A DNA stretch of 55,254 bases from Syntrophales bacterium (lineage in GTDB: Bacteria > Desulfobacterota > Syntrophia > Syntrophales > UBA8958), in NCBI GenBank assembly GCA_023231165.1, contig JALNVY010000001.1, forward strand, positions 1-55,254. Direction: 5' to 3'. Numbering within the stretch: the first letter of the stretch is position 1; the number at the start of each line of letters is the position of its first letter. The translations under genes were made by a program, and so were the position numbers. The notes under the pieces are model-generated. The model searched no databases. It was not told the DNA's origin and saw only the letters and a list, made by a program, of their open reading frames with translations. Positions 1-55,254 of this stretch are shown piece after piece.

Positions 1-14
1 GATTGTCTTGACCA

Positions 15-710
15 TTATGGCTCCTTTCCTTGTTTGCTGAAATCTCCGAGATTTTTCATGAGATCATCTACCATTTGTTCTCTTTCCCGGACATCGTGCT
101 CGTCTTCCTCCATCTCTCCCTGGTCATCTACCTGTGATTTTTTTATTTCCAGGCTGTTTTCATCATAGAAGCGATACTTGCCGACAAGCTTGCCGTTGCG
201 GTAGCTGGCCTGCTCTCTGATCCTGCCGTTCTTGTAATAGGCGAGGTATTCCCCCTCCCGCTTATCGTTTTTAAAACTTCCCTTTTCCCTGATTTTCCCG
301 TTTTTGTAGTAGGAGATATAATCGCCCTCAAAAAGGCCATTGTGGAAGTTTTCTACGTCTTTGATCTGCCCGTCTCGATAATACAGCAGGTATTTGCCTT
401 GGAGCTTTCCGGCTTCATTGTAGTATTCCTCTTCCCGGATTTGCCCATTGTCGTAATAGCAGACATACTTGCCGACGAGATGGTTATCCTTGAAGGTTCC
501 CTGTTCACGAAGCTGTCCTCCCTGATAGTGGGACGCCGCTTCCCCGTTTTTTACGCCCCTGTCGAATTGCATGCGGACCATGACCTGGCCGTTGCCGAAA
601 TAAGAGATATACTCCCCTTCCGGCTTCCCGTTGATGGTAAAGCGCCGTTCAATGACCTGTTCCTTGTCATTATGATATATTTCCTCTTTAAGATTTCCCT
701 TCAGGGGCAT
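15..710 (-). CDS. MORN-repeat (YwqK-like) protein
   Basis: 231-aa ORF made of tandem ~23-aa repeats of the G-x-Y-x-x-Y-Y-x-N-G-x-I type (GEYISYFGNGQV, GKYVCYYDNGQI, GKYLLYYRDGQI, GDYISYYKNGKI, GEYLAYYKNGRI), with an acidic C-terminal tail. Confidence 0.75.
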   Translation of the reverse strand: MPLKGNLKEEIYHNDKEQVIERRFTINGKPEGEYISYFGNGQVMVRMQFDRGVKNGEAASHYQGGQLREQGTFKDNHLVGKYVCYYDNGQIREEEYYNEAGKLQGKYLLYYRDGQIKDVENFHNGLFEGDYISYYKNGKIREKGSFKNDKREGEYLAYYKNGRIREQASYRNGKLVGKYRFYDENSLEIKKSQVDDQGEMEEDEHDVREREQMVDDLMKNLGDFSKQGKEP

Positions 711-787
711 GTGTTCGGTCCTTTCCTCACCAGCATATAGGTGAATGGGGAACTTGTGTCAATGCAGATTGTATGTTTTGTCTTCTT

Positions 788-1735
788 TCAACTATGATTC
801 CTCAACATGAGCTCTGCTGGATGGGGATTGAGATAGATTTGCCCCTGCAGGTATGGTTCATCAAATTTCTGGACATAATGGGCCAGCATGGTCACCGGCA
901 CTACCAGGGGCAGGGCGCCCCGGTAGTATCTCTCGATGATGTCGAGGAGTTCCTCTTTCTCATCCTTCGTAAGCTGCTTCTTGAAATACCCCAGCATGTG
1001 CATGAGTACATTAGTCTGTTTCTTTGGGGTTGCGATGAGTTTCAACCCCTCCATCAGGAGCTGATGGTATTCGGATGTTGCCTGGGAGAGAGGCATTTTC
1101 TCGCGATTGGCGATGATACGGCCCAACATGGTCAGGTGTATCGGACTGTGAGACATCATGAGCAGTTTGTAATTGCGGTGGAAAATTTCGAGGTCCTTAA
1201 ATTTAAACGCCTTCTGCATCATGACCTGCCAGTGATGGGAGACAAAAACCCTTTCGATGAAATTTTCCCGCAGTACGGGATCGTGAATCCGGCCGTCATC
1301 CTCGACGGGCATAAAAGGGAAACGCGCCATGAACGCCCCGGCAAAAATACCCGTTCCCCGGCGGGAAGGAACTCCCGCATCGCCATATACCTTGACGGCC
1401 GTCATTCCGGAACTCGGGGATTTGCTCTTGAAGATGAAGCCGCAAAGTGATTCTTTTGCAAGGGAAAGGAATTTATTTTCTGCCCAGGCCCGCATTCCGG
1501 CGGTATGATCGATTCCCGATCTTATCGTCACGAGGCGGGGCGCGGTGGGATCGCCGATCAGACGCATGGCCTCCCGGGGCACAGGCAGCCCATACTCGAC
1601 CTCGGGACAGACCGGGATCCACTCAAAATAACGGCCCAGAGTCTGCGTAAGATAACGGTCCCGTTGATGCCCTCCGTCGTAGCGGACATTCTCCCCCAAA
1701 AGGCAGGCGCTGACTCCTATCTTGATCTTTTCCAT
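788..1735 (-). CDS. DUF523/DUF1722 (YbgA-like) protein
   Basis: ORF 788..1780 opens with TTG. The ATG at 1735 gives MEKIKIGVSACLLGENVRYDGG, the conserved DUF523 N-terminus. The C-terminal half looks DUF1722-like. Confidence 0.7.
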   Translation of the reverse strand: MEKIKIGVSACLLGENVRYDGGHQRDRYLTQTLGRYFEWIPVCPEVEYGLPVPREAMRLIGDPTAPRLVTIRSGIDHTAGMRAWAENKFLSLAKESLCGFIFKSKSPSSGMTAVKVYGDAGVPSRRGTGIFAGAFMARFPFMPVEDDGRIHDPVLRENFIERVFVSHHWQVMMQKAFKFKDLEIFHRNYKLLMMSHSPIHLTMLGRIIANREKMPLSQATSEYHQLLMEGLKLIATPKKQTNVLMHMLGYFKKQLTKDEKEELLDIIERYYRGALPLVVPVTMLAHYVQKFDEPYLQGQIYLNPHPAELMLRNHS

Positions 1736-2105
1736 CGTGGGTGTCCATTCTTCATTAGTTAAAATTTGACAACCGCGCAAAAAGTCTCACACACCGTCAC
1801 CCCGACCCCGTATCGTGGCTACGTGTTTACTCCACAGCCTTTTTTACTGGACTATTATCATCAATAACGTGATTCTATAACACTGTAAAACAGCAGTGCC
1901 AAGGATTTTCTGGTACGTATTTGTTAAGCCCGTTTGACAAATCAATAATTTTCCCATAGCCTGCCCGTATGAATTTTATGGCGATCTTTTCATTTGACCT
2001 TTTTCGTCATGCTGCGTTAATGATAGAAAAACTTTGGGGAATGGATTCCATTTTTCTACGGCTATGCAAAGCTCTAATGTTATCAATATTTACGGGAGGT
2101 GAAAG

Positions 2106-2600
2106 ATGTTTGGATCAAGTATCTTATCCTGGGAACTGCCCTGGAATCGCAAAACCGTCAGCGCAATGCTGCTGCTGGTGTTCCTGCCCAACGTCCTCAG
2201 TATAGTTAATCTGACCATCCCCGGGGGATTAAAGATTCATACCTTCCAAGCGGCTATCTTTCTTGCCGCATCGCTGTTGGGACCCCTGGGAGGACTGCTG
2301 TCCGGAGTGATTGGATCGCTCTTCTCAGCCTTGACCTTGTCGAATCCCTACCTCATGATCGGCAACGGTATCCTCGGGTTCTTTGCCGGTTGGTTTCTCC
2401 GGCGCGGCATCCGCCCCCTCTTTGCCGTCTGGATAGCCTTTTGCTTACAGTTGCTTTGGTTGATCCCGGCTGATTATTATCTTGCCGGCCTTTCCCAATC
2501 CTTTATCCAAAACCTGGTGCTGATTTTATTCTTGTCTAATACCCTCTGGGCAGTTGTCGCCGCCAGGCTGAGCGAGCCCCTGAAGAGGTGGATTGCGTGA
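2106..2600 (+). CDS. small polytopic membrane protein, ECF-transporter S-component-like (ThiW/BioY-like), function unassigned
   Basis: 164-aa ORF with GGAGG at 2095-2099 upstream of the ATG. About 5 hydrophobic helices rich in G/L. The family call rests on overall pattern only. Confidence 0.45.
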   Translation: MFGSSILSWELPWNRKTVSAMLLLVFLPNVLSIVNLTIPGGLKIHTFQAAIFLAASLLGPLGGLLSGVIGSLFSALTLSNPYLMIGNGILGFFAGWFLRRGIRPLFAVWIAFCLQLLWLIPADYYLAGLSQSFIQNLVLILFLSNTLWAVVAARLSEPLKRWIA

Positions 2601-3100
2601 CAATTCCTTGTTTTCATGACTATTCTCTGGCCATGTTCTGCGGAGGGAGAAGGGTTTTCACGTCTAGTGAGCCGGGACTAAAGCCTCTGGTGGAGTGGTT
2701 GGAGATCTACAGAAGCAAGTATCGGGGCTGTTTACTCCACGACAAGGTAGTGGGATTGGCGGCGGCGAAGCTGATTGTCTATTCGGGGCTTATTTCCGAA
2801 GTGGTCACGAGGGTTTCCTCCGTACCGGCCAAATCATTTCTCATCGATCATGGAGTTCCTGCCAGTACGGATCTGATCGTGAATAACATCATGACCAGAG
2901 ACGGCACGACGATTTGTCCGGGGGAGGTGATTGCCCTGGAAACTGATAACCGGGACGAATTTCTCATTAGAATCCGCCGGATGGTCAAGGTAAACATGGA
3001 CGATTTTGATAATTGCCGCGGCCAGTGCGGTTATACTCCTTGGTGCCGCGAGTGCAAAGGATCAAGGGGACTTGCAACAGAATTATTATTATCGGAGTAA
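2588..3100 (+). CDS. DUF1893 domain protein
   Basis: The core LHDKVVGLAAAKLIVYSGLISEVVTRVSSVPAKSFLIDHGV...ICPGEVIA fits the DUF1893 (TM1506-like) pattern. The start is ambiguous (GTG 2588, GTG 2597 overlapping the upstream TGA, or ATG 2633). The C-terminal tail is Cys-rich. Confidence 0.55.
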   Translation: MDCVTIPCFHDYSLAMFCGGRRVFTSSEPGLKPLVEWLEIYRSKYRGCLLHDKVVGLAAAKLIVYSGLISEVVTRVSSVPAKSFLIDHGVPASTDLIVNNIMTRDGTTICPGEVIALETDNRDEFLIRIRRMVKVNMDDFDNCRGQCGYTPWCRECKGSRGLATELLLSE

Positions 3101-3113
3101 GGAGGTAACAACC

Positions 3114-3674
3114 ATGGCCTTTTCCCGCGACCAAGCCTTATCACTGCTGCATGAGTACATCAAAAACGACAAGATGCTGGCCCATTCCTACGCATCCGAA
3201 ACCGTCATGAGGGCACTGGCCCGCCGCCTCGGTCAGGACGAGGAAAAGTGGGGACTTGCCGGTCTCCTTCATGATCTGGATATTGAACAGGTGGGCGGCG
3301 ATCTGACCGTACATGGCCTTGCCGCAGTAAAGATTCTGATGGAAAAAAGGATCGATCCGGAGATCATCGACGCCATTGCCATGCACAATGAAATGGCTGC
3401 GAAAAAGACTCGGGAGACCGTTTTTCAGCATGCCCTCGCGGCAGGGGAGACGGTAACCGGCCTGATCATGGCGACGGCGCTGGTTTATCCCGATAGAAAG
3501 CTCGCCAGCGTCAAGGTCAAATCTGTGACCAAGCGGATGAAGGAGAAGGCTTTTGCCGCCTCGGTAAACCGGGACGATATCCGGGAATGTGAACAGATCG
3601 GGATTCCTCTTGATGAATTCGTACAGATCTCCCTGACGGCGATGCAGGAGCAGAGCGGGCAATTGGGCATGTAA
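3114..3674 (+). CDS. HD/HDIG-domain metal-dependent phosphohydrolase
   Basis: ATG at 3114 preceded by GGAGG (3101-3105). Motifs are AHSYA...GLLHDLD (the HD dyad) and AMHN. Confidence 0.75.
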   Translation: MAFSRDQALSLLHEYIKNDKMLAHSYASETVMRALARRLGQDEEKWGLAGLLHDLDIEQVGGDLTVHGLAAVKILMEKRIDPEIIDAIAMHNEMAAKKTRETVFQHALAAGETVTGLIMATALVYPDRKLASVKVKSVTKRMKEKAFAASVNRDDIRECEQIGIPLDEFVQISLTAMQEQSGQLGM

Positions 3675-3710
3675 AACGTCAGCTTAAAATGCTAAAAGCC
3701 CCATTCCGTC

Positions 3711-3737
3711 ATTCCCGCAACAACATTGGGCGGGAAT
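3711..3737. repeat. GC hairpin (ATTCCCGC / GCGGGAAT) just after the HD gene; REP-like or weak terminator
   Basis: 8-bp perfect inverted repeat with an 11-nt loop, followed by CCGGTTTTG. The sequence resembles the widespread GTCATTCCCGC...GCGGGAATCC repeat type. Confidence 0.35.
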
Positions 3738-3842
3738 CCGGTTTTGACTACTTGAAAAAACATCTCCCCGGTATAGGCGTTCGAGGATGACAAATAGTTT
3801 TATGCTAACTCCGATTTCAATTTCCTATTGAGGATTGATTAA

Positions 3843-4652
3843 GTGGAAAAACAAGGGGAAACAGCGAGAAATCGCGAACCGTCACCGGAGGTCAATGAAC
3901 TCCTTGCCCTGATCCGGACCCTCCGTTCTCCCGAGGGATGTCCCTGGGACCGCATTCAGAAAGAGAAAGACCTCCGACGCTACCTTCTGAGCGAAGCCTA
4001 TGAAGTGATCGATGCCATCGCGGAAGGTTCGCCGGCAGACCTCCAGGAGGAGCTGGGGGATCTGCTCTTTCAGATTCTGTTCCTTGTCGCTCTGGCGGAG
4101 GAACAGGGGCATTTCAACCTTGCCGGGGTGGTCCGGGGGATATCGGGAAAAATGATTCGCCGCCACCCCCATGTCTTTGCCGACACGTCGGTCCGGGATG
4201 TTTCCGAGGTGAAGGCCAACTGGGAGAAGATCAAGGCGACCCAGGAGCACAAGGACAAGCATGCGAGTCCGCTTTTTGATGGTATATCCCGTTCCCTGCC
4301 AGCCCTCTCAAGGGCCCAGGACATAACTGCGCGGGCCGCAAGGGTAGGATTTGACTGGGAAAGAACAGATCAGGTTATCGAAAAGATCGAAGAAGAACTT
4401 CAGGAACTCAAAGAAGCTATTCGGATGAAAGATCAGGACAGCATGGAGGAAGAGATCGGGGATCTCCTTTTTTCCGTGGTTAACCTTTCCCGATTTGCCA
4501 ATGTTCAGGCAGAAGAAGCCCTGCGCCGGACAACGGGTAAATTCCTGAGACGGTTCCAATATATCGAGAGACGGTTGCAGGAAGAAGGCGTCAGCTTGGA
4601 AGAGGCTACCCTTGCCGCCATGGATCGCCTCTGGGAAGAGGCGAAAGGTTGA
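3843..4652 (+). CDS. mazG: nucleoside triphosphate pyrophosphohydrolase MazG
   Basis: 269-aa ORF with a GTG start. Tandem MazG domains carry LRSPEGCPWDRIQ, EAYEVIDAI, EELGDLLFQI and a second EEIGDLLFSVVNLSRF. Confidence 0.85.
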   Translation: MEKQGETARNREPSPEVNELLALIRTLRSPEGCPWDRIQKEKDLRRYLLSEAYEVIDAIAEGSPADLQEELGDLLFQILFLVALAEEQGHFNLAGVVRGISGKMIRRHPHVFADTSVRDVSEVKANWEKIKATQEHKDKHASPLFDGISRSLPALSRAQDITARAARVGFDWERTDQVIEKIEEELQELKEAIRMKDQDSMEEEIGDLLFSVVNLSRFANVQAEEALRRTTGKFLRRFQYIERRLQEEGVSLEEATLAAMDRLWEEAKG

Positions 4653-4741
4653 ATATTTAACTAACATCGCCGCACCGATTGACGAATTATCGCAAATATG
4701 CAAAACTCCAATCGATAATCAAGAAGATGGAGGCCCTCAAG

Positions 4742-5599
4742 ATGAAGTATACTTTTCCTGCCTTATTGCTTTTTATCTGCATTTCCTCTTCCCTTTACGC
4801 CGCCCAATCCACCATTGTGGATGTCGATGGCAATGCCTGCATGGGAGACGACAAATCGAGAAAGCAGACGGAACAGGCGGCGATGGCTGACGCCAAGCGG
4901 AATGCGGCGGAGAGGGCCGTGACCTATCTAAGAAGCGAAACGCAGGTGAAGGATTTCGCTGTTGAAAAGGATCTTATCGCTGCCTATTCCAATGCCGCGG
5001 TGAAGGTCATTCAAGAGCTGGAAAAATCCTGGTACAAGGATGCCGTCACCGGTGAATGCTACCGGATGAAGATCAAGGCGGAGGTTGTCCCCGATGAAAA
5101 AGCCATGAATAAGGCCGCCCAGGTAAAGGACTTTACTGACGATCCGGCGGCGCCGCTGAAGGTGAAATTATGGACTGATAAGCAGGAATATAAACAGGGT
5201 GACAAGATAAAAATTTACCTCAAAGGCAACAAACCCTTCCATGCCCGTATTCTGTACAAGGATACTGCCGGTAATCTCCTTCAACTCTTACCTAATCCTT
5301 ATCGCAGCGAAACTTATTTCAACGGTGGTATCATATATGAGATCCCATCGGGAAACGACCGTTTTGATCTTGAGGTCTCTCCACCCTTTGGTCAGGAAAG
5401 TATCTCGATATACACCAGTACGGCGCCGTTAGGGGATATTAACCTTGCGGCCCAGGGAGATGTATATCGGGTGATGACAAAATCGACGGATGTGTCCCGG
5501 ATGACCAGGGGAGTGAAGGTTCAGGAAAAATCAGATGGCAGGAAGGATTTGCCCTCCGAGTTTTCCGAGGAGGTCTTGTCGATCAAAACCGGGCAGTAG
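4742..5599 (+). CDS. secreted DUF4384-domain protein
   Basis: ATG at 4742 has GGAGG at 4729-4733. Signal peptide is MKYTFPALLLFICISSSLYA-AQS. The C-terminal part (KVKLWTDKQEYKQGDKIKIYLKGNKPFHARILYKDTAGNLLQLLPN) is typical DUF4384. Confidence 0.6.
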   Translation: MKYTFPALLLFICISSSLYAAQSTIVDVDGNACMGDDKSRKQTEQAAMADAKRNAAERAVTYLRSETQVKDFAVEKDLIAAYSNAAVKVIQELEKSWYKDAVTGECYRMKIKAEVVPDEKAMNKAAQVKDFTDDPAAPLKVKLWTDKQEYKQGDKIKIYLKGNKPFHARILYKDTAGNLLQLLPNPYRSETYFNGGIIYEIPSGNDRFDLEVSPPFGQESISIYTSTAPLGDINLAAQGDVYRVMTKSTDVSRMTRGVKVQEKSDGRKDLPSEFSEEVLSIKTGQ

Positions 5600-5672
5600 C
5601 AATAATAACAAATTTTACTTGCGGGGAAAAATCAGGCGATTTATCCACGTAACATCAATAAGGAGCAGCAAC

Positions 5673-6917
5673 ATGACTGAAGAAAAAGCGGGAACTGGAA
5701 CGACGGCGACTGTCGGAGGCGAGGCCTCTTTACCTGAGGATGATTTTGGAGCGATGTTTGAAAAAGATAACAAAATGCCGGTAAGGCTGAAGCCCGGCCA
5801 GAAAATAAAGGCGACCGTAATAAGTATTTCCAAAGACATGGTGTACGTTGACCTGGACGAAAAGAGCGAAGGCGTCATAGAACTGGCCGAGTTTAAGGGT
5901 GCCGACGGGACCTGCGCGGTGCATGAAGGCGACGAGATAGAGGCCTACTTTCTCCATGTCCGTGACGGCGCAAAGAGACTCACAACCCTTAGGCACGGGT
6001 ATTCGACTCTGGATATGGCCGAGATCCGCGAAGCCCATCATGCGAACCTGCCGGTTTCCGGAAAGGTTAAATCTGCCGTGAAGGGTGGATTTGAGGTGAT
6101 GGTAGGCGGCGTCAGATGCTTTTGCCCATTTTCTCAAATTGATCTGAAGCGAGACAAGGACAACGAGTCTTACGTCGGCCAGACCTTCCCTTTCAAAGTA
6201 GTTGAATTTGAGGAAGAAAACCAGAACGTCGTCCTTTCGCGCCGTGTCCTCTTTGAAGAAGAAAGGCGAGCGCAGGCCGACCACATTAAAGAAACCCTTA
6301 CCGTGGGGACGGATTTGACAGGCACGGTTCGTTCGCTGGCTAATTTCGGCGCCTTCATAGATATCGGGGGAGTGGATGGTTTGATACCTCTAAGCGAGAT
6401 GGCCTGGGACAGGACGGAGAAGCCCGAGAATATCCTGTCTCCCGGTCAGGAGATCACGGTAAGGGTTATCGGTCTTGATTGGGAGAAGGGTCGCCTGACC
6501 CTGAGCCTTAAGGCCCTGCAAGCCGATCCCTGGGAGAGCGTGGCTGCGGCGTACCCGTCAGGCAGCAGGGTAAAAGGTCCTGTCGTCAGGCTTACCACCT
6601 TTGGCGCCTTCGTCAATCTGGCGCCGGGGATAGACGGATTGATCCACATCTCCAACCTTGGGGCGGGAAAGCGCATTAATCACCCCAAAGACGTGGTCGA
6701 GGTAGGTCAATTGGTAGAACCGTATGTGCTTGCCATTGATCCGGTAAAGCGCAAGATTTCCCTGTCACTTGAAACCCCGTCGGAGGAAGAGGAGTTTTAT
6801 ATCCCCGAGTCGGGAGAAGCCGTGGAGAGTACTTCCGGTGGCTTTGGCAATTTTGGGGAGCTGATCCATAAGCGCCTCCAGAATAAGAAAAAAAAGGAGG
6901 CGATACCATCTCGGTAA
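5673..6917 (+). CDS. S1 RNA-binding domain protein (ribosomal protein S1-like, about four S1 repeats)
   Basis: ATG at 5673 has AGGAG at 5661. Repeated S1 OB-fold signatures are present (GQKIKATVISISKDMVYVDL, VSGKVKSAVKGGFEV, LTGTVRSLANFGAFIDIGGVDGLIPLSEM, VKGPVVRLTTFGAFVNLAPGIDGLIHIS). Confidence 0.8.
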   Translation: MTEEKAGTGTTATVGGEASLPEDDFGAMFEKDNKMPVRLKPGQKIKATVISISKDMVYVDLDEKSEGVIELAEFKGADGTCAVHEGDEIEAYFLHVRDGAKRLTTLRHGYSTLDMAEIREAHHANLPVSGKVKSAVKGGFEVMVGGVRCFCPFSQIDLKRDKDNESYVGQTFPFKVVEFEEENQNVVLSRRVLFEEERRAQADHIKETLTVGTDLTGTVRSLANFGAFIDIGGVDGLIPLSEMAWDRTEKPENILSPGQEITVRVIGLDWEKGRLTLSLKALQADPWESVAAAYPSGSRVKGPVVRLTTFGAFVNLAPGIDGLIHISNLGAGKRINHPKDVVEVGQLVEPYVLAIDPVKRKISLSLETPSEEEEFYIPESGEAVESTSGGFGNFGELIHKRLQNKKKKEAIPSR

Positions 6918-7231
6918 AGGGGGAACATTTTTCTATATTTATCACGGGAAACAGGTTAATACTTGAGACAAGATAAAACGATCCGATTGGGCAATATGTC
7001 AAACTAACATTCCCGCCGCTTGCGAACGATCATTTTATCAAAAGCGACTCGCAGCATAAAATATTTGATGTCCAGTATTGAAGAAAGAAATCAGCCCATC
7101 TATATGATGGCTTTTCGACTTAATCTCTGATACATAGGAAAGTAATATTCATCTGCCCGACAGGGAGGAGAAAATTCTGCATAGTCTATTAGCTGTCGGA
7201 GAAAAAAGGGGATCAAAGTGGGAGGGAAAAC

Positions 7232-7555
7232 ATGGGATCAAAGCAGAAGCAGGCGCAAATCGGACAAAAGGAATCTTTCGAACGAAAGCTGAAAAATCGA
7301 CTGACTCTCCTGTCGGAAGAAGGGATCGAATCTCGAAAGATTGATAAAGATGTGCTTGTAAAAAAATTGCGGGCAAATGTTGAGGCCATAAACACCAGGC
7401 TGAAGGCGATTGATGCCAACGAAAAGAAGAATGAAGAACTGGTAAGGATGAAGCTGGAAAAGGCAGAAGCCCCCCGTAAAGAGCCGGAAGGAATTAAAGA
7501 GAAGAAGGTAAAGGAAGCCCCTGTGGAGGTTAAGGAAAAAAAGAAAAAGAAATAA
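7232..7555 (+). CDS. small lysine/glutamate-rich hypothetical protein
   Basis: 107-aa ORF with GGGAGGG 6 nt upstream. Predicted to be helical, with a KEKKVKEAPVEVKEKKKKK tail. No family recognised. Confidence 0.45.
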   Translation: MGSKQKQAQIGQKESFERKLKNRLTLLSEEGIESRKIDKDVLVKKLRANVEAINTRLKAIDANEKKNEELVRMKLEKAEAPRKEPEGIKEKKVKEAPVEVKEKKKKK

Positions 7556-7885
7556 TAGATCTTGGCAATTATAGAAAAGTAGCAAGAACCATGGCTAATG
7601 ATTAAAAGAAAAGCAAGGTTTTCAAGACCTTGTAATGGATAGCCGCGATGTGTTCGCAGATGGTGATGTGCTGTAGGTTTGCAACGCTGTCATAGACATC
7701 GGTACAACTGGTATTTACACAGATCATCCTTACTGATAACAAATACAAAGCAAAAGATCAGATTTACTGAGAGCTTATTGAATCCTGGTCGCAGACATTG
7801 ATATTATTTCCAAAATACAAATGCAGAAGCTATTTTTTTGATACTTCTGCCTCATAGAAGCAAATACTTATCAATCGAGACTATT

Positions 7886-10120
7886 ATGACAGACAATTGG
7901 GTGAAGCAAAAGGCTCTGGAAATACTTGTAATTATGAACACTGCCATTATCAATTTGCGACTCTATCCCCCGACGAGCGCCATGATCATTAACACAATCG
8001 ATCGACTCAACCAAGCCCTTCAGATGGTGTTTGAAAGAGAATCTTATTTGATTATTTCAGAAGCGGAAAAAAATCTTCTGATCGGAGACGAACCGCTGAG
8101 CCAGAAGGATCTGGAAAGACCTCAAATTGCCGCATTTATCGAATTGCTGCTAAACTTCGGAGTAAAAAGTGTCACTTTCAATAACGGTCTGACCAGGGCA
8201 GACCTATCCTCCTTCTTGGAGATCATGGGGGAAAAGCCGGTAACGATTAAGCAAGCAGGGGGCTTGCCAGTTGTAATGGCGCAGAAGAATGTGTCGCATA
8301 TTCTTTTAGATCATAAAATCTACATTGCAACGGATAGTAAACATCAGTTCCTTGCCCGCCTCGAGATCAAAGATGATGATATTATTCAATACCTTATCGG
8401 CGGTGCTGATTCGGGGTTAGACCTGGATGTTCAGCAAGTCAAGGAATTGGCACAGAATGCAGACTGGTTAGAGCAAGTCTTCAAGAACGGCATGAGTCAG
8501 CTCATTAATAATAAAGATTTATTACCAAATATTCAGTTGTCGGAGAACATGGTACGGATGCTGGGTATTCTTGACAAGATTGTTGACAAAATGGACCAAG
8601 ATAAGTTCGCCCACCTCATTGCGAAATCCATTGCCGATCTGGATGCGGATATGATTGGACTCGTGTTAACACAGGGCATCGACCAGTTATTTAACGGGAA
8701 ATTGTTCCAGGAAATCATAAATGAAATAGATGGTGCGAAATTTGAGCAAGTGTTAGAAATAATTGGGGTAATGGAAAGTGGTAAATCCCTGACAGCCATG
8801 AATTCGACAATTACTGCCCCCCCAGGTTTCATTAGTGCCTATCAGCGGTTGATGAGTTCAGATAAGGGCGTAGAGCTAAAGCAAAGAAGCGAAGAAGAAA
8901 AAACCAGAGAAAAAGATGAAAAGGGAGAAAAAATTCGTGCCCTAAAGCAGGAAATCGAACCCATCCTCAGAGGCCATGAAGAAAGCTTTATGAATCCCTC
9001 TTTGATGGCTTCCATTGCCGGTTTTGTCGAGAACCTGACTGATCATGAAGAATTTGAAACGGCTGATGCCCTTATTGACCGTCTCGCGGAAGCCCTGATG
9101 AGTGACAAACAGGGTGTGCGCGATCATGCGGCTGCAACATTGGTTAAGGTTATCGACAATCTTCCGGAAAAGCGGCAAAAAGAGGTCGTCTGTGAGCTGT
9201 CAGAGACGCTTACGAAATGGATCAATCGGGAAACATCAATTACTATGGCCTATAAAAAGATCTGTTCCCGATTAAAAGACCAGATAGCCGCTTTTATTGG
9301 TGAGAAGCACTATGCTGAATGTTTGCCGTTGCTGAATATCTTTCATCTTATCGATTATGGTATGTTGGACAAGAATGAGACGGCCCAAAAGATCGCTTCG
9401 GATATCATAATGGAATTATCTCCCCCCGAACGATTGGATATGCTCTTTGAATCTTACGCAACTGTTAGAGAGAAAGAACAGAAAGATCTCGGACGCGTGT
9501 TATCGAGGTTGGGATATGCCTCTTTGGGTCGGTTAATGGACATATTGCGGGATCATCCTGACAGTGATGAGCGCGTTAAGATTTTACATCTCTTGATAGA
9601 AGTTGGTCAGCCAGCCCTACCCTTCATCAGAAACGAAGCCCTTCGTGACCATCCCTGGTTTTTTCACCGAAACTTGGCCTATTTACTGGGGCATATCAAG
9701 GGCCCGACTACCATCGAAGCTTTACAGACGATGCTAATGCATAAACATGACAAGGTTCGGCAGGAAGCCTTGAATAGTCTTTATCGAGTGGGGGAAAGTG
9801 AAAAAGGGCCGGTTCTCCTGTCGATTTTACCGGCGGTTGACGATGCCTTTAAAATAAGCATCATCGAGATGTTGGGCAAAATTAAATATAAAAAGGCAAC
9901 ACCGGTCCTCGTGGAGATAATGAAAGTGCGTCCGTTTATCGTATCTTTGGCAAGAATTGATCTGGAAGAGATGATCTGTGTTTCTTTAGGAAGAATAGGT
10001 GCGCCGGAAGCAGTTTCTCTTTTAACCGAGATCAGTAACCCCAAGTTTTTTAGCATTACGACATATCACAAAAAAGTTAAGAATGCTGCCGCCAGAGCGT
10101 TAGCGGCTATCAAGCCATAG
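7886..10120 (+). CDS. HEAT-repeat protein
   Basis: ORF 7838..10120 with the first ATG at 7886. The C-terminal third shows HEAT/PBS-lyase-type repeats (DERVKILHLLIEVGQPALPFI, DKVRQEALNSLYRVG, KISIIEMLGKIKYKKATPVLVEIM, LGRIGAPEAVSLL). Confidence 0.65.
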   Translation: MTDNWVKQKALEILVIMNTAIINLRLYPPTSAMIINTIDRLNQALQMVFERESYLIISEAEKNLLIGDEPLSQKDLERPQIAAFIELLLNFGVKSVTFNNGLTRADLSSFLEIMGEKPVTIKQAGGLPVVMAQKNVSHILLDHKIYIATDSKHQFLARLEIKDDDIIQYLIGGADSGLDLDVQQVKELAQNADWLEQVFKNGMSQLINNKDLLPNIQLSENMVRMLGILDKIVDKMDQDKFAHLIAKSIADLDADMIGLVLTQGIDQLFNGKLFQEIINEIDGAKFEQVLEIIGVMESGKSLTAMNSTITAPPGFISAYQRLMSSDKGVELKQRSEEEKTREKDEKGEKIRALKQEIEPILRGHEESFMNPSLMASIAGFVENLTDHEEFETADALIDRLAEALMSDKQGVRDHAAATLVKVIDNLPEKRQKEVVCELSETLTKWINRETSITMAYKKICSRLKDQIAAFIGEKHYAECLPLLNIFHLIDYGMLDKNETAQKIASDIIMELSPPERLDMLFESYATVREKEQKDLGRVLSRLGYASLGRLMDILRDHPDSDERVKILHLLIEVGQPALPFIRNEALRDHPWFFHRNLAYLLGHIKGPTTIEALQTMLMHKHDKVRQEALNSLYRVGESEKGPVLLSILPAVDDAFKISIIEMLGKIKYKKATPVLVEIMKVRPFIVSLARIDLEEMICVSLGRIGAPEAVSLLTEISNPKFFSITTYHKKVKNAAARALAAIKP

Positions 10121-10330
10121 ACTTTTACGTGCGCCCCTTCTTACATGACCTTTCTATGAGAGTTTGCTACCGTGTGTTCTCAAATATTTCAATCAGCATT
10201 CAGCATCTGATGGCCCATTAGCTAACTTTCCTTTTGACAGATCATAGAATATCCAGTAGGTTTCAAAAAATTTTATTACTCAACAAATACTATATATTAT
10301 TGTTATTGTTTCCAGTTTACACCGTTTATC

Positions 10331-11800
10331 ATGACAGAGGAGCATCAGATGCACGATCCATCCAAAACAAATCAAGAACTGATCGAAGAGAATGCCTTGT
10401 TAAAACAGAGAATCAAGGAACTGGAACTCTCTGAATTAGCTCTTAAGCGGGCCGAGGAAGAACTGAGACAAAGTGAGGAAAGATACCGGACCATTCTGGA
10501 TGAGATCGAAGACGGTTATCAGGAGGTGGATCTTGAGGGAAACTTCACATTTCACAATGAATCCTTCTGCAAGATCTTCGGGTACAGTAAAAATGAGCTG
10601 CTGGGCTCAAACTTCCGGCGCTACGCCGCAGATGAAGATATTGCCGATAAGGTCTATCGAGCCTATCATCAGATGTACAAGACTGGGACTCCCCTCAAAA
10701 GATTTGAATGGGATATTGTCACCAAGGACGGCGTCAGAAGATCGATAGAATTTTCCGCCTCTCTGCTGAGGGATGAGGGAGGACATCGCCGGGGATTCCG
10801 TGGCATCGTCCGCGACATCACAGATAGAAAACTCGTGGAAGATCAATACCGGATGATGGCGAACAGTGCCCAGACGGGGGTGTATATCGTGCAGGACGGC
10901 AGACTCTGCTTTGTGAATCCACACATCCTGAACTACTCCGGCTATTCTAAGGAAGAGCTGATCGGTGAACGGGTCCTTCACTTTGTCCACCCTGAAGATT
11001 GGGATATGATTAGGGAAAAGGCTAGAAAGATGCTGACGGGAGAGCTGATAACCCCCTATGAATACCGGATGGTGGATAAGAGCAACCAAATAAAATGGCT
11101 CATGGAAACGGTGACGCCCATCTCCTATAAGGGGAGGTCGGCAGTTTTGGGCAACACAATGGACACCACCGACCGCAAGCAGGCTGAAAAAAAACTGCAA
11201 GATGCCCTTTACAGTCTCAGGAAGGCGTTTGGGGCGACTGTTCAGGTCATGGTGTCCGCTGTGGAGATAAGAGATCCCTATACGGCCGGTCACCAGACTC
11301 GGTCGGCAGATCTTGCCCGCGCTATTGCCACGGAGATGGGACTTTCCCAAGAGAGAATTGACGGCATCCGCATGGCAGGTAACATTCATGACATCGGGAA
11401 GCTGTCAGTCCCAGCGGAAATATTGTCAAAACCAATAAAACTGACGGAACTCGAGTTTTCCCTGATAAAAGAACATGCCAACAAAGGATTCGAGATGCTG
11501 AAGGATGTGGAATCGCCCTGGCCCCTAGCTGAGATCGTCTATCAGCACCATGAGCGGATGGATGGTTCCGGCTATCCAAGAAATTTGAAGGGGGGTGATA
11601 TCCTCATGGAGGCCCGTATCCTTGCCGTGGCGGATGTGGTGGAATCCATGGCTTCCCATCGTCCATACCGTCCCTCCTTAGGATTAAATGCGGCACTGGC
11701 AGAGATCGAAAACAATAGAGGGACACTTTATGATGCAGATGCAGTGAATTGCTGCCTGAAATTGTTCCGGGAAAAAGGTTTTCAACTTGACGGGACCTGA
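10331..11800 (+). CDS. PAS-PAS-HD-GYP c-di-GMP phosphodiesterase-type regulator
   Basis: A coiled-coil N-terminus is followed by two PAS domains and an HD-GYP domain (GHQTRSADLA, NIHDIGKLSVP, HHERMDGSGYPRNL). Confidence 0.85.
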   Translation: MTEEHQMHDPSKTNQELIEENALLKQRIKELELSELALKRAEEELRQSEERYRTILDEIEDGYQEVDLEGNFTFHNESFCKIFGYSKNELLGSNFRRYAADEDIADKVYRAYHQMYKTGTPLKRFEWDIVTKDGVRRSIEFSASLLRDEGGHRRGFRGIVRDITDRKLVEDQYRMMANSAQTGVYIVQDGRLCFVNPHILNYSGYSKEELIGERVLHFVHPEDWDMIREKARKMLTGELITPYEYRMVDKSNQIKWLMETVTPISYKGRSAVLGNTMDTTDRKQAEKKLQDALYSLRKAFGATVQVMVSAVEIRDPYTAGHQTRSADLARAIATEMGLSQERIDGIRMAGNIHDIGKLSVPAEILSKPIKLTELEFSLIKEHANKGFEMLKDVESPWPLAEIVYQHHERMDGSGYPRNLKGGDILMEARILAVADVVESMASHRPYRPSLGLNAALAEIENNRGTLYDADAVNCCLKLFREKGFQLDGT

Positions 11801-11851
11801 TTATAGATGGCAAATTCCGATGTATCTTTACCTGTCTGATGGATCTTGCGC

Positions 11852-14530
11852 ATGAATAAAAGCCGTATTGTTTATTCGTTACCGATAATTCTTTTGCTGA
11901 TTGTTACTGTTGCCGGCTGGTTTGCCACAGACTATCTTGGTAATAAAGCCCGGCAGGAAGTCATCGGAGAAAGCCGAGCTTCAGTATTAACCGTTTCCAC
12001 CCATGTATCCTCTACATTTAAAAACCTTGAAGGGGCCGTTAAATCCCTGGCCGGCTCTCCCTGGATCGCCCCCGCACTGATGTCTAAAAGAGACCGGGAA
12101 ATAGAACATGCCAATAGCGTGTTAGACAGATACAATTCCGCCTTAAACGCTTCCATTACCTTTCTGATGGATGCCGGCGGCATGACCGTGGCATCCTCCA
12201 ACCGGAACGATCAGAACAGCTTTGTAGGGAAATCTCTAAGTTTCCGTCCTTATTTTCAGGAAGCGGCCAAAGGGAAACCCGGTCGTTATTTTGCGCTGGG
12301 CACCATTGCCAAAAAGAGGGGGTTCTACGCAAGCTACCCGGTTCAGAATCGTCCGGGTAAAGTGCTCGGCGTGGTCGCGATGAAAAAGGATCTTGACGAA
12401 ATGGAAACCTTTTTCAGCAAATATCCTTTTTGCTTTCTCATCAACCCGGACGGCATTATTTTTCTGTCCAGCACACCGTCAATGGTTCTAAAAAGTTTCT
12501 GGCCGCTGGACAAATCAGTAGAGCAACAATTGATTGCTTCCCAGCAATTTGGCAAGAAACTCTTTGAATCCGGTTTTTTTAAAAAGGAGGTTGCCGATGG
12601 TACGGAAGCCGCTTTAGAAGGGAATGATTATTTTATCTCCAGGAAGGTCATTGACAGCGCCGGATGGTCGATTATTCTCCTGACCCCGACAGACCGTATC
12701 AGGAAATACAAATTGATCGGCATCCTGGCAACAATTTTCTTATGCTCTTTAATCATGGTTTTTTCAGGCATTGTCTATGTCACGGACCGATCCAAAGAGG
12801 CCCTTCGGCAAAGTGAGGAACTTTACAAGGCGCTTGCCGAAAAATCTATCGCCGGTGTTTATGTGGTGCAGGACGGCAAGTTCCGTTTCATTAATTCCAA
12901 TGCGGCATCCTATGCAGGCTATACAAGGGAAGAGTTGTTGGCCCGGGAAGCGGGTCTTTTGATCAGCCCGGAAGACCGGGAAAAGGTAAGACAGGATGCC
13001 AGGGCCATGCTGCGCGGTGAAATGAGTTCCCCTTATGAGTTCAGGATTATCACGAAACAGGGAGAACCCCGCTGGATTATGGAGACCGTTGCGTCCATTG
13101 TATATGAGGGCCGTCCGGCTATCCTGGGAAACTCGATGAATATCACGAAGCACAAGCAGGCGGAGGAGGCGCTGCAGATCAATAGGACTCAACTGGCGGA
13201 CATCATTGCATTTCTTCCGGATGCTACCCTGGCTATAGATAAGGAAAGGCGTATCATCATTTGGAACAAGGCTATCGAGGAAATGACGGGTGTTCCGGCT
13301 GCGGAGATGATCGGTAAAGGCGATTATGTCTATACGATCCCGTTTTATGGCGAGGCGCGACCGCAGTTGATGGATTTAGTCTTTCTGGACCACAAGGAGA
13401 TTGAGGCCCGATATCCCAGCATCATCCGTGAGGGCAACTCCCTCAATGCGGAAGCATTCTGCGGCGCCCTACACAACAATGAGGGCGCATGGGTTTTCGC
13501 CAAGGCTTCGCCCCTGCACGATCAGTCCGGCAAGATCATAGGCGCGATCGAAAGCATCCGCGACATCACCGGGCACAAGCGGTTAGAGAAGGCGTTACAG
13601 AAGAGCGAAAAAGAGTATCGGACCTTGGTGGACAATGCGAGTGATATAATCTTCAGAACAAATGCCACCGGACTCTTCACCTTTGTCAATCCGGCAGCAC
13701 TCCGTATTACGGGATATGAAGAAAAGGAGATTATTGGGAAGCCTTATTCGACATTGATCCGCCCGGACATGCAGGAGGAAACCATAAAATTCTTCAGTCG
13801 TCAGTTTGTAAAGAAGATTAAAAATACACAGTTAGAATATCCTATTCTCACGAAAGATGGTCATGAGGTCTGGCTTGAGCAAAGTACCCAGTTGATCTCG
13901 CTAGATGGTCATGTTGTGAGCTTTCAGGCAATAGCCCGCGACATCGGGGATCGCAAAAGGATGGAGGCGGAAATCCTCCGCCTTTCGATCACAGATCAGC
14001 TCACCGGCCTGCATAACAGAAGAGGGTTTTTATCTCTCGCGGAGCAGCAGTTAAAATTAGCGGAAAGGAATAAGAGTGGAATGCTGCTCTTTTTTGCGGA
14101 TCTGGACGGGTTGAAATGGATCAATGACACGCTGGGTCATGAGGAAGGAGATAGAGCGCTCATTGAAGCAGCAACGGTATTTAAAGAGACCTTCAGAACC
14201 TCCGACATCATTGCTCGTCTGGGAGGAGATGAATATGCCGCCCTTGCCGTTGATATAACTGTAGCAAGTTACGAGATCTTTACTGCCCGGTTGCAGTCTC
14301 TGATTGACACACGAAACAATCAGGAAAACCGGAGATACAGACTTTCAATCAGTGTCGGTTTCTCTTACTATGATCCTGAAAATTCCTGTTCTATTGACGA
14401 ACTCATGGCCTCTGCGGATAAATTGATGTATGAGCAGAAGCAAATCAAGAAGGGCCTTCTTGTGCAAGGGGCCTCCCTATCAAGCAGTAATCCTTATCCT
14501 TCAATGCACGATGAGGGTAAGGATAAGTAG
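11852..14530 (+). CDS. membrane sensor diguanylate cyclase (periplasmic Cache-like domain, three PAS, GGDEF)
   Basis: An N-terminal TM helix is followed by an extracytoplasmic domain and a second TM helix. Three PAS domains then precede a GGDEF domain (RLGGDEYAAL, with RRGF upstream). Confidence 0.85.
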   Translation: MNKSRIVYSLPIILLLIVTVAGWFATDYLGNKARQEVIGESRASVLTVSTHVSSTFKNLEGAVKSLAGSPWIAPALMSKRDREIEHANSVLDRYNSALNASITFLMDAGGMTVASSNRNDQNSFVGKSLSFRPYFQEAAKGKPGRYFALGTIAKKRGFYASYPVQNRPGKVLGVVAMKKDLDEMETFFSKYPFCFLINPDGIIFLSSTPSMVLKSFWPLDKSVEQQLIASQQFGKKLFESGFFKKEVADGTEAALEGNDYFISRKVIDSAGWSIILLTPTDRIRKYKLIGILATIFLCSLIMVFSGIVYVTDRSKEALRQSEELYKALAEKSIAGVYVVQDGKFRFINSNAASYAGYTREELLAREAGLLISPEDREKVRQDARAMLRGEMSSPYEFRIITKQGEPRWIMETVASIVYEGRPAILGNSMNITKHKQAEEALQINRTQLADIIAFLPDATLAIDKERRIIIWNKAIEEMTGVPAAEMIGKGDYVYTIPFYGEARPQLMDLVFLDHKEIEARYPSIIREGNSLNAEAFCGALHNNEGAWVFAKASPLHDQSGKIIGAIESIRDITGHKRLEKALQKSEKEYRTLVDNASDIIFRTNATGLFTFVNPAALRITGYEEKEIIGKPYSTLIRPDMQEETIKFFSRQFVKKIKNTQLEYPILTKDGHEVWLEQSTQLISLDGHVVSFQAIARDIGDRKRMEAEILRLSITDQLTGLHNRRGFLSLAEQQLKLAERNKSGMLLFFADLDGLKWINDTLGHEEGDRALIEAATVFKETFRTSDIIARLGGDEYAALAVDITVASYEIFTARLQSLIDTRNNQENRRYRLSISVGFSYYDPENSCSIDELMASADKLMYEQKQIKKGLLVQGASLSSSNPYPSMHDEGKDK

Positions 14531-14689
14531 GTGACGACAATAACCGCCAAATTCCATGCGTATTTGGCAAATCTTTTAGATCAGATACGAACAATAGACA
14601 AAGCGAGGTTTATAAAAAACATTGACACACTTGATTCAGAATCCCAGCTAAAAGTTCTTGCCGTATTGCAGCGCCTGTTTGCATTTTAA
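14531..14689 (+). CDS. possible 52-aa ORF translationally coupled to the GGDEF gene
   Basis: The GTG lies immediately after the TAG stop (TAGGTG), with AAGGA 8 nt upstream. The predicted peptide is amphipathic and helical (VTTITAKFHAYLANLLDQIRTIDKARFIKNIDTLDSESQLKVLAVLQRLFAF). It is below the ORF-track cutoff and has no recognised homology. Confidence 0.2.
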   Translation: MTTITAKFHAYLANLLDQIRTIDKARFIKNIDTLDSESQLKVLAVLQRLFAF

Positions 14690-14998
14690 ATATTACCCTG
14701 ATCAGACAGGCGAAGGTTTTTCCCGCCAACCCCCACACCAACTGGTGTAAGCTTCCTCACTTGGATGAATCAAAAACAGAACCGTCCCCGTTATGAATGC
14801 GTAAGGCACTTCGCACTGTAAACTTTCCTTCCCAAGATTTTTCCATTTTTACCGTAATGATGAGGGCCGGCAAACCGGATCTTGATTCTAAAACAATCAT
14901 CCATTTCATATAGATAAACTTTATTGGTCCCATTTTGTGCGGCTTTGGTATGAATCCTGCTCATGGGCGGTTGACAAACCTGAAAAGGAGAGGATCTT

Positions 14999-15949
14999 AT
15001 GCCAATATCAAATAAATCCGTCGCTGTTGTTTTTCCGGGCCAGGGCGCTCAGCGTCCGGGGATGGGTAAGGATTTTTACGAGCAACTGCAAGTATGCAGG
15101 GAGACTTATGAGGAGGCCTCCGACGCCCTGGGTTGGGATGTCGGAGAGATGTGTTTCGGAGCGGACGAGCGGCTTAATCAAACCGAATTTACCCAGCCTT
15201 GCCTTTTGACGACCGAAATCGCCATGTTCCGCGGCCTGGACGCCCTGTATGATTTGTCGCCCCTTCATTACGGCGGTCATAGTCTCGGTGAATTTACGGC
15301 CCTCGTAGCAGCGGGCGTCATGCCTCTATGTGATGCCGTGCAGGTAGTCCATACCAGAGGCCGCCTGATGCAGGAGGCTGTCCCCGCCGGTCTGGGCGGC
15401 ATGGCGGCGGTGATCGCCGCTGATCTTGATGTGGAGGAATTAGAGGGGGCACTATCGGATCTGCCCGTAGATATCGCCAATGTAAATTCTTCCCGGCAGA
15501 TCGTCATTAGCGGCCATGCGAGCGCCCTGCCGGAGGCGGCGGTGAGGATCACCGATGTCATCGAGGAGGATGCGGACATGCGCTTTGTCCCCCTCAATGT
15601 CAGCGCCCCTTTTCACAGCCGTTTCATGCGCCCCGTCGAGCGGGAATTCTCCGACCTCCTGCGCGCCTTGGGCGATGATGTAGATGCCCAAAAGGCCATG
15701 GCGGTAACCTCAAATTACACTGGCAAATTCCATACCCGCTATCGGGAGGACCTGTTGTGCTACCTCACATATCAGTTGGGGAGCAAGGTCCGCTGGTGGG
15801 AGAATATGGACGCTATCGCCGCCGAGGCCGATACGATCTATGAAATCGGCCCGGGACGGCCCCTGCGGGATTTTTTCAAGACCATCGGTGTAAACTGCCT
15901 CTCCGTGACTACCCTGTCTTCGGCGATGCGCATTTTTGGGAGTAACTGA
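14999..15949 (+). CDS. fabD: malonyl-CoA:ACP transacylase (FabD family)
   Basis: Motifs are FPGQGAQRPGMG, the GHSLGE active-site Ser, TRGRLMQ and SAPFHS. RBS is AAGGAGAGG. Confidence 0.85.
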   Translation: MPISNKSVAVVFPGQGAQRPGMGKDFYEQLQVCRETYEEASDALGWDVGEMCFGADERLNQTEFTQPCLLTTEIAMFRGLDALYDLSPLHYGGHSLGEFTALVAAGVMPLCDAVQVVHTRGRLMQEAVPAGLGGMAAVIAADLDVEELEGALSDLPVDIANVNSSRQIVISGHASALPEAAVRITDVIEEDADMRFVPLNVSAPFHSRFMRPVEREFSDLLRALGDDVDAQKAMAVTSNYTGKFHTRYREDLLCYLTYQLGSKVRWWENMDAIAAEADTIYEIGPGRPLRDFFKTIGVNCLSVTTLSSAMRIFGSN

Positions 15950-15952
15950 AAG

Positions 15953-17152
15953 ATGGAGTTCAATCTATCCGATCATCAACGCATGTATTTGGAGACGGTC
16001 CAGCGCTTCGTTAAAACGGAGATCCTCCCCCATATCCTGGAGCTGGACGGGAAACATGCCTTTCCCTTTGAGATTATTCGCAAGGCCTGGGAAACGGGAA
16101 TCCTGAATCTGAGTATCCCCGGTGATATTAAAGGATATGAAATGGACGCCGTGTCCTCCGCCCTGATTATCGAAGAGCTGTCTTACGGCGATTCGGGGAT
16201 TGCCACCTCGGCCATGTGCAATGACCTGGCTAACGCCGCCATCGCTCAGCATGGGGCCGGTTCGCAGCAGGAAGCCTTTCTGAGGCCCTTTGTCGATAAT
16301 CCCCTCCTCGCTTCCTTCTGCCTGACCGAGCCGGGGGCCGGTTCCGACAACAGTGCCATGACGACGTTCATGAGCCGCCGTGAAGACGGAACCTATCTTC
16401 TCAACGGGGCCAAGTGCTTCATTACCAATGCCTCCTACGCTTCCCAGTTTACCGTTTTCTGCAAGGTGGGGAAGCCGACGGGCAATTTCATGGCCTGCGT
16501 CATCGTCCCCGTCGCGGCGCCATCCCCGAAAGAACTGGCCTCAGGGTTTGGGCAAGGGAGAGAGATTACCCTGTCTATAGGCGGGAGCATCGCCGTTGGC
16601 AAACCGGAGGACAAACTGGGGCAACGGTTGTCCAATACAGCCGCCGTGACCTTTGAAAATGTCGTTATCACCCCCGAACAGATCATCGGCGACCGGCGCC
16701 TAGGTTTTCGGTACGTCATCGACGTTCTCGACTATGCCCGGCCGATGGTGGCGGCTATCGGCGTCGGTCTGGCCCGGCGGGCCCTGGATGTGACCCTTAA
16801 TTATACCCGGGAGCGCAAACAGTTCGGCCAGCGGATCTGCGACCTTCCCGTGGCCCGGGATACCCTGACGGCCATGTGGAAAAAGGTGGAACTGGCGAAG
16901 CTGGCCCTGATGAAGTCTGCCTGCGCCCTTGAGGAGAAGGCGGAAGACCGGGGGCTTTATGCGTCCCTGGCCAAGAATACCGCCGCCGAAGCGGCCCTCT
17001 TCTGTGCCAATGAGGGGCTCCATCTCCACGGCGGCTACGGGTTCATGACGGAATACGAAATCTCGAAACTCGTTCGGGACGCCCATATCATCGATATCTA
17101 TGAAGGGGTCCGGGAGGTCCAGAACATGATTATCGGCCGGGAGATTTGCTGA
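15953..17152 (+). CDS. acyl-CoA (or acyl-ACP) dehydrogenase family flavoprotein
   Basis: 399 aa with an ACAD fold (CLTEPGAGSD, GAKCFITN). The C-terminal catalytic Glu context is IYEGVREVQ. The gene starts 3 nt after the fabD stop. Confidence 0.8.
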   Translation: MEFNLSDHQRMYLETVQRFVKTEILPHILELDGKHAFPFEIIRKAWETGILNLSIPGDIKGYEMDAVSSALIIEELSYGDSGIATSAMCNDLANAAIAQHGAGSQQEAFLRPFVDNPLLASFCLTEPGAGSDNSAMTTFMSRREDGTYLLNGAKCFITNASYASQFTVFCKVGKPTGNFMACVIVPVAAPSPKELASGFGQGREITLSIGGSIAVGKPEDKLGQRLSNTAAVTFENVVITPEQIIGDRRLGFRYVIDVLDYARPMVAAIGVGLARRALDVTLNYTRERKQFGQRICDLPVARDTLTAMWKKVELAKLALMKSACALEEKAEDRGLYASLAKNTAAEAALFCANEGLHLHGGYGFMTEYEISKLVRDAHIIDIYEGVREVQNMIIGREIC

Positions 17153-17154
17153 TT

Positions 17155-18162
17155 ATGCTGTATCTGCACGGGTTGGGACACTTTCACCCGGAGAATGTCA
17201 TTACCAATAAGTTCCTGGAAGATCTCGACATCGGGACCAGCAACGACTGGGTCCTGGAACGGGTGGGAATTCGGGAGCGCCGGACCTCTCTTCCCCTTGC
17301 TTACATCCGGGAAACGAAGAATAACGACACTCGAACTGCTTATGAAGCCAGTATTTACACAAATGCCCAGACCGGGGCGGCGGCGGCAAGGCATGCCCTT
17401 GCCCAGGCGGGTATTGCTCCGGAGGACATCGGCCTGGTGATTTCCGGCAGTTCGGCCCCGGACCATGTCACCCCGTCCGAGGCCGCCACAGTGGCGGCGG
17501 AACTCGAAATCGAGGCGCCGTGTTTTGACATCAACGCCGCCTGCGCCACTTTCGGGGTCCAGTTGTCCTTTTTGAGCAAAATGAGGCCGGAGAGTCTGCC
17601 TCCCTATGTCCTGGTCGTCAACCCGGAAAATCTGACCCGTTGTATCGACTATTCGGATCGCAATACGGCGGTCCTCTTCGGAGACGGCAGTGCGGCCGCC
17701 GTGGTTTCGGCAACGATACCTTCACGGTTACGCCTGCTGAAGAGTGATTACGCATCGAAACCGGCGTCATGGCAGAAGGCGATTATTCCCCGGACCGGTT
17801 ATTTCCAGCAGGACGGAAATGCGGTGCAGGGTTTTGCCATCCGCAAAATGACGGAGGCGGTCCGGACGTTTCAGGAGACCTATGAGGGAAGGAAGGATGG
17901 AGAAAAAGATATAAATGGCCGGCGCCTTCTCTTTGTCGGTCACCAGGCAAACCTGAGTGTTTTAAACACGGTTTGTGAGCGGTCGGCCATTCCCGATGAC
18001 TGTCACTGGTGCAACGTGACCATGTTCGGCAATACGGGCTGTTCCGGAGCCCCGGCGGTTGTAAGTCAGCGCTGGCAGGATCTTGAGCCGGGTGACTGCC
18101 TGATCATGGCCCTGGTCGGGGCGGGGCTGACGTGGTCAACGCTAATGTGGCAGATGTCCTGA
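17155..18162 (+). CDS. 3-oxoacyl-ACP synthase III (KAS III / FabH family)
   Basis: The Cys-His-Asn triad lies in the contexts INAACATFG, VGHQAN and FGNTGCSG. The ATG is at 17155 (a TTG at 17146 is also possible). Confidence 0.8.
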   Translation: MLYLHGLGHFHPENVITNKFLEDLDIGTSNDWVLERVGIRERRTSLPLAYIRETKNNDTRTAYEASIYTNAQTGAAAARHALAQAGIAPEDIGLVISGSSAPDHVTPSEAATVAAELEIEAPCFDINAACATFGVQLSFLSKMRPESLPPYVLVVNPENLTRCIDYSDRNTAVLFGDGSAAAVVSATIPSRLRLLKSDYASKPASWQKAIIPRTGYFQQDGNAVQGFAIRKMTEAVRTFQETYEGRKDGEKDINGRRLLFVGHQANLSVLNTVCERSAIPDDCHWCNVTMFGNTGCSGAPAVVSQRWQDLEPGDCLIMALVGAGLTWSTLMWQMS

Positions 18163-18173
18163 GGTAAATTTTG

Positions 18174-18749
18174 ATGAAATATGAAGAGTTCAGAAACCAG
18201 AAAAGTTTTAATCTTACCGATCTGATCGCCTTTTCCTATGGCCGGCTGGTGGAAGATCCTCCGGATGGTTTTGACGCCCGTCTGCCGGCGCCTCCTTTTC
18301 TCATGATCGATCGCATCCTCTCCATGGAGGCAGATGGTCGGAGAGGGAAAATCGTCGCAGAGCAGGATATCCATCTGGATGCTTGGTATTTCCAATGTCA
18401 CATGCCCGGAGATCCTGTCCAGCCTGGCTGTCTCGGAGTGGACGCCATCTGGCAGCTTCAGGGATTTTATGGCGTCTGGCGCGGTGGCCTGGGGGCAGGG
18501 CGTGCCCTGGGATGTGATGGGGTGACTTTTACAGGACAGGTCCGCCCCTATCACCGCGTCGTCCGCTACGAGATCGACGTCCGCCGTTTTTCTTCCCTGG
18601 CGGAATCGGGGGCCAGCATCATTATCGGCGACGGGACCATATCCGTGGATGGGGAGTGTATCGCCGAGGTTCATCAGGCCCGCACCGGCCTTTTTCGAGG
18701 CATCGTCTATGGTGATTATCCGTGGCCTCCGAAAAACAGTGAACGGTAA
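18174..18749 (+). CDS. fabA: FabA-type 3-hydroxyacyl-ACP dehydratase/isomerase
   Basis: [12 protein letters not shown] and [29 protein letters not shown] closely parallel the E. coli FabA active-site block [24 protein letters not shown]. Confidence 0.8.
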   Translation: [191 protein letters not shown]

Positions 18750-18807
18750 ATGGTGAGCGGCATGAGAGTCACTCCCCTGCGAGGGTCAGTCCCGCATACC
18801 TCAATTT

Positions 18808-18843
18808 CCTCCCCTTCAAGGGGAGGGTCGGGGTGGGGATGGG
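18808..18843. repeat. REP-like GC hairpin plus G-rich tail (CCTCCCC-TTCAA-GGGGAGG GTCGGGGTGGGGATGGG)
   Basis: 7-bp perfect stem in the fabA-fabG spacer. Related hairpins occur at 22911-22940 and 34586-34614. Confidence 0.5.
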
Positions 18844-18882
18844 TTATTATTGGTTCATCACATTTATGAGGACTATCATTAA

Positions 18883-19611
18883 ATGGAAGACAGAAAAGTA
18901 GCCGTGGTCACCGGCGCGGCCACTGGAATCGGCGCCGCCTGCGCCCGGGCGCTTGCGGCGGAAGGTTTTATGGTCGGGATTCACTACCGTCAAAGCGAAG
19001 AAGCTGCCCAGGCCCTGTTGGCGGAACTGGGTCAGGGCTTCCTCCTCAAGGGGGACCTGACCAGAACCGAGGATATTAACGCCATAGTGGAGCAGATCAG
19101 GGCCATCGCCGGCCAGGTGGATGTCCTCGTTCACAATGCGGGATTCTCCGTGAATATGGATATTAATTCTATGCGTCTGGAGCAGTTCGATGAGCAGCGC
19201 CTCCTGACGAGGGGGGTCTGGTACCTGACGAAGCGGGTTTTACGGCAATTCATGCTCCGCCGGAATCAGGGACGGATCATCAGCATCAGCAGTGTCGTCG
19301 GCCATACGGGCAACGGCGGACAGATCCCCTATACTATGGAGAAGGCTGCCCTCGATGCCTTTACGAAATCTCTGAGCAAGGAATTGGAAGGACGAAACAT
19401 CCTGGTAAACGCCGTGGCCCCCGGATTCATCGCCACGGAGATGACGGCGGTTCTTCCGGAAGAAGTTCAACAGCGGATTCTGGTCAATATTCCCCTGCAA
19501 CGCATGGGGAGGCCGGAAGAGGTGGCGGAGGTCGTGGCCTTCCTCGCCGTCGGTGCGACGTATATTACCGGATCGGTGATTCATGTCAACGGAGGTCTCT
19601 ATGGCGGCTGA
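18883..19611 (+). CDS. fabG: 3-oxoacyl-ACP reductase (SDR, FabG family)
   Basis: Motifs are VVTGAATGIGAA (Rossmann), NAG, and the S...YxxxK context (ISSVVGHTGNGGQIPYTMEKAA). Confidence 0.85.
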   Translation: MEDRKVAVVTGAATGIGAACARALAAEGFMVGIHYRQSEEAAQALLAELGQGFLLKGDLTRTEDINAIVEQIRAIAGQVDVLVHNAGFSVNMDINSMRLEQFDEQRLLTRGVWYLTKRVLRQFMLRRNQGRIISISSVVGHTGNGGQIPYTMEKAALDAFTKSLSKELEGRNILVNAVAPGFIATEMTAVLPEEVQQRILVNIPLQRMGRPEEVAEVVAFLAVGATYITGSVIHVNGGLYGG

Positions 19612-20077
19612 TGCAACCCTGCGCGCCTTGATTTTGAAAGCCGTTCCCCAACAGCCTCCGTTTCGCTTTATCGAGGAAATTCTGGAAATGGACGGGGAGT
19701 GCATCACCGGTGCCTATCGCTTCCGCCGGGATGAATATTTTTATCGCGGTCACTTTCCGGACCGGCCCGTTACCCCGGGCGTGATCCTCATCGAGGCCAT
19801 GGCCCAGACGGGGGTGGTTGCCCACGGTCTGTACCTGTCCATGACTAAGCTGGGGGTGTCCGTCGAAGCGGTGAAGAAGATAACAACCCTGTTTACCTAC
19901 GCCGACGAGGTGGAATTTTTAGGGATCGTCGCCCCGGGGGAGCGGATCATTTTCCGGGGACGGAAAGTCTATTTCCGCCAGGGAAGCCTGAAGGCGTCCG
20001 TCACCGCGGAGCGGGAAGACGGAGAAGTCGTCTGCCGGGGAACCCTGGCCGGTAAAGGGGTGCTTACGGGGCTCTAA
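19601..20077 (+). CDS. FabZ/ApeI-like hot-dog 3-hydroxyacyl-ACP dehydratase
   Basis: The ATG at 19601 overlaps the fabG stop (ATGGCGGCTGA). Motifs are PQQPPFRFIEEI and YRGHFPDRPVTPGVILIEAMAQTG. Confidence 0.75.
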   Translation: MAADATLRALILKAVPQQPPFRFIEEILEMDGECITGAYRFRRDEYFYRGHFPDRPVTPGVILIEAMAQTGVVAHGLYLSMTKLGVSVEAVKKITTLFTYADEVEFLGIVAPGERIIFRGRKVYFRQGSLKASVTAEREDGEVVCRGTLAGKGVLTGL

Positions 20078-20116
20078 GACGCCGAGGAAACAAAACATTT
20101 TGAGGTAAATTTTAAG

Positions 20117-21397
20117 ATGGAAAAAAGAATTGTCATTACGGGCATGGGTGTCGCCGCCCCTAACGCCCACGGACTGGAGGCTTTTACCGAAGCCTTAAGA
20201 GCAGGCCGTTCCGGTATCCGCCACATCCCGGAGTTGGAGAAGATGAACTTTGGCTGTCAGGTCGGAGGGATTCCTGAAAATTTTGAAGCCGTGCGCAAAA
20301 GCTATTTCGATCACGAAAAGCTCATGTCCATAAATGACAACATCGGTTACGCCTCTGTATCGGCCATCGACGCCTGGCGGGATGCAGGATTTGAGGTTCC
20401 TGAGGGCGATGACGATCGGGTACATTGGGATACAGGCGTCATTCTGGGATCTGGAATCGGGGGGATGGACACCATTGCCCGAAGCGTCGTCCCCATGGTG
20501 AACGCGGGCAAAGTTCGACGCATGGGGAGCCGGATCGTAGAACAGGTTATGAACAGCGGTACGAGCGCCCGCATTGCCGGCCTGCTGGCTTTAGGGAATC
20601 AGGTAACGTCCAATTCTTCTGCCTGCTCAACGGGCAATGAAGCAATCATCGATGCCATGTGGAGAATCCGCATGGGGTTGGCGAAACGGATGTTGGCAGG
20701 TGGTTCCGAGGGAGCTTCCCCCTATACCTGGTCCGGATTTGACGCCATGCGGGTGATCTGCCGGAAATTCAATGACCAGCCGGAGCGGGCCTCCCGCCCT
20801 ATGAGCGCCACTGCCAGTGGCTTCGTCCCCGGAGCAGGGGGTGCTGTCCTAGTCCTGGAGGATTTGGAGACGGCAAGGCAGCGGGGGGCCAGGATCTACG
20901 CCGAGGTTGCCGGAGGGGCTGTGAATTGCGGCGGCCAGCGGATGGGAGGGTCCATGACCGCCCCCAATCCCGCGGGGGTGCGACGCTGCATCCAGGACGC
21001 CATCGCCGATGCCGGAATATCACCCATTGATATCCAGGCTATCAATGGCCATTTGACGGCCACCTACGCCGATCCCATGGAGGTGAAAAACTGGTTCGAG
21101 ACCCTGGGGAGGCCGCTCGCTGATTTCCCCTTCATCAACTCGACGAAATCGATGATCGGTCACTGCCTGGGGGCCGCCGGGGCTATTGAATCGGTTGCCG
21201 TCGTTCTTCAGCTTCACCGGGGATTTATTCATCCCTCCGTGAACAGTGAAGATGTCCACCCGGACATTACGGCCTTTGCAGCGAAGATTCCCCAGCAGGC
21301 GATAGACATGCCCGACCTGCGCGTTATAGCCAAGGCCGGTTTCGGTTTCGGCGATGTGAACAGTTGTCTTATCTTCAAGAAATGGGAAGAAAAATGA
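20117..21397 (+). CDS. beta-ketoacyl-ACP synthase I/II family (elongating KS)
   Basis: 426 aa. The Cys-His-His triad lies in the contexts SNSSACSTG, INGHLTAT and MIGHCLGAAG. Confidence 0.85.
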   Translation: MEKRIVITGMGVAAPNAHGLEAFTEALRAGRSGIRHIPELEKMNFGCQVGGIPENFEAVRKSYFDHEKLMSINDNIGYASVSAIDAWRDAGFEVPEGDDDRVHWDTGVILGSGIGGMDTIARSVVPMVNAGKVRRMGSRIVEQVMNSGTSARIAGLLALGNQVTSNSSACSTGNEAIIDAMWRIRMGLAKRMLAGGSEGASPYTWSGFDAMRVICRKFNDQPERASRPMSATASGFVPGAGGAVLVLEDLETARQRGARIYAEVAGGAVNCGGQRMGGSMTAPNPAGVRRCIQDAIADAGISPIDIQAINGHLTATYADPMEVKNWFETLGRPLADFPFINSTKSMIGHCLGAAGAIESVAVVLQLHRGFIHPSVNSEDVHPDITAFAAKIPQQAIDMPDLRVIAKAGFGFGDVNSCLIFKKWEEK

Positions 21398-21520
21398 CGG
21401 CTTCGTAAAAAGTCCGGATGCGGCGTTGCGCTGCATCCTTCGTCCCTGCGGCGTACGCAGAGTACGCCTCAGTCCTCAGGCTTTGCGCGCCTTGCCTGCG
21501 GATCTTTTTACGAAGCCGTC
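21396..21520 (+). mobile_element. 125-bp MITE-like palindromic repeat, copy 1
   Basis: Perfect 17-bp terminal inverted repeats (GACGGCTTCGTAAAAAG...CTTTTTACGAAGCCGTC) and an internal GGCGTAC/GTACGCC hairpin. It aligns end to end with 38602-38725. No coding capacity. Confidence 0.75.
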
Positions 21521-21589
21521 GATGATAGCCAATATTTATGATTTTTAGGGGTTCATTAAAATTAAATCTATAAAGAAGGAGTTTTAAGT

Positions 21590-21835
21590 ATGGAAGAAAA
21601 TAAGATTTTTACGGAGATGATCGAGATCCTGCGGCTGTATGCGAAGGATAAAACCCACCTGGACCAGGCGACGATGGCGACCCACATCCTCGATGACCTC
21701 AAGGTGAATTCGGCCCGCCTCGTGGATGTCATCATCAAGTGCGAGGATGTCTTCGGGATTACGATCGAGGACGATGAGGCTGACAAGATCCGCACGATCG
21801 GCAACGCCGTGGAGTTGATCAAGAAGAAACTATGA
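21590..21835 (+). CDS. acyl carrier protein
   Basis: 81 aa with RBS AAGGAG. The helix-II attachment Ser lies in LDDLKVNSARLVDV, followed by an acidic helix III (ITIEDDEADKI). Confidence 0.8.
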   Translation: MEENKIFTEMIEILRLYAKDKTHLDQATMATHILDDLKVNSARLVDVIIKCEDVFGITIEDDEADKIRTIGNAVELIKKKL

Positions 21836-22671
21836 CCTCTGCGACGGCTTTTCTTCTTCGCCTTCAGTCTGCCTTGGGTTCCCTGAGCTCCTGGCTGCTG
21901 GCGCCCCTGTATTTTCTATTCTTGAGATGGCGGGGCTACGAGATCAGAGACCTGGATAAGATCCGCCGCCAGTGGGCCGGGCTAATGGAGGGTCACAAGG
22001 GGCCGTGGCTGATCTGCGGCAATCATCTTACCCTGATTGACTCCCTGATCATGATCTATGCCCTCATGTCTCTGGGAAGGCACATCACGGAATACAGCCG
22101 GCTCCCATGGAATCTTCCGGAACGCGCCAATTTCCAGCGGAATATTTTCCTGGTGATCCTGTGTTATCTATCGAAATGCATTCCCGTCAGCCGGGGAGGC
22201 GATCGGGAGGAGATGCAGGGGACCCTTGCCAAATGCAACTATCTCTTGAAACATCAGCAGATCCTCATGGTCTTTCCCGAAGGGAGACGATCCCGGTCGG
22301 GGCGTGTCGATACGGAGAATTTCTCTTACGGCGTGGGTCGTTTCCTCCAGGATCATCCGGATTGCCGGGTGCTTTGCGTTTATCTCCGGGGGGACGCCCA
22401 AACATCGTACGGAAATATGCCCAGCCGCGGCGATACATTCACGATAACCTTGGATGCCTTCCTGCCCTGCACGCCCGCCGGGCAGGGATTAAGGGCGCAA
22501 CGGGACCTGGCGGGGCAGATTGTTCACCGCCTGGCCAAAATGGAGGAAGAATACTTTGCCCAGCATCGGCAACGATATTGTAGATTTGACCAGTCCGGAA
22601 AGCATCGGGAAAAGCCGGGACCGGCGCTTCATTGCCCGCGTCTTCACTCCGGAAGAACAGGAACGGATTGA
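21832..22671 (+). CDS. lysophospholipid (PlsC-family) acyltransferase
   Basis: ATGA overlap with the ACP stop. HX4D motif GNHLTLIDS and FPEGRRSRSG motif are present. The last ~38 codons overlap the PPTase ORF and look low-complexity. Confidence 0.75.
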   Translation: MTSATAFLLRLQSALGSLSSWLLAPLYFLFLRWRGYEIRDLDKIRRQWAGLMEGHKGPWLICGNHLTLIDSLIMIYALMSLGRHITEYSRLPWNLPERANFQRNIFLVILCYLSKCIPVSRGGDREEMQGTLAKCNYLLKHQQILMVFPEGRRSRSGRVDTENFSYGVGRFLQDHPDCRVLCVYLRGDAQTSYGNMPSRGDTFTITLDAFLPCTPAGQGLRAQRDLAGQIVHRLAKMEEEYFAQHRQRYCRFDQSGKHREKPGPALHCPRLHSGRTGTD

Positions 22672-23428
22672 TAGATCCGCGTCTCCCGATACCACTCTCT
22701 GGATGTTCTGGGCGGCAAAGGAAGCGGCTTTCAAGGCGGTGAGTAAATTGAAACCGGGACTGAGCTTTATGCACAGGGCGTATGTCGTCACGTCGCCCCT
22801 AAACGAAGATTCCCCAAGGGAAGCCACGATGACTTCCGGGAATTGCCTCTGTTTTCCGACTAGCGCCCATGCCCGGAGCGAGCGTAACGAAGCATTAAAA
22901 TCCCCACTAACCCCTCTTTGTCAAAGGGGGGATGCGGGGGATTTTAATATAAAGGAAAACATCCTTTGTTCCGGTTCCCATCGTGAATCTGATTATCGAA
23001 ACGGTCATGGAAAACCGGCGCCCATCCTTCTGAAGCAAACAAACGGCGATGCGATGTCAATTCAGGAGCGCGGTGTGGTTATGACGCCGGCTGGTCCTGT
23101 GAATGCCTTCTTCACGTTGTCACCCCGCCGCGTCCACTGTGTCGCCGCCGCGAGAAACGGTCATGGCGGCGCCCCGGTGGCTACGGCGGTCCATGTTCGG
23201 GAGGAAAGAAGGGATGGTCCGTTTGATCCGTCCGCAGCCGTACGCCGGGCGGCGATCCATCATCTGGCTTCCGTTCTGAAGGCCTCCCCTTATTATATAG
23301 ACATCCGCCGCGATAAAACGACTCATGGCTACGGGACGCCCCGCGTCTTCATCGAAGGAAGCCGGACGGATATCGACATCAGCCTGAGTCACGACGGCCA
23401 GTATATCGCCTTCGTCGTTCACTATTAG
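22556..23428 (+). CDS. 4'-phosphopantetheinyl transferase superfamily protein (with a long internal insertion)
   Basis: The TTG at 22556 has GGAGG at 22542-22546 (the ORF opens at 22520). Conserved blocks are IGNDIVDL, WAAKEAAFKA and the C-terminal DISLSHDGQYIAF. The middle ~100 aa is unconserved-looking and contains a REP-like hairpin. Confidence 0.65.
   Translation: MPSIGNDIVDLTSPESIGKSRDRRFIARVFTPEEQERIDRSASPDTTLWMFWAAKEAAFKAVSKLKPGLSFMHRAYVVTSPLNEDSPREATMTSGNCLCFPTSAHARSERNEALKSPLTPLCQRGDAGDFNIKENILCSGSHRESDYRNGHGKPAPILLKQTNGDAMSIQERGVVMTPAGPVNAFFTLSPRRVHCVAAARNGHGGAPVATAVHVREERRDGPFDPSAAVRRAAIHHLASVLKASPYYIDIRRDKTTHGYGTPRVFIEGSRTDIDISLSHDGQYIAFVVHY
22911..22940. repeat. REP-like GC hairpin (CCCCTCTTT-GTC-AAAGGGGGG ATGCGGGGG) inside the PPTase ORF
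   Basis: 9-bp stem (one G-T pair) plus a G-rich tail. It is translated in frame as PLTPLCQRGDAGDF. Confidence 0.45.
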
Positions 23429-23540
23429 AGGCTATCGACGGGAAAAGTTCGCAATTACGAATTAACCTATTTAACTATATAATTTTATTCGTAAATATAA
23501 AGAACAGTTTTCGGTTTTCGGACCGGCAGCCCGAAAAGCA

Positions 23541-23855
23541 TCACATGTCAAAGGGCTGGAGGATGCGGATTCTCATCCCCACCACGAAGGTCTTGACCGC
23601 TTCCCGGTAAATTTTCATATGCGGGGTGACCAGGTGTTCCTTCAAGGCCGGAAGATCGGACCAGCGTTCAATAATAGTCACGGCATTTTTGCTGATCGGT
23701 TCCTGGACGGGGATGTCCGTGGGCACGTCGAAAGCCGGACCGTATTCAAGGCATCCCGCTTCGGCGCGCACCTTGGGAATAAGTTTCTTGAATTCATCCA
23801 GATAATCGTCACGCCTGCCGTCGGCCAGCTCTAATGTTGCAATCACATAGATCAT
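23541..23855 (-). CDS. antibiotic-biosynthesis-monooxygenase (ABM/YgiN-like) domain protein
   Basis: 104 aa. MIYVIATLELADGRRDDYLDEFKKLIPKVRAEAGCLEY...IIERWSDLPALKEHLVTPHM fits the ABM ferredoxin-like fold pattern. Confidence 0.7.
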   Translation of the reverse strand: MIYVIATLELADGRRDDYLDEFKKLIPKVRAEAGCLEYGPAFDVPTDIPVQEPISKNAVTIIERWSDLPALKEHLVTPHMKIYREAVKTFVVGMRIRILQPFDM

Positions 23856-23904
23856 ATTTCTCCTCCTTGCTGGTCCTACTGTGACGAGGCGATTGAACCG
23901 TTCA

Positions 23905-26259
23905 CTACTGAGCGAGGTGGTAGTACCGGTTCAAATCGAACAGTCCTGCATCTACCGGTTCATCCTCATAGAATCGCTGTTGAAACCAGTCATATACATC
24001 CCAGAGCCGGTCCTCCGCCCTGTTGACGCCGTACTTGGCCAGTCGCTCATAATCTCTCGGGCTTTTCTCAAAATGGGCAAGGAGATCAAAAAAGTCGGGC
24101 AGGTCCTCTTCACGGATATCAATAAAGTAGTTTGGATAGGATCCGATGAGGCCGTGAATAAAATCCGCGCTGTCCTTTGATGGATCGAGAGCGTTCTTTT
24201 CACCGAATAAATAGGTAACATTGTTATGCCAACGATTGATCACGATGGAGATCGCAAGCTCTTTTCCATTTTTCAGGCGGATCCTCATGTAGGCGACATT
24301 TACATTGTAATCATTGAGCACTGAGAAAAATGGCGTGCCGGGTTTGGAAGCAGCGCGAAAAGCCTTGAGGTAGTCATCCTTTGTTTCGTACTTTTCCGGC
24401 CATCTTTGATAGTCAACTCCCGCCCGCTCATAGTTCACGGCATCAAAAGTGATATTTGTTACAGGTAGAATATGTTTGTTCACAATATGTTCGACGAACT
24501 CACGCTTCGGCTCGTCCGTCACGAAGGAAATTTTTGTCGGCAGGGCGGAAGAATAGTAATGAATCTTTTTGAGATCAACCCCCTTATACCACGATTGCAT
24601 GATCTCCTGTCGTTTTGACACGGGCAGAAAATCCAGGAAGTAACTTTCGCCTTCAACACGGAGCGCATCCATGTAAAGACGTAGCGCCAACTGGTGGCCG
24701 GCCGTGCCGTACACGTCAAATCCGGCAACAAGGGCATAATAGATGCGTTCAAGGAGGGGATAGTCTACAACCCACATCGTTTTCGGCAGATTTCCCAACA
24801 CCCCCTTATGGACGGATGCGTTGTCAAAATGGCGATAAACGGTAAGCAACGGCGTATCCGCGGCCCTGTTTCCCTTCCAGACGGATTCATAGCCGAGACC
24901 GGCGTAGTTATGTGATGTGTAATAGTCTTGCCGGGCTTGATAAAACTCAACGGCGGCCTTTTTATATTCATCAGTCAGCGCCTCAAAGACGCGCATGTCA
25001 CTGCCGACCTCGATCGGCATGCGCAGTTTGTCGCTGTGCAACTTCAGAAAGGCCGGATATGCCACGCTCAGATCGTGATCAGGATCCAGGAACATGACCC
25101 AGAAATGATCATTGATCACATTGAGAGCGACTTGACCTTTACAGACCGGACCGTGGATGAAGGTCATGATGATATAATGCACGTTGTCCAGCAGGAACTG
25201 GTAGCGCGAACGCGGGGGAATCTGTTCAAATGCGACAAAAGGATTGGCGCTCAGTTTCGCGTCGTACCCTACCCTATGTGGGGGCTGCAACCATTCCGGC
25301 TGGATAAAAAGCTCCTTGAAGCGATGCAGTTGGGCGGCATCAAGGTAAAATACCATATGGGTCTTATGGACGATCGTGGAGTGGATCTTTCTGAACCGAT
25401 AGTAGACCCGCTCAACACCGGGGTCATCATAGGGGCGCACGGTGGCGATCAGATCAAGGGGCTCTCCGGGCGCGGTCTTCGAGCGGACCAGTTCATAGTA
25501 TTCACGGGTCGGCGTGCCGAATTTAAGATGGGCCAGGAACAGATGCTCATAGATATAGCGCGCGGTCATGGCATGCTTGGCGTCGTCCTGGTTAAAAAAC
25601 GCTTCCCACTGTTTTATTTCAAGAGCATCGCTTGCTTTTGGTGTGGTCAGCATCGTCTGCTCTGTGGTATCAGGCCCCTTCGCGCCCTGAACCAGCCAGC
25701 CCGCAACGATATCGAATTCTTCCTGCTTGAGCGGAGGAAACCCGAAGGGCATGCCGCGGTTCGGGTGTTTTTCCAGGTACCCTCCGAGTTCATCCTGGTT
25801 TCCGGCACAGGTCAGATCGTCGGCTTCAGGCCTGTACTCCCCGACGCTTTTCGGGTTTTTCATCTTGTGGGAAAGGAGCTCGATCATGATGGAGTCGTTC
25901 GACCCGCCTGACGCTTTGCTGTCGGTAACGCTGAAAAATTCTTTCTGGCGCCACTCCTGGGTCGATTGGGCATCCGTGAAGAGGCGTGTTGGATCCATGG
26001 ATTTTAGTCGGGTGGCATTGTAAACCGCCCTTTTCGTGGCGCCGCGGTCCGCACCCTCAAAAGAGTCGAGTTTGAGCTGGCAGGGGGAATTATAGCAGGA
26101 ATGGCAAACCACACAGCGTTTGTCGAGAACTGGTTTTACTTCTTTCTGATAATCGATATGTTTCGTCGGAATCTGGAAAACCACCGGCACCGGCGCTTTC
26201 GCAGCACATGCAACAAAGAGCCCGACCATTGCCAAAACAAACGCTATCGTATGCCTCAT
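23905..26259 (-). CDS. cti: fatty acid cis/trans isomerase (heme-c)
   Basis: 784 aa with a signal peptide and possible lipobox (LFVAC). The CVVCH motif (nt 26101-26115) is followed by CYNSPCQLKLDSFEGADRGA, as in the Pseudomonas Cti N-terminus. Length matches the CTI family. Confidence 0.85.
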   Translation of the reverse strand: MRHTIAFVLAMVGLFVACAAKAPVPVVFQIPTKHIDYQKEVKPVLDKRCVVCHSCYNSPCQLKLDSFEGADRGATKRAVYNATRLKSMDPTRLFTDAQSTQEWRQKEFFSVTDSKASGGSNDSIMIELLSHKMKNPKSVGEYRPEADDLTCAGNQDELGGYLEKHPNRGMPFGFPPLKQEEFDIVAGWLVQGAKGPDTTEQTMLTTPKASDALEIKQWEAFFNQDDAKHAMTARYIYEHLFLAHLKFGTPTREYYELVRSKTAPGEPLDLIATVRPYDDPGVERVYYRFRKIHSTIVHKTHMVFYLDAAQLHRFKELFIQPEWLQPPHRVGYDAKLSANPFVAFEQIPPRSRYQFLLDNVHYIIMTFIHGPVCKGQVALNVINDHFWVMFLDPDHDLSVAYPAFLKLHSDKLRMPIEVGSDMRVFEALTDEYKKAAVEFYQARQDYYTSHNYAGLGYESVWKGNRAADTPLLTVYRHFDNASVHKGVLGNLPKTMWVVDYPLLERIYYALVAGFDVYGTAGHQLALRLYMDALRVEGESYFLDFLPVSKRQEIMQSWYKGVDLKKIHYYSSALPTKISFVTDEPKREFVEHIVNKHILPVTNITFDAVNYERAGVDYQRWPEKYETKDDYLKAFRAASKPGTPFFSVLNDYNVNVAYMRIRLKNGKELAISIVINRWHNNVTYLFGEKNALDPSKDSADFIHGLIGSYPNYFIDIREEDLPDFFDLLAHFEKSPRDYERLAKYGVNRAEDRLWDVYDWFQQRFYEDEPVDAGLFDLNRYYHLAQ

Positions 26260-26397
26260 GGATTACTCCTCCTGAAGTCGGAAAGGCATCTCCGGGACAG
26301 TGTACCTAAACGAAAGATGGTTTTTTGACTTCACCTACCTATGCATAACATAACCCGATACTATTTGTTATTGATTTTAGCGAATAAATGAGGTCTG

Positions 26398-26871
26398 TCA
26401 GGCCGATCCGCTGTTGACTTGATAGGTCACATGGGATCCTTCGCCCAGCGAGCGGGCCAGGGTTATGAAATGATCGGGCAGGGGAATGTCCCGTTCCGTG
26501 ATCAAAATGCCAAGATCTCTGGCTTGAGCGAGCATGACGGGATTGTCTAAACCTTCTTGGCTGTCACAGAGAAACTGGACACGCAGGGCGTCCGTCAAGG
26601 GGATTATTAGTTCGGGAAAGTCATCGGCAGTCCTCTTCATTTCTTCCTCAATGAGGGGCCGATTATTGATTGCAAAGGATAAAAAGGGCTCTTCACGATT
26701 CGGTGTACAGAACAGCTCATTAATCATGGCGCCGGTCAGTTGATTGATAAAGGTTCGCTCCTGATGGGGGTAGCGTTCGGCTAATCCGTCTCTCACGGCT
26801 TTGAAGAGGACCATCTTGATGATATTAATTCCTTCTCTCAAGATGGGGATCAGTCTGTTTTCCAGCGTCAT
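26398..26871 (-). CDS. hypothetical protein
   Basis: 157-aa ORF immediately downstream of, and on the same strand as, the ychF-like gene. No family recognised. Confidence 0.5.
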   Translation of the reverse strand: MTLENRLIPILREGINIIKMVLFKAVRDGLAERYPHQERTFINQLTGAMINELFCTPNREEPFLSFAINNRPLIEEEMKRTADDFPELIIPLTDALRVQFLCDSQEGLDNPVMLAQARDLGILITERDIPLPDHFITLARSLGEGSHVTYQVNSGSA

Positions 26872-26918
26872 CAGGGCGCCTCCCTTATTTTTTATATGAA
26901 CAATTTCAACTATTTACG

Positions 26919-27950
26919 TCAGACGTTAAAGCGGAAGGAAATGATATCGCCGTCCTGAACGACATAATCCTTCCCCTCTAAACGCAGCTTCCCGGCGGCC
27001 TTGGCAGCGGCCAGGGTCTCTCCGCAGGAGATGAATTCTTCGTAGCCGATTACCTCCGCCTTGATGAATCCCCGTTCAAAATCCTTATGAATGGCTGCCG
27101 CGGCCCGCGGCGCCTTTGCCCCCTCGGGAATAACCCATGCCTTGACCTCATCCTCCCCTACGGTGAAATAGGTGATCCTTCCTAACAGACGAAAAGCGGC
27201 CTGGATAATTCGCACAAAGGCCGGTTCGGTCATGTTGAGGGAATCCAGGAATTCCTGCTGCTCTTCCGGTGAAAGCCCCGCCATTTCCGCTTCCAGCTCA
27301 CCGCAGATACCGATCACATGATCTGTCAGGCCGGTCTCTTTTTGAAATGCCGCCGCTGCTCCGAGACGTTCCTCGGTAACATTGAGGACCACCAGCTCCG
27401 GTCGCAGGGACCAGAAAGAGAAGCTCCGCAGGGTGTGGCGTTCTTCGGGTGTCAAGGGAAGGTCTCGCAGGGGCTTGCCCTGTTCAAGCTGTGTCTGGAG
27501 GCGGGGCATCAATTCCACCTGGAGAAGCTCCGCGGGCTTCAGTACCTTTTGGGGTACTTTCTGGAGGCGCTCCCGGCGGTTTTCCACCACCATGAGGTCG
27601 GACAGGATCAGTTCATCCTCAAGGCGGCGCCAACGCTCAACCATTTCCGGCAGGTCGGCGGCGGAAAAACCATCCACCACATGGAGGAGACCGTCGGCCC
27701 CGGAGAGGGTCTGGCGAACCGTTTCCCACGCCTTCTCTCCTTCGGCGTGGACATCCACGAAGGGCGCTTTGGCGGGAGAAACTTTGGCGGGACGAAATAT
27801 CGCCACCAGGCGGTCAAAGCGGTCATCGGGGACGGACGCTTGGCCGCGGACAAAGGTTTCCCCATAAACGTCCCGGCTCCTGATCCCGGTCATGATTTCA
27901 AAAAGAGAGCTCTTCCCGCTTTGGGGAAGGCCGATAATTCCCATTTCCAT
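26919..27950 (-). CDS. ychF: YchF/OLA1-family P-loop GTPase/ATPase (divergent)
   Basis: The G1 motif is GLPQSGKS. The C-terminal block AAIHKDFERGFIKAEVIGYEEF...LEGKDYVVQDGDIISFRFNV is characteristic of YchF. Confidence 0.75.
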   Translation of the reverse strand: MEMGIIGLPQSGKSSLFEIMTGIRSRDVYGETFVRGQASVPDDRFDRLVAIFRPAKVSPAKAPFVDVHAEGEKAWETVRQTLSGADGLLHVVDGFSAADLPEMVERWRRLEDELILSDLMVVENRRERLQKVPQKVLKPAELLQVELMPRLQTQLEQGKPLRDLPLTPEERHTLRSFSFWSLRPELVVLNVTEERLGAAAAFQKETGLTDHVIGICGELEAEMAGLSPEEQQEFLDSLNMTEPAFVRIIQAAFRLLGRITYFTVGEDEVKAWVIPEGAKAPRAAAAIHKDFERGFIKAEVIGYEEFISCGETLAAAKAAGKLRLEGKDYVVQDGDIISFRFNV

Positions 27951-28221
27951 AACTATTGCCTTTTATCTGTCAAGTTTGCGCCCTATAGCAGCCTCAACGG
28001 GCCATATCAAGAAAAAAATATTCTCCCCCAATTTCCTCGGGCCGGTGTAAATAATTCCTGCCCCGTCAAGTAATTACCATGATTTTGCGATTTATTCATT
28101 GAATCGATAAGAAGAATATTGTAGAAATACTGAGCGACGCTGGGGAGGAGCTACTTTTTAATTTAAGCTCGTCAAGTCAATATGTTATATTTGCATGGCA
28201 AATAAAAAGGAGAATCATTAA

Positions 28222-29499
28222 ATGGGGATGACCATTACCGAGAAGATCCTGGCCGAGCACGGGGGCCTTAAGGAGGTACATCCTGGGATGCTGATCAACG
28301 CCCGGGTGGATATTGCTCTGGGGCATGACGTGACGGCCCCCATCGCCATTGGGGAATTCAAGAAAGCCGGGGGACACAAGGTCTTCGACCGCAACAAGGT
28401 GGTCCTTGTCGCCGATCACTTCACCCCGAACAAGGATATCCAGTCGGCTCAGCAGGTCAAGATCATGCGGGACTTCGCCAAGGAACATAAAATCGGCCAC
28501 TATTACGAGGGGGGCGACGCCGGCGTATGCCATGTCCTTCTTCCGGAGCAGGGCATCGCCCTTCCCGGAGACCTGATCATTGGGGCCGACAGCCATACCT
28601 GTACCTATGGTGCCCTGGGGGCCTTTGCCACCGGCGTGGGCAGCTCGGATCTCGCGGCGGCCATGCTGACAGGGGATCTCTGGTTCAAGGTTCCCGAAAC
28701 AATGAAGATCGTCTTGCACGGTAAGCTCAACAAGTGGGTGTCGGGAAAGGATCTCATCCTCTATGTGATCGGGCAGATCGGCGTGGATGGGGCCACTTAC
28801 CAGGCGATGGAGTTTAGCGGCGAGACGCTCGGAGAGCTGACGATGGCAGACCGCTTCACCATGGCCAATATGGTCATCGAGGCGGGGGCCAAGAACGGCA
28901 TTTTCGTTCCCGACGAGACAACGAGAGAGTACGTTCAATCCCGGGCGGAGCGGGAGTATACCTTCCATGAATCCGATCCCGATGCTAATTACGCCTCCGT
29001 CCTGGAGGTTGATGTCAGCAAAATCGAGCCCCAGGTGGCCTTTCCCCCCCTGCCGTCGAATGTCCGGGGACTCAGCAAGGTAGGCTCCATCAAGATCGAT
29101 CAGGTCATCATCGGCTCATGCACCAACGGCCGGATCGAGGATCTGCGCCTTGCCGCCCAGCTTTTGAAGGGCAAGCAAGTGGCGCCCTATGTGCGGCTGA
29201 TCATCATTCCGACGACTCCCGATGTTTACCGGACCGCCATGTCCGAAGGGCTCTTTGACATTTTCCTTGCTGCCAAGGCCATCATCAGTCCGCCTACGTG
29301 TGGGCCCTGTCTTGGTGGCCACATGGGGATCCTGGCCGATGGCGAGCGGGCTGTTGCGACTACCAACCGTAATTTTATCGGCAGGATGGGACATCCGGGC
29401 AGCGAGGTCTATCTCGCCAATCCTGCGGTGGCGGCGGCTTCGGCAATCCTGGGGCGCATCGCCGGCCCCGACGAACTCAAGGGGGTGCACAAGATATGA
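28222..29499 (+). CDS. leuC: 3-isopropylmalate dehydratase large subunit
   Basis: 425-aa aconitase-family protein ([43 protein letters not shown]). It is followed by the small subunit and leuB. Confidence 0.85.
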
Positions 29500-29996
29500 A
29501 ATTAAAAGGGAAAATATGGAAATTCGGAGACCATGTCAATACCGATCTCATCATTCCGGCCCGCTATATCAACAGCTCCGATCCATCATTCCTGGCGGCC
29601 CATTGCATGGAAGACGCTGACCCGGATTTTATGAAAAAGATGCGTCCGGGGGACATCATTGTAGCAGGGGAGAACTTCGGATGCGGTTCCTCCCGGGAGC
29701 ACGCCCCGATTGCCCTCAAGGCGGCGGGCATTTCCGCCGTTGTGGCCAGTGGCTTTGCCCGGATCTTTTACCGGAGTGCCTTCAATATGGGTCTGCCCAT
29801 CTTTGAGTCCCGGACGATCTATGGGTTGGTCAACGAGGGCGACGAGATCGAGGTGGATGGGGATAAAGGAACAATCACCATTTCGGGAAAAGAGGCTGGA
29901 CCGATTAAAATCGAGCCGATTCCCCCGTTCATGCAGGAATTGGTCGCGGCGGGCGGACTTATGGCCTACCTGGTGAAGAAAAGGGCGGGGGGATGA
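29496..29996 (+). CDS. leuD: 3-isopropylmalate dehydratase small subunit
   Basis: 166 aa with an ATGA overlap with leuC. Motifs are [14 protein letters not shown] and [13 protein letters not shown]. Confidence 0.85.
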
Positions 29997-31084
29997 AAAA
30001 AACTTACCAAATCGCTGTGTTTCCCGGCGACGGTATCGGAGTCGAAGTTATCCGGGAGGCGCTGAAAATCATTGATGTTATTGCTGCAACTGCGAATGTT
30101 GCCTTTAAGTTAAGGCATGGTCTAATTGGCGGGGCGGCGTATGATGCCTTTGGAACGCCGTTTCCTGGCGAAAGCCTGGAACTGGCATTAGGCAGTGACG
30201 CGGTTTTGCTCGGAGCCGTCGGTGGTCCCAAATGGGAAGGCCTCGACTACAGCGTCCGTCCCGAGCGGGCGCTGTTGGGCTTACGCGAGAAGCTCGGACT
30301 TTTTGCGAATCTGCGGCCGGTGCGGGTCTTTGATGAACTTGTTGCCGCCTCGCCATTGAAGACGGAGGTTGTCCGGGGGATCGATATTATGATCATCCGG
30401 GAGCTGACAGGGGATCTTTATTTTGGCGAGCCCCGGGGCGTCCGGGTGGAAAACGGCCAGCGGATAGGCGTCAACACCCTCGTCTATACGGAGGAGGAGA
30501 TCCACCGGATCGCTATAGTAGCTTTCGAAACGGCGCTTAAACGTAAGAAGCGGGTTGTTTCCGTGGATAAGGCCAATGTCCTGGAGAGCACTCAGCTCTG
30601 GCGGGACGTGGTCACGGAGGTCAGTCAGGATTTCCCCGAGGTGGACCTGCGGCATATATACGTCGATAATTGTGCCATGCAATTGATCTGGAATCCCTCA
30701 CAATTCGATGTCATCGTGACGACCAATCTGTTCGGAGATATCCTGAGTGACGAAGCAGCCATGATCACCGGTTCCATTGGGATGCTGCCGTCGGCGAGTC
30801 TGGGAGTGAAGGGCGGCATGTATGAACCGATCCATGGCTCCGCTCCCGACATTGCGGGGCAAGACGTCGCCAACCCCCTGGCGACAATCTTGTCTGTAGC
30901 CATGATGCTCCGGTATTCCTGCGACATGGAACAAGAGGCCCGGCGCATAGAGGCGGCCGTACAGGAGGTTCTTCGCGCCGGTTTTAGAACGAAAGACATC
31001 CACCAGGAAGGGACGACCCTTGTCGGGACGGCAGCGATGGGCGATGAGGTTGTCAAACAGTTCATGAATCTTAAAACAGCATGA
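29993..31084 (+). CDS. leuB: 3-isopropylmalate dehydrogenase
   Basis: 363 aa with motifs [16 protein letters not shown] and [25 protein letters not shown]. Confidence 0.9.
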
Positions 31085-33213
31085 TATTATTAACAGCTAA
31101 TATGGAAGACCAAAAGAGGACTAAGAAAGAGCTGATCGAAGAACTCAATGGACTCCGTCAATGTGTAGCAGAATTGAAGGGTTTCGAAGAGGAAATCGAA
31201 CATACAAGACTGAGTCAGGAGAAGTTCACAAAAGCATTCCTGCAAAATTCTATTCCCGTGGGTATCACAACCTTGGGCGAAGGCAGATTTGTTGACGTCA
31301 GCAATGCTTTTCTTAGACTGGTGGGACGTAATCGGGGTGAAGTTGTCGGACATACATCGACAGAAATCGGATTTATTACAGAAGAACAAAGATTGATATT
31401 TTTTAAAGAGCTAAACAAAAGAGGCCGCATTGAAAACTTCGAAATGAAAGTCGGAACAAAAGACGGAGCGTTGAGAGATGGATTATTCAATGCTGTCATG
31501 ATGAGTATTAACAATGAAAATTATTTGCTGACAGTAATGACAGATATCACTGAGCGTAAACGGGCAGAAGAGGCGCTGAAGGAGAGCGAGGAGAAGTTTT
31601 CCGAATCTTTTTTGAAAAATCCGATTCCGATGGCAATTACTTCCATAAAGGACGGTCGGTATGTGGATACCAACGAGGCATTTGCAAAGGTTATGGGACT
31701 TAAGCGGGAAGAATTTATTGGCAATACTTCCAACAGCGTTGGCTACATCACTGCCGAACAGCGTGAACAGTTTCTGGATGAGTATCGCAAAAAAGGATCC
31801 GTAGAAAATCTTGAATTACAGATGCGCGTGAAATGCGGCGAATGGAGGCATGGCTTGTTTAATGCGTCAAAAATCACGATTGGCGCGGAAGATTTTTTCT
31901 TGACGATTGTGACAGATATTACAGAACTAAAAAAGATGGAGGAAACGCTGCGTCAGTCGGAGCAGCAATATCGGGAACTGGCGGCCGATTACCAAACCAT
32001 TGTAGAAAATACTTCGGAGGGCGTCTATCGAAGTATTCCCGAAGGAAGTTACACTATGGCAAATCGCGCCTTCGCCAGCATGCTCGGGTATGATTCACCG
32101 GAAGAACTCCTGTCTTCCGTAACGAATGTAAATAAACAGATTTATGTTGATTCCGAACAACGTACGGAATCAATACGCAATGTCATGGAAGCGGGACATG
32201 GTGATTTTGAAGTTCAATTCAAGAGGAAGGATGGAAGTGTTGGGTGGCTTTCGAACAGTGTACGAGTTGTCTGCAATAAACAGGGGGAAATTAAATGTTT
32301 TGAGGGGATAACCAAGGATATCTCTGAGCGCAGGCTCGTAGAAGAAAAATCTCAGGGTATATTGAACTTCTTGCAAACACTAATCAACACGATCCCCAGT
32401 CCGATCTTTTGCAAAGATGTCAATGGACAATACCAGGACTGCAACACAGAATTCGAGGTCTATACCGGCTTCAAAAAGGAGGAGATCATTGGGAAAGGAG
32501 TCTATGACATATATCCCACGGACGTAGCCGACAATTACCATGAAATGGATTTAGCATTGTTTCGTCGACCAGGAAGGCAAATATATGAACAGCCTATAAC
32601 ATACGCTGATGGAAAAAAGCATGATGTCATTGTGAACAAGGCGACCTACCTGAATGCTGATGGTACCCTGGCTGGACTTGTTGGTGTCATGGTGGACATT
32701 ACCGAGCGGAAACAAGCGGAGGAACAATTAAAAATTTACCATCAATATCTTGAAAAACAGGTTCAGGAGCGAACAGCGGAACTGGAAAAGAAAAACTTAA
32801 CCCTCAGTGAACTCAATATTGCCCTAAAAGTGCTTTTACAGCACCGGGATGAAGACAAGAAAGAACTTGAAAATCGATTTGTTATGAACGTCAAAACCCT
32901 TATAATTCCCTTTGCGGAAAAAATGAAAAGATCCCACCTTGATGAACAGCAGTTAGCTTATCTGAGTATCATAGAGACGCATCTCAACGAGATCACATCG
33001 TCGATGATAAAAAAGATGCATCAATTCAATTTCACCCCTACTGAGATTGAAGTTGCATCTTTGCTAAAGGAAGGAAAGGCAACCAAGGAAATTGCCAGGA
33101 TCATCGGAATAGCGACCAGTTCTATTAATACCCACAGAAACAATATCAGGAAAAAACTTGGCATCAGCAAGAAAAATATAAATCTTCGTTCTCATCTCCA
33201 GTCCTTCGATTAA
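31081..33213 (+). CDS. multi-PAS LuxR-family transcriptional regulator
   Basis: The ATG overlaps the leuB stop (ATGA); an alternative ATG is at 31102. Four or five PAS domains and a coiled coil precede a C-terminal LuxR HTH ([44 protein letters not shown]). Confidence 0.8.
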
Positions 33214-33342
33214 TGTTGAATTAATCTCCACAATAATTACATTAGAATTCAATATTGCCATTCTGGCGATCTGTGTCTATATGCGCGACCGAATCTAGAG
33301 AATAAAAGACTTATCCTGAATCCATTTACATAAGGAGAAGTA

Positions 33343-33564
33343 ATGCCCTCAGCCGAAGTCGTCTGTCCTTTTTGTTCTTGCCCTGTCGATATTAAAAAAT
33401 TTGGTAATGGATGGGTGGGTATATGTTGTCGCGAAGTTATTTATAATTCTGCTCAGTCGCCTGTGACAACAATGCCAGTAAATGAAGAGACCACAAAGAA
33501 TATCGTCTCAAAACGGTCAAGTATCAAAAACTCCCCCAAAGCGCTCAACGGGAACTACTTATAA
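33343..33564 (+). CDS. small Cys-rich hypothetical protein
   Basis: 73-aa ORF with strong RBS AAGGAGAAG 3 nt upstream. N-terminal CPFCSCP...GICC pattern is followed by a polar disordered-looking tail. Confidence 0.4.
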   Translation: MPSAEVVCPFCSCPVDIKKFGNGWVGICCREVIYNSAQSPVTTMPVNEETTKNIVSKRSSIKNSPKALNGNYL

Positions 33565-33929
33565 AGGTAGTTTTTATCAAGATCAGCCTTCAATAGTCAG
33601 AGTTGGGATCATCAGCACCTGCAGGGTGGATGGAGCAGAGTGCCTACACCGATTATCTTGCTCCACCCTTGCTGAAGGCTGCGCAGTAACAAGAGTTGAT
33701 CTTTTGATCCCACTCCTCTATGCAACCTTTCAAATGGGAATTGTGATTTTATAAAAGGGTTGTCGTTTGTGCCCATAGTCACTTCTAAATATGACGCTCT
33801 CTATCATCGATAGAGCGATCTTCCCATTGTACCAAAGCATAATCACCTTGACGGATACAGTAATTTATGATTACCATGAACTGAATGTAACATACTCATA
33901 TCAATAGGTAAAATAGATTATGTTAGGAC

Positions 33930-34583
33930 ATGTTCATGGTCCCCTTGTTTTTTGAATCCATACCCGTTACCCTGCCCCGTCCTGCTATCTACAGGCGCCT
34001 CGGTTACCGAAAGGAAGCTACCCGAATCAGCCTCGGGCATCGTCAGGAAGTGGAAGGGTATATTACCGAGACCCTGCCCCTGCTGCAATTGAAGGGAAGC
34101 GCCTTGCGCCTGCCGATCGAGCTTGAAGGGGCGGCGCTGATAAGCCTGCCGGAGGGGAACGCCTTTGCAAGCAGGAAACTGGCCCGGTTTCTCAAGGACG
34201 CCCGCGAAATCATCCTCATGGGGGCGACGCTGGGAACAGCCATCATGGAGGCCATTCAGGCCGATATAGGTGGACGGAATGCGACCCGAGGCGTGGTTAT
34301 GGATGCTACGGCCAGTGAGGTCGTGGATACAGGTCTCGACTGGATCATGGGCTACTTCCGGCAAGCCCTCCGGCGGGAGGGAAAAACGCTTTTAAATAGT
34401 CGTTTTTCCGCTGGTTACGGAGACTTTGCGCTGGAAAACCAGCAGCTTATGCACCGGCTCCTGCAAATGGACAGATTGAATGTAACGATCACGGAAAGCT
34501 GCATACTTGTCCCGGAGAAATCCGTGACCGCCGTTACGGGAATAATCTTGACTGAAACGTCTCATTATTCACCCCCACCATAA
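33930..34583 (+). CDS. stand-alone methionine synthase activation (AdoMet-binding, Met_synt_B12-like) domain protein
   Basis: 217 aa. DATASEVVDTGLDW...RFSAGYGDFALENQQLMHRLLQMDRLNVTITESCILVPEKSVTAVTGI matches the reactivation-domain pattern of MetH. Confidence 0.7.
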   Translation: MFMVPLFFESIPVTLPRPAIYRRLGYRKEATRISLGHRQEVEGYITETLPLLQLKGSALRLPIELEGAALISLPEGNAFASRKLARFLKDAREIILMGATLGTAIMEAIQADIGGRNATRGVVMDATASEVVDTGLDWIMGYFRQALRREGKTLLNSRFSAGYGDFALENQQLMHRLLQMDRLNVTITESCILVPEKSVTAVTGIILTETSHYSPPP

Positions 34584-34585
34584 CC

Positions 34586-34614
34586 TTCCCCCTTTGCTTT
34601 GAAAAGGGAGGGAA
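34586..34614. repeat. REP-like GC hairpin (TTCCCCCTTT...AAAGGGAGGGAA)
   Basis: Imperfect inverted repeat right after the activation-domain stop. A GGGGCGGGGTGAGGA G-rich block follows at 34680-34694. Confidence 0.4.
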
Positions 34615-34789
34615 TTTCTGTGTTTTTTGCAAGGGTGTCGACCCTAATTTTCATTATGGGCAAAACGATAAAGGAAAAAGGGGCGGGGTGAGGATTTTTT
34701 GTTGTCATTTGATCCCAGCTTGTTATAAGAATTTCCGTCCATGCGACCTTGAGGGTTTGTAAATTAACAGTTTCATCAGGAGAATCATT

Positions 34790-37201
34790 TTGAATAAAGG
34801 CAGAATAAAGACATTACTCAAGAAAAGGATACTCATCCTCGACGGCGCCACGGGAACAGAACTGCAGAAGCGGGGCATGCCTGCCGGCGTCTGTCCCGAA
34901 CGGTGGTGCACGGAGAACCCGGAAGTTATCCAGGCGGTCCAGCGGGATTATCGGGAGGCAGGTTCAGATATGGTTTATACCTGCACCTTTGGCGGCAACC
35001 GCCTGAAGTTGTCGGAATATGGTATCACCGACGTTAAGGAGATCAACCGCAAACTGGCCGTCCTTTCCCGGCAGGCAGTTGGGTCCGGGGTGCTGGTGGC
35101 GGGGGATATCGGTCCTACCGGCCGGTTTATCGAGCCCTTTGGCGACCTTCCCTTTGAAGAAGCCGTGGCGATTTTCAAGGAACAGGTGGCGGGTCTTGTG
35201 GCCGGGGGTGTGGATCTCTTTGTCATCGAGACCATGATGGACATCCAGGAAGCAAGGGCGGCCCTGCTGGCGATAAAAGAAACGGGCGACTATTTCACCA
35301 TCGTCACGATGACCTACGAGCCGGATGGGCGCACCCTGAATGGTACGGACCCGGTTACGGCCCTCATTACCCTCCAGAGTCTCGGGGCCGACGCTGTGGG
35401 CTGCAATTGCTCGGCGGGACCTGAGGCGATGATGGAATGGATCGAAGCGATGAAGCCTTACGCCACCGTTCCCCTGGCGGCCAAGCCCAACGCGGGGATT
35501 CCCCGCTTGGTGGGGATAACGACGACCTTTGACATGGATGCCACTGCCTTTGGCGCCTTCAGCAAATCTTTTGCCGCTGCCGGCGTTAACCTCCTGGGCG
35601 GGTGTTGTGGAACGACGCCGGATCATATCGGCGCTCTGAAGCGGGCTCTGGAGGCGACGCCCCCGGCGCCGCCGCGAAGGAAATCCCTGGCGGCTGTGAG
35701 TTCCGCCCGGGGACACGTCATCCTCGACCGTGACAAGCCCCTGTTCGTTATCGGCGAACGGATCAATCCCACGGGCAAGAAGGCCCTCCAGCAGGAACTA
35801 CGGGAAGGCAAGACATCCCTGGTGCGGCAAATGGCCAGGGAGCAGGAAGAGCAGGGCGCCGATCTTCTCGATGTGAATGTCGGCGTTCCCGGCATTGACG
35901 AGCCGCTGGCTATGAAATCCCTCCTCCGCGCCTTGGCCGGAACAACGGGTCTTCCTCTGGTGATCGATTCTCCCAAGTTGGATACCATCGAGGCGGCCCT
36001 GCGACTCTATCCGGGACGGGCCCTCCTCAATTCCATCTCCGGAGAACGGGAAAAGATGGAGAAGCTCCTGCCCCTGGCGGCGCGCTACGGGGCCATGTTC
36101 ATTCTTCTCCCCCTCCTCGACGGAGAGATTCCGGAGACGGCCGCGGGGCGCGGCAAGGTTGTCCGTGACGTTTATCGGGCGGCGCGGCGCCATGGTTTTA
36201 CCAAGGAAGATATCATCGTTGACGGACTGGTAATGACCGTTGCCGCCAATCCCGACGCCCCCGGCGAGACGTTAAAAACCGTCTCCTGGTGTTCCCGGTC
36301 CTTCGGCTGCCGGACGGTGCTGGGAGTTTCCAACGTGTCCTTCGGGATGCCGGAGCGGAAATGGTTGAATGCGGCCTTTCTGACCATGGCCCAGGCTGCG
36401 GGGCTGACGGTGGCTATTGTCAATCCGGCCAATCTGGAATTAACGGCGATGAAAAAGGCGGCCGACGTCTTCCTGGGAAAAGAGCGGGGGGCGGCGATCT
36501 ATATCGAATCTTTCCGTGACGGAGAGAAAACCGAGAAGAAACCTGCCGGGGGAGCGCCACTTACCCCTTCCGAACAGGTTCACCAGGCGATCCTCGCCGG
36601 CAATCGCGATGATATCGTCAGTCTCATCGCGGGGCTGCTGAAAAACGACGACGTCATGTCCGCCGCCCGGATTGTCGAGGAATTCATGATTCCGGCCATC
36701 CTCAGGGTGGGGGAGCTTTATGAACAGAAAACCTATTTCCTCCCCCAGTTGATTGCCAGCGCCGAGGCCATGAAGAAGGGTCTTGACCATCTGGAGCCCC
36801 TGCTGCGGGCAGCAAAGTCCCAGGGAACAAGCAAGGGAGTCATTCTGCTGGCGACGGTCCAGGGCGATATCCACGACATCGGGAAAAACATCGTCGCCCT
36901 GATGTTGAGAAACTACGGCTATGACGTCATTGACCTGGGGAAGGATGTGGCGACGGAGACTGTTATTGAGCATATGAAAAAATGCAAGCCCGATGTGGTC
37001 GGCCTGTCGGCCCTGATGACCACGACGATGACCGCCATGCAGAATGTTATGATGTTGGCCCGCCAGGAAGGTTTGAACACGCCTTTTATCCTGGGCGGCG
37101 CCGTTGTTACCGAGGCCTACGCGACCTCCCTGAGGGCGAAATATGCCCGGGATGGCGTCGAGGCGGTGCGGGTCGTGGAAGCACTGTTGAAACGCGCGTG
37201 A
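34790..37201 (+). CDS. metH: cobalamin-dependent methionine synthase lacking the activation domain
   Basis: TTG start with AGGAGA 7 nt upstream. The Hcy-binding domain (ILDGATGTEL, GGCCGTTPDHI), pterin-binding domain and B12-binding DxHxxG motif (GDIHDIGKNIV) are all present. The protein ends after the B12 domain at 803 aa. Confidence 0.9.
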   Translation: MNKGRIKTLLKKRILILDGATGTELQKRGMPAGVCPERWCTENPEVIQAVQRDYREAGSDMVYTCTFGGNRLKLSEYGITDVKEINRKLAVLSRQAVGSGVLVAGDIGPTGRFIEPFGDLPFEEAVAIFKEQVAGLVAGGVDLFVIETMMDIQEARAALLAIKETGDYFTIVTMTYEPDGRTLNGTDPVTALITLQSLGADAVGCNCSAGPEAMMEWIEAMKPYATVPLAAKPNAGIPRLVGITTTFDMDATAFGAFSKSFAAAGVNLLGGCCGTTPDHIGALKRALEATPPAPPRRKSLAAVSSARGHVILDRDKPLFVIGERINPTGKKALQQELREGKTSLVRQMAREQEEQGADLLDVNVGVPGIDEPLAMKSLLRALAGTTGLPLVIDSPKLDTIEAALRLYPGRALLNSISGEREKMEKLLPLAARYGAMFILLPLLDGEIPETAAGRGKVVRDVYRAARRHGFTKEDIIVDGLVMTVAANPDAPGETLKTVSWCSRSFGCRTVLGVSNVSFGMPERKWLNAAFLTMAQAAGLTVAIVNPANLELTAMKKAADVFLGKERGAAIYIESFRDGEKTEKKPAGGAPLTPSEQVHQAILAGNRDDIVSLIAGLLKNDDVMSAARIVEEFMIPAILRVGELYEQKTYFLPQLIASAEAMKKGLDHLEPLLRAAKSQGTSKGVILLATVQGDIHDIGKNIVALMLRNYGYDVIDLGKDVATETVIEHMKKCKPDVVGLSALMTTTMTAMQNVMMLARQEGLNTPFILGGAVVTEAYATSLRAKYARDGVEAVRVVEALLKRA

Positions 37202-37257
37202 CGGTCTGACGCCACGAAACAAAGGGAAATAAAAATATTAGGAGAACTGATGCTGCC

Positions 37258-37836
37258 ATGACGATAGAGAAAATGAAAGCCCGCCTCATCGAGATTATCA
37301 TCGACAAGTCGTTTCAATACCGTGACAATCCACCTTTCACCCTTGCCTCGGGGAAAACGAGCAACTTCTATTTCAACTGCAAACCCACGACCCTCGATCC
37401 CGAAGGGATGAACCTGATCGGGGGAATCCTCTTTCAGATGCTTTCCGCCGCCGATGTTACCGCCACCGGCGGCCTGACCCTGGGCGCCGATGCCCTGGCC
37501 AATGCCCTGGCCGTGATCTCCTATCAGCAGGGAAAGCCCATCAAGGCCTTTATTGTCCGGAAGGATGTGAAAGACCATGGAACAAAGAGCGCTATAGAGG
37601 GGGGTGTCCGGACCGGGGAACGGGTGGTGATCCTCGATGACGTTATCACGACCGGAGGCTCCACGATTACGGCCATAGAAAAGGCAAAAGGGGCGGGGCT
37701 GGTTATTGATCGGGTGATCGCCCTCATCGATCGGGAAGAAGGGGGAAAGGAGAACATCCTGGCCCATGTCCCCAGGGTGGATGCCGTAGTGACACGTTCA
37801 GAAATCATGGCTGCCTATAAAAAAGATCTTGCGTGA
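37258..37836 (+). CDS. pyrE: orotate phosphoribosyltransferase
   Basis: 192 aa with FTLASGKTSNFYFN and the PRPP-binding loop VVILDDVITTGGS. Confidence 0.85.
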   Translation: MTIEKMKARLIEIIIDKSFQYRDNPPFTLASGKTSNFYFNCKPTTLDPEGMNLIGGILFQMLSAADVTATGGLTLGADALANALAVISYQQGKPIKAFIVRKDVKDHGTKSAIEGGVRTGERVVILDDVITTGGSTITAIEKAKGAGLVIDRVIALIDREEGGKENILAHVPRVDAVVTRSEIMAAYKKDLA

Positions 37837-37874
37837 CCGTTTGGTCTGAGGTAAAGGCGGTGCAAAATTTTGAT

Positions 37875-38603
37875 ATGAATGCATGGGAAATGTTCAATAA
37901 ACGTTTTTTCGCCATAATCCTGGTAGTTGTGCTTGTGATTTTTATTTCAGCGGGAGATCTCTTTTCCGTTCTGGAAGAATCAGTCGTGGTGGCTAAATAC
38001 AGATCGCCCCGGTTGGTCGATGGCGTCCCGGAAGGCTGGACCCTGATGAAGCACAGCGGCACCCCGAATATAAATCTAGTCAGGGCGGGAGATGCCTATT
38101 ATGTCAGGATGATAAGTGATCCCCGTTCGGGATTCGGCATCGAAAGGAACATGCGGGTTGATCTCAAGGAATATCCCTATCTCAACTGGACATGGCGGGC
38201 AACAAAACTTCCCAAGGGAGGGGATGTCCGCAAATCCGCAACGGATGATCAGGCCCTGCAGGTCTATGTGGTTTTTCCCTCCACGGTTTTCCCTGAAAAA
38301 CTCAATACCCCGATCCTGACTTATATCTGGGACAATGAAGCCCCGAAGGGCCTGTCGACTCGGAGCCCTAAGCCCTTCCTGAAGAGGATACGTTACCTCG
38401 TTCTCCGTAACAAAACCGATCAACTGGGGAACTGGTACACCGAGAAGAGAAATATCTACGAAGACTATAAGCGGATTTTCCGGGACATCCATGGAGGAGA
38501 ACCCATGGGGGCGATCCATGGCGTCCGTTTTTACATCAATTCCCAGAATACCAGGAGCAATGCCGAAGGCTATATAGGGGAGATGTCCTTCAGCAAAAAC
38601 TGA
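37875..38603 (+). CDS. DUF3047 domain protein (N-terminal membrane anchor)
   Basis: The ORF opens at GTG 37833, overlapping the pyrE stop; the first ATG is at 37875. A TM helix (FFAIILVVVLVIFISAG) is followed by YLNWTWRATKLPKGGDVRKSATDDQALQVYVVF, the DUF3047 pattern. Confidence 0.65.
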   Translation: MNAWEMFNKRFFAIILVVVLVIFISAGDLFSVLEESVVVAKYRSPRLVDGVPEGWTLMKHSGTPNINLVRAGDAYYVRMISDPRSGFGIERNMRVDLKEYPYLNWTWRATKLPKGGDVRKSATDDQALQVYVVFPSTVFPEKLNTPILTYIWDNEAPKGLSTRSPKPFLKRIRYLVLRNKTDQLGNWYTEKRNIYEDYKRIFRDIHGGEPMGAIHGVRFYINSQNTRSNAEGYIGEMSFSKN

Positions 38604-38725
38604 CGGCTTCGTAAGAAGTCCGGATGCTGCGTTGCGCCGCATCCATCGGCACTGCGGCGTACGCCAAGTACGCCTCATTCCTCAGTATCTGCACGCCTTG
38701 CCTGCGGATTTTTTAAAAAGCCGTC
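38602..38725 (+). mobile_element. MITE-like palindromic repeat, copy 2 (124 bp)
   Basis: Aligns over its full length with 21396-21520 (15 substitutions and one 1-nt deletion by hand alignment). It has the same orientation and the same overlap with the upstream TGA stop. The 3' inverted repeat is degenerate. Confidence 0.75.
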
Positions 38726-38769
38726 GATTATGTCAAACTTTTCAACTTTTTAGGGATTCCTCAAAACTG

Positions 38770-41700
38770 ATGAAAAAGAGAATCCTCATCATCTGCGTCA
38801 CCCTTGTTAGCATCCTGATAACGGGCGGCCTGTTCGTCGTCTATTTCTATCAACAAATCCAAAATCTTGAGGCATACAGGCCGACCATCGTGGACTACGC
38901 GAAAAAGGCCCTGGATCGGGATATTCAATATGCATCCGGCCATGTCTCCTTTGGCTTTTGGCCGGCGCTGACCTTTGACAGGGTTGCGATCATGGAGAAG
39001 AATAGTTGCGACCCTTTTGTCTCAGTGGCGCGGCTGACCGTTCGCGTCGCCCTGCTGCCCTATCTGCTGGAGCGGAAAATCATCCTGAAGGAAATTGATC
39101 TGCAACAGCCTTATATTGTCATTATCCGGGACAAACAGGGGAAGTGGAATATTGACGATCTGATGGAAACGAAAAAAGAACCGCCCGTGGAACTCGGCGG
39201 TCTGACTGTTCAGGGAGGGGCCGTAACGTTACGTGATCTATGGATAAGCCCGAAAGGGATTCAAGCCGATTTTAAGGATGTCCGCCTTAAAATCGATCAG
39301 ATACAGCGGGAAAGGAAGACCAGTTTTCAGCTTGAAGCGGTCCTCTCGGAAAGCGCCCGTAGGGCCAGTCTGGCGGTGGAAGGATCTCTTTATCTCCCCC
39401 GGTATCCGGAACCACTCATTAATAGCCGGATCGATTCCCGGCTCCGTATTCAGGAACTCGATCTCGCCACTTGCCGGCCCTATTACGGCGGTAAAGTTCC
39501 TTTTCAGCAGTTAGCCGGTCTGCTTAATGTCAATATCGCCATCAAAGGTCAAAAACAGGAGTTTACCTCTTCCGGGGCTATAGAACTTAAAAATGTAAAG
39601 TTTCAGTATCCCCGGGTATTTCCAGGTCCGCTGGCGCCAACCTCATTGCGCCTGATCTATAATCTAAAACGCACCCCCGAGGAGATTTTCCTGAACAAGG
39701 CCGAACTTGCCGTTGATGATGTCATGATTAAAGGGCAGGCTGCAATCAGGGAATTGCGGACAGAAGATCCATTCATTGATGTAAAGGCCACGCTGGGGCC
39801 TTTTGATCTGGAAAAATACGGACAATATGTCCCTTATGGCATCATCCACCCGGTAACGGCCGCGTTTATCAAGGAACATATCCGGGCCGGTCTTTTCCAT
39901 ATCCAGGAGAGTTCTTTGAAAGGCCGGTTGAGCCAACTCCGAAAGTGGGGAGGGGCAGATCACAACGATCTCCTCGTTGTGAAGACTTCCGTGTCAAAGG
40001 GTGTCGTAGGTTTTGGCAACTCGACACCAGTCTTTAACGGCATCACGGGAGAACTGGTGTTTATGGAACGGGATATTCAGTTCAATCAGCTGACGGGATA
40101 TTTCGGGACCTCACCCGTTACCTTGACCGGAAAAATTGCCGGATATCCCCTCCCTGAACCTGCCACCTATCCCTTCAACGCCACCGTTCAGCCGACAAAC
40201 CGCGAACTGGCCTGGCTGATCGGGGAAGATCTGATGAAAAAGCTGTCTTTAAGCGGTAATACAACCTTGAAGTTGAGCGGCTTGGGACCATTGGCCAATT
40301 ATCGCCTGAATGGGGAATGGAACCTGACGCCGGCCCGCTACCGATATGGCGATGTCATGATCAAGCCGGCAGGGCAGAAAAACCAGCTGGATTTTGTGGC
40401 GGCGATCAGGGACGGGAAGCTGCAGATGGACCCGTTTAATTATTCTTTGGGAACCCTTGTCCTGTCGGGAACCTTGACGTCACCCCTTAAGGATGCAAAA
40501 CAGCCATATTCCATGTCTTTTCACACGAATACGGTCAACCTCCGGGATCTCCAGACTTACTTTCCTGAACTCAAACGGCGGCAGGCGGAGGGTTTGGCTC
40601 AAGCCGTAATCACCGGCGAGGGAGGGGGAAAAACAGGGACGCCCGACCGTTGGCGCGGCGATATTTCCATGCAGGGAACGTCCTTCCATCTGTCGGAAAA
40701 TATAAAAATAATTAAGGACGTGAATGGTTCAATACACCTGGAAGGCGAAAAAGCAACCTCTTCCCGTCTATCCGGACGTTATGGCGAGACGCCCTTTACC
40801 GTGGGTGGTGAGGTTGCGGATTTCAAAGCCCCGGTCTTTTCCATGACGTTTTCCCTACCCATTTTTCATCCCGAGGATTTTAATTATCGAAGCCTGCCGG
40901 CAGGGTATCAGATACGTGATATCAGCGGCGATGTTTCCTTCCGGAATGATCTCTGGCAGGTCCGCTCGCTGTCCGCCCGTCTCAACGATTCGGTTGTGAC
41001 GGCTAGGGGGTCTGTTCAGGATGGCCGGGAAAGGGTCATCAAGGGCGACGTTTCTTTCTCTTACCTCAAGGGGGAGGATCTGGCGGCGATGATGAAATTG
41101 GAGAAAACAGGGGGTAAGAAAACAGCAGCCCCCCCATTATCCATACAGACCACGGTCCGGGCAGCGACGGGCAAGCTCGGGGGACTGTCTTTTTCAGACT
41201 TCCGCGCCGACCTTACTTATAATGCAAACAAGCCCGAATTCCCCCCGCTCATAAAAGCCGCAGTCCGGGCGACCGGAGGTAAACTCGATGATCTGTCCCT
41301 TAAAGATCTTCACGCCGATCTTAGCTATAATTCAGAAAAGCTTGAATTTTCGTCGCTTACCTGGGCCATGCAGGACGGACGCGGCGCCGCCAAAGGATCT
41401 ACCCAGTTTCCGGCGGCAAGTTCCCCGCGCCATCAGTATCAATTCCAGCTTGACCGGGTGCCGGCAGAGGCCCTTTTCTGGACAGCGGAGAAAGCGGAGA
41501 AAGACCAGCGGGTCAAGGGGACCGTGACGGCAAAAGGCGATCTCACCGCCACCGGAAAAACCGCCGCCGAGCTGAAAGCGTCTGCCGCTGGCATGGTGAA
41601 TATGTATATCGAAAAAGGAATAATTAGGAAAGTCAATACATTATATAAAATATTTTCCGTTCTCAATATGTCTCAGTTATTGAAATTTAAACTTCCCGAC

Positions 41701-42102
41701 ATGACTGCGGACGGAATGCCGTATAATTCCATTACGGCAACTCTACTTTTTAAAAACGGGGTCATGACAAGCAAAAATTTCTATATCGACAGCGAAGCCA
41801 TTAATATCCTCGCCATGGGCAGTATGGACATTATTCAGGAAAAGATTGACCTTAAAGTCGGTCTGCAACCCCTGCAAACTTTGGACAAGATCGTCAGCAG
41901 GATTCCGGTGGTGGGCTGGATCCTGACGGATGAAGATAGAAGGTTTATTACTGTCTATTTTGAAGTAAAAGGACCAGTGGGAGATCCTGAGGTCAAGGCC
42001 ATTCCGGGAAGGGAATTATCAGCAGAAGGCCTCGACATGGTTAAAAGGGTATTCAAACTTCCCCAAAAACTTATTACCGATACGGGGGAAGTCCTTTACT
42101 GA
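38770..42102 (+). CDS. AsmA/YhdP-like large envelope protein
   Basis: The ATG at 38770 gives MKKRILIICVTLVSILITGGLF, an N-terminal anchor. The ~1110-aa beta-rich body and a C-terminal AsmA-like region (MPYNSITATLLFKNGVMTSKNFYIDSEAINILAMGSMD) follow. The ORF upstream of 38770 runs through the repeat and is discounted. Confidence 0.7.
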   Translation: MKKRILIICVTLVSILITGGLFVVYFYQQIQNLEAYRPTIVDYAKKALDRDIQYASGHVSFGFWPALTFDRVAIMEKNSCDPFVSVARLTVRVALLPYLLERKIILKEIDLQQPYIVIIRDKQGKWNIDDLMETKKEPPVELGGLTVQGGAVTLRDLWISPKGIQADFKDVRLKIDQIQRERKTSFQLEAVLSESARRASLAVEGSLYLPRYPEPLINSRIDSRLRIQELDLATCRPYYGGKVPFQQLAGLLNVNIAIKGQKQEFTSSGAIELKNVKFQYPRVFPGPLAPTSLRLIYNLKRTPEEIFLNKAELAVDDVMIKGQAAIRELRTEDPFIDVKATLGPFDLEKYGQYVPYGIIHPVTAAFIKEHIRAGLFHIQESSLKGRLSQLRKWGGADHNDLLVVKTSVSKGVVGFGNSTPVFNGITGELVFMERDIQFNQLTGYFGTSPVTLTGKIAGYPLPEPATYPFNATVQPTNRELAWLIGEDLMKKLSLSGNTTLKLSGLGPLANYRLNGEWNLTPARYRYGDVMIKPAGQKNQLDFVAAIRDGKLQMDPFNYSLGTLVLSGTLTSPLKDAKQPYSMSFHTNTVNLRDLQTYFPELKRRQAEGLAQAVITGEGGGKTGTPDRWRGDISMQGTSFHLSENIKIIKDVNGSIHLEGEKATSSRLSGRYGETPFTVGGEVADFKAPVFSMTFSLPIFHPEDFNYRSLPAGYQIRDISGDVSFRNDLWQVRSLSARLNDSVVTARGSVQDGRERVIKGDVSFSYLKGEDLAAMMKLEKTGGKKTAAPPLSIQTTVRAATGKLGGLSFSDFRADLTYNANKPEFPPLIKAAVRATGGKLDDLSLKDLHADLSYNSEKLEFSSLTWAMQDGRGAAKGSTQFPAASSPRHQYQFQLDRVPAEALFWTAEKAEKDQRVKGTVTAKGDLTATGKTAAELKASAAGMVNMYIEKGIIRKVNTLYKIFSVLNMSQLLKFKLPDMTADGMPYNSITATLLFKNGVMTSKNFYIDSEAINILAMGSMDIIQEKIDLKVGLQPLQTLDKIVSRIPVVGWILTDEDRRFITVYFEVKGPVGDPEVKAIPGRELSAEGLDMVKRVFKLPQKLITDTGEVLY

Positions 42103-42809
42103 TAGGATATTCGTAGCCGGTTAACGGCCAGATGGGCCTGCCGGATAGGCTCCGGCAGCCGGTATCCACGGCAGCACTTCAGGGTGACCTCCCTGGATCT
42201 CTCCAGACTGATCAGATGTCCCGGAGAGACGAAAACCGGACGCACTCGGGCCTTGGTTCTCAAGACAGACCCGATCACCTGTTCCTGATAAAGCAGGTCC
42301 TCATGGTCCCCCGGTAATGGTCCCGGTTCCCGGTGCTCCCCGCAAAGGCGTGATTTAGCGCAGCCAATTGCCGGAATATCGAGAAAAAGACCCATGTGTG
42401 CGGCGAGGCCAACTCCCCGGGGATGAGCAATACCTTGGCCATCAAATATGATAAGGTCCGGCACTCGCATCATATTTTTAAAAGCCTTCAATAAAACCGG
42501 TCCTTCTCGGAAACTCAACAATCCGGGAATATAAGGGAAAGATGCCCTTTCGATGGCATGGGCCTTTTCGATTGGCTGCATATCTGGATAGGACAGAAGT
42601 ACGACTGTGGCAAAGAATAAATCGCTGTTGCGCCCATAGGAAATATCCGCGCCGGCGATTAAATGTATCGGCCCGGTTTTGATTCGGTCATGAAGAATAA
42701 GTTGCTTCTTTAAGGTATTCTGGATAGATACGGCTTCTTCGTAAGTGACATTCCATGGATGAGGAAGACTCAAATTCAGGGGTTGCTTTTCGGGTCGTGG
42801 TGCCGCCAT
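42096..42809 (-). CDS. nfi: endonuclease V
   Basis: 237 aa with LIAGADISY, FPYIPGLLSFREGP, DLIIFDGQGIAHPRGVGLAAHMG and PAIGCAKSRL. The 3' end overlaps the AsmA-like stop by 7 nt (convergent). Confidence 0.85.
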   Translation of the reverse strand: MAAPRPEKQPLNLSLPHPWNVTYEEAVSIQNTLKKQLILHDRIKTGPIHLIAGADISYGRNSDLFFATVVLLSYPDMQPIEKAHAIERASFPYIPGLLSFREGPVLLKAFKNMMRVPDLIIFDGQGIAHPRGVGLAAHMGLFLDIPAIGCAKSRLCGEHREPGPLPGDHEDLLYQEQVIGSVLRTKARVRPVFVSPGHLISLERSREVTLKCCRGYRLPEPIRQAHLAVNRLRISYQ

Positions 42810-42849
42810 TTTCCTGTCTGTACCCTGAGGCGGTGAATGAAGTCACCCG

Positions 42850-43773
42850 TCAGGGTATAATCTTGCGGGCCTGTTCGATATCCTTCCGGATCTGGACGAT
42901 CAGCTCCGCCGGACCATTGAATTTTTTCTCTTCCCGGAGTTTCTCAATGAAAAGGATTTCCAGGGTTTTCCCGTAGATGTCTCCTTTAAAATCGAGGATA
43001 TGGACTTCAATAGACATTTGATTGTCATCGAAGGTCGGGTTCATACCGATATTAAGAACACTGCCGTAGGTTTGATCATCGATCCTGGCCAGGGCTGCGT
43101 AAACGCCAGGGGCAGGAACAAGCGCCTTTTCAGGTTCAATATTAGCGGTGGGGAAGCCAAGACCGGCGCCGCGATTATGCCCCGGAACAACCCTGCCCAC
43201 AAGATTGTAAGGTCGCCCCAGCCAGGCCGCCGCCGCTTTAACGTCGCCGGCGAGGATGGCGTTGCGCACCAGGGTGCTGCTGATAATCGTTTCATCCACC
43301 TGGAAGGCCCTCATTACCTCCACCTCAAAACCCAGTTTCTGCCCCTGAGCGATAAGAAAAGTTTCATTTCCTTCTTTACCTTTACCAAAGGTATAATCAT
43401 GGCCAATCAGGATTTTTTTTATCCGTAATTTTCCCCACAGGAGATCACAGACAAACTCTCTGGCAGTTGTTTTTGAAAAATCAAGATTAAAGGGAATTAT
43501 GATCAGCCCATCAACACCCTGGGCCTCAATAAGGCGGATCTTTTCCTCAATCGATGTGATCAGATAGAAGGGACGGCGGTCCGGATGCAGGACCATCTTC
43601 GGATGGGGATCGAAGGTGAGGACTACCGCTTGCCGTTGCGCGTTCCGGGCCTGATCGACAAGATGCCGAAACAGGAACTGATGCCCCTTGTGGACGCCGT
43701 CGAAGTTACCTATGGTCAGGTAAGAACCGGTTAATTCATCGGGAATATTGTCTATTTGATGGATGGTTTTCAT
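42850..43773 (-). CDS. ribF: bifunctional riboflavin kinase / FMN adenylyltransferase
   Basis: The ATG at 43773 gives MKTIHQID. Motifs are GNFDGVHKGHQ, FPTANI, GMNPTF and a C-terminal kinase block. Confidence 0.85.
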   Translation of the reverse strand: MKTIHQIDNIPDELTGSYLTIGNFDGVHKGHQFLFRHLVDQARNAQRQAVVLTFDPHPKMVLHPDRRPFYLITSIEEKIRLIEAQGVDGLIIIPFNLDFSKTTAREFVCDLLWGKLRIKKILIGHDYTFGKGKEGNETFLIAQGQKLGFEVEVMRAFQVDETIISSTLVRNAILAGDVKAAAAWLGRPYNLVGRVVPGHNRGAGLGFPTANIEPEKALVPAPGVYAALARIDDQTYGSVLNIGMNPTFDDNQMSIEVHILDFKGDIYGKTLEILFIEKLREEKKFNGPAELIVQIRKDIEQARKIIP

Positions 43774-43867
43774 AGGGCGCCACCATAGCACGAATCCGTT
43801 AATTTTCAAGATCAATTTTGCTTGACAAGGCAAGGACGACAAGTGTAAAAAGCGGGCAGAAAAAACA

Positions 43868-43954
43868 TGCCGAAGTGGCGGAATTGGTAGACGCGCTAGG
43901 TTCAGGGTCTAGTGGGTGTACGCTCGTCCCGGTTCAAATCCGGGCTTCGGCACC
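43868..43954 (+). tRNA. tRNA-Leu (anticodon CAG), class II with long variable arm, CCA encoded
   Basis: The acceptor stem GCCGAAG pairs with CTTCGGC. The D-arm is GGAATTGGTAGAC and the anticodon stem-loop is CTAGG-TTCAGGG-TCTAG. A long variable arm and the T-arm CCGGTTCAAATCCGG are followed by ACCA. Confidence 0.9.
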
Positions 43955-43987
43955 ATAAGAAAAACAGGGGGTTAGCTGATTTATCGG

Positions 43988-44290
43988 TTAGCCCTCTGTT
44001 GCTTTGAGGGGTGCTTGGTCAACGTTTTGGTCAACACTTTTCAAAAAGCCTTCCATTTGGTCAACGGCTTTTCTGGCGTCCGGGTTGAGTCTGTATAAGT
44101 ACACCTGTATATTCTTAAGGATGTCAACACAATCCCTGAAAGAAAAATACTTACGCCATGTCTTCATTAGACTCTGGGATAAAAGTGCGTAGGGCGATTC
44201 ACCCTGCGAAATGCTTTACGCATTTCAGGTGGCAGCGATGGGTGTTTCTGACTGATGCGCGGCGGATCATCCTTGTATAAAAAGCACATA
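43988..44290 (-). pseudogene. possible degenerate tyrosine-recombinase (integrase) C-terminal remnant
   Basis: Minus-strand translation needs a frame change and passes TAA-TGA stops. One frame gives ...RPTHFYPRV**RHGVSIFLSGIVLTSLRIY. The other (59-aa ORF 43988..44167) gives TWRKYFSFRDCVDILKNIQVYLYRLNPDARKAVDQME. These loosely resemble the HxLRH...GVDLxxIQ...YxHLxPExxxxAV end of integrases. The remnant lies 34 nt from the tRNA 3' end. Confidence 0.3.
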
Positions 44291-44418
44291 AAATCATATA
44301 TATGCGCAATATTTATGTCGTTCCGCCGCCCTTGGCACGCATTGTGATTATAGATAAGGCAGGACTTCGGCCACCAATAATTAATAATCATCTGACAAAA
44401 AGGGAAGGAATCACAAAT

Positions 44419-44856
44419 ATGCCAGCTAAACAGAAAAAGGAGGCCGTCATGGCAAAGTCAATAAAGGCAGCAAAAACAATGAAAGCACCTAGGAAAGCGA
44501 AAAAAAATGATGATGTCGACAGGGCATTTGAAATGACTTCAGAAGATCTTCCGGAGAAATGGAAGGACAAACTGGAGATGTTTTTTGAGGAAAGCGAGGC
44601 CGGGATTCATGATCACTGGCATCTAAAATCGGAAGAGATAGGCAGCATCGATGTGTATCATACCTTCGGGCGCTATGATATTACGAACCTTGTTGAAGGT
44701 AACATCAAGGTTTTCCTAAAGGGACGGGCGGTAAAGATGCGGGGACAAGAGACCAAGGTCTTCAAGATTGAAGAAGGATATATTATTTCCCCGGCAGTTT
44801 ATGAAAACGCCAGTTGCTTCCGGTACGCCCTGCCAACGGAGGGTGAATCCGCATAA
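44419..44856 (+). CDS. hypothetical protein (basic N-terminus)
   Basis: The ATG at 44419 has AGGGAAGGA upstream (the ORF opens at 44302). 145 aa, followed by a strong terminator. No family recognised. Confidence 0.5.
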   Translation: MPAKQKKEAVMAKSIKAAKTMKAPRKAKKNDDVDRAFEMTSEDLPEKWKDKLEMFFEESEAGIHDHWHLKSEEIGSIDVYHTFGRYDITNLVEGNIKVFLKGRAVKMRGQETKVFKIEEGYIISPAVYENASCFRYALPTEGESA

Positions 44857-44903
44857 CGGGCCATTAAGATTATCACCAATCCGTTGTTATAAACGGAGGA
44901 AAA

Positions 44904-44943
44904 ACAGGAGCCGTTCCACAGGGGGGGAAGCTCCTGTTTTTTT
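44904..44943 (+). terminator. rho-independent terminator
   Basis: ACAGGAGC ... GCTCCTGT 8-bp stem followed by TTTTTTT. Confidence 0.7.
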
Positions 44944-45023
44944 ATGACCTTCCTTGACTCCCGCAAGATTTCCCGCTATCGTTACGTTAGAAATTCATCC
45001 TGATCAGAGGACGCAGAGGGTCC

Positions 45024-46553
45024 ATGGAAGTCTTTACATTAGCCGTTGTCAGCCTGGCCATCGCTGTTTTTCTTTTTTTTACCAAGCGGCAGAACCGGAT
45101 ACATCTGTCGTTTGCCTGCCTGTGCCTGGCCATTTTTTTCTATAAAGGGGGCAACTTTCTTTCCATTCATTTCCACTCCGGCTTCTGGAGTATGGTGGAA
45201 ATGCTCGGTCTCCTGGCCTTCTCTCCCCTGATCATTTCCTTCGGGCGTCTGCTGCTCAGCGATCAGAGCTTCCTGTCTCTACGCCAGACCATGGCGGCGG
45301 CATTTATCAGTCTGATTCTGATTGTTTCCCTGTTCACTCCCCTGGCGGACTGGCCCTACTGGAGCATGCTGATCTATGTTTACCCCGCTTCTGTCCTGGC
45401 TTTTTGTTACGGCGCCCTGATTCTCTTCATCCGCAGCAAGCCCGCGAGTGTGGAAAGAACGAGGATGCTGTATCTTTCCATCGCTTTCGGGATGGCGGCC
45501 CTCATCAGTGCCTGCGATGTCATCAAGCTTTTCGGATATGATTTTTCTCCGCTCTACAATATTTTTATCGCAGTTCTCATGTATATGATCTTTTTGATCG
45601 TCAATCACCCTCAACTTATGGATCTGCACGAGGTGATGGCCCGTGCCTTGATCACCGGCGTACTGACCCTGTGTGCGACCCTGGTGATCTACGTCTTTAT
45701 CCGGCTCTTCGGCAGCCCCTCTTCCTCGTCTCTGACGTATATTCTGCTTGCGTCCTTTCTCATTGTCATTTCCATTGAACCGTTGAAACAGGTCCTCAAG
45801 AACATCTTCAGTTGGATCTATCCGGAGAGTAAGGAGGCCTTCAATTTCCTCTATGCCTTCAATCAAAAGCTGGAGCGGGAAAAGAGCATGCTCCTGGAAG
45901 AAATGGCCCCCGTGCTGGCCCATGAAATCCGCAACCCCCTGGGATCGATCAAGGGAGCGGCGCAGTACCTGCGCTCCGAGGTTATGACCGATGAGGACAA
46001 GCGCCTCATCGACGTAATCATCGAGGAGGTAAACCGTCTCAATAGGGTCGTCAACCAGTTCTTGAGTTATGCGAAACCCTATAGTCTCAATCTGAAGCTT
46101 CAGGATGTCAACGCCGTCATTGCCAAGGCCATATCGATCGTCAAGGCTAATGATCTGACGGAAAAGATCGTGATCGAAGAGGAGTTGCGGCCAGATCTGC
46201 CGCTGGTCAATGTGGATGCGGAACAGTTGATCCAGGTGATTCTTAATATCGCCGTCAATGCCCTGGAGGCCATGCCCGAGGGGGGTAAACTCATTTTCCG
46301 AACCCGTCGGATCGACAGCGACCAGGGTAAGGCAGTAGGTATTTCCATTCGGGATACGGGAAAAGGGATAAAAAAGGATGAGCTGCGCAACGTCTTTAAA
46401 CCCTTTTTCACGACCAGGGAGCGGGGCGTCGGCTTGGGTCTGGCCATCTGCCAGCGTATTATCAAGAGTCATGGCGGCCATATCCGGGTAAAATCCATCC
46501 CCGGACAGGGAAGTATTTTCTATATCCGCCTACAGCGGGCGGTATTATCTTAG
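45024..46553 (+). CDS. membrane sensor histidine kinase (NtrB/AtoS-like)
   Basis: About 7 N-terminal TM helices. The H-box is LAHEIRNPLGSIKGAAQYL and the ATPase N/G boxes are NIAVNALEAM, IRDTGKGI and GVGLGLAICQ. Confidence 0.85.
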   Translation: MEVFTLAVVSLAIAVFLFFTKRQNRIHLSFACLCLAIFFYKGGNFLSIHFHSGFWSMVEMLGLLAFSPLIISFGRLLLSDQSFLSLRQTMAAAFISLILIVSLFTPLADWPYWSMLIYVYPASVLAFCYGALILFIRSKPASVERTRMLYLSIAFGMAALISACDVIKLFGYDFSPLYNIFIAVLMYMIFLIVNHPQLMDLHEVMARALITGVLTLCATLVIYVFIRLFGSPSSSSLTYILLASFLIVISIEPLKQVLKNIFSWIYPESKEAFNFLYAFNQKLEREKSMLLEEMAPVLAHEIRNPLGSIKGAAQYLRSEVMTDEDKRLIDVIIEEVNRLNRVVNQFLSYAKPYSLNLKLQDVNAVIAKAISIVKANDLTEKIVIEEELRPDLPLVNVDAEQLIQVILNIAVNALEAMPEGGKLIFRTRRIDSDQGKAVGISIRDTGKGIKKDELRNVFKPFFTTRERGVGLGLAICQRIIKSHGGHIRVKSIPGQGSIFYIRLQRAVLS

Positions 46554-46563
46554 CGGGGTTTCT

Positions 46564-47937
46564 ATGAGCAAGATTCTGGTCGTGGATGATGAGATCAACA
46601 TGCAGGTGGTGCTCCGGGCCATGCTGAAAAAAGAGGGATACGAAGTTCTGACGGCCCCGGACGGACGGGAGGCCCTCAAGGTATTAGCGGCCGGAAGGGG
46701 AAACATCGATGTGGTGGTTACGGACCTCAAAATGCCAAATCTTGATGGCATGGGGCTTCTGGAACGGGTGATGAAGGATTATCCGTCTACCCCGGTGATC
46801 ATGATTACCGCCCACGGGACAGTGGCCACGGCAGTAGATGCCTTAAAAATGGGGGCCTTTGATTATGTTACCAAGCCTTTTGAACAAGATGAACTCAAAA
46901 ATGTCATCTTCAAGGCGATCAAAACGAGACGGCTAAACAATGAGGAATTCGTTGCCAGTTCCGACGACATTGACCGTTATGGCATTATCGGCGCCAGCAG
47001 TCCGATGATCGAGATATTTGAGACGATAAAGCGGGTAGCCCCGACGACGACAACAATCCTCATTTCCGGGGAAACGGGGACGGGGAAGGAACTGATTGCC
47101 AACGCCATCCATATTAACAGCCCCCGGAAGAACAATCCCCTCATCAAGATCAACTGTGCAGCAATTGCAGAAAACCTCATGGAAAGCGAGCTCTTCGGTT
47201 ATGAGCGGGGGGCCTTTACCGGCGCTGTCGTCACCAAGCCGGGACGTTTTGAGTTGGCCCACAAGGGGACTCTCTTTCTCGACGAAGTTGGAGAGCTGCC
47301 CAAAGAGATGCAGGTAAAACTGCTACGGGTCATTCAGGAACAGGCCTTTGAACGGGTCGGAGGATTGAAGACCATTAAGGTGGATGTGCGCCTCATCACG
47401 GCTACGAACAGGAACCTCTTCCAGGACGTCAAGGAAGGGCGTTTCCGTGAAGATCTCTTCTATCGCCTCAATGTTCTCCCCATCCAACTGCCGTCCCTGC
47501 GGGAAAGAAAAGACGATATTCCTACCCTGACCGCCTTTTTCATTGACCGGTTCAACAACAAGTTGTCCATGGATATCAAGGGATTGGACGAAGAGGTCAT
47601 GGATCTGTTTGTCGATTATGACTGGCCGGGCAACATCAGGGAAATGGAAAATCTCCTCGAAAGGCTCGTTCTGATGGCCAGGGGACAGACGATAACCCTT
47701 GAAGACGTCCCGGGAGAAATCAAGACGGCCGTCTATGAACAATCCCTGCTGCCACCGGAAAAACAGAAGAGCCAGTTCAAGGATTTCATCCGGTCCCAGA
47801 CGGAGGACGTTGAAAAACAGATGATCGCCCGCTGCCTAGATGAATGCGGCGGTAACGTCACCCGGGCTGCCCAGCATCTGGGCCTCAGCCGCAAGGGTCT
47901 CCAATTGAAAATGATCAAGTACAACCTGCGAAAATAA
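46564..47937 (+). CDS. sigma-54-dependent response regulator (NtrC family)
   Basis: The REC domain ([13 protein letters not shown]) is followed by an AAA+ domain with Walker A GETGTGKE, the GAFTGA loop and [17 protein letters not shown]-terminal Fis-type HTH completes the protein. Confidence 0.9.
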
Positions 47938-48083
47938 CCGAGCTCTCTTTTTATATGGAGAAAATATTCGGAATGAAAAGTTTTGAGCTGAGGTGAAATG
48001 ATTCCTTCAAAGTCAGAACGAAGAATGAGGAAATTTTCTAATAAATAGAACCGTCCCCATTATTCCACGGGAGGCATTGGAGG

Positions 48084-48944
48084 TCACAGATTGTAACTTC
48101 CAAATTTTCTGAGAAAGATATTGGTCATCTCCAGATAAGGGCGCATGGCCCTTGTTCCGCCTCCGGCAGCGACGATGGGGAGGATTTGGGCAGCGTCGAT
48201 GATTCTTACTCCTCCGAGTTGAGTCACGGGGGTGTCGGCAAAGAGATCGGGCAGCATGGGGGTGGAGGGGCCCAGCAGAGCCACATGGCGGGGGGTGCCA
48301 AGGTCGTTCAAGATATCTTCAAGGTCGTCATAAAGAAGAGTCGTAGCGGTTAGTATGGCCACGGTACAGCTTTTCAGTATGGTCCGGCGCTCCCTCCTAG
48401 AGAGGACCAGGCCTTTGGCGGCGTCCTTTTCCAGGACGGTGAGCGATGCCCCCTTGCTTTCTATCCTCTCCAACAGCGGCGTAAAACGCCCCACCATTGC
48501 GACCTTATCCTCAGGCGTCAGATGGAGAAAGTCAAAGGAGTCTCCTCCCATATCACTGTGATCCTGGCGGATCAGGGCATTGGCCGTCGCCAGGGCCAAT
48601 GCCTTTTTCAACGGGGCACCTTTTTCGGTGAGCCATTCCAGGACTGCTGCGGCGCCGGCGCCAGTCAGGGTTATGGACGGGTAAAATATCTCCCCTCCCC
48701 GGGACGGTTCCGCAGCGGGAACATCGGACAAGCCAGGACAAACATCGGCATAAGGGGGGCTAAGCGGGGGAGGGGGGCTGGCGCCATGAGTAGGAAACCC
48801 GGACAGACCGAGACGGCCGTTGTCAAGGCGGACAGCTATATAAGCTTGCCCCAGGTGAACGTCTGCTATCGTCCGTGTTTTTACCTGGTCGCGAAGAAGC
48901 TCATACAGGCGAATTGAAAGGTCACCTAATTTTAACATAACCAT
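48084..48944 (-). CDS. DUF4213/DUF364 (putative chelatase-like Rossmann) protein
   Basis: 286 aa. The N-terminal GQAYIAVRLDNGRLGLS pattern and the C-terminal VAMVGRF...VAILTATTLLYDDLEDIL...VALLGPSTPM fit DUF364. There is a Pro-rich insertion. Confidence 0.6.
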   Translation of the reverse strand: MVMLKLGDLSIRLYELLRDQVKTRTIADVHLGQAYIAVRLDNGRLGLSGFPTHGASPPPPLSPPYADVCPGLSDVPAAEPSRGGEIFYPSITLTGAGAAAVLEWLTEKGAPLKKALALATANALIRQDHSDMGGDSFDFLHLTPEDKVAMVGRFTPLLERIESKGASLTVLEKDAAKGLVLSRRERRTILKSCTVAILTATTLLYDDLEDILNDLGTPRHVALLGPSTPMLPDLFADTPVTQLGGVRIIDAAQILPIVAAGGGTRAMRPYLEMTNIFLRKFGSYNL

Positions 48945-49010
48945 TTATCTCCCGGACATCGCTTTTCGATCAGAACGATCTTATGAAGACAGGCCCTGTC
49001 CTTTCTGTGA

Positions 49011-49039
49011 AGCATATACAGAACCGCCCCCGTTGTCAA
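49011..49039 (-). promoter_or_regulatory. candidate sigma-70 promoter for the DUF364 gene
   Basis: The minus strand reads TTGACA-N17-TATGCT, 67 nt upstream of the start codon. Confidence 0.3.
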
Positions 49040-49163
49040 TTGCCTGCGTTCTCTTGACGCCTTGGAAAAGGAGAGCTTATCAGACAAATACCGATCTCTT
49101 TCCTTCCCGCCCCCTTACCTTGAAAAACGTCCTGTTCTCATTTCATATTCAGTATTCCCCTGA

Positions 49164-49192
49164 TTGTTAAAAAACGTCCTTTTGATTATCTT
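49164..49192 (+). promoter_or_regulatory. candidate sigma-70 promoter of the small-ORF locus
   Basis: TTGTTA-N17-TATCTT. A second, similar element TTGAAA-N18-CATATT lies at 49120-49149. Both spacers contain AAAAACGTCCT. Confidence 0.3.
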
Positions 49193-49228
49193 AGGGTCGA
49201 AAGAAACAAAGATAGGAGGACAGAGACC

Positions 49229-49345
49229 ATGAACACCATCCTCAACGAAAGAATCGAGTTCAACCCCCAGCACGACGTTCTGGGCAAGACGATAGAGAGA
49301 AACAGAAACGGCTGGCGGCATCGGGCCGTTCTGAAAGGATTTTAA
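49229..49345 (+). CDS. candidate 38-aa small protein
   Basis: AGGAGGA at 49214-49220 lies 8 nt before the ATG. The peptide is MNTILNERIEFNPQHDVLGKTIERNRNGWRHRAVLKGF. It is below the ORF-track cutoff and has no recognised homology. Confidence 0.3.
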   Translation: MNTILNERIEFNPQHDVLGKTIERNRNGWRHRAVLKGF

Positions 49346-49353
49346 CCAAGCTG

Positions 49354-49470
49354 ATGAGAGAGGAGGCAAAAGCCATGAGAAAAACAGGAGCCAAAGACAG
49401 AGAGAGATTTGCAAAGAAGGCTGGCAAGACCTGGATTGATCCCATGTGTACACCCGTCGAGACCAGGTAG
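49354..49470 (+). CDS. candidate 38-aa (or 31-aa from ATG 49375) basic small protein
   Basis: GAGGAGG at 49359-49365 precedes the ATG at 49375. The peptide is M(REEAKAM)RKTGAKDRERFAKKAGKTWIDPMCTPVETR. It is followed by a hairpin and a terminator. Confidence 0.25.
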   Translation: MREEAKAMRKTGAKDRERFAKKAGKTWIDPMCTPVETR

Positions 49471-49556
49471 TCAGAACGTAACAGAGATTGTTGATGAGAA
49501 AGAGAGAGGCGTAAAAACGAACGCTCTGTGAAAAACCTGCCTCTCTCAGAGTTCAA

Positions 49557-49591
49557 GGGGCGGGATCGATAGATCCCGCCCCTTGTTTTTT
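49557..49591 (+). terminator. rho-independent terminator (plus-strand polarity)
   Basis: GGGGCGGGATC-GATA-GATCCCGCCCC, an 11-bp perfect stem, followed by TTGTTTTTT. There is no U-tract in the minus orientation. Confidence 0.75.
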
Positions 49592-49668
49592 ATAATCGGT
49601 TCAACAACCTCCCTCATTCGGAAAGTTTGCCGCCGTCCCTGTAATTAACAATTCTTAGGGGATTGCTG

Positions 49669-51396
49669 CTAATAACCGAGCGCCGATCCTTCCCGCCGCG
49701 GATCTGCGGCGCCATAACGCATCGATGTTTTTCCATCGACCAAAATGCTGGAGGAAGCCCCCATCGCGGCCCCCACCGTAACGGTATGACCCATGTCCGA
49801 CAGTAGCTTGATTGTATCGGGGCTTATTCCCTTTTCAATCTGTAGCTCGTCGGGAAGCCATTCATTATGAACCCGCGGAGCATTCACAGCTTCCTGGATG
49901 TTCATCCCATGGTCGATGATGTTCATGATCACCTGCAGGTTGGTAGAAATTATCCGGCTGCTGCCGGGACTCCCCGTGACAAGAAAGACCTTACCGTCCT
50001 TCATGACGATCGTCGGGGACATGGCGCTCAACATCCGCTTATTGGGGGCGATGGCGTTCGCTTCGCCCTCCCGTATCCCGCTCTCGTCGATTCTGCCCGG
50101 CCGGACGTTGAAATTGTCCATTTCATTGTTAAGGAGAAATCCCGCCCCTTCCACGACGATGCCGTTGCCGAAATTGCCGTTGAGAGTATAGGTGCTGGAC
50201 ACTGCATTGCCTTCTTTGTCGACGACCGAAAAATGAGTCGTTTCGTCACGTTCATATCTGGGTGCGTCGCCAGGCCTGATATCCTTGCCGGCCGTGGCCT
50301 TGCGGGGGTTTATTTTTGCACGCAGGTCGGCAGCATAGCGTTTCGATGTCAAACCTTTAACCGGGACCTTCACGAAATCGGGATCCCCCAGATACTCGGA
50401 GAGATCGGCAAAGGCCCTTTTCATCGCTTCCGCCGTCAGATGAATCGTCGCGGCCGAATTATGCCCCGAACGGCCAAGGTCGAAACCCTCCAGAATATTG
50501 AGAATCCCGATGATATGAACCCCGCCGGCGCTGGGCGGAGACATCGAAATGACGTCATAACCGCGATAACTACCACGCACTGGCGTCCGGAGCAATGGCT
50601 CGTAGGCCGCCAGGTCCTCGCTGGTGATAAGCCCGCCGTTCTCCTGCATCTGTTTTACAATCAGGCCGGCAGTCGCGCCTTTATAAAAGGCATCCGGACC
50701 ATCCTTGGCGATGGCCTTCAAGGTGCCGGCCAGGTCCTTCTGCACCAGCATGTCACCGGCTTCATAAAGTTTGCCGTCCGGCTTGACGAAGATTTTCGCT
50801 GTTGCCGGATAGGCTCTCAGCAGCGTTTCGTAAGCCTTCATGTCGGCGGCTAGCTTTCCGTTCACCATGAAGCCTTCCTCGGCATACTTGATCGCCGGGG
50901 CCAACGCCTGTGCGAGTGATATGGTGCCGAATTTCTTTAGCGCCATGGCCAGTCCGGCAACTGTTCCGGGCACCGCTGTTGCCAGATGGCTCTGACGCCT
51001 TAGCTTTAGGTCGGCGTTTCCATCCCTGTCCATGAACAAATTGCGAAACGCCCTGCCGGGGGCCTTCTGCCAGTAATCGATGGCCACAATCTCTCTCGTC
51101 TTGACGGAATGGATGAGCATGAACCCGCCACCGCCGATATTACCGGCACGGGGTAGCGTCACGGCCATGACAAAGGCCACGGTTACAGCGGCGTCAACGG
51201 CGTTGCCGCCCCCCTTCAGGACCTCAAGTCCGGCCCGCGCCGCTGCTTCCTGCCCCGCAACAACCATCCCGTTTTTCCCCTGGGACGGAAATACCAGGGC
51301 ATTTTCCAAACCGCAAGCGGTCTGAACGTGAGCTGTAAGCGCGATAGCGCACAGGGCTGCGTAAAGTGTAATGAGCTTTAATGCCTGCTTTTTCAT
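49669..51396 (-). CDS. ggt: gamma-glutamyltransferase
   Basis: 575 aa with a signal peptide. The autoprocessing/catalytic Thr context is ETTHFSVVDKEGNAVS, with GSPGSSRI near the C-terminus. Confidence 0.9.
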   Translation of the reverse strand: MKKQALKLITLYAALCAIALTAHVQTACGLENALVFPSQGKNGMVVAGQEAAARAGLEVLKGGGNAVDAAVTVAFVMAVTLPRAGNIGGGGFMLIHSVKTREIVAIDYWQKAPGRAFRNLFMDRDGNADLKLRRQSHLATAVPGTVAGLAMALKKFGTISLAQALAPAIKYAEEGFMVNGKLAADMKAYETLLRAYPATAKIFVKPDGKLYEAGDMLVQKDLAGTLKAIAKDGPDAFYKGATAGLIVKQMQENGGLITSEDLAAYEPLLRTPVRGSYRGYDVISMSPPSAGGVHIIGILNILEGFDLGRSGHNSAATIHLTAEAMKRAFADLSEYLGDPDFVKVPVKGLTSKRYAADLRAKINPRKATAGKDIRPGDAPRYERDETTHFSVVDKEGNAVSSTYTLNGNFGNGIVVEGAGFLLNNEMDNFNVRPGRIDESGIREGEANAIAPNKRMLSAMSPTIVMKDGKVFLVTGSPGSSRIISTNLQVIMNIIDHGMNIQEAVNAPRVHNEWLPDELQIEKGISPDTIKLLSDMGHTVTVGAAMGASSSILVDGKTSMRYGAADPRREGSALGY

Positions 51397-51555
51397 AGTG
51401 CAAAGCGCCCTCCTTAATGAAATAAATCGTTAGCTTGCGCGGACGAAATTATTAGCCCATTTTTCTTTTAAATGTCCAGCTCAAACCTTCAGGATCAGGC
51501 GCATGGTTTTGAAGCACGACCTGCATCCTACCGTTGTACCTTCGGTCTTTTCCAT

Positions 51556-51584
51556 CTTGACACACAACGCCCATGCCCTTATAG
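51556..51584 (+). promoter_or_regulatory. candidate sigma-70 promoter for the downstream acyl-CoA dehydrogenase gene
   Basis: TTGACA-N17-TATAGT, 38 nt upstream of the ATG, with AAAGGAG as RBS. Confidence 0.45.
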
Positions 51585-51621
51585 TTGGAGGCATATGTAA
51601 CGGAATAGAAAGGAGATTGAA

Positions 51622-52872
51622 ATGTTTGATTATTTGCTTACAAAGGAACAATTAGCCATTCGGGACGAAGCCCGGGACCTGGTCAAGTGGGTCCCCCGCC
51701 AGATGATCCTCGATATGGACCAGGATAAGATCCGCTTTCCCAAGGAATTTCTCTCCGAGGCGGGGCGCCGGAACCTCCTCGGCTGTCGCTACCCTCGGGA
51801 ATGGGGTGGCCGGGGAATGGACTGGGTTACCACTGCGGCCATCTTGGAGGAGATTGGCACTCTGGGCTACGAGTTTGCCTGTGTTTTCGGTGTCGGCGCG
51901 GAGCTCGTCTGCGACGCCATTATCCTGCACGGGACCGACGCCCTGAAGGAAAAGTATGTCAAACCGCTCCTGCGCGGAGATATCTTTGCCGCCGAGTGCC
52001 TGACAGAGCCCAGGGGCGGGTCGGATTTCTTCGGTGCCACGACAAAGGCGGAAGACCGGGGTGATCACTTCATCCTCAACGGCCAGAAGCGCTTCATCGT
52101 GGGCGGCGAGGGGGCGGATTATTTCCTGGTTTATGCCCGGACCAATTTCGATCCCGCTGCCAAGCCCCAGGATTCGCTTACGGCCTTCATCGTTGACCGG
52201 GGACCCGGAGTGGAGACAAATTACCTCTATGCCCTCCTGGGTTGCCGGGGCGGCGGTACGGCCCGCATCGTCTTCAAGGACGCGGTTATCCCCAGAGAGA
52301 ACATCGTGGGAAAGGTCAATGGCGCCTACGCCGTCTTCAATACCATGATGATCCCCGAGCGCCTCGGGACGGCCATGATGACCATCGGCGCCGCCCGTCC
52401 TGCCATCGAGATCGCCACCAAATACACCGCCCGGCGCAAAGCCTTCGGCCAGATAATTGCCACTTTCGAGGGGGTAAGCTTCCAGATAGCCGAGGCGGTC
52501 ATGCTCCTCGATGCGGCCCGGTCCATGGCTTACACGACGGCCCGGGCGGTGGAAACGGGACAGGACATGAACCGGATCCGCCGTGCCGTCTCCGAAGCCA
52601 AAAAATTCATTACCGAATCCTGCCAGAAGGTAGTCCACAACGCCATGCAGGTTGTAGGCGGCATCGGATATACGAACGTCTTTCCCCTGGAACGGATCTA
52701 CCGTGACATCCGCCTGGCCAGCATCTGGACGGGGACGAGCGAGGTCATGGCCATGATTACAGCCCACGAATGGTACCGGGAATTCCTGGGCAAGGAGATC
52801 CACTCCCGGCCCCGGGACCACGAGGCGGACGCCGAGGAGGCCTTCGCGGAGGAAGAGAAGATTTACGAGTGA
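51622..52872 (+). CDS. acyl-CoA dehydrogenase
   Basis: 416 aa with an ACAD fold (CLTEPRGGSD, GQKRFIVGG). The catalytic Glu context is IWTGTSEVM. Confidence 0.85.
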   Translation: MFDYLLTKEQLAIRDEARDLVKWVPRQMILDMDQDKIRFPKEFLSEAGRRNLLGCRYPREWGGRGMDWVTTAAILEEIGTLGYEFACVFGVGAELVCDAIILHGTDALKEKYVKPLLRGDIFAAECLTEPRGGSDFFGATTKAEDRGDHFILNGQKRFIVGGEGADYFLVYARTNFDPAAKPQDSLTAFIVDRGPGVETNYLYALLGCRGGGTARIVFKDAVIPRENIVGKVNGAYAVFNTMMIPERLGTAMMTIGAARPAIEIATKYTARRKAFGQIIATFEGVSFQIAEAVMLLDAARSMAYTTARAVETGQDMNRIRRAVSEAKKFITESCQKVVHNAMQVVGGIGYTNVFPLERIYRDIRLASIWTGTSEVMAMITAHEWYREFLGKEIHSRPRDHEADAEEAFAEEEKIYE

Positions 52873-53147
52873 GGATGCCCGGCAAAATCTCTGGATGCTT
52901 GATTACAAGAAGCTGTGCTCCGTTAACACGAACTGAAATTAAGCCGGCAAGAGTTTCCACCTTTGTCTTTGTAATCAGCGAAGCCTTTTTCAGAAAAAAA
53001 GGTGTATGTCAAAAACTGGTGTCACCTACAAGTCTGCAATTGGCTACATTACCGAGAATCAATGATAACTGCTTGAAACCAGCAGTGAAGATATTATCTT
53101 CGCACAGCAAAAAAACCTTATTGCAAGTCCAGTGTTCTGGGAATGTT

Positions 53148-54560
53148 TCAGCTCCCTTTTTTAGGCGACAGTAAAGAAAAACCCAGAACGATAAGCGTCA
53201 GAAAAAAAGATAGGAGAACCATTTCTCCAAAAGCAGCAGGAATGGCTTGATTAAACGCGATGTTTGCAGCGACCCCCTCCTGTCGGAAAAGGTTATAGTA
53301 GGCGATCTGCCTAGTGGAGAATATGAGTCCGGTCAGGGTCAGTCCGATCGACATCGCCACTTGGCGATTCGTGGCAAGCATTGCCGAAGCCGAACCATGG
53401 TATTTGGGATCCACGGCATTCATGATGGTGCTGTTGTTGGGTGGTTGAAATACCCCGGATCCGATACCGAGCAGGGTCAGAACCAAAACGATCATCCAGA
53501 TCTCTGTTTGCAGATTGAACCGGAACATACAGAAAAAAGCAACGGCAACCGCACCTGCCCCCAGCGTGGAAGGCCATCGCGGACCGAAACGGTCTGAAAG
53601 TGCACCGCTTATAGGACTGGCGATCATGGTTGTAACCGGGATGACAGACAAAAGCAGACCCGCATCCGCAGCCGACAACTTGATGGCGTCCATGATGTAA
53701 AAGGGAATAAGAACAATGTAAACAGGCATGGTCAGGAAAAAGAGAAAAAAACCAGCCATGGCATAGGTGAAATCACGATTCTTGAACAGCCCGAAATCGA
53801 TGATGGGATTTTTGGCGCGACGTTCAATAAGCAGCAGCAGACATAACATCAAAAGTCCGGTGCCTGTCAGAGTGATGACCACCGCTGATTTCAGGCCATA
53901 CGCCTTGATTTGCCCCATTCCGAAGAGAAAGCAGAAAAGGCCTGCAAAAGATGTAACAGCTCCCAGGAGGTCAAGTTTGATTTTCCCCGACTGGATCGTA
54001 TCTTTTTTAAGCAGAATAATCGCCAGAATAAAGGCCAGAAGGCTCAACGGTATCCGTGTGTAGAAAATGGCTCGCCAGTCAAGATACTCCAGCAGAAATC
54101 CACCGGCGACAGGACCGATAATGAAACCCGCTGAAACGGCTACCCCCAGCAGCCCCAGTCCCTTTCCCATCCTGTTGCCGGGAAAGGCTTCCGTGACAAT
54201 AGCTGTACTGCAGCCGATGGCCATGGCGGCGCCTACGCCCTGGATAACCCTGGAAACAATGAGCTGTTCCACACTCTGGGCCAGACTGCACGCTACCATG
54301 GCTAAGGTGAAAATTCCGAAGCCCACCGTGTAGATCTTTTTCCTGCCGACAAAATCGCTCAGTTTCCCGAAAAGGAGCATCAGGCTGCTGCTCACGAGGA
54401 TATAGGCCACAGTTATCCACATGATGGTTGTCAGATCCGTATGAAACACACGGGTAAGCTCGGGAAAGGCGATGGTGATGATACTGGCATCCAGCGTGGT
54501 CATCGCAGCTCCCAGGGAGACGGTCAGCAGGGCTTTCCATGAGTAGGATAGTGGTTTCAT
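53148..54560 (-). CDS. MFS transporter (14-TMS DHA2/EmrB-like)
   Basis: 470 aa with about 14 hydrophobic helices. MFS motif A-like GKLSDFVGRKK is present. Confidence 0.8.
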   Translation of the reverse strand: MKPLSYSWKALLTVSLGAAMTTLDASIITIAFPELTRVFHTDLTTIMWITVAYILVSSSLMLLFGKLSDFVGRKKIYTVGFGIFTLAMVACSLAQSVEQLIVSRVIQGVGAAMAIGCSTAIVTEAFPGNRMGKGLGLLGVAVSAGFIIGPVAGGFLLEYLDWRAIFYTRIPLSLLAFILAIILLKKDTIQSGKIKLDLLGAVTSFAGLFCFLFGMGQIKAYGLKSAVVITLTGTGLLMLCLLLLIERRAKNPIIDFGLFKNRDFTYAMAGFFLFFLTMPVYIVLIPFYIMDAIKLSAADAGLLLSVIPVTTMIASPISGALSDRFGPRWPSTLGAGAVAVAFFCMFRFNLQTEIWMIVLVLTLLGIGSGVFQPPNNSTIMNAVDPKYHGSASAMLATNRQVAMSIGLTLTGLIFSTRQIAYYNLFRQEGVAANIAFNQAIPAAFGEMVLLSFFLTLIVLGFSLLSPKKGS

Positions 54561-54582
54561 ATCGGTCCGGTCGCCTTTTTGC

Positions 54583-55254
54583 TCAACAATGCAGGCGCTG
54601 CCGCTCCTTCACGACATAGTCGAGTATCTCCCTGGCCATAGGGGTTGCAAGGATAAGTCTGGACATGTCGATTTTCGTATTCGGGTGCTGAAGGAATAGG
54701 GATTCCCTGTCGTCAACGGCGGAACTGTGGCTCAGACCCGCAAAGAAGAACCCTGCCGCTTCCGCATCCCGGCAGACGCTGTCGATTCCGCTCTGGTCCA
54801 GGGGAAGTTCCAGATAGACGATGTCGATCTTTTCGACTTCCGTCAGTTCGCGCAGGCGGCTCCGGATCTCCGCCGCCGTTTCGGTCCCGATGCGGCGTAC
54901 CTGGATGTCAGCGATGCCCCAGGCGCGGTTGATCCGGATCTCCACCTGCCCCGCACCGGAAGGCTCGGGGAGCGACTGAAAGGTCGCGGGCTTCCCAACG
55001 GCCGCGTAGATCCGCTCCACCATGGCCCGGTGGTGTGCAGGCGCGCAGACCACGGCAGGTTCCGGCGGCACGCAGAACTTCATATCGAGGACGCAGCTTT
55101 CCCGCTGGTTGAGCTGCTCGTTGATCTTCTTGAACATGGTGCCGGCGGGCATGGCGCCCAGGGCCAGGGCGCAGGACGTGAACCCGAGACGGCCGCAAAG
55201 GATCTGCATGGCGGGATGGTTGGTGACCGTGTGGCCGACGAGGCGGCGGATACC
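54583..55254 (-). CDS. partial CDS (5' end outside window), C-terminal part of a putative GNAT-associated protein
   Basis: The frame stays open to the window edge (GIRRLVGHTVTNHPAMQ...). The family call is weak and based only on the VTNHP..Q..L..GF pattern. Confidence 0.35.
   Translation of the reverse strand, partial: GIRRLVGHTVTNHPAMQILCGRLGFTSCALALGAMPAGTMFKKINEQLNQRESCVLDMKFCVPPEPAVVCAPAHHRAMVERIYAAVGKPATFQSLPEPSGAGQVEIRINRAWGIADIQVRRIGTETAAEIRSRLRELTEVEKIDIVYLELPLDQSGIDSVCRDAEAAGFFFAGLSHSSAVDDRESLFLQHPNTKIDMSRLILATPMAREILDYVVKERQRLHC

Follow-up and report, generated by a model that had tools for sequence, protein, structure and literature searches.

An acyl-CoA dehydrogenase-fold protein as the putative enoyl-ACP reductase of a Syntrophales fatty-acid synthesis operon

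Enoyl-ACP reduction is a single step carried out by unrelated enzymes (FabI, FabL, FabV, and FabK) and is a drug target. Members of the acyl-CoA dehydrogenase (ACAD) family are known to act on carrier-protein thioesters, namely the dehydrogenases FkbI, TcsD, MbtN, and RedW. In Syntrophus aciditrophicus, ACADs together with ETF serve as terminal enoyl-CoA reductases in a process termed enoyl-CoA respiration (Agne et al. 2022, PMC8805022). The fabI–fabN–fabO operon of Enterococcus faecalis belongs to an unsaturated-fatty-acid branch (Dong & Cronan 2022, PMC9671860). A full-text literature search, with most subscription journals outside its coverage, returned no account of a FAS II operon that contains an ACAD, nor of the gene cassette studied here.

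The window analyzed here, a stretch of 55,254 nucleotides from a Syntrophales bacterium, contains a ten-gene FAS II operon in which an ACAD gene lies between the genes for FabD and KAS III.

14999–15949, + strand: FabD-like malonyl-CoA:ACP transacylase (PF00698, 2.2e-27; TIGR00128, 243 bits, under the cut-off of 261)
15953–17152, + strand: ACAD-fold flavoprotein, proposed enoyl-ACP reductase (three ACAD Pfam domains; MCAD-like)
17155–18162, + strand: KAS III, FabH-like (PF08545 and PF08541)
18171–18749, + strand: FabA-type dehydratase/isomerase (NF003509, 194.7 bits, cut-off 124)
18883–19611, + strand: FabG-type 3-oxoacyl-ACP reductase (TIGR01830, 236 bits; Y-x3-K, motif PYTMEK)
19583–20077, + strand: FabZ-like hot-dog dehydratase (PF07977, 8.5e-16)
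20117–21397, + strand: KAS I/II, operon type (PF00109 and PF02801)
21590–21835, + strand: dedicated ACP (PF00550 and NF002150)
21832–22671, + strand: PlsC-type acyltransferase (PF01553, 1.3e-13)
22520–23428, + strand: AcpS-type phosphopantetheinyl transferase with a long extension (PF01648, 2e-12)

The FabD stop codon lies 3 nt ahead of the ACAD ATG, and the most likely start of KAS III is the ATG at 17155, 2 nt past the ACAD stop, with orthologues beginning MLYLHG. The ACAD is translationally coupled between its two neighbors, and the position given to it by the first-pass annotation is confirmed at this spacing. The FAS II parts found are MAT, KAS III, KAS I/II, KR, two DH, ACP, PPTase, and acyltransferase; whether an ER belongs to this set depends on the ACAD taking that role. 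In agreement with the earlier claim that a recognizable enoyl-ACP reductase (ENR) is missing, none of the ten proteins matches FabI, FabL, FabV, or FabK in profile searches, and the sole SDR is of the Y-x3-K FabG type. A Cti gene is also located near the operon.

The ACAD gene is an open reading frame from ATG to TGA encoding 399 residues. The matches to PF02771 (2.8e-23), PF02770 (4.3e-17), and PF00441 (1.6e-36) are all above cut-offs and make up the complete three-domain architecture of the family (alpha, beta, and alpha from the N- to the C-terminus). The closest solved structure is that of MCAD (3mdd, E 7e-68). An AlphaFold2 model of the protein (mean pLDDT 90.2, pTM 0.92) retrieved MCAD structures at TM 0.87–0.89 and 32–33% identity, in a search that returned ordinary ACADs only and does not tell CoA- from ACP-dependent enzymes. 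Alignment to MCAD places the catalytic base as follows.

17102–17104, + strand: codon of Glu384, catalytic base, the equivalent of MCAD Glu376

Glu384 sits in the motif IYEGVREVQ, the catalytic context that had been recognized at first sight and is indeed kept; the residue is near-invariant (at least 90%) among 52 aligned sequences. At the FAD site, sequence conservation covers T125, S131, T158, and R288, and E219 occupies the position of the ETF-docking Glu212 of MCAD. As judged from these residues, the catalytic core is intact. The clade also carries two invariant motifs of its own, TSAMCNDLAN and LHLHGGYGF.

A phylogenetic tree places the ACAD among straight-chain enzymes of the MCAD type, with MCAD as the nearest branch and a very long stem, 1.65 changes per site, for its clade. 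No paralogue from the same genome exceeds 33% identity to it, and its scores stay under every NCBIfam equivalog cut-off. The stem length, the low paralogue identity, and a FAS operon context in 80 of 80 loci rule out an ordinary beta-oxidation ACAD, and the phylogeny that the first-pass annotation had proposed as a check sets the protein apart from such enzymes, beside the MCAD types. A cyclohexane-carboxyl-CoA dehydrogenase is rejected by scores of 200 bits against 650 (NF043006) and 122 against 575 (TIGR03207). The known carrier-protein ACADs are likewise far from their cut-offs (MbtN NF037942, 37 against 700; RedW NF045652, 157 against 650; PigA NF053553, 162 against 500), and from these scores the recruitment of the ACAD is independent of theirs. 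For a bifurcating or reductive ACAD of the EtfAB type (AcrC NF042972; 5OL2, 4L1F) the score is 256 bits against 640, with no adjacent etfAB. The top match to AcrC, an acryloyl-CoA reductase, is not meaningful, since this model ranks first or second for every short-chain ACAD paralogue tested; the same-genome paralogues score 232–482 with it, mostly above the 256 of the ACAD. Having the ACAD fold and no SDR domain, the protein is not a member of FabI, FabL, or FabV, though it may function like these SDR reductases. PF03060 is not matched, which sets it outside FabK (TIGR03151/PF03060).

The ACAD has a single-copy orthologue, 69–95% identical, in 37 of 41 related genomes of the order, where the next paralogue reaches 36% identity only. 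The four genomes without it also lack the operon-type KAS. The orthologue is found inside the operon in 12 of 12 loci examined and in all 80 species loci, with an invariant core of ACAD-FabG-FabZ-KAS-ACP-PlsC-PPT, that is, KS, KR, and DH with the ACAD as a further redox enzyme. In seven Smithella-type loci KAS III and FabA are missing and FabG directly follows the ACAD, and across the 80 loci the ACAD is retained both with and without FabA. The combination that the first-pass annotation had named as counting against its idea, clustering with ordinary beta-oxidation enzymes and a lack of conservation with the other nine genes, is not what we find, because the ACAD is conserved together with these genes. 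In five Syntrophales genomes, the only strong matches to the FabA/FabZ dehydratase family are those in the operon, and the rpmF locus is reduced to ACP and FabF, with or without FabD and FabG; on this basis, the operon is central to fatty-acid synthesis. A distant cousin, P0248, shares 39% identity with the ACAD and opens an operon with the same gene order, located on a contig of 30% GC, from which the link between ACAD and operon is old.

Homologous operons are present outside the order, in five other families of the phylum, and carry an SDR of 311–316 residues in the same slot after FabD. The genes around the slot are homologous at 45–67% identity between the two operon types. The KAS of the sister operons is 61–67% identical to that of the ACAD operons, and both form one clade with 100/100 support, far from housekeeping FabF. 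Rooted on the latter, the KAS tree supports a common origin of the ACAD- and SDR-type operons and does not order the slot occupants. For the slot SDR, the FabL model (NF005975) ranks first or second; the alignment of this SDR with E. coli FabI is gapless, with Y156 and K163 matched (Y-x6-K), and precomputed Pfam matches of the SDR include PF12241. In a sample of 401 genomes, 15 have the ACAD, eight the slot SDR, and none both. The SDR-type genomes also encode FabK-like NMO proteins. These comparisons indicate that the ACAD stands in for the SDR enoyl reductase in situ. They also make a polyene-like, unsaturated product, one of the three outcomes envisaged at first, unlikely, because the homologous SDR-type operons encode a reductase and the operon holds the only well-scoring FabA/FabZ proteins of the genome.

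The genome-wide search for conventional ENRs gave a divided answer. FabI was not found in the genome of the MAG, but three FabK-like ORFs of the NMO family lie on other contigs, at 240–297 bits against the TIGR03151 cut-off of 453; they could supply a reductase acting in trans. A FabV Pfam search of this MAG gave no match, and no control genome matched either. FabK-like NMO proteins are present in most Syntrophales, and a true FabI in genome G036. In two other high-quality MAGs that carry the operon, G037 (99% complete) and G040 (92%), the searches found no NMO/FabK protein, no FabI, no slot SDR, and, when repeated with positive controls, no FabV; their best SDRs are Y-x3-K types. The ENR types covered are FabI, FabK, FabL-like, and FabV.

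Comparison with MCAD and nine paralogues delimits one further feature of the protein.

16511–16573, + strand: clade-specific insertion of 21 residues (187–207) in the beta-domain

The insertion lies shortly before the residue equivalent to MCAD Glu212 and is missing in MCAD and in nine paralogues of the same genome. The first-pass annotation had rightly noticed it; the string quoted there spans residues 185–216, and the true extent is smaller. All ACAD orthologues have the insertion, with a variable sequence in its first half, and the AlphaFold2 model predicts it to be ordered, with a helix at 192–197 and a strand at 203–206 (block pLDDT 90–93). In P0248 it is shorter and different. Several basic residues are conserved specifically in the clade (K21, K60, R203, R248, R249, R275, R276, R294, R302, K310, K311, and R387), of which K60, R248, R249, and R387 are not conserved in P0248, and other ACADs have a less negative net charge than the clade. 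We do not count these residues as a signal of ACP docking, given that several are not kept in P0248, and we found no feature in the ACAD sequence that indicates ACP binding.

The operon is preceded by a predicted promoter, and a pair of regulatory genes is encoded farther downstream.

14946–14961, + strand: predicted sigma-54 promoter of the -24/-12 kind, TGGTATGAATCCTGCT, beginning 53 nt ahead of the fabD ATG
45024–47937, + strand: sensor histidine kinase (45024–46553) and sigma-54 activator response regulator (46564–47937), from Pfam

In a pattern scan, 58 of 73 orthologous loci had a match to TGGNANN-N4-NTGC[AT] at 46–98 nt ahead of their first operon gene; by our estimate, chance alone would give about 0.01 matches per locus. 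Loci whose FabD gene is located elsewhere have the ACAD gene next to the sigma-54 promoter, as the opening gene, with no CoA ligase or transferase in the operon. The kinase contains HisKA and HATPase_c domains and the regulator Response_reg, Sigma54_activat, and HTH_8. Orthologues of the pair (43–61% identity for the kinase, 62–73% for the regulator) are located directly upstream of the operon, in divergent orientation, in about 28 of 80 loci. The two proteins are likely the regulators of the operon, displaced here by about 22 kb.

We propose that the ACAD is the enoyl-ACP reductase of this sigma-54-controlled FAS II operon, probably fed by ETF, and give this reading a probability of roughly 0.6. 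Running the enzyme in reverse as a reductase was also among the three outcomes first considered, and it is the best supported of them. In the proposed cycle, a trans-2-enoyl chain would be assembled on the ACP of the operon by KAS, FabG, and FabZ/FabA. An external one-electron donor would reduce the FAD of the ACAD, which would pass a hydride to C3, and protonation of C2 by Glu384 would yield a saturated acyl-ACP for the next round, in a reversal of the usual ACAD reaction. The most likely donor would be ETF, supplied from beta-oxidation and the menaquinol pool. The direction of the reaction, the ACP- rather than CoA-bound substrate, and ETF as donor are all deduced from context. Neither the operon nor its flanks contain an etf gene; genome G000 has four EtfA genes, all on other contigs. 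That an ETF-dependent ENR draws the high-potential electrons loaded by beta-oxidation ACADs from ETF and menaquinol directly into fatty-acid synthesis is, for now, a tentative idea.

Two other functions of the ACAD are conceivable, both improbable to a similar degree. It could be a forward acyl-ACP dehydrogenase that introduces a trans-2 bond into saturated acyl-ACP, with enoyl reduction left to FabK, FabI, or another reductase elsewhere. Such activity could serve the oxygen-independent formation of unsaturated fatty acids, in a FabX-like backtracking, or an unsaturated end product. Carrier-protein dehydrogenases of the ACAD family do exist, and FabA, a nearby Cti gene, and the FabK-like genes of the MAG would suit this role. 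Helicobacter pylori FabX, a flavoenzyme with acyl-ACP dehydrogenase/isomerase activity, offers a precedent (PMC8626469). However, FabA alone yields trans-2 and cis-3 intermediates with no need for a dehydrogenase, and the ACAD is kept irrespective of FabA, which argues against a FabA-dependent role. In addition, the slot of the sister operons holds a reductase-type SDR, the scores for the MbtN, RedW, and PigA models are far under their cut-offs, and under this reading no detectable ENR would remain in G037 and G040.

Alternatively, the ACAD could serve in redox sensing or as a scaffold, or modify the acyl chain in the manner of the superfamily members that resemble oxidases or monooxygenases, while an unrecognized reductase serves the operon. 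The long stem, the clade-specific motifs, and the insertion are compatible with another function, and MDR or Old Yellow Enzyme reductases would have escaped the ENR search. Yet the catalytic Glu and the FAD site show the conservation of a working dehydrogenase or reductase, and the replacement of the SDR points to the ER step.

Very unlikely is a role on acyl-CoA, either preparing or trimming a starter unit for KAS III, the role initially favored, with alicyclic starters as a speculative option, or linking beta-oxidation intermediates to the synthase: CoA-bound substrates are the default of the family, the gene is coupled to that of KAS III in the window, and the order metabolizes benzoate and cyclohexane-carboxylate, and the genome is rich in ACAD paralogues, but seven loci keep the ACAD with no KAS III in the operon, SDR-type operons have the FabD-x-KAS III arrangement as well, which makes it inherited architecture and not specific to the ACAD, CoA ligases and transferases are missing where the ACAD leads the operon, and both the MCAD-type, straight-chain ancestry and the low cyclohexanecarboxyl-CoA scores speak against this role.

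If the ACAD is indeed an ETF-dependent enoyl-ACP reductase, it would represent a sixth, mechanistically distinct ENR class, flavin- and ETF-linked, with another cofactor and electron donor, and insensitive to drugs that target FabI. Syntrophs would need no NAD(P)H for a reaction in which about 60 kJ/mol are wasted, and would avoid the costly reverse electron transport by which those electrons are otherwise disposed of. This would establish a new catabolic–anabolic link in lipid redox chemistry and account for lipid synthesis throughout an order of energy-starved syntrophs, and genomes such as G037 and G040 would cease to look incomplete.

Among known systems, MCAD (3MDD, 1UDY, 1T9G; 1UKW from T. 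thermophilus) shares with the ACAD its fold and the equivalents of Glu376, Glu212, and the FAD site. The two differ in the pocket floor, where Gln95 and Glu99 of MCAD give way to Ala84 and Met88 in the ACAD, in Trp166, which is Phe156 in the ACAD, and in the 21-residue insertion, missing in MCAD; the ACAD is moreover encoded in a biosynthetic rather than a catabolic operon. The FabL/FabI-like slot SDR of Desulfobacterales and other families has the same operon position and presumably the same step in the cycle, but it is a Rossmann-fold enzyme using NAD(P)H and a Y-x6-K motif, whereas the ACAD has an unrelated fold and FAD. MbtN, RedW, and PigA have the ACAD fold and carrier-protein thioesters in common with the proposed enzyme, but they are dehydrogenases of secondary metabolism.

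FabX of H. pylori is likewise a flavoenzyme acting on the C2–C3 bond of acyl-ACP in type II fatty-acid synthesis, but it has a FabK-like fold with FMN and [4Fe-4S] and is a dehydrogenase/isomerase, not the reductase of the cycle (PMC8626469). In E. faecalis, fabI–fabN–fabO offers the parallel of a dedicated ENR encoded with a dehydratase/isomerase and a KAS, with a second ENR elsewhere; there, however, the reductase is a normal FabI, and the operon has no ACP, PPTase, or acyltransferase (Dong & Cronan 2022, PMC9671860). The closest physiological counterpart is found within the order itself. The ACADs of S. aciditrophicus belong to the same family and catalyze the same reverse reaction, with ETF, an ETF:methylmenaquinone oxidoreductase, and formate dehydrogenase (PMC8805022). 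They act on CoA esters in catabolism, whereas the operon ACAD would act in ACP-based biosynthesis with a donor that is deduced only, and would thus carry the use of ACADs as reductases in Syntrophus from catabolism over to biosynthesis.

The operon in the window is ordered FabD, an acyl-CoA dehydrogenase-fold protein (ACAD), KAS III, FabA, FabG (Y-x3-K), a FabZ-like protein, KAS I/II, ACP, a PlsC-like acyltransferase and a PPTase. The ACAD reading frame begins 3 nt past the FabD stop and the likely KAS III start, at 17155, lies 2 nt past its end, confirming the placement between FabD and KAS III proposed in the first-pass annotation. That annotation had also recognized no enoyl-ACP reductase in the operon, and indeed none of the ten genes matches FabI, FabL, FabV or FabK. 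Comparative evidence suggests that the ACAD is itself the enoyl-ACP reductase of this FAS II operon.

14946–14961, + strand, sigma-54 −24/−12 element (pattern match)
15953–17152, + strand, ACAD, 399-codon ORF
45024–47937, + strand, histidine kinase and sigma-54 activator, orthologues of an operon-adjacent pair

Of 41 genomes from the order Syntrophales, 37 encode a single ACAD orthologue (69–95% identity), and the next best ACAD in those genomes is only 36% identical to the operon protein. Close homologues carry the names Syntrophus, Smithella or Syntrophales. The four genomes without an orthologue likewise lack the operon-type KAS. The operon is missing from the Syntrophales genomes G025, G026, G028 and G039, where no convincing FabA/FabZ-family dehydratase was found (best 36 bits). 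Of 73 loci, 58 have the sigma-54 −24/−12 element ahead of the leading operon gene; in about 28 of 80, the orthologous kinase/activator pair sits immediately 5′ of the operon. Converging on the operon end in the window (23541–26259, − strand) are genes for a 784-residue haem-c fatty-acid cis/trans isomerase (Cti; PF06934, 862 bits) and a 104-residue ABM-fold protein; Cti adjoins the operon in none of the 80 orthologous loci (no match at E 1e-30).

A sample of 401 genomes from the phylum yielded no ACAD orthologue outside the order, where the best match is 41% identical. Homologues of the operon KAS (61–67% identical) occur in six genomes of other families, in operons homologous to that of Syntrophales gene for gene. 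There, the slot after FabD is occupied by an SDR of 311–316 residues. FabL is the best or second-best NCBIfam model for this protein, its closest relatives of solved structure include FabL and 2,4-dienoyl-CoA reductase, and its homologues have precomputed matches to PF12241, the FabV/TER catalytic domain. Furthermore, its catalytic half aligns without gaps with E. coli FabI, matching Y156 and K163. Judged by sequence, the slot SDR looks like an enoyl reductase. Among the 401 genomes, the ACAD is found in 15, the slot SDR in 8 and both in none; Syntrophales lack a slot SDR orthologue. The KAS proteins of both operon types form a single clade (100/100), distant from housekeeping FabF. The exchange of ACAD and SDR is an in situ non-orthologous replacement at the enoyl reductase position, possible in either direction.

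The genome containing the window is a 2.65-Mb MAG (363 contigs, 90% complete; the window is contig 1). Outside the operon it has another FabD gene and one resembling FabH, and its housekeeping ACP–FabF pair adjoins rpmF, where FabG is reduced to a remnant. In this degenerate DUF177-rpmF-fab locus (C24:1739-4346), the last ~64 residues of FabG precede ACP and FabF. The same locus holds only ACP and FabF in a second Syntrophales genome (G024) and FabD-FabG-ACP-FabF in a third (G023); plsX, fabH and fabZ are all missing from it in these three genomes. In five genomes of the order (one closed), two operon genes are the only strong FabA/FabZ-family matches. Besides ACP and FabF, the rpmF locus carries at most FabD and FabG, so the operon is central to Syntrophales fatty-acid synthesis. 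Most genomes with SDR-type operons have a separate FabZ. Elsewhere in the MAG, a cluster (C119:510-4667) encodes a 128-residue FabZ/ApeI-like hot-dog protein, a polysaccharide deacetylase, a B12-binding radical SAM enzyme and a phytoene-desaturase-like flavoprotein, a set reminiscent of those considered for lipids of the ladderane or aryl-polyene type.

A FabI search of the MAG found none. The MAG does encode three FabK-like NMO ORFs, each below the FabK equivalog cut-off, and a FabK-like reductase acting in trans could serve the operon there. The best-conserved of these genes lies directly downstream of one for a 558-residue acyl-CoA ligase (the two within C13:1081-4152). It is 72% identical between the MAG and G023, and searches of several families of the order yielded no copy. 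FabK-like proteins are patchy within the order and accompany both operon types, so they do not explain the ACAD/SDR swap. NMO-family proteins are absent from three Syntrophales genomes, G036, G037 and G040. A true FabI is encoded in G036, with 42% identity to the E. coli protein. In G037 and G040 (MAGs, 99% and 92% complete), neither FabI nor the slot SDR was found, the top SDR matches are Y-x3-K FabG types, and no FabV domain was detected (positive controls worked). The ACAD is the only enoyl reductase candidate that we could find in these two MAGs among the FabI, slot-SDR, NMO/FabK and FabV types searched.

The ACAD is conserved with the other operon genes, in an order shared by all 12 diverse genomes and all 80 species loci compared. 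A FabX-like role as a forward acyl-ACP dehydrogenase is less parsimonious, as this step would be superfluous given FabA, and ACAD presence does not co-vary with FabA, which is missing in about 38 of the 80 loci. The suggested starter-unit role, with the ACAD as a CoA enzyme, is contradicted by loci without KAS III: this gene and FabA are both missing from seven loci of the Smithella type, which places FabG directly 3′ of the ACAD. In some loci FabD sits elsewhere and the ACAD is the first operon gene. From these variants, the invariant core consists of ACAD, FabG, FabZ-like protein, KAS, ACP, PlsC and PPTase, that is, the KS, KR and DH elongation steps plus the ACAD as an unassigned redox enzyme. 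Some operons of the Smithella type have an extra gene between FabD and ACAD (L105:7449-8891, and in about 20 further loci). Its 480-residue product is a carboxyltransferase (PYC_OADA and HMGL-like domains) that resembles the alpha subunit of oxaloacetate decarboxylase or the B subunit of pyruvate carboxylase; it may provide an ATP-sparing transcarboxylase route to malonyl-CoA.

A Pfam search identifies three acyl-CoA dehydrogenase domains in the ACAD, and its nearest solved structure is MCAD (E 7e-68). The predicted catalytic residue, Glu384 in IYEGVREVQ, aligns with MCAD Glu376. Comparison with MCAD and nine paralogues bears out the insertion noted earlier, which comprises 21 residues (187–207) and is kept in all orthologues. 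AlphaFold2 (mean pLDDT 90.2 and pTM 0.92 for the whole model) predicts an ordered helix and strand for it, while the remainder of the model has the standard ACAD fold (TM 0.89 to MCAD). At the floor of the pocket, Gln95 and Glu99 of MCAD are matched by Ala84 and Met88, which would fit longer, apolar chains.

The ACAD clade is monophyletic (100/100), and its stem measures 1.65 changes per site. It branches with MCAD-type enzymes, apart from the butyryl-CoA or glutaryl-CoA dehydrogenase paralogues of the MAG. The ACAD falls below the cut-off of every characterized ACAD equivalog, including cyclohexane-carboxyl-CoA dehydrogenases and ACP/PCP dehydrogenases; AcrC was rejected as an identity, the top match being generic. 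A second ACAD in the window (51622–52872, + strand; 416 residues) is divergent, 26% identical to the operon protein and on a long branch. Among 1.84 billion library representatives, the operon ACAD clade amounts to a single 50%-identity cluster, beyond which identity is at most 47%. A distant cousin, P0248 (~39–47% identical), shares the signature motifs of the clade and is the first gene of an operon on a 30%-GC metagenome contig, followed by KAS III, FabA, FabG, FabZ-like protein, KAS, ACP and PlsC. These partners are only 25–46% identical to the window proteins, indicating that the ACAD–FAS link is old and extends beyond Syntrophales. The proteins of this operon are all unusually long, which suggests many insertions, and a neighboring, divergently transcribed gene (L187:520-5280) encodes a 1586-residue single-chain acetyl-CoA carboxylase with carboxyltransferase and biotin carboxylase domains.

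As an enoyl-ACP reductase, the ACAD would run its reaction in reverse on trans-2-enoyl-ACP, with hydride passing from reduced FAD to C3 and a proton from Glu384 to C2. ACADs are not known to possess an NAD(P)H site, and they would therefore need a donor such as ETF; EtfA is encoded by four genes in the MAG. We infer the reductive direction, the ACP-bound substrate and the ETF-type donor. In the literature searched, we found no account of an ACAD in such a FAS II operon arrangement. In S. aciditrophicus, ACADs together with ETF and ETF:methylmenaquinone oxidoreductase have been shown to reduce enoyl-CoA physiologically (PMC8805022).

Follow-up and report, generated by a model that had tools for sequence, protein, structure and literature searches.

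In the window, i.e., the whole 55,254-nt stretch of DNA analysed, a beta-ketoacyl synthase gene and a DUF3047 gene each end at the left edge of a copy of the same palindromic repeat, and an AsmA/YhdP-like gene starts just behind the second copy (Table 1). The two copies lie in the same orientation and align from end to end with 87.2% identity over 125 columns, with 15 substitutions and one 1-nt indel, as had been counted in the original prediction. The perfect 17-bp terminal inverted repeats (TIRs) of copy 1 were seen again (GACGGCTTCGTAAAAAG and CTTTTTACGAAGCCGTC). The 7-bp stem GGCGTAC/GTACGCC is unbroken in both copies, and both differences between the copies in this segment fall in the loop (GCAGA versus GCCAA). 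The upstream flanks of the two copies could not be aligned. Therefore, the copies do not represent a segmental duplication.

Table 1. Positions in the window of the two element copies, their target-site duplications (TSDs) and the adjoining genes.
Feature	Position	Strand	Remarks
Beta-ketoacyl synthase gene	20117-21397	+	PF00109/PF02801
Copy 1, left TSD	21388..21395	+	AGAAAAAT; T21395 opens the stop codon of the ketoacyl-synthase gene
Beta-ketoacyl synthase TGA stop	21395..21397	+	target T plus the first two bases of the element, GA
Copy 1, foldback palindrome	21396..21520	+	125 bp
Copy 1, left TIR	21396-21412	+	
Copy 1, central hairpin	21450-21468	+	7-bp stem at 21450-21456 / 21462-21468
Copy 1, internal inverted TIR copy	21504-21520	+	
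Copy 1, tail	21521..21557	+	spacer and outer degenerate right terminal repeat (..ATTTTTAGGGGTTCAT)
Copy 1, right TSD	21558..21562	+	AAAAT, degenerate; 8-mer window ATTAAAAT at 21555-21562
DUF3047 gene	37833-38603	+	stop completed by copy 2
Copy 2, left TSD	38594..38601	+	CAAAAACT; T38601 and GA form the TGA stop of the DUF3047 gene
Copy 2, foldback palindrome	38602..38725	+	124 bp
Copy 2, tail	38726..38760	+	outer right terminal repeat (..CTTTTTAGGGATTCC)
Copy 2, right TSD	38761..38768	+	TCAAAACT
AsmA/YhdP-like gene, ATG	38770	+	follows the right TSD of copy 2

The element extends beyond the limits first assigned to it. The 125-bp palindrome stood, but its ends are not the real boundaries: the element also takes in about 36 nt on the 3' side of each palindrome, giving a unit of about 160 bp, well within the size of MITEs (less than about 800 bp). 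This unit consists, in order, of the left terminal repeat, a left arm, the 7-bp central hairpin, a right arm and an internal inverted copy of the left repeat, followed by a tail with a 12-20-nt spacer and, at its end, an outer degenerate right repeat, the third terminal repeat of the unit. The internal copy matches the left repeat perfectly; GACGGCTTCGTAAAAAG and the outer right end, ..CTTTTTACGAGTTC(G/A)TC, share 12-13 matches over 15-17 positions. Folded as RNA, the palindrome of copy 1 reached -72 kcal/mol (z = -8.0 versus shuffles). The unit lacks coding capacity, as had been stated: the central loop has 4 to 7 nt, the arms carry insertions, loop and arm lengths shift in steps that are not multiples of three, and no reading frame is conserved. 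The element inflates the antisense ORFs 21020..21436 and 38076..38678 in the window, and a TTG start at 38632. Near-identical N-termini had been ascribed to these two ORFs; the first does start with MQRNAASGLFTKPS, but the second starts with MRRTWRTPQCRWMRRNAAS, and MRRNAAS is internal to it.

A genome-wide blastn search of the 2.65-Mb draft genome (G000) found 37 full-length copies, and nhmmer added one more together with about nine fragments, giving about 38 full and about 9 partial copies. They are dispersed singly over at least 30 contigs, among unrelated housekeeping genes. Candidate copies number more than 140 each in G034 and G386, and at least 45 in the congeneric genome G003 (100% complete). 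The inverted repeats and the hairpin are conserved among the many copies. All 11 congeneric genomes carry the element, which was also found in 13 of the 28 genera sampled from the order and, across the phylum Desulfobacterota, in 107 of 401 sampled genomes (62 of 254 genera), its presence being largely all-or-none by family. The hosts are sulfate-reducing and syntrophic bacteria, and include Desulfosarcina, Desulfococcus, Smithella, Desulfobulbaceae and Syntrophobacteraceae. Copies are also present in a cultured strain, Desulfosarcina cetonica JCM 12296. A blastn search of 5,426 E. coli genomes with the 125-mer (E <= 10) gave no match, and plasmid and viral-contig collections gave none except in one viral contig. 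At gathering thresholds no Rfam family was matched, the sole weak match being P11 at chance level (9.8 bits, E = 7). Literature searches on MITEs in the host taxa and on Syntrophus/Smithella repeats, together with searches for sequence strings, retrieved no description of the element. In a census of 183,232 genomes, MITE clusters were nearly always genus-specific (PMC11602168); the present element differs from these in its phylum-conserved core, its lineage-consistent presence and its slowly evolving resident hairpins.

Comparison of the ketoacyl-synthase/ACP locus across congeners revealed several states of the same site. It is empty in G010, where it reads GAAGAAAAAT|AAATTAAC (the bar marks the insertion point) and the gene ends with TAA (T|AA). 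Only the tail is present in G003, a truncated copy is present in G011, and the site is filled in G000 and G009. The TSDs are 6-8 bp long, vary in sequence between copies, are A/T-rich and end in T. Among 93 copies, the left 8-mer is repeated 35-37 nt past the palindrome with at most one mismatch in 38 cases (6.9 expected), and perfect 8-mer duplications occur in 11 (0.5 expected); in G034, a perfect 6-mer duplication was found for 24 of 32 copies. The target consensus is yMAWWWWT|GA, i.e., (T/C)(C/A)AWWWWT|GA, with A at -6 in 70%, T at -1 in 85%, and GA 3' of the right duplicate in about 60%. Because of this 6-8-bp duplication footprint, we infer that a staggered-cut, DDE-type transposase acting in trans moves the element. 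The multiple copies, TIRs, TSDs and empty orthologous site support the original assignment to a MITE-like palindromic family with a conserved internal hairpin and without a transposase.

Since both ends of the element start with GA, any copy entering behind the T of a stop codon restores TGA, and the upstream protein stays the same. A TAA at element positions 11-13 closes a second reading frame, and overlapping start codons are preserved by the target duplication. At copy 2, the rebuilt empty site (AACTGATGAAA) has a TGA stop that overlaps the ATG start. The tail was also considered as a Shine-Dalgarno source for the downstream gene and was rejected, the motifs being weak and the spacing in copy 2 about 14 nt. 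Copies cluster strongly and exactly where a co-oriented upstream gene has its stop codon, in many cases within operons, and 29 of 37 copies are co-oriented with the upstream gene according to our own gene calls. Using ORFs of at least 80 codons from a simple in-house ORF picker, and with the copies common to G000 and G003 not being independent, a co-oriented ORF ends at T|GA for 16 of 31 copies in G000 (flank-complete copies), 10 of 30 in G003 and 6 of 32 in G034. When stops inside the duplication or at the TAA of positions 11-13 are added, the counts become 25/31, 20/30 and 13/32, respectively. The rebuilt ancestral stop spans the insertion point in 10 of 16 cases. For other species, 12 of 53 copies lie at T|GA when the boundaries are anchored on the motif; the longest-terminal-stem method mis-set many ends in these diverse taxa. 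Gene ends on the tail side, judged by open frames alone, are confounded by antisense shadow ORFs.

Once the element has inserted, its tail decays at a near-neutral rate and its palindrome is conserved. For 12 copies orthologous in G000 and G003, the palindromes differ by 113 substitutions in 1501 sites (7.5%), versus 17-23% (117/504 = 23%) for the tails at the same loci and about 19% for flanking third codon positions. Thus, resident hairpins evolve 2-3 times slower than these neutral yardsticks, which are rough proxies only. This near-constancy of the palindrome suggests that the host uses the hairpin. Selection on structure had been hinted at in the original prediction, and compensatory changes were indeed found in the inner helices: 45 diverse sequences contain 59 double-change cells versus 13.6 in shuffles, and none of 500 shuffles scored as high. 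The three terminal repeats co-vary between sub-families, with the internal core conserved.

We therefore favor the view that the repeats form a MITE superfamily of Desulfobacterota whose hairpin has probably been kept at cistron 3' ends as an RNA element, a reading to which we assign a probability of roughly 0.6 on sequence evidence. As a non-autonomous DNA transposon, the element inserts at yMAWWWWT|GA-like sites with a 6-8-bp duplication, presumably using a DDE-type transposase supplied in trans. The palindrome would most likely be co-transcribed, and it would persist as a highly stable RNA hairpin that starts at the stop codon. There it may block 3'-to-5' decay, provide a processing site or slow down translation termination and thereby set the output of neighbouring cistrons, as is reported for the stop-proximal REPs of E. 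coli. A more ambitious form of this reading is possible, though doubtful. It would describe a phylum-wide, long-domesticated mobile module of "operon punctuation", in which the transposase delivers the element to stop codons and stop/start overlaps, the element ends restore the stop, the duplication preserves the next start, and the core hairpin is selected as an RNA element tuning decay, processing or termination of neighbouring cistrons.

The placement at stop codons might also be that of a purely selfish, functionless MITE, resulting from transposase preference and the removal of harmful insertions, with the intact palindromes being young. The clear preference for yMAWWWWT|GA and the regeneration of the target by the element ends agree with this explanation, as does a site in G034 that holds two tandem insertions. 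In tight operon junctions, moreover, the stop codon is almost the sole harmless landing place. G034 has the cleanest duplications and yet the weakest stop association (41% versus 67-81%), which fits gradual purging; within a genome, the relation between copy age and stop association was inconsistent, with numbers too small. However, null models of the target motif gave a stop share of 4-10%, compared with the 19-52% observed, although the excess could partly come from an unmodelled insertion preference, or simply from the purging of other insertions. The slow change of the 12 orthologous palindromes relative to their own tails and to third codon positions also argues against absence of function, and concerted evolution, which might have explained such constancy, left no sign among the orthologous G000/G003 copies. 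We consider a selfish element without function unlikely.

Another explanation is that the palindrome is kept for a host function at the DNA level, as a site for gyrase, IHF or another nucleoid protein (cf. enterobacterial BIMEs) or as a cruciform that affects supercoiling. A strand-specific G.U test for RNA structure gave no signal: stem G.T and A.C mismatches are balanced, and the arms have remained complementary, with neither strand biased towards G.U. The mismatches fixed in sub-families are A.C on the element strand. The mismatches thus do not point to the transcribed strand as the folded one. The asymmetric internal loops TCGTCACTGC and CTCATTCCTC have kept their sequence throughout the phylum, as expected for a protein site. 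However, a DNA-level function leaves unexplained why the copies favor one orientation to the upstream gene by roughly 4:1 and why they abut exactly on the stop; either end could give T|GA, so free orientation would be expected. This explanation appears quite improbable to us, and we continue to favor a MITE with a hairpin retained as RNA.

No autonomous element with the same ends was found in G000 or in a complete 7.7-Mb Desulfosarcina chromosome, nor next to the PF01610 or PF01609 genes in relatives and in high-copy genomes. A known partner is also missing for many accepted MITE families. An ISL3 parent, guessed from the TIR and the apparent 8-bp duplication, was rejected: PF01610 is missing in G000 as well as in 32 of 41 relatives, among them the high-copy G034, and the ISL3 copies of G002, G003 and G005 have ends unrelated to the element. 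The IS4/IS5 (PF01609) genes in high-copy genomes have no matching ends, and the high-copy genomes searched contain neither IS256 (PF00872) nor IS1595 (PF12762). The rve (PF00665) and IS66 (PF03050) genes are absent from G034 and G386, and few loci exist in other high-copy genomes; G034 and G386 lack ISL3, rve, IS256, IS66 and IS1595 genes. A search for TIR pairs at IS-like spacing, covering 245 loci and the 7.7-Mb chromosome, yielded a single candidate, a pair 4.7 kb apart that is coincidental. Members of the ISDol1 group, which make 6-7-bp duplications, would be conceivable parents.

The missing cognate IS would fit a REPIN-like REP doublet maintained by a single-copy RAYT (Y1/HUH) instead of a DDE enzyme, and so would the hairpin-forming inverted doublet and its long vertical persistence within families. 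Y1_Tnp (PF01797) genes are present in G000, G034 and G386, one of those in G386 lying about 300 nt from a copy. However, these genes are dispensable: no PF01797 match was found in G003, despite its completeness and copy number, or in about 12 of the 107 element-positive genomes (by hand comparison of listings), one of them a one-contig genome, and 8 of 10 Y1 genes examined have no element copy within 1.5 kb. The variable 6-8-bp target duplications flanking the copies also speak against such an enzyme, as HUH enzymes are not known to produce them. The RAYT/REPIN model was therefore rejected as very improbable. Least credible is a free-standing family of structured non-coding RNA genes (small RNAs or riboregulators) that happens to be repeated, which would fit the strong fold and the co-varying inner helices, but the target duplications and empty sites indicate insertion instead of gene duplication, no promoter-like or terminator-like signal was found around copy 1, Rfam gave no match, and copies lie inside operons.

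Several known repeat systems resemble the proposed MITE superfamily in part. The Correia/NEMIS elements (CREE) of Neisseria are non-coding MITEs of about 100-160 bp with long TIRs, present in hundreds of copies beside genes and co-transcribed, and their long hairpin serves RNase III as a substrate and affects the stability of the mRNA. They duplicate TA, have a Neisseria-type 26-bp TIR and are confined to one genus. The Desulfobacterota element is likewise a non-coding MITE of similar size with terminal inverted repeats, but it is unrelated in sequence, duplicates 6-8 bp, has another TIR sequence and a tail with a third repeat, occurs phylum-wide and is concentrated at stop codons. ERIC/IRU elements are 127-bp imperfect palindromes that have a conserved core, lie in transcribed intergenic regions and are conserved in several bacterial families. 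The present element is of nearly the same size and is likewise an imperfect palindrome with a conserved core; however, there is no sequence similarity (the E. coli genomes searched carry ERIC and REP), and to our knowledge ERIC has no third-repeat tail and no described stop-codon location.

REPs are 20-40 nt long, REPINs are simple doublets, and Y1 RAYTs mobilize them without duplicating the target. According to Liang, Rudd and Deutscher (2015), cited in PMC12306157, about half of the E. coli REPs (260 of 496) lie no more than 15 nt from a stop codon and cause ribosomes to stall there. REP/BIME and REPIN-RAYT systems are similar to the present element as hairpin-forming extragenic repeats at gene 3' ends, and REPINs also persist vertically for long, but the Desulfobacterota element has target duplications and can dispense with Y1 genes. 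A 13-nt stretch, CCGGATGCGGCGT, presumably resembles REP; it is below the detection length of the E. coli blastn search. Rickettsia palindromic elements (RPE) and the Geobacter "Chunjie" MITEs are small and palindromic, with ends adapted to coding regions so that the host gene survives. These are inserted in frame inside genes and translated, whereas the Desulfobacterota element lands on the stop codon and supplies the stop, leaving the protein unchanged. Integron attC sites (e.g., the Vibrio cholerae repeats of about 125 bp) are imperfect palindromes whose start coincides with, or lies within, the stop codon of the co-oriented ORF before them, and they form tandem cassette arrays beside an integrase, with GTTRRRY cores. 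The present element shares with attC the similar-length imperfect palindrome at the stop codon of a co-oriented ORF. In contrast, its copies are single, spread over at least 30 contigs and flanked by target duplications.

The precision with which a DNA transposon settles on stop codons calls for an explanation, and the element offers a good system for studying the conversion of mobile DNA into an RNA or DNA signal of the host. In practice, the element is a possible strain-typing marker and a natural test case for stop-proximal hairpins where genetic manipulation of the anaerobic host is difficult. It also matters for annotation, as hundreds of copies per genome yield spurious ORFs and wrong start codons, and short-read assemblies are broken. 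Several contigs of the G000 draft terminate within an element copy.

The two palindromes in the window align end to end in the same orientation with 87.2% identity, differing, as the original prediction had it, by 15 substitutions and one 1-nt indel. The 17-bp terminal inverted repeats of copy 1 are perfect, the 7-bp stem GGCGTAC/GTACGCC is unbroken in both copies, and both differences within this segment lie in the loop. Because the sequences upstream of the two copies are unrelated, a segmental duplication is excluded. The predicted RNA fold of copy 1 has an energy of -72 kcal/mol, compared with a mean of -42 +/- 3.8 for shuffled sequences (z = -8.0). The proposal that both copies create spurious N-termini in antisense ORFs held at copy 1, where the ORF begins with MQRNAASGLFTKPS, and failed at copy 2, where the MRRNAAS motif is internal to the ORF.

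The draft genome of the window (G000) comprises 2.65 Mb in 363 contigs and is 90% complete. A blastn search of it revealed 37 full-length copies; nhmmer added one more, together with about nine fragments, three of them at contig ends. The terminal repeats and extended stem of the main sub-family (GACGGCTTCGTAAAAAG...) are separated by compensating changes from those of a minor sub-family with six copies (GACGGCGGCGCAAAAAG...TTTTTGCGCCGCCGTC). Diverged sister families in the same genome have unchanged core architecture and different terminal repeats (GGCTGTTGAAAAAC.., CGACGCAGTAAGAAG..).

Coordinates of the element copies and related features (G000 contigs unless a genome is named)
Feature	Location	Remarks
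Copy 1, palindrome	window 21396-21520	upstream beta-ketoacyl synthase gene; downstream small ACP-like ORF
Copy 2, palindrome	window 38602-38725	upstream DUF3047 gene; downstream AsmA/YhdP-like gene
Antisense ORF at copy 1	window 21020..21436	
Antisense ORF at copy 2	window 38076..38678	
AsmA/YhdP-like gene, 5' part of longest ORF	window 38632-38769	begins at TTG 38632, within the element
Orthologues of window 21300-21600	L033-L036	one insertion site: empty, tail only, left 52 nt only, short remnant
Second hairpin repeat	window 18805-18870	
tRNA gene	window 43869-43952 (+)	sole Rfam match in the window
Sister families	C245:3370-3483; C70:5231-5325; C36:6604-6723	
Tail-loss form	C67:4403	compared with its G003 orthologue
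Sub-family with insert	L246-L250, including G003:C49:24372-24593	
Y1_Tnp genes (PF01797, N-terminal)	C131:2085-3026; C356:522-1397	about 300 codons each
Copy near a Y1_Tnp gene	L281 (G386:C1:35355-38687), positions 976-1198	copy with internal insert

When the flanks were included in the alignment, about 36 nt 3' of the palindrome were also found to be conserved; the end of this tail, TTTACGRGTTCATC, is a third version of the terminal repeat, in degenerate form. The boundaries and mobility of the element are settled by the orthologous ketoacyl-synthase/ACP junction in congeneric genomes. G010 has an empty site (GAAGAAAAAT|AAATTAAC, with the stop TAA), G003 has only the tail with AAAAAT at either side (a palindrome-loss form), only the left 52 nt remain in G011, and the full element is present in G000 and G009. 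Among 93 copies from three genomes, the left 8-mer was found again 35-37 nt past the palindrome with at most one mismatch in 38 (6.9 expected from permuted pairs) and was repeated perfectly in 11 (0.5 expected). A perfect 6-mer duplication was present in 24 of the 32 copies of the high-copy genome G034. Where the 8-mer pairs differ at their first two positions, the right copy is mostly TC; this gives a duplication length of 6-8 bp and a probable element end of ...GTC. Target sites follow the profile (T/C)(C/A)AWWWWT|GA, which resembles the palindrome TCAWWWWTGA, and the element ends GA...TC restore this motif at both junctions, in agreement with two tandem insertions at one G034 site. Five G003 copies share a structured non-coding insert of 75-100 nt at element position 85/86, which shows that variants propagate as units. 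The copy counts, the target duplications and the empty orthologous site bear out the predicted MITE-like family as real and abundant.

Insertion at stop codons is far above simple expectation. Considering open frames of at least 80 codons and the G000 copies with complete flanks (n = 31), the frame ends at T|GA, formed by the target T and the first two bases of the element, in 16, at the TAA of element positions 11-13 in four, and inside the duplication in five. The corresponding numbers were 10, 4 and 6 in G003 (n = 30) and 6, 3 and 4 in G034 (n = 32); of 53 copies from other species of the phylum, 12 were at T|GA and 21 were stop-adjacent. Null models using all non-coding or stop-overlapping G000 sites that match TGA, TCA....TGA, or an A/T-rich 8-mer followed by T|GA gave a stop share of 4-10%, and any T gave 0.8%. 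Empty sites were reconstructed from the target duplication for the 16 T|GA cases; in 10, the insertion point fell within an ancestral stop codon, T|GA, T|AA or T|AG. Several rebuilt sites are ATGA-type or 8-nt stop/start overlaps, in which the duplication preserves the downstream ATG. Copy 2 is such a case, with AAC TGA overlapping ATG AAA of the AsmA/YhdP-like gene, whose true start is likely ATG 38770. With regard to orientation, 29 of the 37 G000 copies are co-oriented with the upstream gene according to a home-made gene caller, and only two lie between divergent genes. Reversed copies also abut stops, as on contig C118, where hand inspection of the alignment and of the gene coordinates places the TGA of a gene on the minus strand at the TCA of the element's right end. 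Therefore, the supply of stops does not account for the orientation bias.

RNAalifold and an explicit pair count on 45 diverse sequences revealed compensatory changes in the inner helices (e.g., U-A 21 / C-G 18, and G-C 30 / C-G 9 / A-U 4). There were 59 double-change cells, compared with 13.6 in shuffles, none of 500 of which was equally high, and 95% of cells pair in the real structure versus 17-46% in slid controls. The central hairpin was fixed by the search pattern and is uninformative within this set; in one G000 variant, a U-A pair of this hairpin is replaced by G-C. In the asymmetric internal loops, TCGTCACTGC and CTCATTCCTC, the sequence itself is conserved. These data show that the complementarity of the arms is under selection. 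Because G.T and A.C stem mismatches are balanced, giving no strand signal, the conclusion is limited to complementary arms, without distinguishing between the strands or between RNA and DNA as the folded form.

Twelve copies occupy orthologous sites in G000 and G003. In these pairs, the palindromes have 113 substitutions in 1501 sites (7.5%) and 5 gap positions, whereas the 44 nt past the palindrome have 117 in 504 (23%) and 48 gap positions; a hand tally omitting four pairs with rearranged tails gave about 17% for the tail and 7.6% for the palindrome. The flanking genes diverge by about 19% (range 13-28%) at third codon positions. The lower divergence of the palindromes relative to both suggests that resident palindromes are under purifying selection. 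Gene conversion can be ruled out as the cause, because paralogues are no more alike within a genome than between genomes, and orthologues are not closer than paralogues. Within the genus, paired positions match the consensus in 95% of cases, unpaired positions in 92% and tail positions in 72%, and the chief hot spot of variation is the central loop. The tail, required for movement only, appears to decay while the palindrome is kept.

All 11 congeneric genomes carry the element. Its occurrence in other families of the order is patchy, with identity of up to 85-90% in another family (e.g., G034). In an even sample of the phylum, 107 of 401 genomes and 62 of 254 genera were positive, in a nearly all-or-none pattern by family (7/7, 8/8, 7/7 and 5/5 versus 0/11, 0/12, 0/12 and 0/10). 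At least 118 stretches in named genomes match the core GGCGTAC-N4-7-GTACGCCTCATTCCTC. The hosts among the matches listed include Desulfosarcina cetonica JCM 12296, Desulfococcus, Desulforapulum, Smithella, Syntrophaceae, Desulfobulbaceae, Desulfocapsa, Desulfurivibrio, Desulfoarculaceae and Syntrophobacteraceae, as well as a few Nitrospirota and Rokubacteria MAGs. The architecture is common to the elements of all listed hosts, with terminal repeats of the types GACGGATTCG.., GATGGCTTCG.., AGCAGGCTGTTGAAAAAC and GGCGTCGCAAAAAGTCGCC; all three repeats of an element (left, internal, outer) vary in concert, and the core is unchanged. The element was essentially absent from viral contigs (one match), plasmids and E. 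coli.

In the search for the mobilising enzyme, no ISL3 gene was found in G000, and those of relatives and high-copy genomes, like their DDE_Tnp_1 genes, were rejected as movers because their ends are unrelated to the element's. No rve, IS256, IS66 or IS1595 genes were found in G034 or G386, each of which has more than 140 candidate copies. The complete 7.7-Mb Desulfosarcina chromosome has about 40 TIR pairs, every one about 107 nt apart. The RAYT model is contradicted by the target duplications, by G003 (100% complete, at least 45 copies, no PF01797), and by Y1 genes without flanking copies. Neither of the two Y1_Tnp genes of G000 is flanked by element copies; they lie amid ordinary genes without repeat flanks and thus may be domesticated. 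In G386, about 300 nt separate one copy from a Y1_Tnp gene of 158 codons; of 10 Y1 loci, no other is near a copy except for a contig-edge fragment in locus L285.

Rfam has no family for the element, and literature searches on the sequence, on MITEs in these taxa and on Syntrophus/Smithella repeats yielded no description. The elements apparently constitute an undescribed MITE superfamily. Across 183,232 genomes, a MITE census found clusters to be nearly always genus-specific (PMC11602168), against which the breadth of this family stands out. It goes beyond an ordinary MITE in its insertion at stop codons, its phylum-wide core with co-varying termini, and the evidence that the hairpin is kept by the host. 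REP sequences of E. coli, 260 of 496 of which are situated no more than 15 nt from a stop codon and stall ribosomes there (Liang, Rudd and Deutscher 2015, as cited in PMC12306157), are a precedent for stop-proximal hairpin repeats. By analogy with REP and Correia elements, we infer that the hairpin may have a role at the RNA level. Another short, GC-rich hairpin repeat in the window, TTTCCTCCCCTTCAAGGGGAGGGTCGGGGTGGGGATGGG, is unrelated to this family and occurs at least 33 times in the genome. The sequence after it, GGTTCATCA, resembles a tail end of the 160-bp element standing alone.
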